Of a stretch of 64,000 nt of DNA, positions 1 to 64,000 are shown piece by piece. Source of the DNA: Octopus sinensis (Eukaryota); the NCBI RefSeq assembly GCF_006345805.1, contig NC_043006.1:88536001-88600000 (forward strand), written 5' to 3'. The notes beneath the pieces are model-generated. The model was not told where the DNA came from, made no database searches, and was given only the letters and a program-made list of their open reading frames with translations. Every line of letters starts with the position of its first letter. The stretch's first letter is position 1. Position numbers and translations under genes: made by a program.

Positions 1-2131
1 ACGAAATTTTTACATCACCAGCATTTAGGGATTCACTGTCACTGTTCAGAGTTAGTGTGGTTCTCCATGATCTCATACTTACAGTCAAGAAGTTTCGCAG
101 AGTTGGTGCTATCTTATACATTTCAAGGCATTTCCTAATCCAGCTATGTGGTAGGCTATCAAAAGCCTTTTTATAGTCTATCCAGGCTATTGATAAGTTT
201 TTGTGTCGTTTGTGACAATCTTCTAAGATCATCTTATTGATGAGTAGTTGGTCTTTACAGCCGTAGGATCCACGTTTACATCCTTTCTGTTCATTAGAGA
301 ATATGCTGCTGTCTGTTAAAAAACTATAGGTATATTCCGTCAGGACAGATGTTAGTGTTTTGTACATAGTTGTTAAGCAGGTTATGGGTCTATAGTTTTT
401 TGGTTCATTTGTTTCTTCACTTTTTGGAAGCAGGAATGTTAACCCATTAACTAGCCAAGGAGGCATCCTACTAGGGTGTTGCAAAACATCATTGTACAGT
501 TCTGTTAGCAGTTCATGGCTCTCTGGGAAGGCATTCAGCCAGAAGTTAGGAATTTTATCCTTTCCTGGAGACTTCCATTTGCTTGACCTCCTGAGAGCAG
601 ATCTTATATCTTCTACCTTGACACCCTCCCACTTTTGCTCTTCTAAGGGGTCCAGTTCTGTAGATATTCTGTCAATCCAGGGGGCCTTTTCGTTGTGTGT
701 TTTTTCTTCTGCCCAGATTTTATTCCAAAATCTTTGCACTTCTTCTTTTGATGGTACAGACCCTGCAGTAAACGCTGTTTTTCCTATCTTCCTGTAAAAA
801 TTCTTGGTGTTATTTTTGAACATGTTGTTGTCCTTGAAAAATCTAACACGCTTTTCATACCTCGCTATGCGGGCAGCTTTGGCAGATACCTTTTGTTTGA
901 TGGTTTCTATGGTGGCATCAATATCAAGTATAGTTTTCATATTGTATTTTTTCAGTAATTTTTGGGTTTTTGTAGGTTTGGTAATCTTGTGAGCCTTAAG
1001 GTTTTTCAAATATTCAATGTCAGATCTAAATATTTTAATTTGTTGTTGCAGACGCTCTTGCCAAGAAGGCTTTTTGTGGGACTGTTGCCGTTTTCTAATC
1101 TTTACACCACATAGGATCGTTGAGATTTTCGCGGATGCATAGTATAGGTGGTTGAGGTTTGTGATATCAACATCATTAACTGAAATTATATCCTTAAGTG
1201 CAAGCCGGATTTTACCAATTATTTTCATGTTTTGGTTAGAGTTGCGGATTTTAGGAAGTGTATCACGCTCATCCATGCTGGTTTCTTTAATTTTCAGCCA
1301 TTCAATCATGATTTGATTTTTTAGCTCATGTAGTTCTGTTGGGTCAATATTTGTGTGACTTTCTTTATCTATTTGATGCTCATCTGTCTTAGTGTTTATG
1401 ATTGGTTCAGGGCGTATTTCACTTTGCCTATCACTTATACTAACTCTTTCAATCCTCTCTTCGTTTTTATCCGCCCTGGGCTGGTCTATAATCATTTCCT
1501 CTGTATTATCTTCTCTAGCTGCAGCTTCGTTCATTTTATCCGATATTGCTTGTCTAACCTGATCAATCTCTACTTCAGTCAGTAATTTCTTTTTTATAAT
1601 GTTTCTTCTAACATTGGCAAGCTTGTTACTGTCTATGTAGGGTCTTACCTCAGGGTGTTTCTGTCTCCAGTTTAAGTATGCTTGTACAGTGCTAGACTTA
1701 TCTGTGGGGAAATATATGGCATGGTAGAAGGCCTCAAGAACTTCTTTATTATCTTCCCTAGACCATTTTTCCTTCTTTTTCTTTTGATGATTTGGTGATG
1801 AGCATGGATGGCCATCTGTTGGAATATTCCGGTTGTGGGGTTCGTCCAGCTCCTGTGTGTTGGGAAGATTTGATCCAGTAACTGATTTTTCAATCAGGAT
1901 TTGGTTCAATTTTCGGGTACGTGGTCTTTTGTAATCCGCGCAATGACCAATGCGGTTTATTGTTTGATTTGTTGACCTTGAAGCATGACAAGCATCCATT
2001 CTTATATTAGGAGATGGATCTGTCAGTCTAGGGTTCACTACATGTAAGCATTGCTCATAGCGCCGCTTCTTAAGACTAGCAGATCTATATTCGTCTGTAT
2101 TTTTTTTGTTGATAGTTTTATCTCCGGACAT
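1..2131 (-). CDS. R4/Dong-clade non-LTR retrotransposon ORF, N-terminus to mid-RT, running off the window edge
   Basis: Hand translation shows no stop from ATG 2131 to position 2 (710 codons), with an upstream in-frame TGA at 2180-2182. Motifs: KWSREDNKEVLEAFY, WKSPGKDKIPNFW, NYRPITCLTTMYK, EQKGCKRGSYGCKDQLLINK, AWIDYKKAFDSLPHSW. Not in the supplied ORF track. Confidence 0.93.
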   Translation of the reverse strand, partial: MSGDKTINKKNTDEYRSASLKKRRYEQCLHVVNPRLTDPSPNIRMDACHASRSTNQTINRIGHCADYKRPRTRKLNQILIEKSVTGSNLPNTQELDEPHNRNIPTDGHPCSSPNHQKKKKEKWSREDNKEVLEAFYHAIYFPTDKSSTVQAYLNWRQKHPEVRPYIDSNKLANVRRNIIKKKLLTEVEIDQVRQAISDKMNEAAAREDNTEEMIIDQPRADKNEERIERVSISDRQSEIRPEPIINTKTDEHQIDKESHTNIDPTELHELKNQIMIEWLKIKETSMDERDTLPKIRNSNQNMKIIGKIRLALKDIISVNDVDITNLNHLYYASAKISTILCGVKIRKRQQSHKKPSWQERLQQQIKIFRSDIEYLKNLKAHKITKPTKTQKLLKKYNMKTILDIDATIETIKQKVSAKAARIARYEKRVRFFKDNNMFKNNTKNFYRKIGKTAFTAGSVPSKEEVQRFWNKIWAEEKTHNEKAPWIDRISTELDPLEEQKWEGVKVEDIRSALRRSSKWKSPGKDKIPNFWLNAFPESHELLTELYNDVLQHPSRMPPWLVNGLTFLLPKSEETNEPKNYRPITCLTTMYKTLTSVLTEYTYSFLTDSSIFSNEQKGCKRGSYGCKDQLLINKMILEDCHKRHKNLSIAWIDYKKAFDSLPHSWIRKCLEMYKIAPTLRNFLTVSMRSWRTTLTLNSDSESLNAGDVKIS

Positions 2132-3147
2132 TTTTTTTTTTTTTTTTTTTTTTTTTTTCCTTTCCTCCTCTTCCCTTCTTCAAGGCTTACTGTGTCTGTA
2201 TTAGTTCGAAATAATGAGAATAAAATACGGAGAAGGAAACGAAAAGAAAGGGAAAAAGACGGGATCTGTCAGTTATTATTGTTATTACTATCATCTTCAC
2301 CACCATCACCATCATCAGCAACATCACCATCACCATCATCTTCAATGACATTGTTTTATGTGTAGCCACAGCCACCATCAACACTCCATTGTGTTGGAGA
2401 ATGGGTGGTTAAAGAATTCATGTTCTTTGGGTCTATAAATAGCTACGGTAGATGGTGGAGACAAAGGACGTTAATGGTCAGTAAAAGGTCAAACCTGTTT
2501 ACGTTTATTTATTTATTTATTTATTTTTTTCCTTTCTCTTTTCTTCTTCACCACATGCATATGTATATGTATATATATGTATATTCACTCACACATATTA
2601 TCTGATGTTTTCCTCGAAGATTTTTTTTTCTTTTTTTAAATAACTTTCTGAGTTCAATGTTATGTATATATTTTTAAATTTCTGAATTCAGTTGTATGTA
2701 TATAGTAGTAGGTGCTTAATTCCATAACTTTTTATCGTGCATTTAATGTGTTGTTACAATAAAAGGTAATTTAAAAGGCAATTTTACACATTCTTATAGT
2801 CATGAGAGACGACTAAATGTAAATGTTCACACAGAATTGGAGATATTTATGTTTCTAATTTTTCTTGTTAGGTGTACGTTTGTATGAGCTGTAGATATGT
2901 AAGTTTTTTTTTTTTTACTTATTTTGAGGGTAATTCAAATTACTTACAGTAAACAGTAGATCTTCCAGTTTTCTACAGTTGACCTGCTGGGTTCGCTGTT
3001 GCCAGTTCAGAGCATCGTAAAAATACGTCCATCCTCTGTCACGTCCAGCCGCCTTGTTTAGGTTCTTCCATACAAGAGGTAGACTGAAAAAACGCAACTA
3101 GGTCGAAACACTGGTGTCTCGAAGTTCACATCAATGAATTGATGTGT

Positions 3148-3161
3148 TGTTATTATTATTA

Positions 3162-3223
<62 letters not shown>

Positions 3224-3225
3224 TA
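3148..3225. repeat. (ATT)n tract, i.e. the (TAA)n tail or target of the adjacent R4/Dong 3' end
   Basis: Near-pure trinucleotide run abutting the element's 3' end on the minus strand. Confidence 0.9.
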
Positions 3226-3900
3226 TATTGTCTTTGCACAGTTTCTAACGCTGGAGATGGACTATGGTGGCAGTTGCTCTCTACCAGTGAACTAATGTAA
3301 CACCCCTTATTTTTCGAGCACCATCCGGAGTATTCGAGTGGTTCCAAGCAGTGCTGTTTTCTGCAAATGATCAACCCTTATTACAGTCCATATTTATTCC
3401 ATGTACTTCGCAAGAGTTTTACTCGCTGTTCTCAGGGCCCCGACAATTATTGGTACTACTACCACCTTTTTCAGCGACCACAGCTGCTTAACTTCCCAAG
3501 CTAACCTGTTATATCTATCGACATTTTTTCTTGTTGTCAGCTGGGCATGCTATATCTATGATCCAGAACCGTTTGCTTTCTTTATCAATTAGCACAATGT
3601 CTGGTTTCCTATTCTCTATTTTATGGTCGCACTGAATCATGAAATCCCATAGATTCTTTGCATTATCATTTTCGATGATGCCGTCGGGTTTATGTTCGTA
3701 CCAGTTTTTTGCTCTGTTAAGTCCATACTTGTTGCAAAGTGTCCAATGGACAATCCCTGCTATATTGTCATGACATTTCTTGTATTCTTTCTGGGCTAGT
3801 AGCGTACATTGACTGGTAATATGCCAGTCCTTTTCCCCCTCTTTTTCTTGCTACATACAGTCTGTCTGTGTCACATTATTATTTTGTCCACAATGTCTGC
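3226..3900 (-). mobile_element. Decayed R4/Dong 3' fragment (Zn knuckle plus restriction-like endonuclease)
   Basis: Minus-strand HITSQC..LAQKEYKKCHDNIAGIVHW..KYGL..WYEHKP..LWDFMIQCDHKIENRKPDIVLIDK..IIDIACP, with frameshifts. Confidence 0.85.
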
Positions 3901-3979
3901 ATTTATCACTTACTGATATGTTGTCTATTCTGTACTTGATGTATATATCTATCATTTTAAATATTTCTATTGGTATTAT

Positions 3980-5270
3980 TCTAAGATCCCTTTAGTAGTG
4001 TCATCTGTGGAGAAAGCATTCAAAACAGGTTTATATTTTGTAATAAAATGATTCTTTGTTAATGCACTAATTATAGGTTGCATTGTCCCTAAATTTATAG
4101 AGGGAAAATGTTGGGTTGTTCATTGGTGGCGCAAATGTCGAGGTGTTTACTTAATGCCATTTTTCTGCATTCCTATATTTTAATCTGGGATCTATGTACG
4201 GTCATCCTCTACCGTAGACTGTTTTTAGTTTGACCAATGTATTGCTCTCGACACCCAGAGCAAACTAACATTATATCAGGTTTTCCGAAGCAGATGTGAA
4301 ATTCTTTTTCATAGTAACACATTGACCCTGTTAGAAGAAGAACTCCGATCCCTCAGTTAGGTTGACGCATATACCACAGTTAGGTCTTCTGCATTTTTTC
4401 TGCCGGTTTCGATGTTACTGTCGTTTGTACTTGGGCTTGTGTTTGAATACTTTTCATTGACTTGGGCTGTCTCTTGCTCTTTATGATGATGTGCGCTTGG
4501 CAGATATGATTCATTCTATGATCCGTTTTTGGTAAAGGAATGTTCTCGAAGATGTCGAAGGCCGCATTGTTCAGGGAGCTGCGTGTGGATATGTATGGTA
4601 GGGCTTATAATTGTAATTCATTGTTTAGTTTGAGATGTCTGACCTCGTGGATATTGAGTTGTAGGGCACGTTGAAAATCTATATCAATTAGGGATGGTGG
4701 ATAATTCCTGCTGATGAGTATCCTTTAGCGAATGTAGTGTGCTCACGGTGCTTGTATCAGATACTATAATGCAAATCCTTTTGGCGGGGTTGAAAGGGAT
4801 ATTCATTCTAGTGTGTCTGGGGTGACATGAGTTGAACGGTAGATATTGCTTAGAAGCTGTGGGCTTATAGTATATATCTGTCTCTATTATGTCTTGGATT
4901 TCTTGATGAGGATATCATTAATTGAATGTTTGTGTCAAGTCCATTTAGAAGTGCTTGAAATTCTTTAGGTCTCTTTATTCTTTCATAGCAAAGAATGATT
5001 TAAATATCTCTTCCAGTTATTTCCTATGTGAAGAAAGAATGGGTTTCCATATTTTTCTAGTACCTTACGATATAGAGTGATTTCTAGGTCCCTGATGACT
5101 AGGTTAGCAAAGGAGGGGGTCATTCTCGTACCCATCCAGTCCTCGAGTACTGTCAATATTTGACGTTGAATACGAAGAAGTTATTCTCCGAGATGAATTT
5201 TAGCTCTTCTATTCCGAATTCTTTTTTGATGCGGTGTGAGAGTTCATTAGAGTAACTCTCTAACCGGAAT
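3980..5270 (-). mobile_element. Decayed Penelope-like element (RT C-terminus, Cys linker, GIY-YIG; Neptune-like, tentative)
   Basis: NIPFNPAKRICIIVSD, KKCRRPNCGICVNL, CSGCREQYIGQTKNSLR*RMTVHRSQIK; many stops and frameshifts. Confidence 0.85.
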
Positions 5271-5278
5271 CGGATTGC

Positions 5279-5338
<60 letters not shown>

Positions 5339-5395
5339 CATTATTGGTGAATTGAAGAAATGGAGCTGAACGCAGATTGAACAGAAATCGTTTTA

Positions 5396-5484
5396 TTTCA
5401 TTCTACACGTGTTTCGAAAGGCACAAATTACCAAAATCCGATTGAATAATGGGACCATATTGTGTCTTTCTCTTCAGGAAGAAA
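5396..5484 (-). ncRNA. Type I hammerhead ribozyme (left pLTR copy)
   Basis: Mirror copy of 6812-6900. Confidence 0.85.
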
Positions 5485-6088
5485 AAAGGAAATCCGTTGG
5501 AAAAACAAAAACAGAACAGAGGCAGAGCAAAAAACAAATCGAACTGTGCTCCTAAGAGCCCATGGCGAAACTGTTTATCAGTGTATGTTGAGAACCGGTG
5601 GCTGAAGAATTCAACAGGTCAGGCATCGGTCAATTATGTGGGTGAGGGTGTATAGATGTTCTTTGTGACCGATAATAAAGTTCTGACTATTTAAAGAATA
5701 TTGGATGTTTTATAAGGGGCGAGAAAAAATCTACTTAGAGACGTGTGTGTGTGTATACTGTTCTATATATGTGTGTGTTGGCGTAGGGGTAGAAAACATT
5801 TTTTGTGTACGTGTGTGCGTTTGATCGTTCGGCTGTCAGTGGCTACTGCCGTGATAACCGTTGGGTGGCAGAAAGAAAAAAAATAAAGAAATTATATATA
5901 TATATTATGTTTTATGTGTGTGTGTGTGTGTGTTCATCCAAGCCTGCCTTGACAAGGAAACCCCCCGCTGTGAAAAAACGTTTGTCTTACAGGAGTAATT
6001 TCCCTTGCAGTGGTTAATTGTAGATATCTTAAAATCTATTTCAGAATTTGTTACCAAGGGCTATGGGTGCCGGTCTTGTTTATAAACG

Positions 6089-6595
6089 CTATTTAAAGGC
6101 CAGATAAGTGTAACGCCGCCAATGGGGGCATCGAAAAGCCGACTGTAAGAGCCCGTTTACCATCCGGCCTCTGGCAAACAAAATATGGAAGAGTTCGGAG
6201 ACACAAAGGTTGCACTGTCTTCTGCCCCTATCAAATGGGAGGGCCACCGACAAAATTGACCATTCCAGCCTATAGCTTAAGTTCGCATCCTTCAGTCGCC
6301 ATATTAGCTTACTGAGTCCCGTGGTCTGGCGCTTGTTCACGTCCCGAAAAGTTGCGTAATGGTTGGAGACACGCAAAGACAATCTTGAGGATGATGCCCC
6401 TATATAAGTGAAGGCATCTGAGTCCGTGTAAACCTTGCATTGGTAGACGGCGTTTTTGATCTTGGAGTTCGCCGACGTGAATCTTACTCTGCTAGGATTG
6501 GTTTCTGAAATTAGAACTCCGTTCCTGTCACTATATTCGTTCCGAGACCTGCAGCCGCTTACTACTCTATTTTCCACTACGTCACTATTAACCAA
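6089..6595 (-). CDS. PLE GIY-YIG endonuclease domain, N-terminally truncated
   Basis: NAVYQCKV..YIGASSSRLSLRVSNHYATF..TGLSKLIWRLKD..WSIL..CNLCVSE; open for 168 aa. Confidence 0.85.
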   Translation of the reverse strand: MVNSDVVENRVVSGCRSRNEYSDRNGVLISETNPSRVRFTSANSKIKNAVYQCKVYTDSDAFTYIGASSSRLSLRVSNHYATFRDVNKRQTTGLSKLIWRLKDANLSYRLEWSILSVALPFDRGRRQCNLCVSELFHILFARGRMVNGLLQSAFRCPHWRRYTYLAFK

Positions 6596-6811
6596 TATTC
6601 TTTAAATAGTCAGAACTTTATTATCGGTCACAAAGAACATCTATACACCCTCACCCACATAATTGACCGATGCCTGACCTGTTGAATTCTTCAGCCACCG
6701 GTTCTCAACATACACTGATAAACAGTTTCGCCATGGGCTCTTAGGAGCACAGTTCGATTTGTTTTTTGCTCTGCCTCTGTTCTGTTTTTGTTTTTCCAAC
6801 GGATTTCCTTT

Positions 6812-6900
6812 TTTCTTCCTGAAGAGAAAGACACAATATGGTCCCATTATTCAATCGGATTTTGGTAATTTGTGCCTTTCGAAACACGTGTAGAATGAAA
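6812..6900 (+). ncRNA. Type I hammerhead ribozyme (right pLTR copy)
   Basis: CTGAAGA 6819-6825; stem II GAAAGACACAA/TTGTGCCTTTC; GAAA 6881-6884; palindromic stem III ACACGTGT; cleavage triplet GTA 6890-6892; stem I TTTCTTC/GAA(T)GAAA. Confidence 0.85.
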
Positions 6901-7108
6901 TAAAACGATTTCTGTTCAATCTGCGTTCAGCTCCATTTCTTCAATTCACCAATAATGTTTTAATTTCAATTATCCGCACCAACGCACGGTTGCAACGCCA
7001 GATGGTTGTACCTCCAACCGTGCTGTTCACTGCTGTGATTTTTGCTACTAAGGTATCGGTTAAACTTTTGATTAATCTACTACAAGATTATTCATCTTTC
7101 TATTTCAC

Positions 7109-7150
<42 letters not shown>

Positions 7151-8393
7151 CAGGGGTTGGACAAACTAATGGAAACACTTAGCATCATAGCATCATTATT
7201 TTGAAATATCTATAAAACCGTAAAAATCTTCTTTATTTTTATGCTTTTTGATATATTATTAGTGTTGCTTAATATGTTTTGCTAAAATTGCTGTTTCTTT
7301 TCAGATATCATCAAAATATGATAATTTAAATTTATTAATTACAAGATCTATTGAACTTTCAAAGAGGTCAAACTGTTGGTGCTCGTATGAGAGACGCTAG
7401 CGAAACGAAAACAGCCGAAATGTTTGGTGTATCAAGAAGTACTGTCTCGAAAGTAATGACAGTCTTTGAGAAAGAGGGAAAAACCTCCTCGTCGAAACAA
7501 AACTTTAGGAGAAAACCAAAACTTTCAGATAGGGACCGTCGGACTCTTACAGTTCGCCAAATTACTGCAGAGCTTAATGACCACCCCGAGAACTTAGTTT
7601 CCACAAAAACTGTTCGCCAGGAGCTGCACAAAGCCAGATTTCACGGGACGGCTGCAATCAGAAAATCTCTACTTTCGAAGACAAACGTTGCAAAGCGTTT
7701 AGAGTGGAGTGAAAACCTACAGAATTGGTCTCTAGATTAGTAGACGAATGCTATTTTCTCGGACGAATCACCCTTTACCTTATTTCCAGCCACCGGCCGA
7801 GTATACGTGTGGAAACAGTCATAAGAAGCATTTGACGCAGATTGCCTTCTTCCAACTGAAAACATGATGGAGGGTCTGTGATGATTTGGTGGTGGTGGGC
7901 TATATCTTGGATATCCGCCAGTCCAATGGTTTCCCTTCATGGCAGAATTGATAGTCAAAACTAGTTAAGCGCTTTATCTCACCAAATTCATCGTATAGAT
8001 GCGGAACTTTTTCCGGAGGGAAGCGCAATCTTTCAGGGTGATAATGCACCAATTCGCACAGCTAAATTTGTTACTGAAGGGCACGGGGAACAGTCTAGTG
8101 AAGTTGAACATCTTATCTGGCCACCACAGTCCCCAGATCTCAATATTATTGAACATTTATGGTGCATTTTAGAAAAACAAGGGGTCAATATCCTCCACCA
8201 TCGTCACTACAAGAACTGGAGACTGTTTTAGCTGAAGAATGGACAAAAATTCATTTGGAAACAATTCAAACTTTGTACGAGTCCATACCTCGTAGAATTC
8301 AAGATGGGGTGGCACTGCCAAAGGCGGTGCCACCCCATATTAAAATAAATTTGTTTGAAATTTTAAGGTGTTTCCATTATTTTGTCCAACCAC

Positions 8394-8395
<2 letters not shown>
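7151..8395 (+). mobile_element. Tc1-family DNA transposon with decayed transposase
   Basis: TIRs CAGGGGTTGGACAAACTAATGGAAACAC / GTGTTTCCATTATTTTGTCCAACCACTA, TA flanks; FSDESPFTLF, QGDNAP, WPPQSPDLNIIEHLW. Confidence 0.92.
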
Positions 8396-8424
<29 letters not shown>

Positions 8425-8428
8425 TATA

Positions 8429-8504
<76 letters not shown>

Positions 8505-8505
<1 letters not shown>

Positions 8506-8688
8506 GTTTCAAATTTATAGAAAAACAAAGATGAAGACAGGTGTAGGAACAATAGGCAAGTGTATTAATTTGAAGCTCGGGAAAAATGGAAAGGTCTTTT
8601 ACGTTTCGAGCCTACGCTCTTCAACAAAAAAAGAATAACTGGAAACAAACAGAAAGAGAGTGAAAAAAATATGCTGAGTTCAGTGATC

Positions 8689-8692
<4 letters not shown>
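8505..8692 (-). mobile_element. Small hammerhead-type mini-element with a decayed core
   Basis: Minus TTGTTGAAGAGCGTAGGCTCGAAACGTAAAAG; lies between (TA)n tracts. Confidence 0.55.
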
Positions 8693-8773
<81 letters not shown>

Positions 8774-8924
8774 TGTATACACACACACACACACGAACAT
8801 GTGAATGTGTGTATATATCTATATATAGTCTGTATTCAAACAATGAATTGCAACTTTTTTAAATGTTAGTGTAACATATGCAGTGAATGGTAGCAGCTGA
8901 TTCGAGGGATAACTCTTTTGTTAT

Positions 8925-9120
8925 TCGGCGAGCTGGCAGAAACGTTAGCACGTCGGGCAAAATGCTTAGCGGTATTTCGTCTGCCTTTCATCCTTTCGGG
9001 GTCGATTAAATAAGTACCAGTTACGCACCGGGGTCAATATAATCGACTTAATCCGTTTGTCTGTCCTTGTTTGTCCTCTCTGTGTTTAGCTCCTTGTGGG
9101 TAGTAAAGAAATAGGTATAG
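8925..9120 (+). mobile_element. SINE family A (GGCGAGCTGGCAGAAACGTTAGC...)
   Basis: Recurs at about 9 loci in the window. Confidence 0.8.
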
Positions 9121-10034
9121 TGCCATTTGTTGCGAATATGCTCCGCACAGTTTGAAAAGTAAGCAGTAAGAATGTTGTGTGTGTGTATATGCGTGTTGTA
9201 GTGAATGTATGTATAGGTTGTGAATATGTGTGTGAATGTGTCTGTTGTGAATGTGTGTGTGTACTTGCGTGTGTACGGGCATGATGGTTCGTCTATCAAA
9301 TTTGAAGCTGACTTAGCTGCTGTAAAAACGACAGATTTAAAATATAAACAAAATTAGATAGAAAAGGCGAGTATTATTCAATTATGGGGTTTGTGTGAAT
9401 GTATATGTATGTGTGTCCGCGCCTGCGTATGTGCGTGTGTGTGGGTATATGTACGTCGTGAATGTGTGTGTGTGTGTGTAAATAGCACACACACGATGCC
9501 TCTGTGACAATAAATAGAATTTGTTTTCATCTCGTGTAACATAAATAAGAGTTGACAAACGAGTCACCATATTACCAAGTACTCGAATTCTACAAGAAGG
9601 AAACCTGAGCAAAATGACTATAATTTATAATTTTTTTTTATCAATCTATTTCGAATATATGTCAAAATTTTGCTCTGAAATTTATAGAAATTTCGTTATT
9701 TTACGAGATGTTGCAAAAAGTGTCTCCGTGACGACAGATTATCTCCTCAAACCAATGTATCCTATGAATTAAGAGGCGAGAATGCGAATGTTATAAAGCA
9801 TTGATTTTCAAGAGATGAAAGCTAAATAATTATGTTATATATCATTTTATTTCATATACGTATTTAGAAAATATGCCAAGAGTTATTTCTGAAAATTCTA
9901 GAAATTCTAGCTATTCCGCATGGGAGATGCAAAAATTTTGTGTTCAACACAAGAACTGTGAGTCAGTATAATCGACCGCCAACCCTACGACCAGTTTTGA
10001 GAACAAATTTTCTGAACAGTCCTCTTTCTTTCTC

Positions 10035-10073
<39 letters not shown>

Positions 10074-10094
10074 TTATATATGCATAAAAAAATA

Positions 10095-10343
10095 ATAAAT
10101 GTTCCTTCTCGAGCCATGCTAGGCTCATAAGAACCGGTTTCCCGGTTTCAGTGGCATAGAAATTCCCCACCTGGACGGGACGCCGGTCCGTCGCAGGACT
10201 ACTCAATTTTGCCAGCTAAGTGGACTGGAGCAACGTGAAGTGAAGTGTTTTGCTCAAGAACACAACGCCCTGTCCAGGAATCGAAACCACAACCATACGA
10301 TCATGAGTTCAACACCCTAACCACTAAGCCACGCGCCTCCACG
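10095..10343 (-). mobile_element. tRNA-derived SINE
   Basis: Head GGAGGCGCGTGGCTTAGTGGTTAGGG...GGTTTCGATTCC (A/B boxes); relatives near 23100-23340 and 23728-23870. Confidence 0.75.
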
Positions 10344-10409
10344 AATATATATATGAATGTATGTAAATGATGATTTCAAATTTTGGCAGAAGGGCAGGAA
10401 TTTCGTGGG

Positions 10410-10560
10410 TGGAGTAAGTTGGTGACATCGACCCCAGTGCTCACTGGTACTTATTTTATCACCCCCCCCCCCGAAAGGATGAAAGGTAAAGTGAACCTCG
10501 GCTGAATTTGAAAAGAGAACGTAAAGACGGATGAAATGCCGCTAACGATTCTGACAGATG
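10410..10560 (-). mobile_element. SINE family A fragment
   Basis: Reverse complement of the family A core. Confidence 0.7.
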
Positions 10561-11431
10561 GCCAATAAAAAAAGCGCACTAATTCGATATTATTTGCATG
10601 TTGACCCTTCCAAGACAGAGCAAAATGTATTTTAAAACACGAATTCACGTCAAGAATCTTGAAGCCAAATGTAAAAACGATATATATTTGTGTATGTAGA
10701 CATATATACACACATATAATTTTTCATACATATATATATGTATATATGTGTGTATGTGTGTGAATGTGCATGTGTGTGTATGTGTACGTGTGTATGTGTG
10801 TGTGTGTGTGTGTATGTGTGTGTGCGTGTGTGTCTTAGCTTTGAATAAAATATATTTGTATAAAGCCATGATTAGCACGTTCAGTTGTAATAGAACACTC
10901 TATAACCTATGGGAGCAACACATAAACGCACGTGTCGTACGATCTAATGACTTCAGTCAAAGCCCAAAACAAAATGTATATTTGTAGAGGTCTAAGTAGA
11001 AATTTCCTTCCGGGATTAGTCTTGCATTGATAGGCCTTATCACGGCCGATTAAAATCGGACGTGTTAAACATGACTCTATACGAATATATGTGCACGTAC
11101 CATAATTTTTATCGTTTTACGTTCAGTTTGAGAAGAGAAAAAGAGAGACAGAGGGAAAGAAATGATGATGATGATGATGATTATGATGATAATGATGATG
11201 ATGATGATGATGATGACCACAACGATGATGACCACAACGATGGCAACGAGCTAACGGTAAGCTCCTGAGTCGCCATTTACAAAGATCAATTCGAAATGCC
11301 TTAACAATGAACAGTGACATGGCTGATTATGCACCACGTTCACTATAAAAACCTGACCTTCTCTAGTAATAACTATAAGAATCTAAGCATCGGGAACGCT
11401 AGCCGAGGCAAATATATTAAAAAAATGTCAT

Positions 11432-11840
11432 ATAGGCGCATGAGTAACTGTGTGGTAAGTAGCTTGCTTACCAATCACATGGTTCCGGGTTCAGTCCCAC
11501 TGCGTGGCACCTTGAGCAAGTGTCTTTTACTATAGCTTCAGGCCGACCAAAGCTTTGTGAGTGGATTTGGCAGACGGAAACTGAAAAGAAGCCCGTCGTA
11601 TATATTTATATGTGTATATATGCGTGTGTTTGTATGTCTGTGTTTGCCACCCCACCCCCCAAACATCGCTTGACAACCGATGCTGGTGTGTTTACGTCCC
11701 CGTAACTTAGCGGTTCGGCAAAAGAGACCGATAGAATAAGTACTAGGCTTACAAAGAATAAGTCCTGGAGTCGATTTGCTCGACTAAAGGCGGCCACAGT
11801 CAAATGACTGAAACAAGTAAAAGATTAAAAGAGTAAGAGT
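11432..11840 (+). mobile_element. SINE family B (tRNA-like head, internal microsatellite, ...GACTGAAACAAGTAAAAGA tail)
   Basis: GGTTCCGGGTTCAGTCCCACTGCG head; copies or parts at 17305-17770(-), 24950-25130, 40620-40790, 41320-41500, 48335-48510, 56660-57050. Confidence 0.8.
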
Positions 11841-12084
11841 ATAGTGGACGGAATAGTATAAGAAATATCGACAATAAAGTATTGTGCAACATTATATTCA
11901 GCTTACGTCTGTCGTTAAGTTTTGAGTTCAAATTCTGATGAGATCTACTGTACTTTTCATTTTTTGTGGGGTTAATAAAATTGATACCAGTTGAACACTG
12001 GGGTTGATGTAATCGATTTACCCACCCCCGAAATTGCAGGCCTTGAGCCATAATTTGAAATCAATATTATATTCTGTTTAAGGG

Positions 12085-12260
12085 AGACGAGCTGGTAGAT
12101 TCGTTAGCACGCCGGGCAAATTGCTTAATGTTTCTTCCGTCTTCATATTTGAGTTCAAATATAGCCTAGGTCGACTTTGCCTTTCGGCGTCCATAAACTA
12201 AGCACCAAATGAACATTGGTGACCCTCGTCTTGCTGACCATGTGCCAAAATTTTAAGCCA
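12085..12260 (+). mobile_element. SINE family A, diverged
   Basis: GAGCTGGTAGATTCGTTAGCACGCCGGGC...GTCGACTTTGCC. Confidence 0.65.
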
Positions 12261-12632
12261 ATTTCATATTCTTAATTTCGAATAATCTGCTGGGTTTTTT
12301 TTTATTTCTTCTTCTTTTGGGAAATAGAAGGCGTTCGTAGGGCGCTATTCGATGAAGTTTTTCTGGGCGTGGGTCTGGGTAGAAAACGTTTTTTTTTACT
12401 GATATTCTTCAACAGTTTATATGTATACACACATACACGTACATGGGTATGTATTCATGCATGTATGTATGTATGTATGTATGTATGTATGTATGTATGT
12501 ATGTATGTATGTATGTATGTATGTATGCGTGTGTGTGTGTGTATGTATGCATGTATGTATGTGCAGATTTGTATGTTTTATGTATGTATTCTCATGCATA
12601 TAGTTGCATATCTAGACATGCTCGTATATATT

Positions 12633-13190
12633 TAAATGATAAACTTCTGGAAAGTTTTACAGATTTTTACAGTTCCAGTGATGAATTGGATCTGTAGTCT
12701 TAGAATTAGCTTTCTCTTTTCTGGTTTTGAGAAGCCTAAATTTTCAAAATTGGTATATAGGCAGTGTGTTACATATTCAAGGGCCCCAATAATTACAGGT
12801 ATAAGCTTGAAATGGTCCTCTGGACAGAATAACTGCAGATTTCTTAATTATTCAGCATTGGTATTCTCCTTATCACTGATCTTCAGTTTTATGTTAATAT
12901 CCGCTGGACAGCTGATTTCCACAACTCTGCACAGTTTCTCTTCTCTATCCCCCAAAACTTTATATCAGGTCTGTTGTGTTTAAATTTTATTGAGGTCTTC
13001 ACTTGTACATTCCAACAGTATTCCTTCTTATTATGAGTGGCTATGGCTTCTACCATATTGTGGGTTCTTATTTCTTTGTCCTTAGGATTATCCTTCCGAC
13101 GGATTTCATTATAAAATGTCCTAGCTACAACGTCGTCTCATTGGTAAATGGTATCGTGATGACACTTTCGGACAACTGCTTATCATATAG
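12633..13190 (-). mobile_element. Second-family R4/Dong-like 3' fragment (Zn knuckle plus REL endonuclease)
   Basis: ISSCPKVSSRYHLPM..DVVARTFYNEIRRK..HNRPD..VVEISCPADINIKLKI..IPVIIGAL..TGTVKICKTF; frameshifted. Confidence 0.8.
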
Positions 13191-13240
13191 GTGATAGGTA
13201 TGTACGTATGTATGCATGCATGTATACATACATTCATGCA

Positions 13241-13295
<55 letters not shown>

Positions 13296-13302
13296 TATAT
13301 AT

Positions 13303-13960
13303 AACAATGATAAATCTCAGAGCGAGTTATAAACAGTAGCGGCAACACATCGTGACGTATATTTGCCATTTAGGCTAACCCCTAAGGGTGGATGCTACTG
13401 TAGTTTGTAGCCTGGCTATAGACACACTTTCTGTGCCCTATCAAATACTGATAGTGCCCTATCAAATACTTTCTGTGCCCTTCACAAATACTGATAGGGC
13501 ACAGAAAGTGTGTCTATAGCCAGCTGGAGGAGGTGTCTTCCTGGGGCTACAAACTACAGTAGCATCCACCCTTAGGGGTTAGCCATATTCAAATGGCAAA
13601 TATACGTCCCGATGTGTTGCCGCTACTGTTTATAACTCGCTCTGAGATTTTCATTGTTTGATTTCACTTTTTCAATATCAGTGTCAATCGATACTGGAAA
13701 AAGTATATGTATTTGTGAGGGGAACTGACTTCTCGTCGACAACTATGATTGTCACACGCCGTTGATAGGTCAATACCTTGAAACTCGAGTCCGTGTGTAT
13801 CATAAGTTGAAGACGAGAAGGATGGCTTCCCTTCACAAATACTGATAGGTCACAGAAAGTGTGTCTATAGCCAGCTGGAGGAGGTGTCTTCCTGGGGCTA
13901 CAAACTACAGTAGCATCCACCCTTAGGGGTTAGCCATATTCAAATGGCAAATATACGTCA

Positions 13961-13964
<4 letters not shown>
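13303..13964. repeat. Fold-back plus direct-repeat rearrangement between (TA)n tracts
   Basis: Arms 13303-13443 / 13492-13658 inverted; 13478-13613 repeated directly at 13829-13964. Confidence 0.85.
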
Positions 13965-14002
<38 letters not shown>

Positions 14003-14452
14003 AAATAAGCAACAGGATATCAAGAGGTGAAGCAGTACGACTCCATTTAATTGACAATGCAATCATTACATCAATTTGAATGCAGGGCTATCCTCAACTA
14101 CAGAATTAAATAGAATTTTTAATCAGTTGGACACATTAATATAATTTTACTCAAATTCTCTGATAGAGCAAGAAGAGAGGAAGAGTTCATGTTGCTAAGC
14201 TTGTTAAGGTCATAGCTTGTAAAGGATTGTGGTTCATTTTTAATTCATTTGTTTTTTTATATCAACTACCAAATCTAAGGCGAGAGGACGATGTCTGTTT
14301 AGAATGGAGGGCAGGAGTGACGTGACTGTTTATAGTTGTGTATGGTCATAAATATTGTCAGGATTTTAGGATTTGTATAAATAACTGTCTATAAAGGAGG
14401 CTGGGTAGGGGAAGACCCCAAATCAAGGTGTTAATGACCAGTTAAAGGGACA

Positions 14453-14650
14453 AGACGCTAATAAAATCTATGATGTTAATACAGAGAAAATTATCATGGG
14501 GTACTATGGATGATATTCTGGTTATAATATCATTTTTAGTAATCTTAAATTTTATCTTTATACAACATAACAATATTGTTTATATACAATCATCCATAGT
14601 ACCCCATGATAATTTTCTCTGTATTAACATCATAGGTTTTATTAGCGTCT
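14453..14650. repeat. 62-bp inverted repeat (1 mismatch), 74-bp spacer
   Basis: 14453-14514 vs 14589-14650. Confidence 0.9.
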
Positions 14651-15747
14651 GCCCCTTGGTGCTTCATCTTAAGTACCTAATTAAACTGAATCTCAATCAT
14701 ATATATATATATATATACGTACACACATACGGACGTACGTACACATAAATGTAAATAGTACCGAAATCACACTTAATGACCTTTATTGATATTATTTTTA
14801 ATTATAAGAATAGTATAAATTAAAGGTTATTTGTAGAAAATAAATGCTAAACATTCATAGAGATTGCTTTCGAAGTTCAATTACTGCAATGGGTAATTAA
14901 CAATATGCCTGTAAATGTCTTACTGTTCAATCAACTATTCAGTTAGTTTGTACGTTGACGTTGTTTGAGCATACTGACGTCGCAATCTCTTTACTACTGC
15001 TTTCTCTTTAATATTTCGAATTAATTCACTCTCGAAATATGCTAATATTGGAGGGGTCCAGTCGATTAGATCGATCCCAGTACGCAACTGACACTTAATT
15101 TATAGACCACGAAAGGATGAAAAGAAAAGTCGACTTCGTGGTTAGAAAATAGTATTGAAAATATAAGAATTAACTTTACAGACAAAATAGCATAAAAAAG
15201 AAAACCAACAACTTCCGAAACAAAATACAAGATTGCAAATGAACAAAAAATGGTGGAAAACCGTTAAATATTTACTTTTGAAGTTTTCTTACGGTCAGTC
15301 GATAGCATCTGCGAATTTTCTAGTTAACGAAAAAAATATTAGGGTGAAATGTAAAGAGCGTAATCCTTAGAGTGTTTGATGATTCGTAAGACGCAAGTGT
15401 TTAACTTTATTGCTTGCATTTATCAGCAGGAATGAATATTTTAACATAATGTTTTAATATGATCATTATATGAACTATTACTTTCGCTGATATTTCATTA
15501 TCTTAAGATACTTTACGGTAAGAACACAGACGAGTGTACAACATTTACTGCAAATAATGGTTGGGTTTCATAGATGTCAAAATACGATCTGGCTGGTATA
15601 ATATTAAAGTTCCTTCTATATCATCAAACATAATTTGGACGCAGCTGGTTTTCTTTTACAAAGGGAGCCGGGGTGGGGGCTTAAACTTAGAATCTTGAGA
15701 AATATCATACGGTATCAGAATCTGAGGGTTTCGAGGTGAATCTTTAC

Positions 15748-15870
15748 CTTGAGGCGCGACCTGCATCGTTACTTCCTCCAGATGAAATCGGCCTGAGACC
15801 CGAGCGACGCCGTCCGACAGTTGGAGTACCACAAGTTGACACACAAGTGTATCACAAGTACCATCGCTCT
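15748..15870 (-). CDS. Candidate internal exon of an unidentified host gene (phase 1-1, 123 nt)
   Basis: CpG-rich island; TTTCAG acceptor, AAG|GTAAAG donor, open frame SDGTCDTLVCQLVVLQLSDGVARVSGRFHLEEVTMQVAPQ. A plus-strand exon reading (CTTCCTCCAG|..EIGLRPERRRPTVG) is also possible. Confidence 0.4.
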
Positions 15871-16129
15871 CTGAAAGATATCTTTTTAAATGTACGACAT
15901 TGCAAATGTACGTGTTTTAGTGTTTTTGCCAGCAGTTAATGAATGTTATCGAAAAATAAGAAGGTGCAGCACTAAACAGATTTGAAGATCATTCCATATT
16001 ATTGGTGCAGTTCTGAGATCAAATTCCTCCGAGTTCGACTTTGCCTTTCATCCTTTCAGGCTCGATAAATTAAGTACCAGTTGCGTACTTGGTCGATCTA
16101 ATCGACTGGAAAAATAATAAAAGTGGCCT

Positions 16130-16270
16130 GGAAGAAATTACAGAGAAATCTATGACAGTCATTTGGAACACGCTCTGGCGTCAATTTATTGACAATTTTA
16201 AGAAATCTGAAGAACCAGTCCGGATTGTTCAAAAGGAAACGGAATCTATTGTTGATGCTGCTATTTAGTT
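16130..16270 (+). mobile_element. Possible Tigger/pogo transposase C-terminal remnant
   Basis: IKVAW-EITEKSMTVIWNTLWRQFIDNFKK across one frameshift. Confidence 0.4.
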
Positions 16271-17304
16271 GCGCATTGATGTTTCTACGAATTACATAAA
16301 CGGTCTGTTTTAGTCAAACAACCAACTGCTCACAAAACAAAACCTCATTTCAATGGAAGAACATAATGAAAATTAAGCATATCTAATAAGGGATATCACT
16401 ATATATTCTTCAAGTCATAAAGATTTACACAAAGCTTTTACATGCATTCAAATAGGGATTTATATGTTTCGTGCCCCAAGCTTCGAATATAAGTGAAATA
16501 GAAAAGTCACTGGAACTGTAATTAATCTCACGTGTAGCTTCATTAAAAATTGTAGAGAAAATTAATTTATAAAGGAAGTCTTTGCACATTATAAAGTAAA
16601 AGAGACTCCTTCTATTTCAAGTGAGCCAAATCGAGCAACAAAGCAACGTCGACATAGCAAAATCAACTGACCTAGCAGAATCGAATAACTAAAACGAGTG
16701 TCGTCTGAGTGTTTATTATTTGTAAGTGATTTATTAAATAGGTATGACGTTTGAAATTATAATGGTTATATCTAAATTGTTATTTTAATCGCACATTTAA
16801 CATTTCTAAAATGTCTTTCTGTCAAGTCTTATCAATGAAAATGTAATTGCTATTTATAACATTATTTTTATGAATTAGCATCTCGCTAATATAGAGCAAA
16901 TAGCGACAAAGGTCATTCGAAGCCACTTGAGTTTCTTCGTGTAATTTGCATATCACTCTTGGTATTTGTCTTTATATTTCCTTCACATTTCACACATCCC
17001 ACAGCAACCTTCACTAACCTCACTTGTACATTCATTCAATCCCTTGAGTGCATTGATTGCCACGAACCACGAATTTCAAAATAGCTGAAATAGCTGTCCT
17101 AACTTCCACGCTCCCAACTGCACAGACAACTTCGTAAAGTTGTACACACAATTTAGCAAGGCTACCACATATATTGTGAATAATATTGCATCTTCTGACA
17201 ACGACATCTTTACAAAACATACAAAACAATCCATTCATATATATATAGACTTACACACACACATATATATATATACATGCATTTATGTATATATATATTT
17301 TTAT

Positions 17305-17518
17305 TCTTTTACTTGTTTCAGTCATTTGAGTGCGGCCATGCTGGAATGTCACCTTGAAAGGTTTTTAGTCGAACAAATCGACTCCAGAGCAAATTTTTCA
17401 AGACTAATACTTATTTTCTCGGTCTCTTTTGCCGAAACGCTTAGTTGCGGGGACCTAAACACAGCAACACCGGTTGTCAAGCGGTGATGGAGAAACAAAC
17501 ACAAACACATACACATAG

Positions 17519-17606
<88 letters not shown>

Positions 17607-17770
17607 GATGGGCTTCTTTCAGTTTTCGCCTACAAAATCCACTCACAAGATTTGGTCGCCCAGAGGCTATAGAAAAAGAAACTTGTCCGAGGTACCACGC
17701 AGTGGTACTAAAGCCACAACTATGTGGTTGGGAAGCAAGCTTGCTGCTACACAGCCTCGCCTGCGCCTGT
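17305..17770 (-). mobile_element. SINE family B
   Basis: Reverse complement of the 11432-11840 family. Confidence 0.75.
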
Positions 17771-17984
17771 ATGTATATATTATATGTGTGTGTGTTTATG
17801 TCCATATGTGTGTGTATATATTTGTCTGTATATACATATATTTGTCTGTATATATATATATATATATAATATAAATATATATATATTTATATTTATATGT
17901 ATATATTTATATATACATATACGTATATGTATATGTGTGTGTATATGTATGTGTATATATATATATATATATTATATACATACA

Positions 17985-18360
17985 GTGGAGGCGCAATGGT
18001 TAGGGCAGCGGACTCGCGGTCATAGGATCGCGGCTTCGATTCCCAGACCGGTCGTTGTGAGTGTTTATTGAGCGAAAACACCTAAAGCTCCACGAGGCTC
18101 CGGCAGGGGATGGTGGTGATCCCTGCTGTACTCTTTCACCACAACTTTCTCTCACTCTTACTTCCTGTTTCTGTTGTACCTTGTATTTCAAAGGGCCGGC
18201 CTTGTCACTCTCTGTGTCACGCTGAATATCCCCGAGAACTACGTTAAGGGTACACGTGTCTGTGGAGTGCTCAGCCACTTACACGTTAATTTCACGAGCA
18301 GGCTGTTCCGTTGATTTGGATCAACCGGAACCCTCGTCGTCGTAACAGACGGAGTGCTTT
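17985..18360 (+). mobile_element. tRNA-derived SINE family C (OR-type, tentative)
   Basis: Nearly identical to 30000-30388; 8-nt deletion in the A box. Confidence 0.85.
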
Positions 18361-18429
18361 CATATACATACATTTATGCGTATATAAATGTATACATACA
18401 TATATATACACCTATATACTTGTTTCATG

Positions 18430-18640
18430 GACGTCTGCTAGAGGAACGTGAACTTAATAGATCAGGCCGTCTTGAGATGAGAAGAGGTCACAGATGGTCG
18501 CCGACGCTGAAGACAAATACTAAACAACCGAATTTGCAGTCGATGAAAACGCAGTGGCGCCGGTAGAGAGCATCTTCAAATGCAGTCACTGCATGCAGGA
18601 CTGCTACTCCTATATGGACTTGTTAGACTACAGCAGACAC
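18430..18640 (+). mobile_element. RTE-type LINE 3' remnant
   Basis: FKCSHCMQDCYSYMDL resembles the RTE C-terminal Cys motif. Confidence 0.45.
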
Positions 18641-18949
18641 TTTTACTGTTTAGGAAATCAGCGTATAATTTCTACGATAGTCTTATAAACTGACAAGGTT
18701 AGTTGAGTTTAGCCCCAGGCGCTAGGTGAGAGTCACTGAACGAGCATTAATATAAATGCGAAATCATTGTGATCAAGTTATGCCTAGCCGCTGAGAGAAC
18801 TTGCCTCCCTTGTCAGTCATTAAGATAAGGTGCTTCTTTTGGCTATGAATTTCTTTGACACTTATTTCTTAGCAAATACTGGTACTTGGTCACTTTAGTG
18901 ACGTATATATTTCTGCCTTTCTGTTGTAAAATTACGAACAAGCCACGCT

Positions 18950-19800
18950 TATATAATTTTTTATTTTTATTTTTATCTAGTAACAGAAAGGAGGAATTTC
19001 GATTATCCCCACGGGGTGAATTGTAATGTATATAAGAAATTTAAAAAAGGAAAATACCCACTCTTTACATAGTTTTAATATAATTTTTAATATATCGACC
19101 GGTTTCGCTATCGCTATTCATGATATTATGTTTTACTTATTTGAATATGTATTTTCTTAAGAAGAAATTTTGTCTGTGTGTGACTTCACAAATAAAAAAT
19201 ACGGGGAGGTAATTGGTTATCGTTATTACTGTTATTGTTGTGAGTAAAGGACATAACTGTTCAGCTTTCGGTAATGGAAGAGGAATATATATGTACAGAC
19301 AAAAACAGGTTTCGAAAAACTTGCTTAGTGAGGGGATTTATGTCCAGTGATGTAATCATGAATTGAAATATGTAGAAAGATAAAAGTTGGTTATTTCAAT
19401 TCACGATTACATCACTGTTTAGAATCTGTTTGTTTGTAGTGAATACCTGCTTCAATGTTTTATTTGTTTTGATAATTAGTATATCCGGGAATGGTAGTTG
19501 AGTTTTACTGTATTCCACGGCAAAGTTAATATTATTGTTTATGCTTGTTGATTAGATTTTTGAAATCTATAAGTTGTTCAAATATGTATGTCAAAAGAAT
19601 AAGGCAGTCATCTAAGTAGAGTTTTCTGCGAAGCAAACACTATTCAAAACATATACTAATTTGAGCCAGGGTTCTCACTATAAACATAGTGCAGGCTTCA
19701 AACACTAGACAGGAGAAAGACAGCCGCAACATAAACCACGGCTTTCTATTTGAACTTTTTGAAAACCAATGTAAGCTGTGAAACATGTTAAAGCTTTAAA
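18950..19800 (-). mobile_element. Decayed PLE-like remnant with a broken hammerhead and an internal hairpin
   Basis: Minus ATC-ATGAATAGCGATAGCGAAACCGGTCGATAT at about 19084-19120; 26-bp inverted repeat 19345-19417. Confidence 0.45.
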
Positions 19801-19909
19801 TATATTTTTTTAAATATTCTATTCTCAGTGCATTTTCAACTTCCATTTTTCCTATAGTTCTACTTGTGTGGAAGAAAATAACTTTGTTATTTATATATAT
19901 ATATACACG

Positions 19910-20036
<127 letters not shown>

Positions 20037-20328
20037 CGTGTGTGTGTGTGTGTGGTGTGTGTGTGTATGCGACTCTCTCTACTCTGCATTCTAAAATTTT
20101 ATTTCAGAATTTATGGGAGCAACTGTCTTTGAAGAATCATATTGTTGAATGCTCTAAATGAGGAGTAGATAGACAGCCGACAACTGATGAAGTGTTGTTT
20201 TTCTGTGTTTACTTGTCCTGATTTTCATTTTTTCTCTCGTTGTTTACGTATTTAACTTGTTTGTCTACGTATTTCATGTTGTTTACACAGTTGGTGACGT
20301 CCTGTACCCATATATGCATATATAAACA

Positions 20329-20395
<67 letters not shown>

Positions 20396-20776
20396 GTATG
20401 TGTATATATATACATATATATATATATGTGTGTGTATGTATATATGCATACATATATATGTATATAAATATGTATGTATATGCATACATATAAATATATA
20501 TATATATGTCCATATGTGTGTGTGTATGTGCGTGTGTGTGTGTAAGCGAAGAAGCCAGCCGTAACAGAATTTGGATGAAGAAGAAGGCAAATAGAAAGTG
20601 CTTCAAGATGTGAATGATTGTGGATAGTGACAGCTATGTCTGTTGTAATGACGGTGATGATGAAGGCAATGCTGCTGCTGATGATGATGGTGATGACTAC
20701 AGTGATAATTATACTAATAATAACATCTACAAGACTAATAAAATATTATTTTGTCTAGTTCTTGTTGTTGCAGTTA

Positions 20777-20840
<64 letters not shown>

Positions 20841-21285
20841 CATTATTATTATTATCATCATCATCATCATCATCATAGCTATCATCATTATAATTTACAT
20901 CATCAACACAAATAACATAAATTGAGAATAAGAACCTAACCTTCACATTGCATGATAATACATGTCCTTATATACTTAATAAACATATTCCTGTCAAAAA
21001 TAATTATATGTTTTTTGAAATTTTCTTCAATAATATCCATCATTGAAACCCAATTTTATTAAGATGTATTCTCCAGTGTATTTATAGCTCCATACATAAA
21101 GAGCCAGATATAGTACTTTAATTTTGAACTTTTGGAAATATAATGCCAATTAACAACGGAAAGAAGACTATGAATTGAGGTAGCTTCAATTCTATTGCAG
21201 ATACTCTTTGATAATGCCATGTTTTCTTTGTATAGTTTCATCCAAATAGTAACTGGTTTCATGATTGTGTGTGTATGTGTGTGTA

Positions 21286-21329
<44 letters not shown>

Positions 21330-21522
21330 GAGAGAGAATTTGTGTGTGTCTGTATCTGTATATGTTTTTACGCAGCTATAAGTGGTTTAACTGTTATTTC
21401 TAGCATGCAGTATATGTGCTTCTAGCACGTATCTTTGCAATTAGTGATGACTAAACTTTTCCTATACGGTTTATAATGTGCCCAGCAGCCCACATTAATT
21501 TTATATTATATTATATATATAT

Positions 21523-21555
<33 letters not shown>

Positions 21556-21788
21556 GGATCTACAACTTCAATATTCCTATACATCTTGCATCTATTTTCT
21601 TTCCTTCATCTCGCTCTCTATTTTGTATCACATCTAAACTAACTACGACTTAACCATCCTCTCACACCATCTCTGATGAAGGGATATAATTAATAAATAT
21701 CCTGGAAACAGCTGTAAGACCTTCTATGTATAAATGTTCTAATATCTACACACACTTGGTTTTTTATCTCATTACGCAAAAAATTCTT
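21556..21788 (+). mobile_element. Solo PLE pseudo-LTR between (TA)n tracts
   Basis: Contains a hammerhead motif; TA repeats on both sides. Confidence 0.65.
21670..21719 (+). ncRNA. Minimal type I hammerhead ribozyme
   Basis: CTGATGA 21673-21679; stem II GGGATAT/ATATCCT; GAAA 21705-21708; palindrome ACAGCTGT; GTA 21714-21716; stem I TCT/AGA. Confidence 0.78.
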
Positions 21789-22152
21789 ATATATATATAT
21801 ATACATATACATACATACATGCATAAAAACATTTATAATGATATATGCATACACCATACACACACACACGCGCGCGCATAGACACATACGTTGTTGACAT
21901 CATAACATTTTAAAGACTTCGAGCGTATATTAAATAACTATCTTTGGAACATTACATCTCGAAGTAGATAGGCCAGAAATAACAACATGACATGATCTAT
22001 GTTGAACCTCACCATTCCACTCAATACTAGTTAAACATGACACAATTCTTTGGTTTGATTGGAATTACACAATTATTGCAGAGCTAATTTTGACTTCCAG
22101 GTGTATTTTCAAATTTATCGTTTCTGATTTCAGCATGATAAACAGACTTTAC

Positions 22153-22330
22153 ACACCACGTGAAACACACATCCCTATTGTATTTTGATTCAATGACTAT
22201 GTCAGAATCGGTTAAAGTTCCGGTGCTAGAGTTTCGCTGATAGTTTTTCGTGTCTAAGTAGTTGCGAAAAGACACAGAGACTCCGCAGAGCCGCTCAAAC
22301 GTGACCCAGAGAAACATAGAGACGCGACAG
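22153..22330 (-). CDS. Candidate exon (phase 2-0; alternatively terminal to the stop at 22084)
   Basis: Pyrimidine-rich acceptor TTCCCGTCTACTCAG; open frame CRVSMFLWVTFERLCG...DVCFTWC; GTAAAG donor. Confidence 0.3.
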
Positions 22331-24168
22331 CTGAGTAGACGGGAATAATGTAAAGTGATTCCTTACTTAAGGAATGAAAACCCCCACCTTAAAATCATCG
22401 CCTCAACAACCTGCCCACTGAGCCTTCACACTACTTGAAAGAGCAGGTGTTGGAGTAGAAGGTGATAAAGTAGACAGTGAATCCATTCTGTTATAAAATA
22501 ACATTTAAGCTAATTTAGATAACTTACAATCTCGAATGCAAGACAGAAGATACGAGGAAATCATCAGCCACGAGAATTGAATTACGCATTTATATTAAAT
22601 CAGACAATAGTGTTAATCATTATATTAAAGCTTACCCACAATGCTTCGCCTACGTTACTCAGTACTTATAAGATGTTACTATATAAGCTACTGATCTGTC
22701 TACGTCTTTCCACATCCGATGTTTTTTATGATTATTTAACATTTAAGCTGTTATATATCAGTAAACATAGTTTCTATTTGTGAGGTTCTTCATAGCATAG
22801 ATGCAACTTCCAGCTTACTGTAATAATAGTAGATGATGATAATAGAAGCAGTTGCGATCTTTGGCTATATGATAAGCCTTAAATTAAATTCAGCACTTAA
22901 CCAAGTTGTTGTGTTGATTTGTAAACTATATAACTTGATTTCATCAACCGTTATTTTAAAACTAAATATTTTTTAATACTTTCTTGGGCTAGTTGGTAGA
23001 TTGTAGCATTTCTAATATTGATTTATATTTGTCGAACTGTAACTTCCTAATCGGTGAGGATCATATGGGTTTATTTACAGATCATACGTACTTGGGTCCG
23101 TTACGAACCCTAGGACTCAAAACCGGAGTTTAATTGGCTTTATGAGTCCTCACCCAGAACAGAACACCGGTCCGTCGCAGGATTAACTTCCTAACTATCG
23201 CTGAAAGTCATTTGGTTCTGTGTGAACTGGAGAAACGTGAAATAATGTATTTTGCTCAAGAGCTCAGTACACTGTTCGTCCCGGGAATCGAAACTGTAAT
23301 CGTAAGAGCAACACTTTGACCATTAGGCCATGCACCTTCACTTTACAGACTTTACAACAACAAAAAATGCAAATATTGTCTCCCATCATTATATTACTAT
23401 TCAGAATTTTAAATTAGTCTTTTTCTCGCAATGTTAATACAAACTACTTTATGACTAATACTAAGTCGTCTTAATCTTACTCTAGATTTAATCAGCCTCT
23501 CCATAATCCAAAATCGTAAAATTAATATTAAAATTAGGTAGCTTTGTAAAATAGTTTTATCAGTTTATCTCCTTTAAACACTCTTAATAAATCATTTATC
23601 TTTTCTATCACTAAAACATCGTATTTATTAATTGTAAAATAATAATTTTCTTCTCCTTTAGCTAAATTGTTCTCTGTTGCAGTTCCTCGAAATATTATTT
23701 AAGTTTAAACGCTACAATAGTAGATGAAGGTGCATGAGTTTAGTGGTTAGGCTGTATGGCTCATGATCACAAGATCGTGGATTCAATTCCGAGATCGGGC
23801 GAGGTATAGTGTTTCTTAGCAAGAGACATCATTTCACGTGGCTACAGTCTACACAGTTGTAAATGAATATACCCCGGTGCTGTTGAATCTCTCCACACTG
23901 CTATCACATCCTAGATGTACCACTGGAATATGGATTAGGTGTCGACATAGTTATTAGTCTGTTCGAAACTACAGAAGTAATTAGCAAACCCATGATAATT
24001 GTTACCATACATACTTGCTCACTCATGACGAGTAACTGAACTTTCATGACAACAAACTATGATTCAAAGCGTCAAATATTTAGTATCATATTTATTTATT
24101 GTTATATCTTCCAACCGTTAGAACAATACACGTTAACTTATGCATCTTAAAATCTCCCTTTTTCTCAC

Positions 24169-24287
24169 CCACGAGACATCACACCACCAAGATTAGCGTA
24201 AAATATTTTGAAAAACATTGCCGAAGAAATGAAGAAAGTAAACACCGTGAAGAAAAAGCTGCCAATTCCAACGAAAGTCTCCCAAAT
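24169..24287 (-). CDS. Candidate exon (phase 0-2); strand ambiguous
   Basis: TTTGACAG acceptor, GG|GTGAGA donor, IWETFVGIGSFFFTVFTFFISSAMFFKIFYANLGGVMSR. The antisense frame (LKNIAEEMKKVNTVKKKL) is also open. Confidence 0.3.
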
Positions 24288-24887
24288 CTGTCAAATGTAC
24301 ATGTATGGAAAATTATGCTTCGCAAAATTGGTATGCGTATGTAAAGATCTCTGAATATATACGCATGGGCAAATATATATACATATATATATGTGTGTGT
24401 GTGTGTTCATGTATGCATATATGTATGCGTGTGTATATATATATATATGTACACACACACACACATATAACTATAGAAAATTATATTTGAATTATCGGGA
24501 TTTATCAGCATCTGTAAGATTACATTATAATAAGTCTGCTAATTTGTGCATTATGTCTATTAAATATTCGTAAAGAAAATGTGTTTCCACAAAGATGCTC
24601 AGTTTATCTACTGCTAATGCTAAATCAAATTCTCAAAAGGCTTTTAAACGCTCAAAACTTCAATTTAAGCGTTTGATTTGTCGAATGATTTATGGTCAAC
24701 TTTTATATATGCAAAAATAATCAAAATACATTTGACGTTGTCTGCGCTATTTTCTGACAAGCTCAATAATTCTTCTTAAAATTTACCTCGTCTCGCCGAC
24801 GATTACTCTATTGTAATGTATGAAAACCACGCACAAACACACATGCATTTGTGTATACATACATACATACATACATACATACATACA

Positions 24888-24918
<31 letters not shown>

Positions 24919-25229
24919 GTGAGTGTGTGTGTGTGTGTATATGTATGCATTTATTTGTGTGACTGTGTTCATCCGCCCACCATCGCGTGACAACCGATGC
25001 TGGTGTGTTTATGTCTCCGTAACTTAGAGGTTCGGAAAAAGAGACCGATAGAATAAGAACTTGACTAACAAGGAATAAGTCCTGGGGGCGATTTGTTCGA
25101 CAAAGGCGGTGCTCCAGCATGGCCGCAGAATATATATGTAGAAATTTATTGTGTGTGTTTACACATATATATTGAATATATACATATATATATATGCATA
25201 TATATATATATAATATATATATATATATC

Positions 25230-25263
<34 letters not shown>

Positions 25264-25294
25264 ATATAATATATATATAATATATATATATGCA

Positions 25295-25327
<33 letters not shown>

Positions 25328-25423
25328 GATTGATTGATTGATTGATTGATTGATTCTAGTTTCAGCTTATGAGCTGTGGCCATGCTGGGGCACCGCCATT
25401 TGGTGTTGCTACTTGGTTTCACT

Positions 25424-25935
25424 TCACGAAAGCTTTCTAGCAACTGCCATTTGGTGCATGAGAGAGTTCGATGCAGCTGCCCTCATCTGCCCCTCCTGCC
25501 GTGAAGTTGGTTCATCTGGGACACCTGACAGGAAGAGATCCAGCTTCATTTTAAAGACATCTGCATCCACCCCATGCAGGTCTCTCAGGTTCTTCGGGAG
25601 GATATTGAAGAGCTGTGGGCCTCGGAAGCCCAGGCTATCACAGAATCTTGTCCTACATCTTGATGGCAAGTTTGGAGTCCTAGGCACCACGCAGTGGCGC
25701 CTAGTTCTGGCATTTGCGTAACTCTCGATGCCAAAGTTCAGGACACGTCCCTCCAGGATCTTCCAGATATATATTATGGCATATCTTTCCCGCCTACGCT
25801 CCAGGGAATATAGTTTTAATCTCTTGAGTCTTTCCCAGTAGCTTACATTCTGCATAGAGGCTATCTTCTTCGTGTAGCTACGTTGGATCGCCTCGAGCTC
25901 TGTGATCAACTTGACCTCCGAAGATCCGTTCCACG
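25424..25935 (-). mobile_element. CR1/L2-group LINE, 5'-truncated, C-terminal frame intact
   Basis: ELEAIQRSYTKKI..SYWERLKRLKLYSLERRRERYAIIYIWKIL..GPQLFNILP..FKMKLDLFL. Confidence 0.88.
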
Positions 25936-26419
25936 TGGGTGGAAAGGGAGGGCAGAAATTCTTCGCTTGCATATTTTGAATTTGTTGGCACTGTTAGTTT
26001 GAACGGATCTTCGGAGGTGAAAAGTCGCCAAAAGGGTATGCTCCTACTTTCAGTGTTTACAAATCCGAATTAAGAAATTTTGAGCTGACGAAAGAAATGT
26101 CGAATTGTATTTGGCTGATCTAGAAACGTACGTTCTCAAATAATCTTTGCACTTGTGATTTTTTAATGTTTTTACCCCCATACCTTCGTGAGTTATTTTG
26201 AGTAAACACTATCTGAGAGAAATTTTCTTTAAGTATTAGAAATGGCTAAAAAAAATTTTTTTGGCTGCTATTTCTAATGAGTTCAGTATGTGGCAAAGTA
26301 ATTATTTTACTAAGCCCTTTATAAAATGTAATATTTTGAATTCGCCTTAAATGGTCCCTTACATACTGAATACTTGGTGAAATTGATTAATAATTAATTA
26401 ATTTTACCCTCAATTGTTG

Positions 26420-26480
<61 letters not shown>

Positions 26481-26689
26481 CTTTATATATATATATATAT
26501 ATAATCTTTTACTTGTGTCAGTCATTGAACAGTGCTTTTGTTTTTAAGAATGATATTCTTCCGTTATTCTATGGATCTCTTTTGTTGAGCCACTAATTTA
26601 CCAGGACGTAAAGAAACAAAAGCCAACAGTTAGCAGAGGTGAAGACAAACTCAAGCACAAATACATTCACACATAACACATACACAAAG

Positions 26690-26960
26690 TACCAATGGAC
26701 TGAGAGAAAAGTTGAATATTAGAAGAATTAGGTTTAATATGAGAAAAGACTTCGCTGGTATAGACTTGTGATGTATATGGAAGATGATATAAAAAGTGTC
26801 GCGCGCTGAGAAGAAATATGAAGAACTTGTTGCATAGAGAGTTTGGCAAAGCCTTGGAAAGAAATGATGAGGGTCTTGCGTTTCACAATGTACATGACAA
26901 AGGACCATCACGATTAGAGATATACTTTACTGAAGAAGATCTAACCACCCATGCACGCAT
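26690..26960 (+). mobile_element. Decayed RTE-type LINE 3' end
   Basis: LREKLNIRRIRFNMRK-LRW.. pattern of the RTE C-terminus, frameshifted. Confidence 0.55.
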
Positions 26961-28656
26961 GGTAAAAATGTACAAAATGTAAGGTCGTGCTAGAAGCTGC
27001 TATGTATAACATATCTCTGTAACTGGCGTTGCTGTTCATAAAAACTGTACTGTTCTATATTTCGCTGTGCTTCAAACACTTGAATAAAGTTACTGTCAAA
27101 GTTTCGACATGTTTTGTTATTTTAATGCAGCGCTGAATGATTTGAAGCATGATTTCATGATAAACTGCAATATTTGATGAAAGATTTTAAGCTAAATTGA
27201 TGAAAATGTTACCTTATAAATTTTCCTAACTCGAGAGAGATTTTAAATATTCCAGAAAGTCATGCAATAAATTTAATGAAGTCAGTTTTTTTTCTTTGTG
27301 TGTTATCATGTAATATAAAAAGGTTATTCACCGCATCTTTAATATATATACATTTAAAATTTTTTGCTTTTCAACCCTTAATAATCAGTTCGGTTTCTGA
27401 CCAACATGTGGCATTATCAGGAGTAGATTCCAACTGAAAACCTTATTTGTAAAGTAGGCCAGCAACATCCACTAGTTTATAGAAATATATTTCGATGATT
27501 AGATTTCAGTCTACGACTATTCACATATAAGCAATGCCTGATGATGACCGAAGGTTGAACCAAACAAACATTAATATCGATATAAATATAGTAAATATAC
27601 ACTTTAAAGATAAAATTAATAGTTTAGAAAATTTTAATCTTAATAAAAACTCATCTCATACATTTAGACATTGGTAATTTGTCAATCAAATAAATATTTC
27701 AGTTTTATTTATAACCATATATTTCTTATGCATTCATCTGTGATTTAATAAAAGTAATGGGTTATTTACTAAAAATAGAGGGAAAATAAAAATTCACTCA
27801 GCAAGATAAGATGGTGTAAAATAAAATTAACTCTATCATTATTGTAGTTTTACACAAATTTTGTATGCAATAAAAATTGGTTTATTTTGGTGATAAAATA
27901 AATTTTTTCGAATTATATTTTTTTATTTTAATGCATGGCTTTTCTTGCAGAAAATTTCTGTTTTCATGATAAACTGCTATGTTTGTAGAGAAATTTTCAG
28001 CCAAATTGATCAAAATATAACATGCTATAAATTTTACAAACTCAAGGGAGATTTTGAAATGTTTCAGAAAGTCATGTAATGGATTTAATTAAAAGGTAAT
28101 CAGATTTTGTTAAACTTTTCGTTTCCAAAATCAGAGTGATTGATTAATGTATTGCAAAATGAAAATATTCATTTGCTTTTATTTTAAAAACCTGTGTTTT
28201 CACATGTTATTAGTTGTTTTAGAATATTTTGTGATATTTTGTTTATTTTCTTTTTTTTCCGTTTTGAAAAGTACTGAACACTTTTAAATTTAGCCTAACG
28301 GGTGAAACTTTTAAATGCATTGAAAAATCTAAAAAAAATTAATTAATTTGTAATAATTTAAAGAATGTACATTTTTTCATGAAAGACCTTAATCAGTTTC
28401 TCTTCTTTTGATGAAAAAAAAAAAAGAATGTGAAATTCTCAAAGGTTCACAGAAGTTTTCAATAAATTTTACAAAATTTTTAATAAGTTGGTGCTTTTGA
28501 TCTGGAAACCAAGTTGCGTTATTATTCTATAATTTACTGACATTTTCAGATACATCCCTACATATGTTATTATGTAAGCACCCTTCCTCTATATATAAAT
28601 CATACAACACAAATGTTTTTACCTTGGTGTGTCTAGAAATATTATTCAATATACGT

Positions 28657-28702
<46 letters not shown>

Positions 28703-28708
<6 letters not shown>

Positions 28709-28880
28709 ATAGTTAATCCAAACATTAAAACACAAAGAGAAAATACAACAACGCGAGGACGTGGAACAAGTATAGTGTTATTGGACGCCCAGGAAAAGAA
28801 AGAAAGAAGAAGGATTTAACGTTTCGAGCGGAGCTCTTCGTCAGAAACATAAAAAAGGAAAGATCCAAGGAAGGGATACA
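28703..28880 (-). mobile_element. Hammerhead mini-element (same family as 43790-44040)
   Basis: Shares CACGTCCTCGCGTTGTTG and the GGATTAACTA(TA)n end. Confidence 0.75.
28814..28848 (-). ncRNA. Minimal hammerhead with an extra A after the core
   Basis: GTTT-CTGACGA-A-GAGC-TCC-GCTC-GAAA-C-GTT-AAAT; palindrome AACGTT. Confidence 0.72.
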
Positions 28881-28908
28881 CACACACACACACAACACAC
28901 ACACACAC

Positions 28909-28993
<85 letters not shown>

Positions 28994-29454
28994 TATATAT
29001 AGGGAGAATTCACAAAGAAACAAAAGACGAAGACTAGTGGTGTAGACAACAAACAGATGTGTATATATATATATATGTATGTATGTATGTATATATATAA
29101 CCTATAGAAACATCATGTCATTAGTAAGTTTATGAGTTGCGATATTGCTTTTATTTTATACTTTTATGCTGTGACATGTTACCTAGGTCTGGAAAGATAC
29201 ATAATTTCCTACGTCTTTGGTAGTCATGGATTTTTTAAAATGATATTTCTGCATAAATATAAATAACAATAGATATAACTATTTTGTCATACTTATATAT
29301 AAAGTATTACATGATATTTATTATATCTGGCAATTTTCCTTTTCTAAAAACAAACCAGCATCTGTACAGAATACCCACATACAGATGCTACATCGAGCTA
29401 AGTTAATGTGGAATGATTAAGCTCACATAGAGGAATGAAATTAAAATTAGTTTC

Positions 29455-29790
29455 AAATTTTGGCACATAGCTAGCAATTCCTGGAAGGTGAAGTCAATTA
29501 CATCGACCTCAGTGCTCAACTGATACTTATTGTATGAACCCCGAAAAGTCGAAAGGTAAATCAACTTCAGAACTCAGAACATAGAGATGAACGAAATGCT
29601 CCTAAATATTTTGCACGGGGGAGGAGATAAGTCGATTACATCGACCCCAGTACTCGACTGATTCTTATTTTATCGCCCCCCGAAAGGATGAAAGGTGAAG
29701 TCGACCTCGGCAGAATTTGAACTCAGAATGTAGAGACGGACGAAATGCCGCTATGCATCTTGCCCGGTGTGCTAACGGTTCTGCCTTAAA
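29455..29790 (-). mobile_element. Tandem SINE family A fragments
   Basis: Two or three overlapping reverse-complement cores. Confidence 0.7.
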
Positions 29791-29999
29791 ATTGAATAAT
29801 ATTGAAATATTGAAATAGGTTAATAGTTTCTGCCCCAAGTCCTTTATTAATAGCCATTTTGCATCGACAAAAATTATGGAATCTTTCCAAGTCTCACAAA
29901 AACATCTCATTCTATACTATAGTGAATAAAAGTGTCCCATGTACCAAACGCTTTTATGTTTGTATTTCTAATGAAATATTTAGTCTATATGTTATAAAT

Positions 30000-30388
30000 C
30001 GTGGAGGCGCAATGGCCCAGTGGTTAGGGCAGCGGACTCGCGGTCATAGGATCGCGGTTTCGATTCCCAGACCGGGCGTTGTGAGTGTTTATTGAGCGAA
30101 AACACCTAAAGCTCCACGAGGCTCCGGCAGGGGATGGTGGTGATCCCTGCTGTACTCTTTCACCACAACTTTCTCTCACTCATACTTCCTGTTTCTGTTG
30201 TACCTGTATTTCAAAGGGCCGGCCTTGTCACTCTCTGTGTCACGCTGAATATCCCCGAGAACTACGTTAAGGGTACACGTGTCTGTGGAGTGCTCAGCCA
30301 CTTACACGTTAATTTCACGAGCAGGCTGTTCCGTTGATTCGGATCAACCGGAACCCTCGTCGTCGTAACCGACGGAGTGCTTCAATCC
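30000..30388 (+). mobile_element. tRNA-derived SINE family C, full length with TSD
   Basis: 11-bp TSD ATGTTATAAAT at 29989-29999 and 30389-30399. Confidence 0.9.
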
Positions 30389-30655
30389 ATGTTATAAATT
30401 AGCATTGGAATTAATTAGGTTTGACTGATTTTGTAAAATGACATTTTTGTTATTAAGCTGGTGTTGTAAATATAAAGATTCTTATATATATATGATGGAT
30501 AATTTAAAACGAAATTTTGTCTTACAGAAACAAATGTCATGATGCAAATTTTGATATCAGAATGCTTAATGAACTAAGACTGCCTTAAGGGCAAAACAGG
30601 GCAAATGTAACAGGTGTTACATTTCTCTTAGTTTGAAACTTATGTCAGGTATAAA

Positions 30656-30812
30656 CAGTGCCGTATTAAGGCATGGGTACACTGGACAGTTTCCAGGGGC
30701 CTCGCGGTCTTGGGATGCAATTCTAATGTATGCTTGCTGTCGATAAATAAATACTATATGACACAGTACTTTGATTTGCCTGGAGGACTATAACGCTGCT
30801 GAGACGGCTCTG
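30656..30812. mobile_element. hAT-like MITE
   Basis: Ends CAGTGCCGT.../...ACGGCTCTG; 8-bp TSD GGTATAAA/AGTATAAA. Confidence 0.65.
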
Positions 30813-31189
30813 AGTATAAATATGTGGTAAATAAGTTGGCTTCGGGACCACGTGCTTTAGGGTACGTTCCCATTGCGTGTCACAGTTAGTTTGTGCCTCC
30901 TACAATAACCACTGACATTCAAATGTCCTGCATGTGAATTGATAAACGGAAACTCTCAAACGTTTCGTAACACTAACTGCAAACTAGTCACTGGCACAGT
31001 TCCATTGTAACTGAGTGACATGCAGCGTTTTGTGAAATGAAGTCATTGCACAGCAGGTATCATTTTTTGGGCAACATGTAACAGTTTTCCTCGGGACTTT
31101 TATAGCCTGGTTGAAGCTATCGGAATTTCGAAGATGCGTTTGTCTGGCGAGTGATTTGATTTGAGTGCTTTTTAATTGCTTCTATGAGA

Positions 31190-31395
31190 GCTGACAGAAT
31201 CGTAATGTGCCGAGCAAACAGCTTAACGGCTTTTCGTACGTCTTTACGTTCTGAGTTCAAATTCCGCGAAGATCGACTTTACCTTATATTATTTTGGGAT
31301 CGATAAAATAAGTATCAGTCGGGCAATGATGTCGATGTAAGTGACTTAACTCCTTCCCCGAAATCGCTGGCCTTGTGCCAAAATTTGAAACCAAT
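31190..31395 (+). mobile_element. SINE family A
   Basis: TTACGTTCTGAGTTCAAATTCCG...GTCGATGTAAGTGAC. Confidence 0.7.
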
Positions 31396-31683
31396 ATGTG
31401 TTTTGTACGCTGTAATTTCAAATCATATATGTTTTATCAAAAAGTTATATCTGTGTTGTGCGTTTAATTTGTCGTAGCATCTTAACTCGATTACCCTCTT
31501 AACTCGATCTCATATCACTCCTATTTCTGCATTAAATATTTTGCCCCAAACCAGAAAACATTCTCTCCATGTTTTCACTATAGGAAACTAAAAATCAAGA
31601 CAAATCTGAACTGAATGACCCTAAGGTGGGACTTCTAAAGTTATATACAGTCCCTCTCTTTATCTCTATATGTTTGTCCGCCT

Positions 31684-31684
31684 G

Positions 31685-31767
<83 letters not shown>

Positions 31768-31845
31768 GTCTGTCTGTCTGTCTGTCTGTATGTATGTCTG
31801 TCCATCTATGTATCTATCTGTTTGTTTGTCTATCTACCTATCTAG
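31684..31845. repeat. (TCTA)n/(TCTG)n tetranucleotide microsatellite
   Basis: Read directly from the sequence. Confidence 0.9.
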
Positions 31846-32292
31846 AACATCTTAAATCTGTTGTGACAGTATTCAATATGTGATGACAGCTAGGGGAACA
31901 AATGCTGTATGTTGACTGTAAACGGTAGTAAGAGGAAGATGTGATGACAGAAAACTTGAGAAGACATAAGAAAGTGTGACAATGACACAGCATGATGCGT
32001 CTCGGAGACGAGACCATAAACATCAATAATAAGGGGTGTGCATCAAACCTATCGAATCCATATTAGCATTTGGACAAACGCATTAAAACGATAACGATAA
32101 TTACAATCGTAGAACACATAAAACAGACGCAACGCCTAGACAAATTACAGAAGCTACATACATAATAGAATATAAACCTAGCCTGAATAAGAAACTGGAA
32201 TGGAACACTAGCACACAACCCCAACACACCACAACATATGACAGAATAAGATCCCCATAAACTGACGACAATATGAATAATATAATACACAG

Positions 32293-33089
32293 ACTAGCTT
32301 AAGGTAACCCGCTCTACGCGCAGGTGAGGTTGTTACTTTCTGTTGCTTCCTTTCTGTTTCTTATCGCCACATTCTCCCTCTTTGTTTCTCACTTTCCCAC
32401 TCTCTTACTCTTCCTTTCTGAGAAGCGAGTAAGAGAAAGCGAAGGAGAGTAATCTCCCTCGCTTTCTTTTACTCCTTATCTTTCTCTATCTATCTCTCTG
32501 ACATTTATAAAAAATTAGATTTCCGTGTTTAAATTACAAATCCTCTTCCACTTTATCATGTTGAAAATTTGATTGAAATCGGGCAAAAGGTGTCCGATCT
32601 AGACCCCCAAGTATCCCCCAAAATCAATAAAATCCCAGTTTTCACACCAAAGCGACCACTGTAGCGCTCTAAAACGTCTCCCAATCAATTTCCCACCTCA
32701 AGTTACCCCCTCCTCTAAATTTTAATCCCCTTCCAGCCCCATTTAGATCCCTTTTTACATAAAAATCCAATTTGTATCAACGTTCGCCTTCTACATTTTA
32801 TAAATTAGACAGATATACCGGGCCTTGCTCGGAATTAAAATAGTTTATTATTGTTTTATATGTTTCGGCATTATAACCCGATTTCCTTTGGGTCTACGCG
32901 GGCCACATTTTAAAAGATGAGGAATTTTGCCCTAGAGGCAAGGCCTTTCAATTGAGCAAACTCAATGTTACCATGCAAACTCGCTAGCACTTTTAACATA
33001 GGTGTGCATATTTTCAGCTGAATCCTACCACATATGAACACAGATATATACATATATTTATGTACACACACACACACACACACACACAC

Positions 33090-33162
<73 letters not shown>

Positions 33163-33777
33163 AATTAATAGAAAATATCTGATTAATAATATCTGTTATG
33201 ATTGTGCGGTGGTGGGCGATAATATATCACTGTTCTAAAAGACGGGAATATTTAAACTGTTGCCACTGTCACGATTTCTCTCTATAGATAGAGACAGAAG
33301 AAGAATGAAAGAGATGGTGAGAGAAAGAGTGACAGAGAGACGGCGAAGCTGTCAAACGTCGTTATAGAGAGATAGTGCAGACAGACGTACAGAGAGAGAG
33401 AGAGAGAAAGAGGATGTGGAAGAAAAGAGTGACAGCGCTGGCGAAGGCGGCGGGGGAAAGATTGTAAAAGCTGTCAAACGTCGTTATAGAGAGAAAGTGA
33501 AGGGAATGGAGGAAATAGAGAGAGAGAGAGAGATGGAGGAAGACAGGGAGATAAGAGAAAGAGAGAAGCGATAAACACTTGTCAAAGTGTGAGTTTTTTG
33601 CCCTAGTGACCATATCTTGTGAGATAGGGGTTTCTAATCTAGCCCACTCACATCCTCGCCTCTTTTTACATGCCCCTGTGGATTTTGGAGCGAATCCGAC
33701 GGGACCTAGTGCCCTTTAACCCGTTCCAATGCGAAAACCAGACAAACTTTTCGCATTTCAGATTTATAGATATTGAT
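32293..33777 (+). mobile_element. Non-autonomous Helitron/Helentron-like composite element (tentative)
   Basis: Starts ACTAGC..ACCCGCTCTACGCG, ends TTTATAGATATTGAT, internal microsatellites; collinear copy at 50443-51994(-). Confidence 0.5.
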
Positions 33778-34239
33778 AAACAAATGGAATTAAAAAACTA
33801 TATACGTTAACAAAACAAAATTAAATACAGAAAAAAGAAAGAATAAAAACATAAGTAGGTATAAACATATGAACAAAATAAATAAAATCAAATTAAATGA
33901 ACAGGGGATACAGAAAATACAGGCACTCCCCCCACGCACTTACTAAATATAGACACACAGGGATATACGCATGCACAAATAAAGACACATACAATAGGAA
34001 CATAAAATACAAAAAGACACACAAATAAGAAAGAAGAAAGCAAAGGACCACTGATGAGGTCACAGAAGTGTGATGAAAGATCGCTGACCGAAATACGATT
34101 AATGTAAAAAAATAAAATAAAACTGAAGCAAATTCACACCAAATATATTGTGCGTGTGTTTTTATTGGCAAAACTAGCAACCTGACCATCCCTAAATACA
34201 ATAATAAAGATAATTTCAATGTTTATGGCAACGAAAAGA

Positions 34240-34459
34240 GTGACGACGATGACGACGACAACGACAACAATGATGACAACGAGAGATGACGACGACGATG
34301 ATAATGCTGCTGCTAATGATGATGATGATTATGGGTTAGGTGGGTGATGAAAATGGCAACGACGATGATGACAATGACGAAGTACTCTATCATATGAAGA
34401 TACTTATAGTAACAGTAGCAATCTCAGTTCCGTGAGACTTGACTGTTATCAGCAACAGC

Positions 34460-34491
<32 letters not shown>

Positions 34492-34500
34492 CCAATAAGG
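34240..34500. repeat. Compound (GAC)/(GAT)/(CAA)n microsatellites
   Basis: Read directly from the sequence. Confidence 0.85.
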
Positions 34501-35671
34501 CAAAAACAATATCGGTTTCGGATTTTACACGCGACAAATAATTTTGCGAAGATAAAATAAGTAGCGTTAAAACAGAAAGAAAACATTATAATAGCTAAGT
34601 TCGAGAGAGAGAGAGAGAGAGAAACCGACAGAGAGACTGACAGGCAGACAGTCAGACAGGCATAGACAGCCAGACAGAGACAGAGAGAACGATAGACATT
34701 CTATAGTGAAATCAATAATTTCAAGTATAAGGTAAAAGGTAGATATGTGATCTGTGTCCTACGAATGGGACTCAAATCGATGCCTATAGGGGCTAATATA
34801 AATTAATACTGATTTTCTCTTAACTATACGCTGGGACTTATATAATGACATCGAAACGTTAGCAACAGGAAATAAAAAGGAAGCAGCTTTTTTCGCAAGA
34901 AAAAACATCATTGTCAGTACAGTAAAAGTACACTGTACAACTTGCTCTGAGACATAAGCTAACTGGGCATACATACACTAAATATAAGCAACCACCTATA
35001 TAGAAAATATAGTAAGATTGTTTTGCTTTATTCTCTTACTACATTTTATGTTATATTTCCAATTTTCTTCAATTTCGTATAGCTATCATGTAAAAGTATA
35101 TCGTTAATTCGGAAATAATTGGAAAGGCACAGAAAAAATCTTAGAAATTACTGTTCTTTTGTCCAACGCCTTGTTCATATTAATATTATAGACGACAAAA
35201 TTGTATAGTCAAATACAACTGAGAGAGAATGAGAGAGGTAGGAGAGATTAGGTGAAGGATATGAATGAGAAGTAAAGTAATAAGGGTAGGAGGGGTAGAA
35301 GTATCTCACCAAAGCAGCCAATTTTCTGAAGAAGAACTCGAAGAATAGCTAAAATGTACACAAAGTTACATTATAAATTAGTGAAAGGGTCTTGGAAGTG
35401 CATAATAAGAACAAGAGTAATAAAGATAATTTTGGCATTGCAAGAAGTATTTCTTGTTGTTGTTTATAATTGAAGTGCAATTGTCAAAATGCCCCGTCTA
35501 TAGGTTGTGAGTCAATGGGGGGGGGATGAATAGGTCTATAAAGAGGTTGGCCAAAAATATTTTGGTGTCTTTTGCACAAAAATGAATCATTCAGCGTTTA
35601 TTTTCTTCGGTTTGCTAACTGTATATGCACACACACACACAAACACGCACACAGACACAGACACGCACACA

Positions 35672-35715
<44 letters not shown>

Positions 35716-35731
35716 CATAATATTTATATGT

Positions 35732-35798
<67 letters not shown>

Positions 35799-35838
35799 AA
35801 TTTATGTATATATATATATGTATGTAAATATGTATGTG

Positions 35839-35890
<52 letters not shown>

Positions 35891-36255
35891 ACAGCAAGAT
35901 AGGGGTTATAAGGGTAACCCACTATGGGATATTAGTTATCCAATATACTGCTGGTGAAGTACCCAAATACTAAATACATAAATGATCGAAATGAATTTGT
36001 TCCTCCATTTTCTTATTTGTATTATATATATATATACATATATGCGTAATTTCGGTACGTGGTGAAGTAGTTAACTGACCCTTGATTATAATTATATTTA
36101 TGTATATAATTATAGAACATTTTGTATATGCATATATCTATATATATATATGTGTGTACATACGCGCGCATATATATAGTGTAAATTCAACATTGAATTG
36201 CACGATAAATGACCAGTATCTGAAAATCTACGGCATTCCTGTTCGTGTTATTGTA

Positions 36256-36805
36256 TTAGGTTGTCCGGAAAGTTCGTGCCGATTTATAGTAGCTTACATT
36301 TCGACTTATTTTAGAACATGGGTGAGTCCATAAAATAGGATTTGACTACACCTCCATTTAGAACACAGTTTAAGATATCTTTCCGTGGAAGAAGGTTTAT
36401 GCTCCTATAACCTGTGTTAATTCTGTAACCCTTTAAAATGGAAGATAAGAAAGTTCATTTTCGGCACTTGATGCTTTGGGAACCAAACAAGAATTTCTGC
36501 AACTCGGCTGGAATGTGTTACCCCACCCTCCATATTCACCAGCTATTGCTCCTTCGGATTTCCACTTATTCAGGTCTCTGCGGGATAGTCTTAATGGTAA
36601 AAATTTCAATTCCTTGGATGACGTAAAAAGATACCTTGATGAATTCTTTGTCATGAAACCACCTCAATTCTCAAGTTAAATGAAAGATGGAGACGCATTG
36701 TGCAACAAAATGGTTCATATTTGGTTGATTAAAGATGTATTCGGAAGTATTTATTGACCATTTACTTTCGTTTAAAAATCGGCACGAACTTTCCGGACAA
36801 CCCAA
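36256..36805 (+). mobile_element. Internally deleted mariner element
   Basis: TIRs TTAGGTTGTCCGGAAAGTTCGTGCCGATTT / AAATCGGCACGAACTTTCCGGACAACCCAA, TA TSD; MEDKKVHFRHLMLWE joined to LPHPPYSPAIAPSDFHLF. Confidence 0.92.
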
Positions 36806-37135
36806 TATTTGGGTATTTCATATGAATCCGAGGTTTACAGAGTACATGCATAAAATAAAACAAAGCATGAAAAATGTTTATAAGATATTCATTTACACCA
36901 ATTTACCTATACTTCATTAAAGCAAGGTAATTATTAGTTAAATGATGTAAATTACAAAATCCAGACGTATTGTGAAATCATCAGAGATGTGTAACTTTTA
37001 TACGTAACATTTCTACAATCCCATAATATTATGAATAAAAGTTACACACTCCTGACGATTTCACATTGATGAAGTAATTTCTGAAAGATATTGTAACTAA
37101 ATAGTTTATAAATAACTTCTCATTTTTCCTTAAAT

Positions 37136-37168
<33 letters not shown>

Positions 37169-37893
37169 GCATAAACACACACACTCTCACATACACACAT
37201 ACACAGGCCGAGTCAGTTTCGTGGTCACAGAATTCATCCATATTATCACATGATCGGAGTGAGAGTGGAGGAAATTTAAATGGCTTCTAGCTGTGTATTT
37301 CGGCCTCAGATGCTCTGTTCAGATCACGTGGATGTTGTATCTCATTTAGCCACTTCTGCTCTTTCGTCGGACGCTGCACGTCTAGAGCAGGCATGACGGT
37401 AATGCCCGGCAGTATTTTGTAGTATGTTAACACTGTACCAAATGTCTGGTACAGAGTTAACTGGTTTAATAGTATGGGGTTACATTTAAATTTACGGGAC
37501 TAGATGCCGGATCTAATCTCGATGTGCAGCAGAGAACATATACCCTACTACAGTGCGTGATCCTTCAACGTATAGTGTGGGACATCCGGGTTAGTTGCAG
37601 CCTATGGCTTATAATTTCCTACTAACGATATTACTGACTGGGGGAATATGTGCACTTTTATACGGTGGCAGTATTGGACATTCCGAGTTCTAGCGGAGTA
37701 AGGTGGCGCTCTGTCAAGGATGCTTCATATAATGTTGAGGAAATCGTTTCCAGGATCTCAGAATCCTCAGACAAATATGTACATACATACATACACGTAT
37801 ATATACACACATACATACATACATACATACATACATACATACATACATACATACATACATACATACATACATACTTACTTACACACATCTATT

Positions 37894-37949
<56 letters not shown>

Positions 37950-38309
37950 TTAAAAAAGGAGATGTGGAACACGAGTTGTGATATATAAAAAAGGAAATGA
38001 AGAAAATGCTGACAAAATTATTTAAGTAATTTAATTAGGTGAAAGTTCTTTTTACCGGTTGCGCATTTGTTATGCTTATCAAAAGAAATTTTTTTAAGAG
38101 AGATAGAGTTTCTTTCTGATAGATTTTTTCCTCTTATCTGACTTTATGTTGGGTTTGCTGTCTCTTATATTTATGTATATATATATATATTATTTGTTTA
38201 TATATAGAAAGGGGAGCACATAAGTGCAAAATATGGTACAAAATATAGTACTCGAATACCAAAAGTAGATTAACATGCTTTTAGGAAAGCTGCAAAGTTA
38301 TTCCGAAAG

Positions 38310-38439
38310 CTGTTACTCAGAGTTTCACGTACCCGTTCGTTGGACAGTTGTGATGAAAGCTTTGAACTTTTTAAATTTAGTCTCAATATTTTTCATCACA
38401 ACTGTCCGACGAACGGGAACGTGAAACTCTGAGTAACAG
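38310..38439. repeat. 49-bp inverted repeat (2 mismatches), 32-nt loop
   Basis: 38310-38358 vs 38391-38439. Confidence 0.9.
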
Positions 38440-38631
38440 TTTCTCTGATAATTTTGTAGCTTTAATAAAAATATATATATAGTGTATGTGAGAATGTACA
38501 TGCCCAAGAGTGTGTTTGCGAGTGTATGTTAAATACTTTTATATACTTACATATATATTCAGAATATAGAAATAAACACAGACTGTCACTAACATGAATA
38601 AATATGCTCACTTCTAAATTCACTTTTTTTA

Positions 38632-39635
38632 TTATTACCCCCGCCTTCGCTAAGGCGGAGGTATTGTTTTCAGTCGTGATTGTTTGTTTGTTTGTCCATG
38701 GACAAGATATCTCAATAACTGCTGGATATATTCAGATGAAACTTTTAGAGATGTTTGACCTTGTCACTGACTCGAACTGATTGGATTTTGGGATCGATCC
38801 AGTACAGGACAAGGATATGGATTATTTGTTATATTTACTTTGCATCAGGTATTAAGATCTGACGTTGACTTTCAAGTCTTTCTCTGATTATCTCCCTTGA
38901 AAGCACACTCATGGTTTCCACGCAAGTTATGGCGGCGTTGCTGTTTCCAAAGTTTATTTTCGTTTCTCTATTATTAATTTTACTCGCGTCTCAATCTTAG
39001 AAGAATCTGATGGATAAAAAAATCGAACTACATAAACAAACGGCAGCAAAACCGTTCAGAAATTAAATAGCACTAATATACTCAGTAATAATAATAAATT
39101 TAATTTTTCCTTGACAATCTTTAGTTTTACCAATTTTGAATATATCGCTCCTGTTTAAAACCTCTTACCTACTTGACAATTGCATTTCTAGCTCTGCCTT
39201 GAAGGAAGCTTTACGTTTTTGTGCGCAATGATATTGTTAAACCTCCGTTAACAGTACCGTATGCAGGTCCTTTCCGTTTTCTTTCACGCACGGATAAATT
39301 TCTCATTATAGACCTTAATGATCGTAAAGACACTACATCAGTGGATAGGCTAAAAAAGGCCTTCGTAGAGAAAACTGTCCCTGTTCCCACTGCAGACGAC
39401 ATGCACACAGCATTACAAACACGGCACGTACATCTACTTTCACATTCCATCACTACCAAAGATGCTGGATTATTTTTCCTGTTTTTTTAACTTAATTTTT
39501 GAGAGCTGTCGGGTTTATTTTTAGTATTCTCGTCTGTGAGAGCAGTCGAGTCCATTTCAGATATTCTCATTTTAAAAATCCTCTCCAGCTAATCGTTGGT
39601 GTTGCCTGGCGGAGATTTGCGCTCTCTGAGTGCTA
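38632..39635 (+). mobile_element. Possible Crypton-like non-autonomous element
   Basis: Ends ATTACCCCCGCC..GGCGGAGGTATTGTTTTC and GGCGGAGATTTGCGCTCTCTGAGTGC resemble a widespread non-autonomous family as I recall it; unverified. Confidence 0.35.
39221..39400 (+). mobile_element. Gypsy integrase C-terminal (GPY/F) remnant
   Basis: RNDIVKPPLTVPYAGPFRFLSRTDKFLIIDLNDRKDTTSVDRLKKAF. Confidence 0.8.
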
Positions 39636-40859
39636 TTGTTGTTATTAGTATTATTATTATTATTATTATGATTATTATTTTGATCATGATTTTGAAAAGG
39701 AGGAGGAAGAGAGGCTGCTGAAGGTGGAATAATGTTTAAAGAGGATTTCATTTAGTTCATAGGTTTTGTAAAAAAAATTATAATCTGTACGTATCAACTT
39801 CTATCATAATCTCTTTATACAGGAATATTACACAACCCACCCAGTTGTTGCTACAACATCTCACCGCATCTGAATATATACTGTAGCAACATTATATGTA
39901 CATTGTGGCGTTCTACAAGGACTAAGTATGCTGCAGATTTTTAAAAATATAATTTAAGGCCATAGAAAATCCATATTAATGAGTGAAAACGCGATATTCA
40001 TAATTTTGCTGAACACAAGTTTTAGTAGTAAAACAAAAAAGAAATTGTTTTCTATCATATTTTTTTCTCACTGTATTTTTAACTTCAAAACATAATTTGT
40101 TCTTTTTTAACTTTCCATATTAAGTGCACCATTAATTTTTCTATTTGATCTCCAGTGTATCAGGAAGTGAAACAGATTGAGAGCGGCTCCCCTATTGTCT
40201 TAAAAAAAAGTAGAGGAAAGGACGCATAAGAACAGTGTTTTCATAGAGAGGGACAGGTAGGATCGAAAGAGGGGGCGAACATATTGCAACATTTTGATAA
40301 ACTAGTGATGATTTTAAGCATTTTATACTTGTGCAACACCACAGTGAAGAAAGAAGAATTATATGGAGGCAAGCTATATTTTGTTTTCTCATCAATAAAG
40401 GATGAGGCAAAAAATTTTCACAAATAATTCATTGGCGGAGGAGGGTATTTGTCAGTTTGAGAATCATTGCATTAGATAATGGAATTTCGTATAGTTCTAA
40501 TGCGTGCTTTTCGCATTTAAGACACAACCAGAATGACCTTGATCATATGTCTGATCAATCATGGCTGACCTAAACTAAACAACAACAACTAACTTATTTT
40601 AAACGAGATTACTTTTTAAGCGCAGATATAACTATGTGGTTAAGAAGTTCTCGTAAGCAACTGGTTTCGAGTTCAGTCCCACTGCGTAATACCCTGGATA
40701 GGTATCCTCTACTGCAGCCCTAGAACAGCCAATTCTTTGTGAATTAAATTGGTAGTCAGAAACTGTGTGGAAGCCCGTTGCGTATATATTTATTAATACA
40801 TAGTTTATAGATGAGAGACAGATATCCTCTGTATAGGATACACTTCGTAGAGCTCAAGA

Positions 40860-41122
<263 letters not shown>

Positions 41123-41132
41123 ATATATATAT

Positions 41133-41176
<44 letters not shown>

Positions 41177-42093
41177 CATACATACAGACATACATACATG
41201 TATATACATTTATATATATCCATACATACATATATGTGTGTGCATGTGTGTATAGATGTATGTATTATGAGCGTTTGTAGCCTGTGCGTGGTGTGTGTGG
41301 TGTGTGTTTCTTTGTGTTTCTCCTTTCACCGCTTGACAACAGGTGTAGATCTGTTTATTGCTCCGTAACTTAGCAGTTCACCGAAGAAGCTAATATAAGT
41401 ATCAATCTTAAAATAAGGACTTAGATTCATTTGTTCGAACAAACCCTTCAACACAGCGGTATTACTCGTGCAAGGAGGCAGTCGAATGGCTAAAAGAAGG
41501 AAATGCTAAAATATAGGTCTTATAACATTTTGCTCATAATTAAACCACAAGAGGAAATGGTGAAAGATATCAACTACTTCTAATCCGGAGAGAATATAAG
41601 GTAAAGTTGAACATTTGATAAAATAATTAAGGTATATTAATTGATAGAACAAAACTGAAATAGCCACGACTTTAAACTGCATATGCTGCCAGGATCTAAG
41701 GATGAGAAACCCTTAGATTTGATAAAAATAGAATTATAACTTACCTTACACTACTCTCAGATCCGTACCAACTGCACCTGCTGCATAATATACAGCATTA
41801 CTAAATCCCTTTGATCAATGGATATAGCGATCGCCAGTTACCTATCAAATTCAATAGGAGTTGCTATTTTGCAGGGAGAATCTAGAAATTCAACGTTTAG
41901 GGGATAACACACAAACAGAAACGGAATCACTGCCTTGCAGATTGTATTAAGAATGCCGAGGGCCAAGGGACCAGTTCTAACAGAGAAAGTTTGATGAAAG
42001 AGCTACACCCTAATTATATTTTCAGAATATTCAAGATGAGGGATACAGCCAGTTTTAAGACTGTCAGTACGTTGTGGATTAACAAAGAATATA

Positions 42094-43356
42094 TTAGGTC
42101 ATCCCATAAATAATGCGGTTTTTTCAATTGCATGAGCTAAAAGTCAGGGGAGACGGGATAAACTACCTGCATCAGCTTGCTATAAAAGCAGGTAGTAATT
42201 TTACCTTGTCTTATTTCTTAGTGCAAGTTTTGAAGAGTGTAGTCCGATTTTAACAGTTATTTTTTCAAAGCAGTAATGGAAGCAACAAAGGAGCATATTC
42301 GGCATATTTTGTTTTATGAGTTCAATAAAGGAAACAACGCAACGGAAAGTGCGAGGAATTTTATTAATACTGTATATGGGGACCGGACAATAAACGTAAA
42401 CAAGTGTGAACAGTGGTCTCAGAAATTCCGAGACGGTAACTACAGCCTAGAAGACCAGCCTCACCCCGGAAGATCTGTAGAGCTACACGAGGATGTTCTG
42501 CAAACCCTGGTGGAACAAAATCCCATCATAATTGTTGAGGAACGAGCAGAGAAGCTTGGATTTGATCATTCAACCATACACCGACACCTGTGTGCCATCG
42601 GTAAAGTCAGCAAATTGGGTCAATGGGTTCCTCACAAACTTTCCAAGTCTAATCGTGGACAGAGAGTGAATGTGTGCTTTTCTTTGCTTGACATCTCACG
42701 AATGAACCGTTTTCGACCGAATAGTGACCGGTGACGAGAAATATGTTCTCTATAGAAATGTCAAGCGCTGAAAACAATGGGTAGGGAAAGGAGAACACCT
42801 GTACCCCAGGCTAAAGAGGGTTTTCCCCCACGTAGGGTGTTGTTATTTGTTGAGTGAGATATGAAAGGTTTAGTCCACTTTGAACGTTTTAACCCGGACC
42901 ACACGATAACAAAGGAGATCTACTGCGAGCAGCTTGAGTGGCTTAAGTCAGCGCTAGAAGAAAAACGACCATCTTTGGTTTCAAAACGAAAGGTGTTCTT
43001 CTATCAGGATAATGCTCGGCTACATACAGCGAGGAGGACATTCCAATGGCTGGAGCAGTTTCAATGGGAAACGATTCCCCTCCCACCATATTCGTCAAAC
43101 GTTGCCCCATCTAATAATCATTTATTAAGCAGTCTTCAAAATCATTTGGACGGAAAAAATATGAATTCAGTAGACGACGTCAGAACAGTATTGGAGGTGT
43201 ATTTTTCGTCACGAACAAGTGAAGTTTGGAAGAGGGGCCATGGAGCATTGTAGAAAATGTAGGAGTGTATATTTTTTGATTAAAAAAGAACTTATTTTTT
43301 CTTAATTTTGAAAAATAAAAGAATTATAAAAACGCATTATTTATGGGATGACCCAA
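42094..43356 (+). mobile_element. Full-length mariner (D,D34D type), transposase broken
   Basis: TIRs TTAGGTCATCCCATAAATAATGCGG / CGCATTATTTATGGGATGACCCAA, TA TSD; ORF pieces 42276-42734 and 42861-43253 (GDEK, QDNARLH, LPPYSSNVAPSNNHL). Confidence 0.93.
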
Positions 43357-43789
43357 TATATTATTTAAATATCCACTCTTATTTCATTATTTACTATATT
43401 AAAATTGACATAACACACGAAAAATTGGTCATATTTCACGAATGTATATTTTTTACACATGGGAATGCACATTTTATGATATGCATTCCTTAATTCAATT
43501 CCTTTGCGAATCTCAGTCTGCTCATGCTGAGACACTGCTTTCAAGGTTTCTACTTAATCATTTTGAACCTTGTACTTGCTTCTAAATGGAGTTTTATTCA
43601 TCAATCTATAATTATCGAATCCAAAAGTTGTATATTTTGATACATGAGATTTATACCGGTAAACATAAAGCAGAGATGGGCACACGCACACACACACACA
43701 CACACATACATACGTGTTAGGGTCTGTGCTTGTGTGCATGTGTGTGTGCGCGTGTGTCTGTGTTCTTTGTGTATGGACATATATATAGG

Positions 43790-44040
43790 CGGAGTGGATT
43801 TGGTAGGCGGAAATTCTAAAAGTCCGTCGTGACCTAGTGTGTACCGTTGGCGATTTTTTTTCCTCTGTCTTCCCTTCTCTGGATCTTTCCTTCTCCTATG
43901 TTTCCGACGAAGAGCTCCGCTCGAAACGTTAAACCCTCCTTCTTCCCTTCTTTCCTGAGCGTCCAATAATACTATACTTGTTCCACGTCCTCGCGTTGTT
44001 GTGTTTTTTGTGTTTTCTTGTTTGGATTAACTATATATAT
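43790..44040 (+). mobile_element. Hammerhead mini-element
   Basis: Homologous to 28703-28880; ends GGATTAACTA(TA)n. Confidence 0.75.
43900..43934 (+). ncRNA. Minimal hammerhead variant (U4C)
   Basis: GTTT-CCGACGA-A-GAGC-TCC-GCTC-GAAA-C-GTT-AAAC. Confidence 0.6.
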
Positions 44041-44045
44041 ATATA

Positions 44046-45302
44046 TTCGATGACATTTGGGGGGGAATTAGAAGGTTTGCTCTGGCCCCTACTCTTCCTT
44101 TTGGGAAGAGTAGCCAGTGCAACTTCCTCTGTTGATTTGATGAGGCTGCTGTATACTTCCTCAATGTTCTCAGCATCTATTTCAGAAGTAGACAGAGATT
44201 GAAATTTGTTATAGACCTCAATAGTAAATTGTTTGGACATATCGGGGTTAGATAAGACTTCCTCCCAGTCGATCATTTTGATCGGGTGAGGCTTAGTTTT
44301 TTTGGATGAGCGAAGACTAAGCTTAACGGTAGCTGATACAATTCTGTGGTCAGAGCCGACAGAACTAAAGGAAGAGTAGGATCTCGAGTCCTTAACACTA
44401 TTGCGCCATTTCTTTCGAAAGATGAGGTAGTCAATTTGTGCCCTATCACCAAGTGGGGACTCAAATGTCCAAAGTTGACCTTTTGGTTTCATAAAAGAAT
44501 TGTTGGAGGTGTAGAGATTAAATTCCTCCAAGAAGTCTTTGAGCATTTCTCCGTTCCGATTGGTTTTAGAGTTGAAAGTAAACTTGGTCTCATCGGGTCC
44601 TAGTCTAGCATTCAGATCACCAGCTATAACCAGAAAATTATGGAGAGGTACTTGCTCAATGGTTGAACGAAGGGTTGTATAGAAATTTTCAATTTCGTCT
44701 GCCACAGACGAATTATGTGGGCTATACACACATACCAATGTTGTTTTTGGGTTTCCATCTATCTCAAGCACCATAATTCTAGGTGAGATTGACTCTATAC
44801 CCAAGAGAGTATCACTAGCCTTTGATGAAAGTAGAAATCCGATACCTCCAACTGTTGAATTAACAGTATTCTTTGATGCTGAGGAGGTTACAAGTTGATA
44901 AGAACCGACTTGATGGTATTTGAGGATGTTGTCAGGGTGGTAAAATCGGTGTTCTTGGACAGCTATTATATCAATGCCATGTGATTCTGCATTTGCACCA
45001 AGTTCTTCTAGACGGCCAAGAGAGCCGAGGGTGCGGGCATTGAGGGTGCTGAGTATCGAAAGATTTTTACAGCTGATGAGGTGTTTGTTTGGTGTTGTTT
45101 CGTTGGGGGCTGACTCTTCTCCATCAGGTGATACCCGTCTGTTAAGATTGAGGGCATCACCGTCAATGGATGCCCTTGGAGGTGCAACATGATCAGAGAC
45201 AGGACCCGGCAAAGCAGGGGCTGGACCTACATCCGCAGGTATACCATTAGGTCTGGTTCCCTGGGGAAGAGGAACCCTGGTGCAGTTAATTGTAAATTCC
45301 AT
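44046..45302 (-). CDS. RTE LINE 5' half: apurinic-type endonuclease, open frame
   Basis: LSTLNARTL, IIAVQEHR, GGIGFLLS, VYSPH, GDLNARLG, QIDYLIF, SDHRIV; 5'UTR continues to about 45670. Confidence 0.93.
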
Positions 45303-46337
45303 AGTCTTTTCAAATGGCTAATAATGTGTGCGCGCGCCACTACTACACACATTGGAAAGCATTGTACAACCAAGTACTAAAGAAGATCTTTCCTCCTCCA
45401 TGAAACAAAGCTGTTCCCGCTGGACGTCAACCCAGTACTTCTAAGCTACGGGCTGAGTGATTTATTGTAAGGTTATCTCCCTAGATAGATTGCCTTCACT
45501 ACGGCTAAGGAGCCCTTTCTACCCCACTGACACAGGTTGTACTGGTTTACAGTTTACCAGTAGTAGGATCCGACGCTGCATACAACAGACCTGACCTGAC
45601 AAGATCGTTCAGAATTGGTTGAGCAATGGCATTAATGGGAAGGACAAGTGAGGGAGAGCCATTTAGTACTTCAATATTTGCGTCTGCGTATGTTTGTATA
45701 AGTGTGAATAATGTGTTTATGTGCGAGAAGGCACATGCTTTTGTCTATCGTTAATTTAATTTAAATTTTTCTCACGTTTTTCCCTTTTAAAGTATTTCTT
45801 TTTAAAGTAATTTACACCCTGGAGGGAGGGCTGAGGGTTTGTTTTTACTGTAGATTCTCTTTTCTCCCAACAAAGAAAAAGAAAGGGATTTTTCATTGGT
45901 GTCACCGGTATAATTCAGACACTGGGAGAAACATCTCGATGTCATTCAAACTTGCATGTTTCTAATTGTAGCAGCAGTAGCAGCGGCAGCAAGTTCTGGC
46001 AGCAGCCGCAGCAATGTAGCAGCAACTACTGCTTTCGTAGGGTGAGAGGAAGAACGTTCGGTCAGAGAGAGTTCAAATGTCTGCTATATTGTTAATAGAA
46101 CTTTCGAACATACACTGACCTTGACTTGGAGAAAAATCAAGGAGGGACCGACTATGAACAGTACTTGTGAATAGAGTCGTGTACGAGCAGAGAGAAACTA
46201 TAAAGAGTATTTTTCTTTTTTCCTTCTTATTCTCCATATGTTTTATTTCTGCGATTACAATAAAAGGTATGTTCGCATATTTCGGGTAGTCAAGAAGAAA
46301 ATAAAGGTTAGCAGGTGTTTACGTCCATAATTTTAGC

Positions 46338-48221
46338 AGAAACCATCTAAAGTCTATATCACTAGCTTACCACCGTTCTCCATCCCAGTCACTGAAGATC
46401 CAACTCATAGCTGCCAGGAAGAATCTTGATGAGGCTTACTTGAACGCCGAGGTCGAATTTATCAATGGCAAAATTAGTAAACTATCGAAAGAGCACATTA
46501 GTAAAAAACACCATCTCGCCTGGAAATCCATCAAAGACCTATCAGGCAAAAATTCTGGGTCATCAATTAGAATTAAAGGGGGATCAGCTAAGAAGCGTTT
46601 AGAAAATTGGTCAACCCATTTTAAAAACCTCCTTGGGAAGAATGCCAAAATCCCTGATAACCCCACTCTCCCAAGTGTGCCTATATCAGACACGCTGGAC
46701 ATCAACACCTCCCCTTTTACCATATTTGAACTAACAGCAGCCACCAAGCAACTAAAAGCCTCGAAAGCATTTGGTCCCGACAACATTCCGGCTGTGATTT
46801 GGAAGGATGATAGATTTCACACACTTTTGCTTAACCTCTGCAACCACACACTTTCCACCTTTGTCGCTCCAAAGATTTGGCACCAATCTCAAATCATTCC
46901 AATACCCAAAAAAGGCGATTTGTCCCTCGTCACCAACTACAGGGGCATATCTCTAATGTCAATTGCTGCAAAACTGTACAACAAACTGATCCTAAATCGT
47001 CTTGTCCTTTTTGTTGAACCTTTGCTCCGAAAGAACCAAAATGGATTCAGACATGGGCGCTCAACGCTGAGCCAGATACTATGCCTGCGCAGACTTATTG
47101 AAGAATCAAAAGCATTTAATCGCGATCTTGCAATGGTATTTGTAGACTTTTCTAAAGCGTTCGATTCTGTAGATAGGTACAAGATGTTTGAAATCCTTAA
47201 GCTCTATGGGATACCAGACAAAATTATTTCTGCCATCAAGGTCCTCTACACAGATACGTCTTCAACCATCTTAACCCCTGATGGAGAAACATCATCTTTC
47301 TCGATCGAGGCCGGAATACTGCAGGGAGACACACTCGCCCCATTTCTTTTCATCATTGTTGTTGATTATGTGCTACGTATGTCAGTTGATACCATCTCTG
47401 GCAAGGGCTTTGAAATAAAACCAAGAAGAAGTTCCAGACACCCAGCTGAGTACTTGACAGACACTGACTTTGCTGACGACATCGCTCTTATCAGTGATTC
47501 TCTCTCCAATGCCCAGTCTCTTTTACAATCTCTTGAACAAGCCTCAAATTGTGTAGGTCTTTACCTCAATGAGACCAAAACTGAATACATAAACAAGTGC
47601 CTGTCCAACAGTGATTGCATCATCCACACTCTCAACAGTGCACCTTTAAATATGGTTTCTGATTATAAATATCTTGGGTCATACATATCATCATCTGGAA
47701 AAGACTTTCTAACTAGAAAGGGTATGGCCTGGTCAGCCTGTAATGACATGCATAAGATCTGGTCATCAAATCTAAGTAGAGACTTCAAACTTGAAATATT
47801 CAAAGCCACAGTCGAACCAATTCTACTATATGGCTCAGAAACCTGGACGTTATCAAAGAAGCTTGAGAGGCGGTTGGATGGAACCTACACTCGCCTCCTT
47901 ATGAGAGCTCAAAATCTCTCGTGGAGGCGCCATCCAACTAAAATGCAAATATATGGGAAATTACCACCTGTGTCATCTCTTGTGAAAGGTAGGAGAGTCC
48001 AGTTTGCTGGACATTGTTGTAGAGCTGAAAAAGAAGTAATTTCTACTCTTCTCCTCTGGAAGCCATCTACTCGCAACACCAGAGGGCGCACACTCTCCTA
48101 CCCTGATGTAATCTCCAGGGATACAGGCATCCAGCAACAGGACCTCCGTAATGCTATGATGGACCGTGAAGTCTGGCGCAACATGGTAAATTCCATTGTC
48201 TCGACCACGGTCGAACAATGA
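46338..48221 (+). CDS. RTE LINE 3' half: reverse transcriptase, open frame
   Basis: Open from 46338 (RNHLKS...); GPDNIP, NYRGISL, QNGFR, FVDFSKAFDSV, GILQGDTLAPFLF, FADD, YKYLGS, LLYGSETW; (TGA)n tail then (TA)n. Confidence 0.95.
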   Translation, partial: RNHLKSISLAYHRSPSQSLKIQLIAARKNLDEAYLNAEVEFINGKISKLSKEHISKKHHLAWKSIKDLSGKNSGSSIRIKGGSAKKRLENWSTHFKNLLGKNAKIPDNPTLPSVPISDTLDINTSPFTIFELTAATKQLKASKAFGPDNIPAVIWKDDRFHTLLLNLCNHTLSTFVAPKIWHQSQIIPIPKKGDLSLVTNYRGISLMSIAAKLYNKLILNRLVLFVEPLLRKNQNGFRHGRSTLSQILCLRRLIEESKAFNRDLAMVFVDFSKAFDSVDRYKMFEILKLYGIPDKIISAIKVLYTDTSSTILTPDGETSSFSIEAGILQGDTLAPFLFIIVVDYVLRMSVDTISGKGFEIKPRRSSRHPAEYLTDTDFADDIALISDSLSNAQSLLQSLEQASNCVGLYLNETKTEYINKCLSNSDCIIHTLNSAPLNMVSDYKYLGSYISSSGKDFLTRKGMAWSACNDMHKIWSSNLSRDFKLEIFKATVEPILLYGSETWTLSKKLERRLDGTYTRLLMRAQNLSWRRHPTKMQIYGKLPPVSSLVKGRRVQFAGHCCRAEKEVISTLLLWKPSTRNTRGRTLSYPDVISRDTGIQQQDLRNAMMDREVWRNMVNSIVSTTVEQ

Positions 48222-48524
48222 TGAATGATGATGATATATATATACAAACACACACACGTGTGTATGTGCGCGCGCGCGCACTCACGTATGTATGCATTTA
48301 TGCGTGTGTCTATGTGTTTGAGTTTGTCTCCCATAACTGCTTGACAACTGGTGTTGTGTTTGCGACCCCATAATCCAGCATTTCGGTAAAAGTAACCGAT
48401 AGAATAAGTAATAGGCTTAGAAAACGTAAGTCCTATTTGTTCGACTAAAGCCCTTCCAGGCGGTACCCCAGTATGTCTGCAGTCAAATGACTAAAACAAG
48501 TAACAGAGATAAATGATATATATA

Positions 48525-49415
48525 CATAGAGTGCGGTGAATAAAAATTATCGTCTAAATACGCCAAAAGGAAAATAATACTGACATCTCATTTTAAGAGA
48601 TATATTTACCAAAATTATATAAAAATATCTTGAAATACTAAAGAATAAATTTATTCAATAAAATCGCCAATGGCTTCAACCACAGCCGCCAGACGCCTTC
48701 GGAACCTCCTGCAACTCTTCTGGACGGTCTCTTTGTTTAAGTAGGCGAATGTTGTCAGAATCCTGGCCTTCAGTTCATCTTTCGTGTTAGAAGGAGTTTT
48801 GTTGGTCTCTCCCCCAACTGCGTCCCACATATAATAATGAAGGGGTTTGTAGTGTGGTGAGTTAGGTGCCCAGATGTTAGGGGTGATGTGGTTGCAGAAA
48901 TTATCTGACAGCCACGACTGAGTTCTCCTATTTGTGTGGCATGGTGTAGAGTCCTGTTGCTAGACATAGGTTCTTCCAGAAGGCACCCGCTTGACCCAGG
49001 GCAGCACTGCCTCTTCCAGGCGCTTGATGTAGGCTTCTGTGTTTAGACTAAAGCTGCGTGGGACGATGGAGTCATAACGTCGCCATCACAAGTGATTGCT
49101 CCAAACACCATGATGTTGACTGGATGTTTGATTTTTATCACTCTCGGTACATGTCATCAGATTGCACTGTTCTCAGATTGACACTCAAACAATCCGAAAT
49201 GCTCATATTGTAGCTTCAGGCGCGAATGCCAAGCAGTGCAACATGTCGTTCCCAAATTTCTGCCTGGGGGAATTGCGCCATGGTGCTGTTTTTTCTTACA
49301 GATAGTGCTCAACTGACTCTACTATACTGTGTAGTTGACAAAATCAAAAACAAACAACGCGCCTGAAAGAAATTAAAAATATATGATGGCGACAATTTAC
49401 CCATCGCACCACCTG
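48525..49415 (-). mobile_element. Decayed Tc1/mariner-superfamily element
   Basis: Diverged TIRs; minus-strand C-terminus W..V..ETNKTPSNTKDELKARI..CRRFRRRLAAVVEAIGDFIE*. Confidence 0.7.
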
Positions 49416-49489
49416 TGTGTGTGTGTGTGTGTGAGTGTGTGTGTGTGTGTGTGTGTGGTGTGTGTGTGTGTGTGTGTAAAATATAACCA

Positions 49490-49680
49490 CATGTGAATAG
49501 TTGGCGATTTTTCCCTCTGTCTTCCATTCTATTGGACTTTCCTCTGTTTCCGAAGAAGAGCGTTGCTCGAAACGTTGAACCATCTTTCTTTCCTTCCCTG
49601 AACGTCTGCTAAAACTTTACATGTATCACGTCCTCGCGTTGTTGTTTATTTTTGTATTTGTTCTTCTTTTTGAGTATTTA
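49490..49680 (+). mobile_element. Hammerhead mini-element, related subfamily
   Basis: GTTT-CCGAAGA-A-GAGC-GTT-GCTC-GAAA-C-GTT-GAAC at 49546-49580; shares CACGTCCTCGCGTTGTTG. Confidence 0.7.
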
Positions 49681-49722
<42 letters not shown>

Positions 49723-50442
49723 ACACACACACATACACACACATATATATATATAATACAAATTGGGACAAGAACGCAAAACATCAAGACAGGTGATACA
49801 AATAAGGGACAACAAAACATTCCAGATAGACGATACAAAGAAAGCAAGGACGGGTCATTCGGAGTTTTCTTTCCTCAGACGAGTTCCAGATTATCTTTGC
49901 AATTTCGGCTAGTTATACTCGAGATTGCTCCAATCTGGCCCGCCCCAAGAGAAAACTAAGCTATACGAAAACAAGGACAGAAGAAAAACGGAGAATGTTA
50001 CACAAATACAAATAACAGGACATAACAACAGGTGTCTTTCGACTAAGGACGAATTAAATTAAGCTGGCGTGTGTGGAAATAAAGCTTTACGGCAGAGATA
50101 CAAGATTTCTCAGGCACAGGAAGGAATATAGATGTTACACGGACGGCGGCCGAACCAAGAAAGAAAGGTCAGCCTTATATATATATATATATATATTTCT
50201 CTCTATATATATATATGCATATACATATATATATATATAAATACATACACACATACACGCACACACATGTATAATTATATATTCCCTTTATCACAGTTTG
50301 TCTCCTAAGTTCTACGTAATGATATTTGTCAGCCACCGTAAAAGGTCAGTTAAAGTAAAAGGTATGTGGTGAGATCCAACCTCAGATCAAATGGTTGCAA
50401 AAGCGAACTTCTTCACAAGTGGATTAGTGTTTCTACCTGAAT

Positions 50443-50780
50443 ATCAATATCTATAAATCTGAAATGCGAAAAGTTTGTTTGTCTGGTTTTGGCATTGGAA
50501 CGTGTTAAAGGGCACTAGATCCCGTCGGATTGACTCCAAAATTTACAGGGACATGTAAAATGAGATGAGGATGTGAGTGGGCAACGTTAGTGGGCTATCT
50601 TAAAAGGTGTGGTTACTAGGGCAAAAAACGCACACTTTGACAAGTCTACTCTCATTCTCTTATCTGCCTGTCTTCCTCCGTGTTTCTCTCTTTCCTCCTT
50701 TCCTTTCACTTTCTCTCTATAACGTCGTTTGACAACGTCTACTATCTTTCCCTCCGCTGCTTTCACTCTTTCTACCACAG

Positions 50781-50821
<41 letters not shown>

Positions 50822-50982
50822 GTTTGTCTGAGAGAATTATTATCGCCACCACCACCACACAATCATGAGAACAAATATTATGAATCAGATATTTATTGGG
50901 TTAATTTATATATGTGTGTGTGGTGTGTGTTCTATATATAAATATGTATATATAATGTATATATACAAAGTGTATATATCTG

Positions 50983-51033
<51 letters not shown>

Positions 51034-51994
51034 GTATACATTTCTATCTTAAATGCGTACACACACACGTACACACAACATATATCTATAATATCCATAT
51101 ATATATTTAATGCGTATATATATATATATAGATATATATATAATGTGTGCATTATGTGGTCAGTTGAGCTGAAAATATGCGCACCTATGTTAAAAGTGCT
51201 GGCGAGTTTGCATGGCAACTATTTTTTTCCTCAAATGAAAGGCGTGACCTCTAAGACAAAATTCCTCATTTTATAAAATGTGGTCCGAGTAGACCCGAAT
51301 GAAATCGGGTTATATTAACCAAAATGTGAAAAGGGGTCTAAATGGGGTTGGAAGGAGATTAAAATTTACAGGAGAGGGTGTTTAGGATTTCTCTGTTACA
51401 TCAAGCTAAAAAATTTGCGCCAGCCTTTAAATCTTCAATGTGTTGCCGTCCATCATGAAGAAGTTTTGAATGCTTGCCATGGTGAGTCTACTGTCGTGAG
51501 AAAGAATCACTTCAAAACTTGGTGTTTAGGAATTTTCTTTTACATCAAGTTCAAAATTTTACGCCAGCCGTTAAACTGCCACTACGTTGCTGTCCGTCGT
51601 TAAGAAATGCCAGCCATGGTGACTCTAATATCCTCAGATTCTATTCCTTCAAACGTTGTCCCTTTTAAATGTTAGCGTTTTGCTGTCTGCCTTGAAGCAG
51701 ACCTTTCCGTTGTCACTGCCTGATATTTATGATTGATCTTTCAAAATATTTTCTTCCAACTTACTCAAGATCTTTTCTTGTTTATAAATGCGAGAGAGAT
51801 AGATAGAGAAAGATAGAGAGGAAAAGAAAGCGAGGGAGAGTCCGAGAGAAAGGAAGAGTAAGCGAGTGAGAAAGTGAGAGAGAAAGGATAGAGAAACAAA
51901 GAGGGAGAATGTGGTGATAAAAAACAGAAAGGAAGCAACAGAAAGTAACAACAACACTCTTAGCCGCGCGTAGAGCGGGTCACCTTTAGCTAGT
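50443..51994 (-). mobile_element. Second copy of the Helitron/Helentron-like composite element
   Basis: Same ends and module order as 32293-33777. Confidence 0.5.
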
Positions 51995-52399
51995 ATGTAA
52001 TATATTTCTCATTGCACTGAATCCCTTTCTTCATGAAACGGATTGTAAATAATGAGTCCTCTATTAGATAAACCCTTCCTCTTTCAGCTCTTGTTGTTTT
52101 ATAATTATTTTATCAACCATGGATATGGATGATATGGATTTTAGAATGCCAAAGCATTTTGTACAATGTTCTAAAGATTTCGTTATTTACTTCCTCAACA
52201 CTACCCACTCCATTTTATAAAATTTTCAAGAACATGAGCTACGCTTCAATTTTTGACAGTAACGCTATACCTACTTATGGATAAAGCCCAAAATGCACAC
52301 ATATAATTGCAAATGTCATTTCACTTGTATATAAATGAAGATGTAATATATTTGCGACACACTGACATACACACACACACGCACTCACATATACATATG

Positions 52400-52509
52400 T
52401 GTACATACATGTATGTATATATATATATATATATATTTTTATACATACATATTCTATACACACATATATATATATCTGTATGTATATATATATATGTATA
52501 TATGTTATA

Positions 52510-52541
<32 letters not shown>

Positions 52542-52641
52542 ACATAAATATATATATATGTCTGTACTATATAATATAAATATATATATATATCCATATG
52601 TATATATATGTATATATATATACATACGTATAAATATATAC

Positions 52642-52739
<98 letters not shown>

Positions 52740-52742
52740 TGT

Positions 52743-52782
<40 letters not shown>
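52400..52782. repeat. Long interrupted (TA)n tract
   Basis: Read directly from the sequence. Confidence 0.9.
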
Positions 52783-52784
<2 letters not shown>

Positions 52785-53142
52785 TGTTATGCTGCTAAGT
52801 GGAATACATTGAAACACTTTTCTTACGGCATGCGTTTATTGCTTAAGGACAAAACAACACAACTTATGCATTTGTATAATTTCAAATGTCATTTTGCTTT
52901 TAGTGCAACTGGACAATGAAGTAATATATTTGTCATCGTTGTTTGTCTTTCTATTCCTTGCAGGCATGATATTGCGCTAAGGGCAGTACATAAGAAAAGC
53001 CTTCTGGTACTACTTTGACTGGTAACAGGATATTCAACAAGGAATTTGCACAGCTGATATAGGAGTATGTGTGTGTATTGATGCGTGTGTCTGTGTGCTT
53101 GGGTCTGTGTTTATGTGTATCTGTATGTATTTATGTACCTAC

Positions 53143-53191
<49 letters not shown>

Positions 53192-53203
53192 GTGTGTGTG
53201 TGT

Positions 53204-53259
<56 letters not shown>

Positions 53260-53509
53260 TGTGTCTGTGTGTGTGTGTCAGTAAACACGCATACACAAGC
53301 ACGCACACATATACATATTATGAAATGGATCAGGAATTGAGTGAATAAGGTGGCGTCGGAGGTTGGTTTAGATGGTGAAAGCATTGATGGCGATGAAGTT
53401 GATAGTGGTGAAGTGGTTGAAGTAAACGCTTCTGTTGTCATGACTCCCAAAACATGAAATGAAACATCGCAAAACTGCGTCACTACGTCACCAGCATCGC
53501 CAACAATAA

Positions 53510-53635
53510 TTGTCATTTCTTCATCCTTACCATTATTCCCATCATTATCGCCGGCACCATAAACACCACCATCATAACCACCATCACAACCACCTTCACC
53601 ACCTCCATCATCATCAACATCATCATCATCATCAA

Positions 53636-53694
<59 letters not shown>

Positions 53695-53695
53695 A

Positions 53696-53758
<63 letters not shown>

Positions 53759-53885
53759 TATCATCACCAATATCACTACCATCATCACAATTGTCCTTAT
53801 TATCATTATCATTATCACCACCACCACCACCACCACCACCACCACCATAATGAACAGCAGCAGCAGCATTAACACATCATCACCA
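53510..53885. repeat. Long (CAT)n/(CAC)n microsatellite
   Basis: Read directly; source of the spurious poly-His and poly-Met ORFs. Confidence 0.9.
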
Positions 53886-54289
53886 TCAACAATACTGTAA
53901 ACTATCACAATACCAAGAAAACTAAATATTCAAGTTATTTTACAGTGGAACTGCGGAAATCTGCAGAAGTAATCAACATATCGTTCATCAATACTTAAGC
54001 GCTGCACCAACTTGAATTGATGTGCTGTTACTGAAGATTTTGTCCTTGGTGTTGCTTGTGCCCCTTTCCAAAGAATGAGGAAAAAACATTGCAAATGTGA
54101 TGTGTGAACTAGCTAAACCAAGATAACAGGATATGACTGCAATGAAAGCTACATTGCATTCGAGCGTTTTGAAAAAATTACCGCCAATCAAGAATCTTTC
54201 TTACCTCAAGAATTATGTCACCCTCAGCACCATATATAGTAACTCACATACTATCAACGAAACTCTTTTCTACTCTAGGCACAAAGCCC

Positions 54290-54470
54290 AAAATTTTGTG
54301 GGGAGGGAACCAGTCGATTAGATCGATCTCAGTACATAACTGGTACTTAATTTATCGAACCTGAAAGGATGAAAGGAAAAGTCGACCTGGGCGGAATTTA
54401 AACTCAGAATGTAAAGACAGACGAAATACTGAGAAACATTTCGCCCGGCGTGCCAACGTTTCTGCCTGTC
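54290..54470 (-). mobile_element. SINE family A
   Basis: Reverse complement of the family A core. Confidence 0.75.
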
Positions 54471-54762
54471 ACCGCCTTATACAAGCACCTATACTGCTAT
54501 TGTACTCATTAGTATGTATATAGAGGCATGTATGCGTATATATATAGATATGTATGTATCTACCTATACCTCCCTCTCTATATATATATATGTGTGTGTT
54601 TGTGTGTGTGTGTGCGCGTGTGTGTGTACATATACATATATAAATGTATATATACAAATACATACATATATATATATATGTGTGTGTGTGTGTGTATACA
54701 TACACAGACACACACTCACCCACACGGATACGCGCGCGCACGCACACATACACATACACACG

Positions 54763-54811
<49 letters not shown>

Positions 54812-56174
54812 TATATATAATATATATATATATATACATATATATACTTGTATGTATTGAATTCATGTAATTCTAAATAACGAATATATATAATACTGTC
54901 TTATAGCATGGGCGCAGTAGCACAGCACAACAGCCAATTACACTGACCCCAGGATATTAATCATATTTAATTTTATTGATCCCTAAAAGATTTGAAGACG
55001 AAGTTCACTATGGCTTGTTTTGATACCACAATACAAAGGAACAAAACTAAACGCTGCAACCGATTTTTCCTAGCTTTCTTCTGATTCAGCGCCGAAGTAT
55101 AATATAATGGATACATTTGATATGATATGATAATTTCAGATAATTTCAGATGAGTGGCGCCTGAAAAATTTTTTTTTTTCAAATATTACACCCTGCAATG
55201 TCAACATCTTTTTAAAAAATCTCCCCCACCACAAATTCTCTAGACTACAAAACCAGTTAATTTATTCATTTCTATCTTCAAATTTATCGATTTTTCTATC
55301 TTTACAGAATTTATTGATTTCATGTCTTCCAAATTTATTGATTTTCTTTAATCCAACTCAACTTGCCCTGTTCTCTATTTTCATATATATATACATATAT
55401 GTATGTATGTATGTATGTTTGTATGTATCTATGTATATATGTGTGACTGGGTGTATGTGCGTTCTTGTGTGTGTTTGTGGGTTTGTTTGTATCTATACAT
55501 GTATATATATATATATACATATATATATATACATATATATATATATACATATGTGTATGTGTGTATACATATAGAGAGAAAATGTGTGAGAGAAGGGGAA
55601 GGAGGGAGAGAGAGAGGAAAATGTGTATGCAAATATAAATAGGCAGATACAACATAGCGCACAAGTTTTAATATAGGAAACTTCTGAAATAAGAATAGAT
55701 ATGAATTAGAGTATAATTACGACGGCGAAGTAGATGATAGTGATGATTTCATTTTATTAGCCCCCGGTGCTCTATGAATACGTAAAATATACGGAGATAT
55801 TAAGCTAGAAGTTTTACAAAATATCTCGTGTGGAGAAGGGACGGAGAAATTAGAAAAAACGGAGAGGAAGGAAGAAATTTATAGAATACATAAATGACGA
55901 ATTGGAATATTTGCAAGTAAAAAAATATAGATAAAAATACCATGCCGTACAGACTAATTAATAACAATATATAATAAAAAGTAATAAAAATGATAAATTA
56001 CAGACTAGCTTGGTCAGAGAAACCCACATCTCTTCTTGCCTATCATTTCATCCCACTGACTTCTTGTGCACTCGAAAGCAGCGTTTAAATGTTTTCTTTC
56101 GTTAATTGGGGTTAAAAAGCTCCAACACCTTCAGAGTAAGTTTGTTTTGGTTGGTTATATATGTCATGCTTTAG

Positions 56175-56590
56175 GTAGCGAGCTGGCAGAAACGTTAGCG
56201 CGCCGGATGAAATGCTTAGATGTATTACGTCTGTCGTTACGTTCTGAGTTCAAATTCCGCCGATGTCGACTTTGCCTTTCATCCTTTCGGGGTCGATTAA
56301 ATAAGTACCAGTTACGCACTGGGGTCGCTAAAATCGACTTAATTCGTTTGTCTGTCCTTGTTTGTCCCCGCTGTGTTTAGCCCCTTGTGGGTAGTAAAGA
56401 CATAGGTATTTCGTCTGTCGTTACGTTCTGAGTTCAAATTCCGCCGAGGTCGACTTTGCCTATCATCCTTTCGGGGTTGATAAATAAAGTACCAGTTTCG
56501 CATTGGGGTCGATGTAATCGACTTAATCCCTTTGTCTGTCCTTGTTTGTTCCCTCTATGTTTAGCCCCTTGTGGGCAATAAAGAAATATA
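56175..56590 (+). mobile_element. SINE family A head-to-tail dimer
   Basis: The unit restarts at GGTATTTCGTCTGTCGTTACG near 56405. Confidence 0.85.
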
Positions 56591-57949
56591 TTTATGTCAT
56601 GTTTTTTCAAACACTCAAGGATGACACGATAAATCGTGAAGCGTTCCAGCTTTTTGTGGCAAAGGCGTGGTTGTGTGATAAGAAGTTTGCTTTCCAGCCA
56701 CATGGTTCCCGTTTCATCCCTATTGCATGGCACTTTGGACAAGTGTCTTCTATTATAGCCCCAGGCCAACCAAAGCTGTGTGAGTAGATCTGGTAGACGG
56801 AAACCGAGACAAGCTCGATGTATATATTTATATACTTGTGTGCCTGTTTGTCTCCCGTCACCGCTTGAGAACCTGTGTTGGTTTGTTTATGTCCCCTACA
56901 ATGTAGAGTTTCAGCTAAAAGAGACCAATAGAATGTATACCAAACTTTAAAAATAAGCAAAACTACTGGGATCTATTTGTTCGACTAAACCCTTAAAGAC
57001 GAAAAACTGAACCCCAGCATGGCTGCAGTCCAATGTTTAAAACAAGTAAATGATGAAATATATTGCTTATATTTCGGACCTAACTGAACCTGTGTTATTT
57101 TTACTTCATCGGAATTTCCATGATACGACAGCTACATGATTTCATCTCTAAGTTATTTGATTTTCGAAAGACACTGAATCTGTTCTTCCGTATCGTCTTC
57201 ATCTTCTTCGTTAATTGTTGTGGTAGGGGGTCATCGTTGTTTTGTAGAACTTATTAATCCAAACAAGTGGATGTATAACAGAAATGAAGTTGAAAATGCA
57301 CTGATAATATATTAGAATTAATTAGAATTTGATTAGATTTTAAAATATGAGAATACACGTGACCGGTTTCACATTAGATTTTGAAAAGAGTCGGTATATG
57401 GAGCGAGCTGTGTACCCTATATGGGGCGAACTGAGTACGATATATGGAGCAAGCTGTGCCGCTGTTATAAAAAAGATTTCCTGTCTCTAAAGAACGAATA
57501 TAGCTCAGAACTCTATCCGTTAACGTACAAATTTATTCTCAACGTTTATATATTAAGCCCATGTGACAGTCGCGTGACAAGGTCACATAAAAGCTTTTCA
57601 CATTGAACATATCAGATGACAATTACAAAAGAGTGATATGAATAAATGATATTTATTTCACCGTGTTTCCTCTCTCATTTTATATTGGAAATAATAATAA
57701 CTGAAATGATTTTAATTAAAAATATAATTGTTTACCTAAAAGTGTTATAGATAATTATTGCTTATTATTCTTCCAAACAGTAGTGTTATCAATTAGTGCT
57801 AATTCACTCTCATTGAACGTGTTAAAACTATATTCCTTCTTTGTTAACAACGTGTGAAGTAAGATAATGAGATGTGGGGTAAATAAGACAGATGATAGCC
57901 GCTACATGAAATTTGATCTTCTTAAAAACAGCACAAGTAGACATTGATA

Positions 57950-60240
57950 ATATATTTCTACAATAATTAATTCATAGGAAGAGGGGAATCGTGTATTACT
58001 GTTGTTTTTATAAACTGCTTTTATAAAACGAATTTCCCATATTTATTTTTGTTTTATTTGTATTATTGTCTGTACATTGATAGTCTGTGAAAAGAAGAAA
58101 TTTAGTCGATTTGGTCTTTTTGCATGTGTCCAGATGTTCGCTAAATGGAATTTGCCTAGTTCTCGGATCTCATATTTATTGACGATGAACTGTTAATCTC
58201 ATTTTTAAAGTGAGTTTTGTTTGTCCAATGAAAGCTTCCCTTCGTCCATTGCATTTGATGGCATGAATTAAATTTCTTGAAGAACAAGTAAAATGGCTTT
58301 TCACAGTAAAAACTTGTTTCGATTTAGATTTATAAGTTCTATCCTCAATAAAGTTGTTACGAGTTCCACAGTTCGATGGGCCACACTTTTCAGCTTTTGG
58401 TAGTTAGTAGTTTCGCGTTGGTATGTATTTTTTTAAGGACTTTGGTTGTCTTTTGCCTTTCACTATTTTGTATAATTCAAGAGTCTTTTTCATTCTCGGG
58501 TCTAGGCCAAATAAATGTAAGTTTTGATGAATAATGCTGAATGTTTCCATGTATCTTGGGTTGTGTGTTGTAATTAAAGATAAGGTTTGGATGTATCTGA
58601 ACTGTTTGATTTTTCGTAAGTCTCCATTATCTATAACTTTCGCACATGGGTAGGTAATTTTTTCAAGCACTGCCTGTTTAAATTGAAGGAGTCTTTTATT
58701 CTGAACTTCTGGATTGGAGACAGTTATATAGATTTTTCTAACTAGTTAAACAGAATATTTGATTTGGTATGTTTTGGGTGGTACGAAGTTATTTGTAGGT
58801 ACTGTTTAGAGTCCGTTGGTTTGTAGTAGAAGTTAATTTCTATGGTCATGTCATTCATAATTAAAATGTTTAAGAAAAGTTTGTTATGGCTAAATTCCGT
58901 TGTGAATTGAACACTACTATCGATATTATAAAGTAAGAATTTGAAATCACTGAGTTCATCTAGACTGTATTTCCAAAGAAGAAGGCCGTTATCTAAGCAA
59001 TCTTTTCCAAGTCTTTGCCAGATTATTTTCGAAATCAATCCCGTACTTTGTTTTTTTGACTTGTTCACATACCTGGACTTCGATGTATACCATGGCTAAG
59101 CTATTGTATGTTGAGGAAACTTTTGTAAGATCGCAGTCCCAGATATTTTTAGTACGTATTTTCTGGAAAATGGCGAAGTTATTTACATTATTTACATTAT
59201 GGCGAAGTTGTTTTGAAGGATAAATTTTAAACTCTCTGCGATGAATTAGAGAATTTTCTAAGGCAAAAAGCTATTGCCTCTATTCTGTACCCTTCCGGGG
59301 TGGTACTAAAGAGATTTACGACACCAAACGAAGTGATTAAAGTATTCCTGTTAACTTTCTCTGGAGATGGTTTAACAGATCTTGGTGATCCCTTATGAAA
59401 ACTCCTTTAAATTTTAAGAGAAGTTTTAACAGTATGTCAAGGAAGTTGCCGATTCTGTGCGTTTCACAGGCTGGACGTGCTACAATTGGTCTTAATATGA
59501 GATCCTTCAGAAAAAAACTTTGTTTATGCCGACTGAATGTGATTTTTTGCAGGCATATTTCATTGTTTTATTTTTCTGGATTTTAGGAGATCCGTAGAAG
59601 AAACTAATTTTAGATATAAAATTTGTTAGATAATAAATTTCTTTCATAGTTAAGCATTTTCCGTGTTGACTTGTAAGTGTGTTAATTTTACACATTGATT
59701 TTACTTGTTGGTTGTTGTTTACTATTTTATAGAAGCATTTTTATATTGTTCCATAGCCGTTATGTCTACAGCACTTCCCTTATCAGATTTGATATCTAAA
59801 TTATAATTGTGTTTTAGATCATTCTTTTCGACATGTGTTAGACTTCAGTTTAGAAAATAGAAGTTCATTGTTAAATGAAGGTCACAAAATTTGTCCAGTG
59901 CTTTTTCTTCTTTTGTTGGATTGTAATAAATTTTGTTTTGCACAATGGAATAATCAGTGTTTTCGTTATCGAAAAAACTGAGATGCTATTTCGTACTTCG
60001 CTGAGTTGAGGTTAGGATACTGTGGTGTCGAGGTCAATTTTAGAACTTTTGAAATAATTTCCATTTGTTCTTTTGAGAAATTTAAATTGGGAAGATTTAT
60101 TATGTCAGGCTTCTTACCACTGTTTTGTTACACCGAGTGTCTTGAAAGCTCTCTTCATTTTTAAGAAATGGTGTGATCTTTTGATTGTATTTTTGAGTCT
60201 GAGATCATATATTCCGTTTCTTTCACGTTTTCTAGAATAA
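57950..60240 (-). mobile_element. Decayed Penelope-like element (RT plus GIY-YIG; same type as 3980-5270)
   Basis: FYYKPTDSKQYLQITSYHPKHTKSNILFN; KKCGPSNCGT; NLIHAIKC..FIGQTKLTLKMRLTVHRQ. Confidence 0.85.
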
Positions 60241-61066
60241 GTATTATAAAAGTATGCCTGAATAAAGGCAGTTCCTATCTAGTATAGTTTCTTCTGTAAT
60301 ACATACACACGTACATACATACATATCTTTGAAAAAAATGAATAGAAATGACTGTTCTGAAAAGTTTTCCATTCTAAAAATTAGATGTTTATAAGTTATT
60401 AAGTGTTCACAAAAGTGACTAACCGCTTTTAAGGGGGAAACTCCTAGCAGGGTCACTTCTGTAAACGCCAAATAACTTATAAACATCTCATCATTAAAGT
60501 GGAAGAATTATCAGAAAAGCCATTTCTATTCATTTTTCAAATATATAATTCTGTTGCAAGGAATTTCTATTTCTTATTCTACTATATATATATATATATA
60601 TATACGTGTGTGTGTGTGTGTGCAGACACATACTGCACATACTCAACTTGCTAGTAGTATTCACGAACACATAAATATAAGTATTATCATTGTCAGAAGA
60701 GTTACGCCTTGTCAATTAACTTAAATCTCCTTCCCGCATATAACCTGGATACACTAGCGTCGGTCTACTAAACCACACAAAAGGGCAGGGTACATAATCG
60801 CTGTTGTTTCTATAGCACACAATCCACTCACGTCGGTCACGTACCCTGGTTATTCTCATATGATGGCTGCAGTGGCTAAAGCGTTCAGATTGCACAGAAT
60901 GATGTATGATCTTGTCTTGTACTTGATATGGTAAATTAATATTCTGCTCAAGATTATCATTTTTTTCTTTTTTTTTCTTCTTGAATCTTTTCTAAGTACT
61001 TGACACGTGTTATTCGTGTTATTGTGTGAAGTTGCATGTTAGTCGGTATACACACACACACACACA

Positions 61067-61131
<65 letters not shown>

Positions 61132-61134
61132 TCA

Positions 61135-64000
61135 AAGAGCAATAAAGATTCAAGTTAATTTTAAAAAATTTACTTGAATATGGTACCTAACTTAGATGCA
61201 CCAAAAAAAACTATACTGATTTAACAATACAGTAATGTGGGGTGATTATAAGCGAGAAAGAAGCAACAAGAATGGATAGGTTTTTAGTACGATCGTTTCA
61301 TACAAGGACAGGTTTTATTAAAAGTTGCAAAGATTACAGCATATAAACGAGTCCCGTACTCATCAGCTAAAATACATGTAAGTTCTCTAGACATCCTAGT
61401 GTTTGAGGCTATACTCATGAAGTAATGTAGATAATTAAACAGATTTCTAAAGTTCATTAAAGTTCTTTAAAGATGATGTACAGTCTTATCACAGAATTTT
61501 AAAAGAGTTTTGATAGCATCACAGAGAAGGTGACCTAATCCATATGAATTTCCATAGATATGATGAGGGATTATATACTCACAGAAGACAAATTTATCCA
61601 TTGTTAATTACAACGAGGTGGGTCTCAATTCCTGCTTATTAGCATTACAGAGAGGGTGAATTAATCCTTTGTATATATGCACAGATTCCAATGGTGTAGA
61701 TGTAAATTTCCAGAGAAATGGAGATGAATTTCATATTCACAGGCGATAAATTTTACAATGGTTGAACACAATGAGGTAGGTATCAATCCTTGTTATATGA
61801 TTAGGTGTTTGCCATATTAATCACATTACTGCTATTCACAAGAGGATGTAGCTATTTAACTCTTAAAGGCTGAAGGGCTTACTAGATCGGCCAAGAATAG
61901 AGAAGGGAATAGAAGAAAAGAGAGAAAATAATGGAGGGGGGAGCAAAAAGGGGAGGGGAAAGGGGGACTAAAAGAGAAGAGAAAAGGAAACAGAGAATAA
62001 GAAGAAGAAAAGAAGAAAGAGAAAGAGAAAGAAATAGGGAAAGAAGGGAAAAAAAGAAAAAGAAAAAAAAGAGGGTTCTAGTTATACAGAAGAGCTAGTA
62101 GACTGTAAGTCTGGTTTTAATCAACAGGCATCTAGGAACTAGAGGGGAATATTATTCTTTGACCAGTAAACCGTTAATTTATTGCTGTTGAAATCAGCTA
62201 TGAGTTTAAAGAGAATCTAAAGAGATAACACAGTCAGGGGTTAAGGGGTCAGATGCTAAAATCACCAGAAAATACATAGGAAAATCTAAGTATAATCTTA
62301 TCAAAAAGTCATTAAAAATTTACTTATTTAATTTATTCATTTTATTGTCTTAAGGAGTTGTCGTTATTATTCATACATTGACTGACTACAGGTCAAATCT
62401 TATAAGATCATTTACAAGGTGTTAGGGGATTGTCTATCATAATGAAGATAATCATATTATCACCGAGGGAATAGCCTTATTTATTTAATTATGAAATAGA
62501 ATTATGGGGCTACAGTAACTAATTATAATTTATTAGAGTTATGCTATTTAAATTAGATTAAGTTAGGAATTAAAATTAAATATTACAATTAAGATTTAAA
62601 ATTAAGAATTAAAAATTGTGAGTTTGAAATTAAATAAAGCCTCAATTAAGTAGCGAATAAGTACTATTCATTTCCCTGTTCTCAAAAAACTGATGCAGAT
62701 ATAAGGAAAAAGATAAAGATAACTGTAATGTGAGAACTCTTAGTTATCTACTTAAAGCATTGCTATACTAGTAGAAATCAAGTTTATATCTATCTATCTA
62801 GTTATGAATATTCCAATCATTTAAAATATTTTAAAGTCTTCAATTTAGCGTGGACACAAACTTGACCTAGTTCGATATGGTTATTCAATAAGTTTTATGT
62901 TACTATGCTTTAGAATTTCGTACGTCTCCATGGAGCATAGTTGACAACCAACCCTACTATTTTTATACGGAATTGCTCTCCTAACTATTTCCCAATTAAG
63001 GGTATAATTTTTGTTATTATTTTTGAGTTCCCAGATTTGTTTGAAAGTGTGGTGGTACCAGCTTTATGACGTAATTTAAAAGTCGAGATGTGATTTCTAA
63101 ACTCTGGAAAAAATTAATTGTACAGCCAATGTAAAAATATTTGTTATTCTCCGTGGATATGGTACATTTATAGATTACATTATTTTCCCTACATAGACCA
63201 GGTGCCGGGCATTTTGATTTTATTCTACACTTACACACAGGAGGAACAACTTCAGGCCTTGGATTATTCCTGGGTAGATGTTTAAGGTTCCTATTATTTT
63301 GATTATCATTTCTATAGTTGGTGCTGATATCTAAAGTATTGTTATTATTTATTGATCCTTCCGTTTCATCATTTAGGTGTAAAGTCCTACCAAGATTTCT
63401 TATATTATTCGTAATGTTATTATTATTGTTAGTCTTTTTATCCAGCTGTATATTATTGTTATAGATATCACTGATATTTTCATTCTCCTTATTTTCTCCA
63501 TTAGCCTTATTTCTATTATTTCTATTATTAACAATATTACTTCTATTAATATCGGCATTGTTATTATTACTATTAATGTTAATGTTATTAGTCATTCTGT
63601 GGTTACTATTTCACCTATGTTTTGATAGTTCCTATTGCTGTTTTTATTGTTGGTAGTATTATTGTTATTGCTATTGGTATTCATTCTGATATTATTATTT
63701 TTATTTCTATCTTCCTGGCTAGTTTAATGTTGTTATTATAATTTTAGCTATTAAAGTGGACATATTTGGGAGGGTTGAATAAGAAATCCTAACTGTTTTC
63801 CTAGAAATAATTCTATGATATCTATGAGAGATAGGGAAATTCTTTTCCAGAATCACTTTGAATTTGTTCTGTATATCCGATTGTATCGCACAGTTGAAAG
63901 GAATATTCAGCCATAATATATCTTTTTTATAAAATTTAGGGTTCGTAGAATTACTACTATTCATCTCACCGGAGTTATTGTATTTATTACCATTATTTTA
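61135..64000 (-). mobile_element. Penelope-like element 3' portion (thumb/linker, Asn-rich insert, GIY-YIG, long 3' region with hammerhead)
   Basis: KKDILWLNIPFN..KNFPISHRYHRIISRKTVRISYSTLPNM; CKCRIKSKCPAPGLCRENNVIYKCTI..FYIGCT; ends at (TA)n near 61130. Confidence 0.85.
61282..61372 (-). ncRNA. Type I hammerhead ribozyme, canonical core
   Basis: Stem I TTTTAG/CTAAAA; CTGATGA (61366-61360); stem II GTACGGGAC/GTCCTTGTAT; GAAA (61299-61296); palindrome ACGATCGT; GTA (61290-61288). Confidence 0.88.

What the first reader, a model, noticed from the sequence alone, without database searches (positions are those of the whole stretch)
44046..48244. An apparently complete RTE LINE cut mid-ORF with its 5' half flipped, both halves still stop-free
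Seen: the minus strand carries 5'UTR, ATG 45302 and the endonuclease, ending ...KPSNSPPNVIE at 44046. The plus strand resumes RNHLKSISLAY... at 46338 and runs through RT to the stop at 48221. Together they give about 1045 aa, and (TA)n lies on both outer sides. The geometry (breakpoint outermost, 5' end inward) is that of twin-priming 5' inversion, established for L1 and to my knowledge little documented for RTE. The alternative is an in-place 2.3-kb inversion. The intact frames imply a young family; potentially active RTE LINEs have been reported in octopus.
Basis: partly seen in the sequence, partly recalled or inferred. Interest (0 to 1): 0.78.

Follow-up and report, generated by a model that had tools for sequence, protein, structure and literature searches.

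The report
Young RTE retrotransposon with flipped 5' half
One recent insertion of an RTE-type jumping gene has its front half reversed at a break that loses at most three bases, the signature of "twin priming" known mainly from human L1, with 738 unexplained extra bases at the inner junction.

Summary
The minus strand (45302->44046) encodes the first 419 codons, including the endonuclease. The plus strand (46338->48221) encodes the remaining 627 codons, including the reverse transcriptase. Joined, the 1046 aa align end to end with intact 1043-1048 aa relatives. Against the closest relative's DNA, the two halves abut with only 3 nt (GCT, one Ala codon) missing and nothing duplicated. Both halves show matching identity to each of ten related copies, so they came from one element. 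The 4.19-kb unit ends in the family's (ATG)n tail and sits between two (TA)n tracts, which would happen by chance about 4e-5 of the time. These tracts look like one split or duplicated target inside a SINE's internal microsatellite. Twin priming during integration is the best explanation (about 0.65). A later in-place inversion or a mis-assembly cannot be excluded without reads or an empty allele. The next 738 nt (45600-46337), at the inversion junction, match no relative. They could be a 5' transduction, a lineage-specific 5' UTR block or captured filler. This is a new member of a known kind, of moderate interest.

The parts
43791..43830 (+). Context: the end of the 5' half of an abundant SINE (GGAGTGGATTTGG...AAGTCCGTCGT). 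This is the part that directly precedes the internal (TA)n(TG)n microsatellite in intact copies.
   Evidence: Compared by eye with intact SINE copies at 11430-11850 and 17750-17280(-). Coordinates.
43846..44031 (+). Context: short repeat 'A' (GTTGGCGATTTTT...GTTTGGATTAAC). Its copies end in a dinucleotide microsatellite.
   Evidence: Other copies lie at 28698-28876(-) with 88% identity and at 49492-49669 with 77% identity. Both run from ...TTAAC or ...TTTAC into a 40-70 nt tract of (TA/CA)n.
44032..44046 (.). Left (TA)7T tract. Proposed to be the 5' copy of the target-site duplication, or the left part of the split TA target. The T at 44046 is shared with the element's GAA codon, giving 1 nt of microhomology.
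44046..45302 (-). Inverted segment, coding part: codons 1-419 of the single ORF (ATG at 45302, APE-type endonuclease, linker). It ends at ...PPNVIE, which corresponds to L001 position 1668.
   Evidence: ORF. Pfam Exo_endo_phos and Exo_endo_phos_2. DNA identity to L001, L009 and L010 is 81%. Protein alignment.
45303..45599 (-). Inverted segment, family 5' UTR (about 297 nt). It reaches the canonical 5' terminus, TCAGGTCAGGT, at 45599-45589.
   Evidence: 87% identical to L001 up to 45560. The 5' terminus is defined by L011 and L001, which share sequence up to TCAGGTCAGGT and then have unrelated flanks. The same 11-mer occurs in the window at the expected offset.
45600..46337 (-). Spacer U: 738 nt between the canonical 5' terminus of the inverted segment and the start of the direct segment. 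Its origin is unknown. Candidates are a 5' transduction, a lineage-specific 5' UTR block, or sequence captured by template switching. The strand is given on the assumption that it was copied together with the inverted segment.
   Evidence: No similarity to any of 11 related loci, to the rest of the window, to Rfam or to Pfam, and no long ORF. It contains an imperfect (GCA)n tract at 45970-46013.
46338..48221 (+). Direct segment: codons 420-1046 (linker and reverse transcriptase) plus the stop codon. It starts at AGAAACC, which corresponds to L001 position 1672.
   Evidence: ORF. Pfam RVT_1. 81% DNA identity to L001, L009 and L010. Alignments.
48219..48235 (+). 3' tail TGATGAATGATGATGAT, an (ATG)n-type microsatellite that overlaps the stop codon. 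There is no separate 3' UTR and no poly(A).
   Evidence: Relatives end in the same way: L002, L003, L007, L008, L009 and L010 carry (ATG)3-5 directly at the stop codon. TRF result.
48236..48244 (.). Right (AT)4A tract. Proposed to be the 3' copy of the target-site duplication. It continues into (CA)n(GT)n and then the 3' half of the SINE (about 48290-48513).

Best explanation
A single retrotransposition event placed one RNA of a roughly 3.45-kb RTE-clade LINE into a (TA)n tract inside a SINE's internal microsatellite. The RNA carried 738 extra nt at its 5' end.

The proposed steps are as follows.
1. The bottom-strand nick primed reverse transcription on the (AUG)n tail. This made the direct segment, running from the 3' end back to element position about 1519.
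2. The top-strand 3' overhang of the same staggered break primed internally on the same RNA, just upstream of that point. It was extended to the RNA's 5' end, which made the inverted segment.
3. The two cDNA ends were then joined.

The result is a dead-on-arrival copy. Its ORF is split into an EN part on the minus strand and an RT part on the plus strand, with at most 3 nt lost at the break.

What is shown: the geometry, the precision of the break, the shared origin of both halves, the canonical 5' terminus and 3' tail, and the TA tracts on both sides. What is inferred: the order of events, that the TA tracts are a target-site duplication, and that U was part of the template RNA.
For: 1. The joined halves are collinear over 100% of intact 1043-1048 aa relatives.

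2. In L001 coordinates the inverted piece ends at 1668 and the direct piece starts at 1672. Only GCT is missing, and nothing is duplicated. For two unrelated fragments, the chance of abutting within +/-3 nt of a roughly 3.4-kb element is about 0.2%.

3. Identity to ten related loci is the same for both halves and ranks them almost the same way (inverted / direct):
- L009: 81.3% / 81.4%
- L001: 81.2% / 81.0%
- L010: 80.9% / 81.3%
- L007: 77.0% / 78.1%
- L006: 75.4% / 75.4%
- L002: 74.5% / 75.8%
- L004: 74.2% / 76.5%
- L005: 74.3% / 71.2%
- L008: 73.6% / 72.6%
- L003: 72.0% / 71.3%

4. The inverted piece reaches the canonical 5' terminus TCAGGTCAGGT. The direct piece ends in the family's (ATG)n tail.

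5. The whole unit, U included, lies between two TA tracts: a 10-nt direct repeat 4197 nt apart, with a joint chance of about 4e-5. The repeat length fits the 10-12 bp TSD peak reported for the RTE clade (PMC4245944, PMC6007223).

6. The flanks rebuild a plausible empty site: SINE 5' part, repeat A, (TA)n(CA)n(GT)n, SINE 3' half. Intact SINE copies and copies of repeat A show this layout.

7. [quoted passage not shown] A long overhang from a TSD of at least 10 bp is thought to be needed for the second priming (PMC4245944).

8. There is no stop codon or frameshift in 3138 nt. For a copy that cannot be under selection, this implies roughly under 1-2% divergence since insertion.
Against: - Plain twin priming does not predict the 738-nt spacer U at the inversion junction. 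It needs an extra assumption: a longer template RNA or a template switch.
- Microhomology at the 5' junction is only 1 nt (T at 44046). In L1 5' inversions this junction usually shows microhomology (PMC2912911).
- A TA-tract TSD cannot be told apart from a split microsatellite.
- Relatives with visible flanks do not insert into TA tracts, so the target gives no family-specific support.
- No empty allele, sequencing reads or same-subfamily copy could be examined.
- In cell-culture assays, 5' inversions were nearly confined to human L1 (PMC4245944). No paper documenting twin priming for RTE or BovB was found in the library searched.
Confidence: 0.65

Rival explanations
1. Post-insertional in-place inversion. 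A normal collinear insertion, with or without U at its 5' end, was later inverted over about 2.29 kb by two double-strand breaks and end joining.
For: The final geometry would be the same. The clean loss of at most 3 nt at the ORF break fits end joining. (TA)n tracts are frequent in this genome, with 132 in 64 kb, and could be fragile. This route needs no twin priming in a clade where it has not been documented.
Against: The left breakpoint would have to fall exactly at the boundary between the TA tract and the inserted unit. No TA bases were carried to the inner junction (46330-46340 reads TTTTAGC|AGAAACC). If instead U were ancestral flank, the element would have no TSD at its 5' terminus (CGATCTTG|TCAGG against ATATATATA at the 3' side). 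U would also be a 738-nt unique block sitting inside a SINE's internal microsatellite. No inverted repeats lie at the two breakpoints that could drive homologous recombination. This route needs two events, twin priming needs one.
Confidence: 0.15
2. Assembly artefact. The genome really carries a collinear full-length element, and the assembler or a chimeric read flipped 2.29 kb.
For: Young, near-identical LINE copies are hard to assemble. Earlier octopus assemblies lacked full-length copies (PMC9115989). No reads were available here.
Against: There are no N bases or gaps in 43500-48800. The junctions are not at repeat boundaries but in mid-ORF and at a unique 738-nt block. The structure is not a fold-back, because the halves are complementary parts rather than a sequence plus its own reverse complement. 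A mis-join through a shared repeat would give a collinear element, not an inverted one.
Confidence: 0.07
3. Two independent events. A 5'-truncated RTE copy (46338-48235) and, next to it, a separate 3'-truncated copy in the opposite orientation (44047-45599), with U as the DNA between them.
For: 5'-truncated LINE copies are common, and U is unrelated to the family.
Against: The truncation points coincide to within 3 nt, a chance of about 0.2%. 3'-truncated LINE copies with an intact 5' end are not a normal product of target-primed reverse transcription. Both halves are equally diverged from every relative. Both frames are intact. TA tracts bound the pair as a single unit.
Confidence: 0.02

Closest known systems
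5'-inverted human LINE-1 insertions made by twin priming (Ostertag & Kazazian 2001; census in PMC5668948 and PMC2912911)
   Same: The inverted 5' segment has its 3'-most element position against the 5' flank. The direct 3' segment carries the normal tail. The break coordinates nearly abut, with a small deletion. Direct repeats flank the whole composite. The product is dead on arrival.
   Different: The clade is RTE, not L1: a single ORF and an (ATG)n tail instead of poly(A). The inverted segment runs to the canonical 5' terminus, so the insertion is full length. In L1 the inverted segment is usually itself truncated. A 738-nt block of non-family sequence sits at the inversion junction, where L1 shows only small insertions. 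Only 1 nt of microhomology is present at the 5' junction.
The few 5' inversions reported outside human L1 in human cells: one Nimb-2_DR insert in chicken DT40 cells, none for ZfL2-1 (PMC4245944)
   Same: Both are non-L1 LINEs with a TSD of about 10-12 bp. That paper's model holds that a long 3' overhang is needed for the second priming, and an RTE with a roughly 10-nt TA repeat fits it.
   Different: That was a single event in a cell-culture assay in a vertebrate system. Here the insertion is a natural genomic one from a different clade, and the mechanism is inferred from structure alone.
Octopus RTE elements reported as potentially active: RTE-2_OV, the O. bimaculoides RTE consensus (PMC9115989), and the 13 recently active RTE families in O. 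vulgaris (PMC13282606)
   Same: [quoted passage not shown]
   Different: RTE-2_OV has a 1109-aa ORF with an N-terminal zinc finger and UTRs of about 600 nt. This element has a 1046-aa ORF, no extra Pfam domain and a canonical 5' UTR of about 297 nt, so it belongs to another family. Sequences of the published elements were not available for comparison. That the window comes from an octopus was not verified.
LINE-1 5' transduction and chimeric insertions made by template switching (PMC7026601 mentions 5' transductions; U6/L1 chimeras in PMC4476161 and PMC6789731)
   Same: Non-element sequence is joined to the canonical 5' terminus in the same orientation as the element. This is what U looks like if it was part of the template or was reached by a template jump.
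   Different: The source of U is unknown. No snRNA or other known RNA was found in it. There is no poly(A) at the U/element junction. Neither phenomenon has been described for RTE, to my knowledge.

Membership tests
RTE clade of non-LTR retrotransposons | A single long ORF with an N-terminal APE-type endonuclease followed by a reverse transcriptase, and no RNase H or other added domains | tested here: met
   Pfam finds Exo_endo_phos and Exo_endo_phos_2 at aa 88-322 and RVT_1 in the second half, with nothing else above threshold. Relatives are collinear at 1043-1048 aa.
RTE clade of non-LTR retrotransposons | A compact element of about 3.2-3.5 kb with short UTRs | tested here: met
   The canonical part is 297 nt of 5' UTR, 3141 nt of ORF and a 14-nt tail, about 3.45 kb. 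The related full-length copy L009 is 3414 nt. The extra 738 nt (U) lies outside this.
RTE clade of non-LTR retrotransposons | A 3' end made of a short microsatellite-like repeat directly after or overlapping the stop codon, with no poly(A) | tested here: met
   TGATGAATGATGATGAT at 48219-48235. The tail is (ATG)3-5 in L002, L003, L007, L008, L009 and L010.
RTE clade of non-LTR retrotransposons | The RT domain groups with RTE, BovB and related elements in a phylogeny of LINE reverse transcriptases | not tested
   No named reference RTE sequences were at hand. Database relatives carry no informative names.
Twin-priming (5'-inverted) LINE insertion | The 5' segment is inverted relative to the 3' segment. 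The break point of the inverted segment lies against the 5' flank and its 5' end points inward. | tested here: met
Twin-priming (5'-inverted) LINE insertion | The two segments cover adjacent parts of one template, with only a small deletion or duplication at the break | tested here: met
   L001 position 1668 abuts 1672, with 3 nt (GCT) missing and no duplication. Both halves are equally diverged from all relatives.
Twin-priming (5'-inverted) LINE insertion | A target-site duplication flanks the whole composite | tested here: inconclusive
   ATATATATAT occurs on both sides, with a chance of about 4e-5. A TSD cannot be told apart from a split (TA)n microsatellite.
Twin-priming (5'-inverted) LINE insertion | Microhomology at the 5' junction and at the inversion junction | tested here: inconclusive
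   The 5' junction has 1 nt (T at 44046). The inversion junction cannot be scored because the origin of U is unknown.
Twin-priming (5'-inverted) LINE insertion | The composite arose in one step: the empty allele lacks all of it and no collinear intermediate exists | not testable with these tools
   The source genome, reads and other individuals are not in the collections. The exact-product look-up found nothing and two pattern scans found nothing.

The most novel reading that the evidence does not exclude
A natural, full-length, twin-primed insertion of an RTE-clade LINE in a mollusc that also carries a 738-nt 5' transduction or a template-switch product. This would show that twin priming is a general outcome of target-primed reverse transcription in LINEs with TSDs of about 10 bp, not a peculiarity of L1 in human cells. 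The transduced block would also tag the still-active source copy.
Probability: 0.3. Interest if true: 0.55.

Novelty: new member of a known kind. Interest (0 to 1): 0.42.

Why it matters
5' inversions are used as a hallmark of L1 integration. In cell-culture assays they appeared almost only with human L1 in human cells (PMC4245944). A clean natural example in the RTE clade would support the idea that the length of the target overhang decides whether the second strand can prime, rather than the L1 proteins as such.

For genome annotation, such copies are easily called as two unrelated fragments. That undercounts full-length, recent insertions.

The intact frames in a copy that cannot be under selection mark a very recent event. 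They therefore point to a family that is probably still active in this genome.

If U is a 5' transduction, it identifies the source locus.

Tried and rejected
**Same-subfamily copies.** None could be obtained.
- The best protein relative is 82% identical.
- The window's 423-aa product is not on record.
- Two exact-pattern scans of JGI metagenome contigs found nothing: one of a conserved 5' UTR 27-mer and one of the 25-mer spanning the junction of U with the 5' terminus.
- The window holds no other copy.

**Origin of U (45600-46337).** Nothing was found.
- BLASTN at word size 7 and TBLASTX against the window and against 11 related loci gave no hit.
- Local alignment scores matched those of shuffled sequence.
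- Rfam at E <= 1 returned only microsatellite look-alikes outside U.
- Pfam on the six longest ORFs found nothing.
- U's GC skew has the same sign as the inverted half, but 17% of window segments reach that value, so this says nothing.
- The sigma-70 and terminator scan does not apply to a eukaryotic element.
- I ran no further search on U's spurious ORFs. The database plainly lacks this species' copies, so a negative result would say nothing.

**Position of the 5' end.** I first placed it at 45560, where BLAST homology stops. I moved it to 45599 after L011 and L001 showed that the subfamily terminus is TCAGGTCAGGT.

**Explanations rejected.**
- Fold-back artefact: there is no self-complementary duplication.
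- Homologous recombination between inverted repeats: none lie at the breakpoints.
- U as a later insertion at the junction: it has no TSD and no tail.
- Priming at the UAUAU motif 15-20 nt downstream of the break: this would have produced a duplication, and none is seen.

**Names.** Cluster members carried no names that help assign the clade.
Full report
**1. What is there**

The minus strand carries an ORF from ATG 45302. After 419 element codons (...KPSNSPPNVIE, with GAA at 44048-44046) it runs into a TA tract and stops at 44031. The plus strand is open from 46305 and reads RNHLKSISLAY... from 46338 to the stop codon at 48219-48221. Pfam places an APE-type endonuclease (Exo_endo_phos, Exo_endo_phos_2) in the first piece and RVT_1 (E = 8e-32) in the second, with nothing else above threshold. 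There are no N bases in 43500-48800.

**2. The halves are two parts of one element**

I joined the two translations (1046 aa) and searched the protein collection. Intact proteins of 1043-1048 aa cover 100% of the query collinearly at 69-82% identity.

I fetched the DNA of eleven related copies, L001-L011, all from marine or other ENA metagenome assemblies. Against the closest, L001:
- window 44065-45560 (minus strand) matches L001 1652-150 at 81.2% identity;
- window 46338-48170 matches L001 1672-3500 at 81.0% identity.

A base-by-base alignment across the break shows that relatives read ...GAA GCT AGA AAY.... The window's inverted piece ends at ...ATC GAA and the direct piece begins at AGA AAC. 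In L001 numbering the pieces end at 1668 and start at 1672. Three bases (one Ala codon) are missing and nothing is duplicated. The repeat finder also sees no shared sequence between the halves.

The two halves have matching identities to ten of these relatives and rank them almost the same way:

| Locus | Inverted half | Direct half |
|---|---|---|
| L009 | 81.3% | 81.4% |
| L001 | 81.2% | 81.0% |
| L010 | 80.9% | 81.3% |
| L007 | 77.0% | 78.1% |
| L006 | 75.4% | 75.4% |
| L002 | 74.5% | 75.8% |
| L004 | 74.2% | 76.5% |
| L005 | 74.3% | 71.2% |
| L008 | 73.6% | 72.6% |
| L003 | 72.0% | 71.3% |

Two unrelated fragments would abut within +/-3 nt of a 3.4-kb element about 0.2% of the time. A 3'-truncated LINE with an intact 5' end is also not a normal product of integration. 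I therefore treat the two pieces as one event.

**3. Ends of the element**

*3' end.* The stop codon is the start of TGATGAATGATGATGAT (48219-48235). Six relatives end in (ATG)3-5 at the same place. This is the RTE habit of a microsatellite tail with no poly(A).

*5' end.* Homology to L001 at 87% identity stops at 45560, at CTGGTAAACTGTAAACC.... L001, L009, L010 and L011 turned out to be 99.7-99.9% identical copies of one young subfamily. L011 and L001 share a further 35 nt upstream and then diverge completely into different flanks. Their true terminus is TCAGGTCAGGT. The window has exactly this 11-mer at 45599-45589, at the matching offset. The chance of that within +/-10 nt is about 5e-6, by my calculation.

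The canonical 5' UTR is therefore 45303-45599 (297 nt), and the canonical element is about 3.45 kb. The related full-length copy L009 is 3414 nt.

**4. The unexpected part**

Between the canonical 5' terminus (45599) and the start of the direct piece (46338) lie 738 nt, which I call U. U has:
- no similarity to any of the eleven related loci;
- no similarity to anything else in this repeat-rich window;
- no match to Rfam or Pfam;
- no long ORF.

It may be a lineage-specific 5' block, but that is not shown.

**5. Flanks**

The unit 44047-48235 is bounded on the left by (TA)7T (44032-44046) and on the right by (AT)4A (48236-48244). ATATATATAT is reported as a direct repeat 4197 nt apart. TA tracts are common here, with 132 of at least 8 nt in 64 kb. 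Even so, a random edge abuts one only about 0.6% of the time, and both edges about 4e-5.

Further out on the left lie the last 40 nt of the 5' half of an abundant SINE (43791-43830) and a short repeat 'A' (43846-44031). The other copies of 'A' end in a (TA/CA)n tract. On the right the TA tract continues as (CA)n(GT)n into the 3' half of the same SINE (about 48290-48513). Intact SINE copies in the window have (TA)n(TG)n between their halves.

The joined flanks thus rebuild a plausible uninterrupted site. This argues that everything between the TA tracts, U included, came in by insertion.

**6. Mechanism**

The layout is that of twin priming. The break point of the inverted segment lies against the 5' flank. 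Its 5' end points inward. The direct segment keeps the normal tail. The break coordinates nearly abut, and direct repeats flank the composite. [quoted passage not shown]

A 3-nt loss fits the footprint of a primer annealed just 3' of the first copied base. A TSD of about 10 nt fits the RTE clade peak of 10-12 bp (PMC4245944, PMC6007223). It also fits the argument that a long overhang is needed for second-strand priming (PMC4245944).

The main rival is a later in-place inversion, which requires one of two things. Either the left breakpoint fell exactly at the edge of the inserted unit, with no TA bases moved to the inner junction. Or U is ancestral flank, in which case the element has no TSD at its 5' terminus and a 738-nt unique block sits inside a SINE's microsatellite. 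No inverted repeats lie at the breakpoints.

Mis-assembly is unlikely on structural grounds (no gaps, junctions not at repeat edges, not a fold-back). It cannot be excluded without reads.

My estimates are: twin priming 0.65, in-place inversion 0.15, assembly artefact 0.07, two independent events 0.02, and the remainder for something not considered.

**7. What U may be**

There are three readings, none of them tested.
- (a) A 5' transduction: the template RNA started upstream of the source copy.
- (b) A 5' UTR block acquired by this subfamily after it split from the L001 lineage. Octopus RTE families are reported with longer UTRs, for example about 600 nt in RTE-2_OV (PMC9115989).
- (c) Sequence added when the reverse transcriptase jumped from the 5' end of the RTE RNA to another template, or filler captured during joining.

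That the inverted piece passes cleanly through the canonical terminus into U fits all three. No poly(A) or known small RNA lies at the junction, which argues against a jump onto a polyadenylated mRNA end or an snRNA.

**8. Age**

A copy with a split ORF cannot be maintained by selection. Yet 3138 coding nt carry no stop codon or frameshift. In this sequence 4.2% of single substitutions would create a stop. With indels at 10-20% of the substitution rate, the chance of staying intact falls to 5% at 0.5-0.9% divergence, or at 2.3% if indels are ignored.

The window copy differs at 22 of 496 sites that are invariant in nine full-length relatives. Each of those relatives, tested the same way, differs at 4-16 such sites. 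The copy is on its own branch, so this is not clear evidence of decay. The insertion is young and the family was probably active recently.

**9. Comparison and novelty**

This is an RTE-type element by architecture, size and tail. RT phylogeny was not tested. It is a different family from RTE-2_OV (1109 aa with a zinc finger; PMC9115989).

The structure is a known kind, a 5'-inverted LINE insertion, in a clade where I found no documentation in the searchable library. In assays, 5' inversions outside human L1 were nearly absent (PMC4245944). It was not verified.

**10. Limits**

No same-subfamily copy, empty allele or read data could be reached. The decisive steps are listed separately.

Noticed in passing
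L001, L009, L010, L011 (whole loci): Four full-length RTE copies with intact ORFs come from different metagenome samples (one a Tara Oceans scaffold, three other ENA assemblies) and are 99.7-99.9% identical to each other. This points to a very young, probably active subfamily in an unidentified marine animal. L011 and L001 have different 5' flanks, which defines the 5' terminus as TCAGGTCAGGT.
   Followed up: partly
L010:1-145 and L008:223-490: A roughly 67-nt unit of the 5' UTR (GGGTAGATGGG...GGAGTAAACCC...) is present twice: in tandem in L010 and about 200 nt apart in L008. This suggests a monomer-like, expandable 5' UTR in this RTE group.
   Followed up: no
window 45561-45588 (minus strand): Between the conserved 5'-terminal 11-mer and the conserved CTGGTAAACTG, the window has 28 nt that bear no resemblance to the 24 nt in L001 and L011. 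Both sides of this patch are 87-100% identical, so it is a small replaced patch in the 5' UTR.
   Followed up: no
window 44064-44073 (minus strand): The window copy has one extra codon (a C7 run, ...AATTCCCCCCCAAATG...) about 20 nt upstream of the break, compared with all relatives. It is an in-frame 3-nt indel.
   Followed up: no
window 42276-43253 (+): Remnant of a mariner/Mos1-type DNA transposon. It has an HTH_48 domain (E = 5e-18) and partial Transposase_1/DDE_3 in two ORFs, just upstream of the RTE locus.
   Followed up: partly
window 43846-44031; 28698-28876 (-); 49492-49669: A roughly 190-nt repeat family ('A': GTTGGCGATTTTT...GTTTGGATTAAC) whose copies sit between dinucleotide microsatellites. 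It may be a short retroposon that lands in, or ends with, microsatellite sequence.
   Followed up: partly
window 11430-11850; 17280-17750 (-); 56680-57060; 24940-25107; 48290-48513: An abundant SINE of about 400 nt with an internal (TA)n(TG)n microsatellite. The window as a whole holds 132 TA tracts of at least 8 nt and 137 dinucleotide tracts of at least 12 nt in 64 kb.
   Followed up: partly
L004:270-560: A MITE-like insert with terminal inverted repeats (CTCTCATGTCCCTAATAGTAGGGGG... / ...CCCCCTACTATTAGGGACATGAGAG) lies directly at the 5' end of a related RTE copy.
   Followed up: no
window 25424-25972 (-), 6089-6595 (-), 63017-63595 (-): ORFs of 168-192 aa with no Pfam match. The first resembles the C-terminal region of a LINE ORF. 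The other two share a ...Y(F)YIG... motif and may be transposon remnants.
   Followed up: partly
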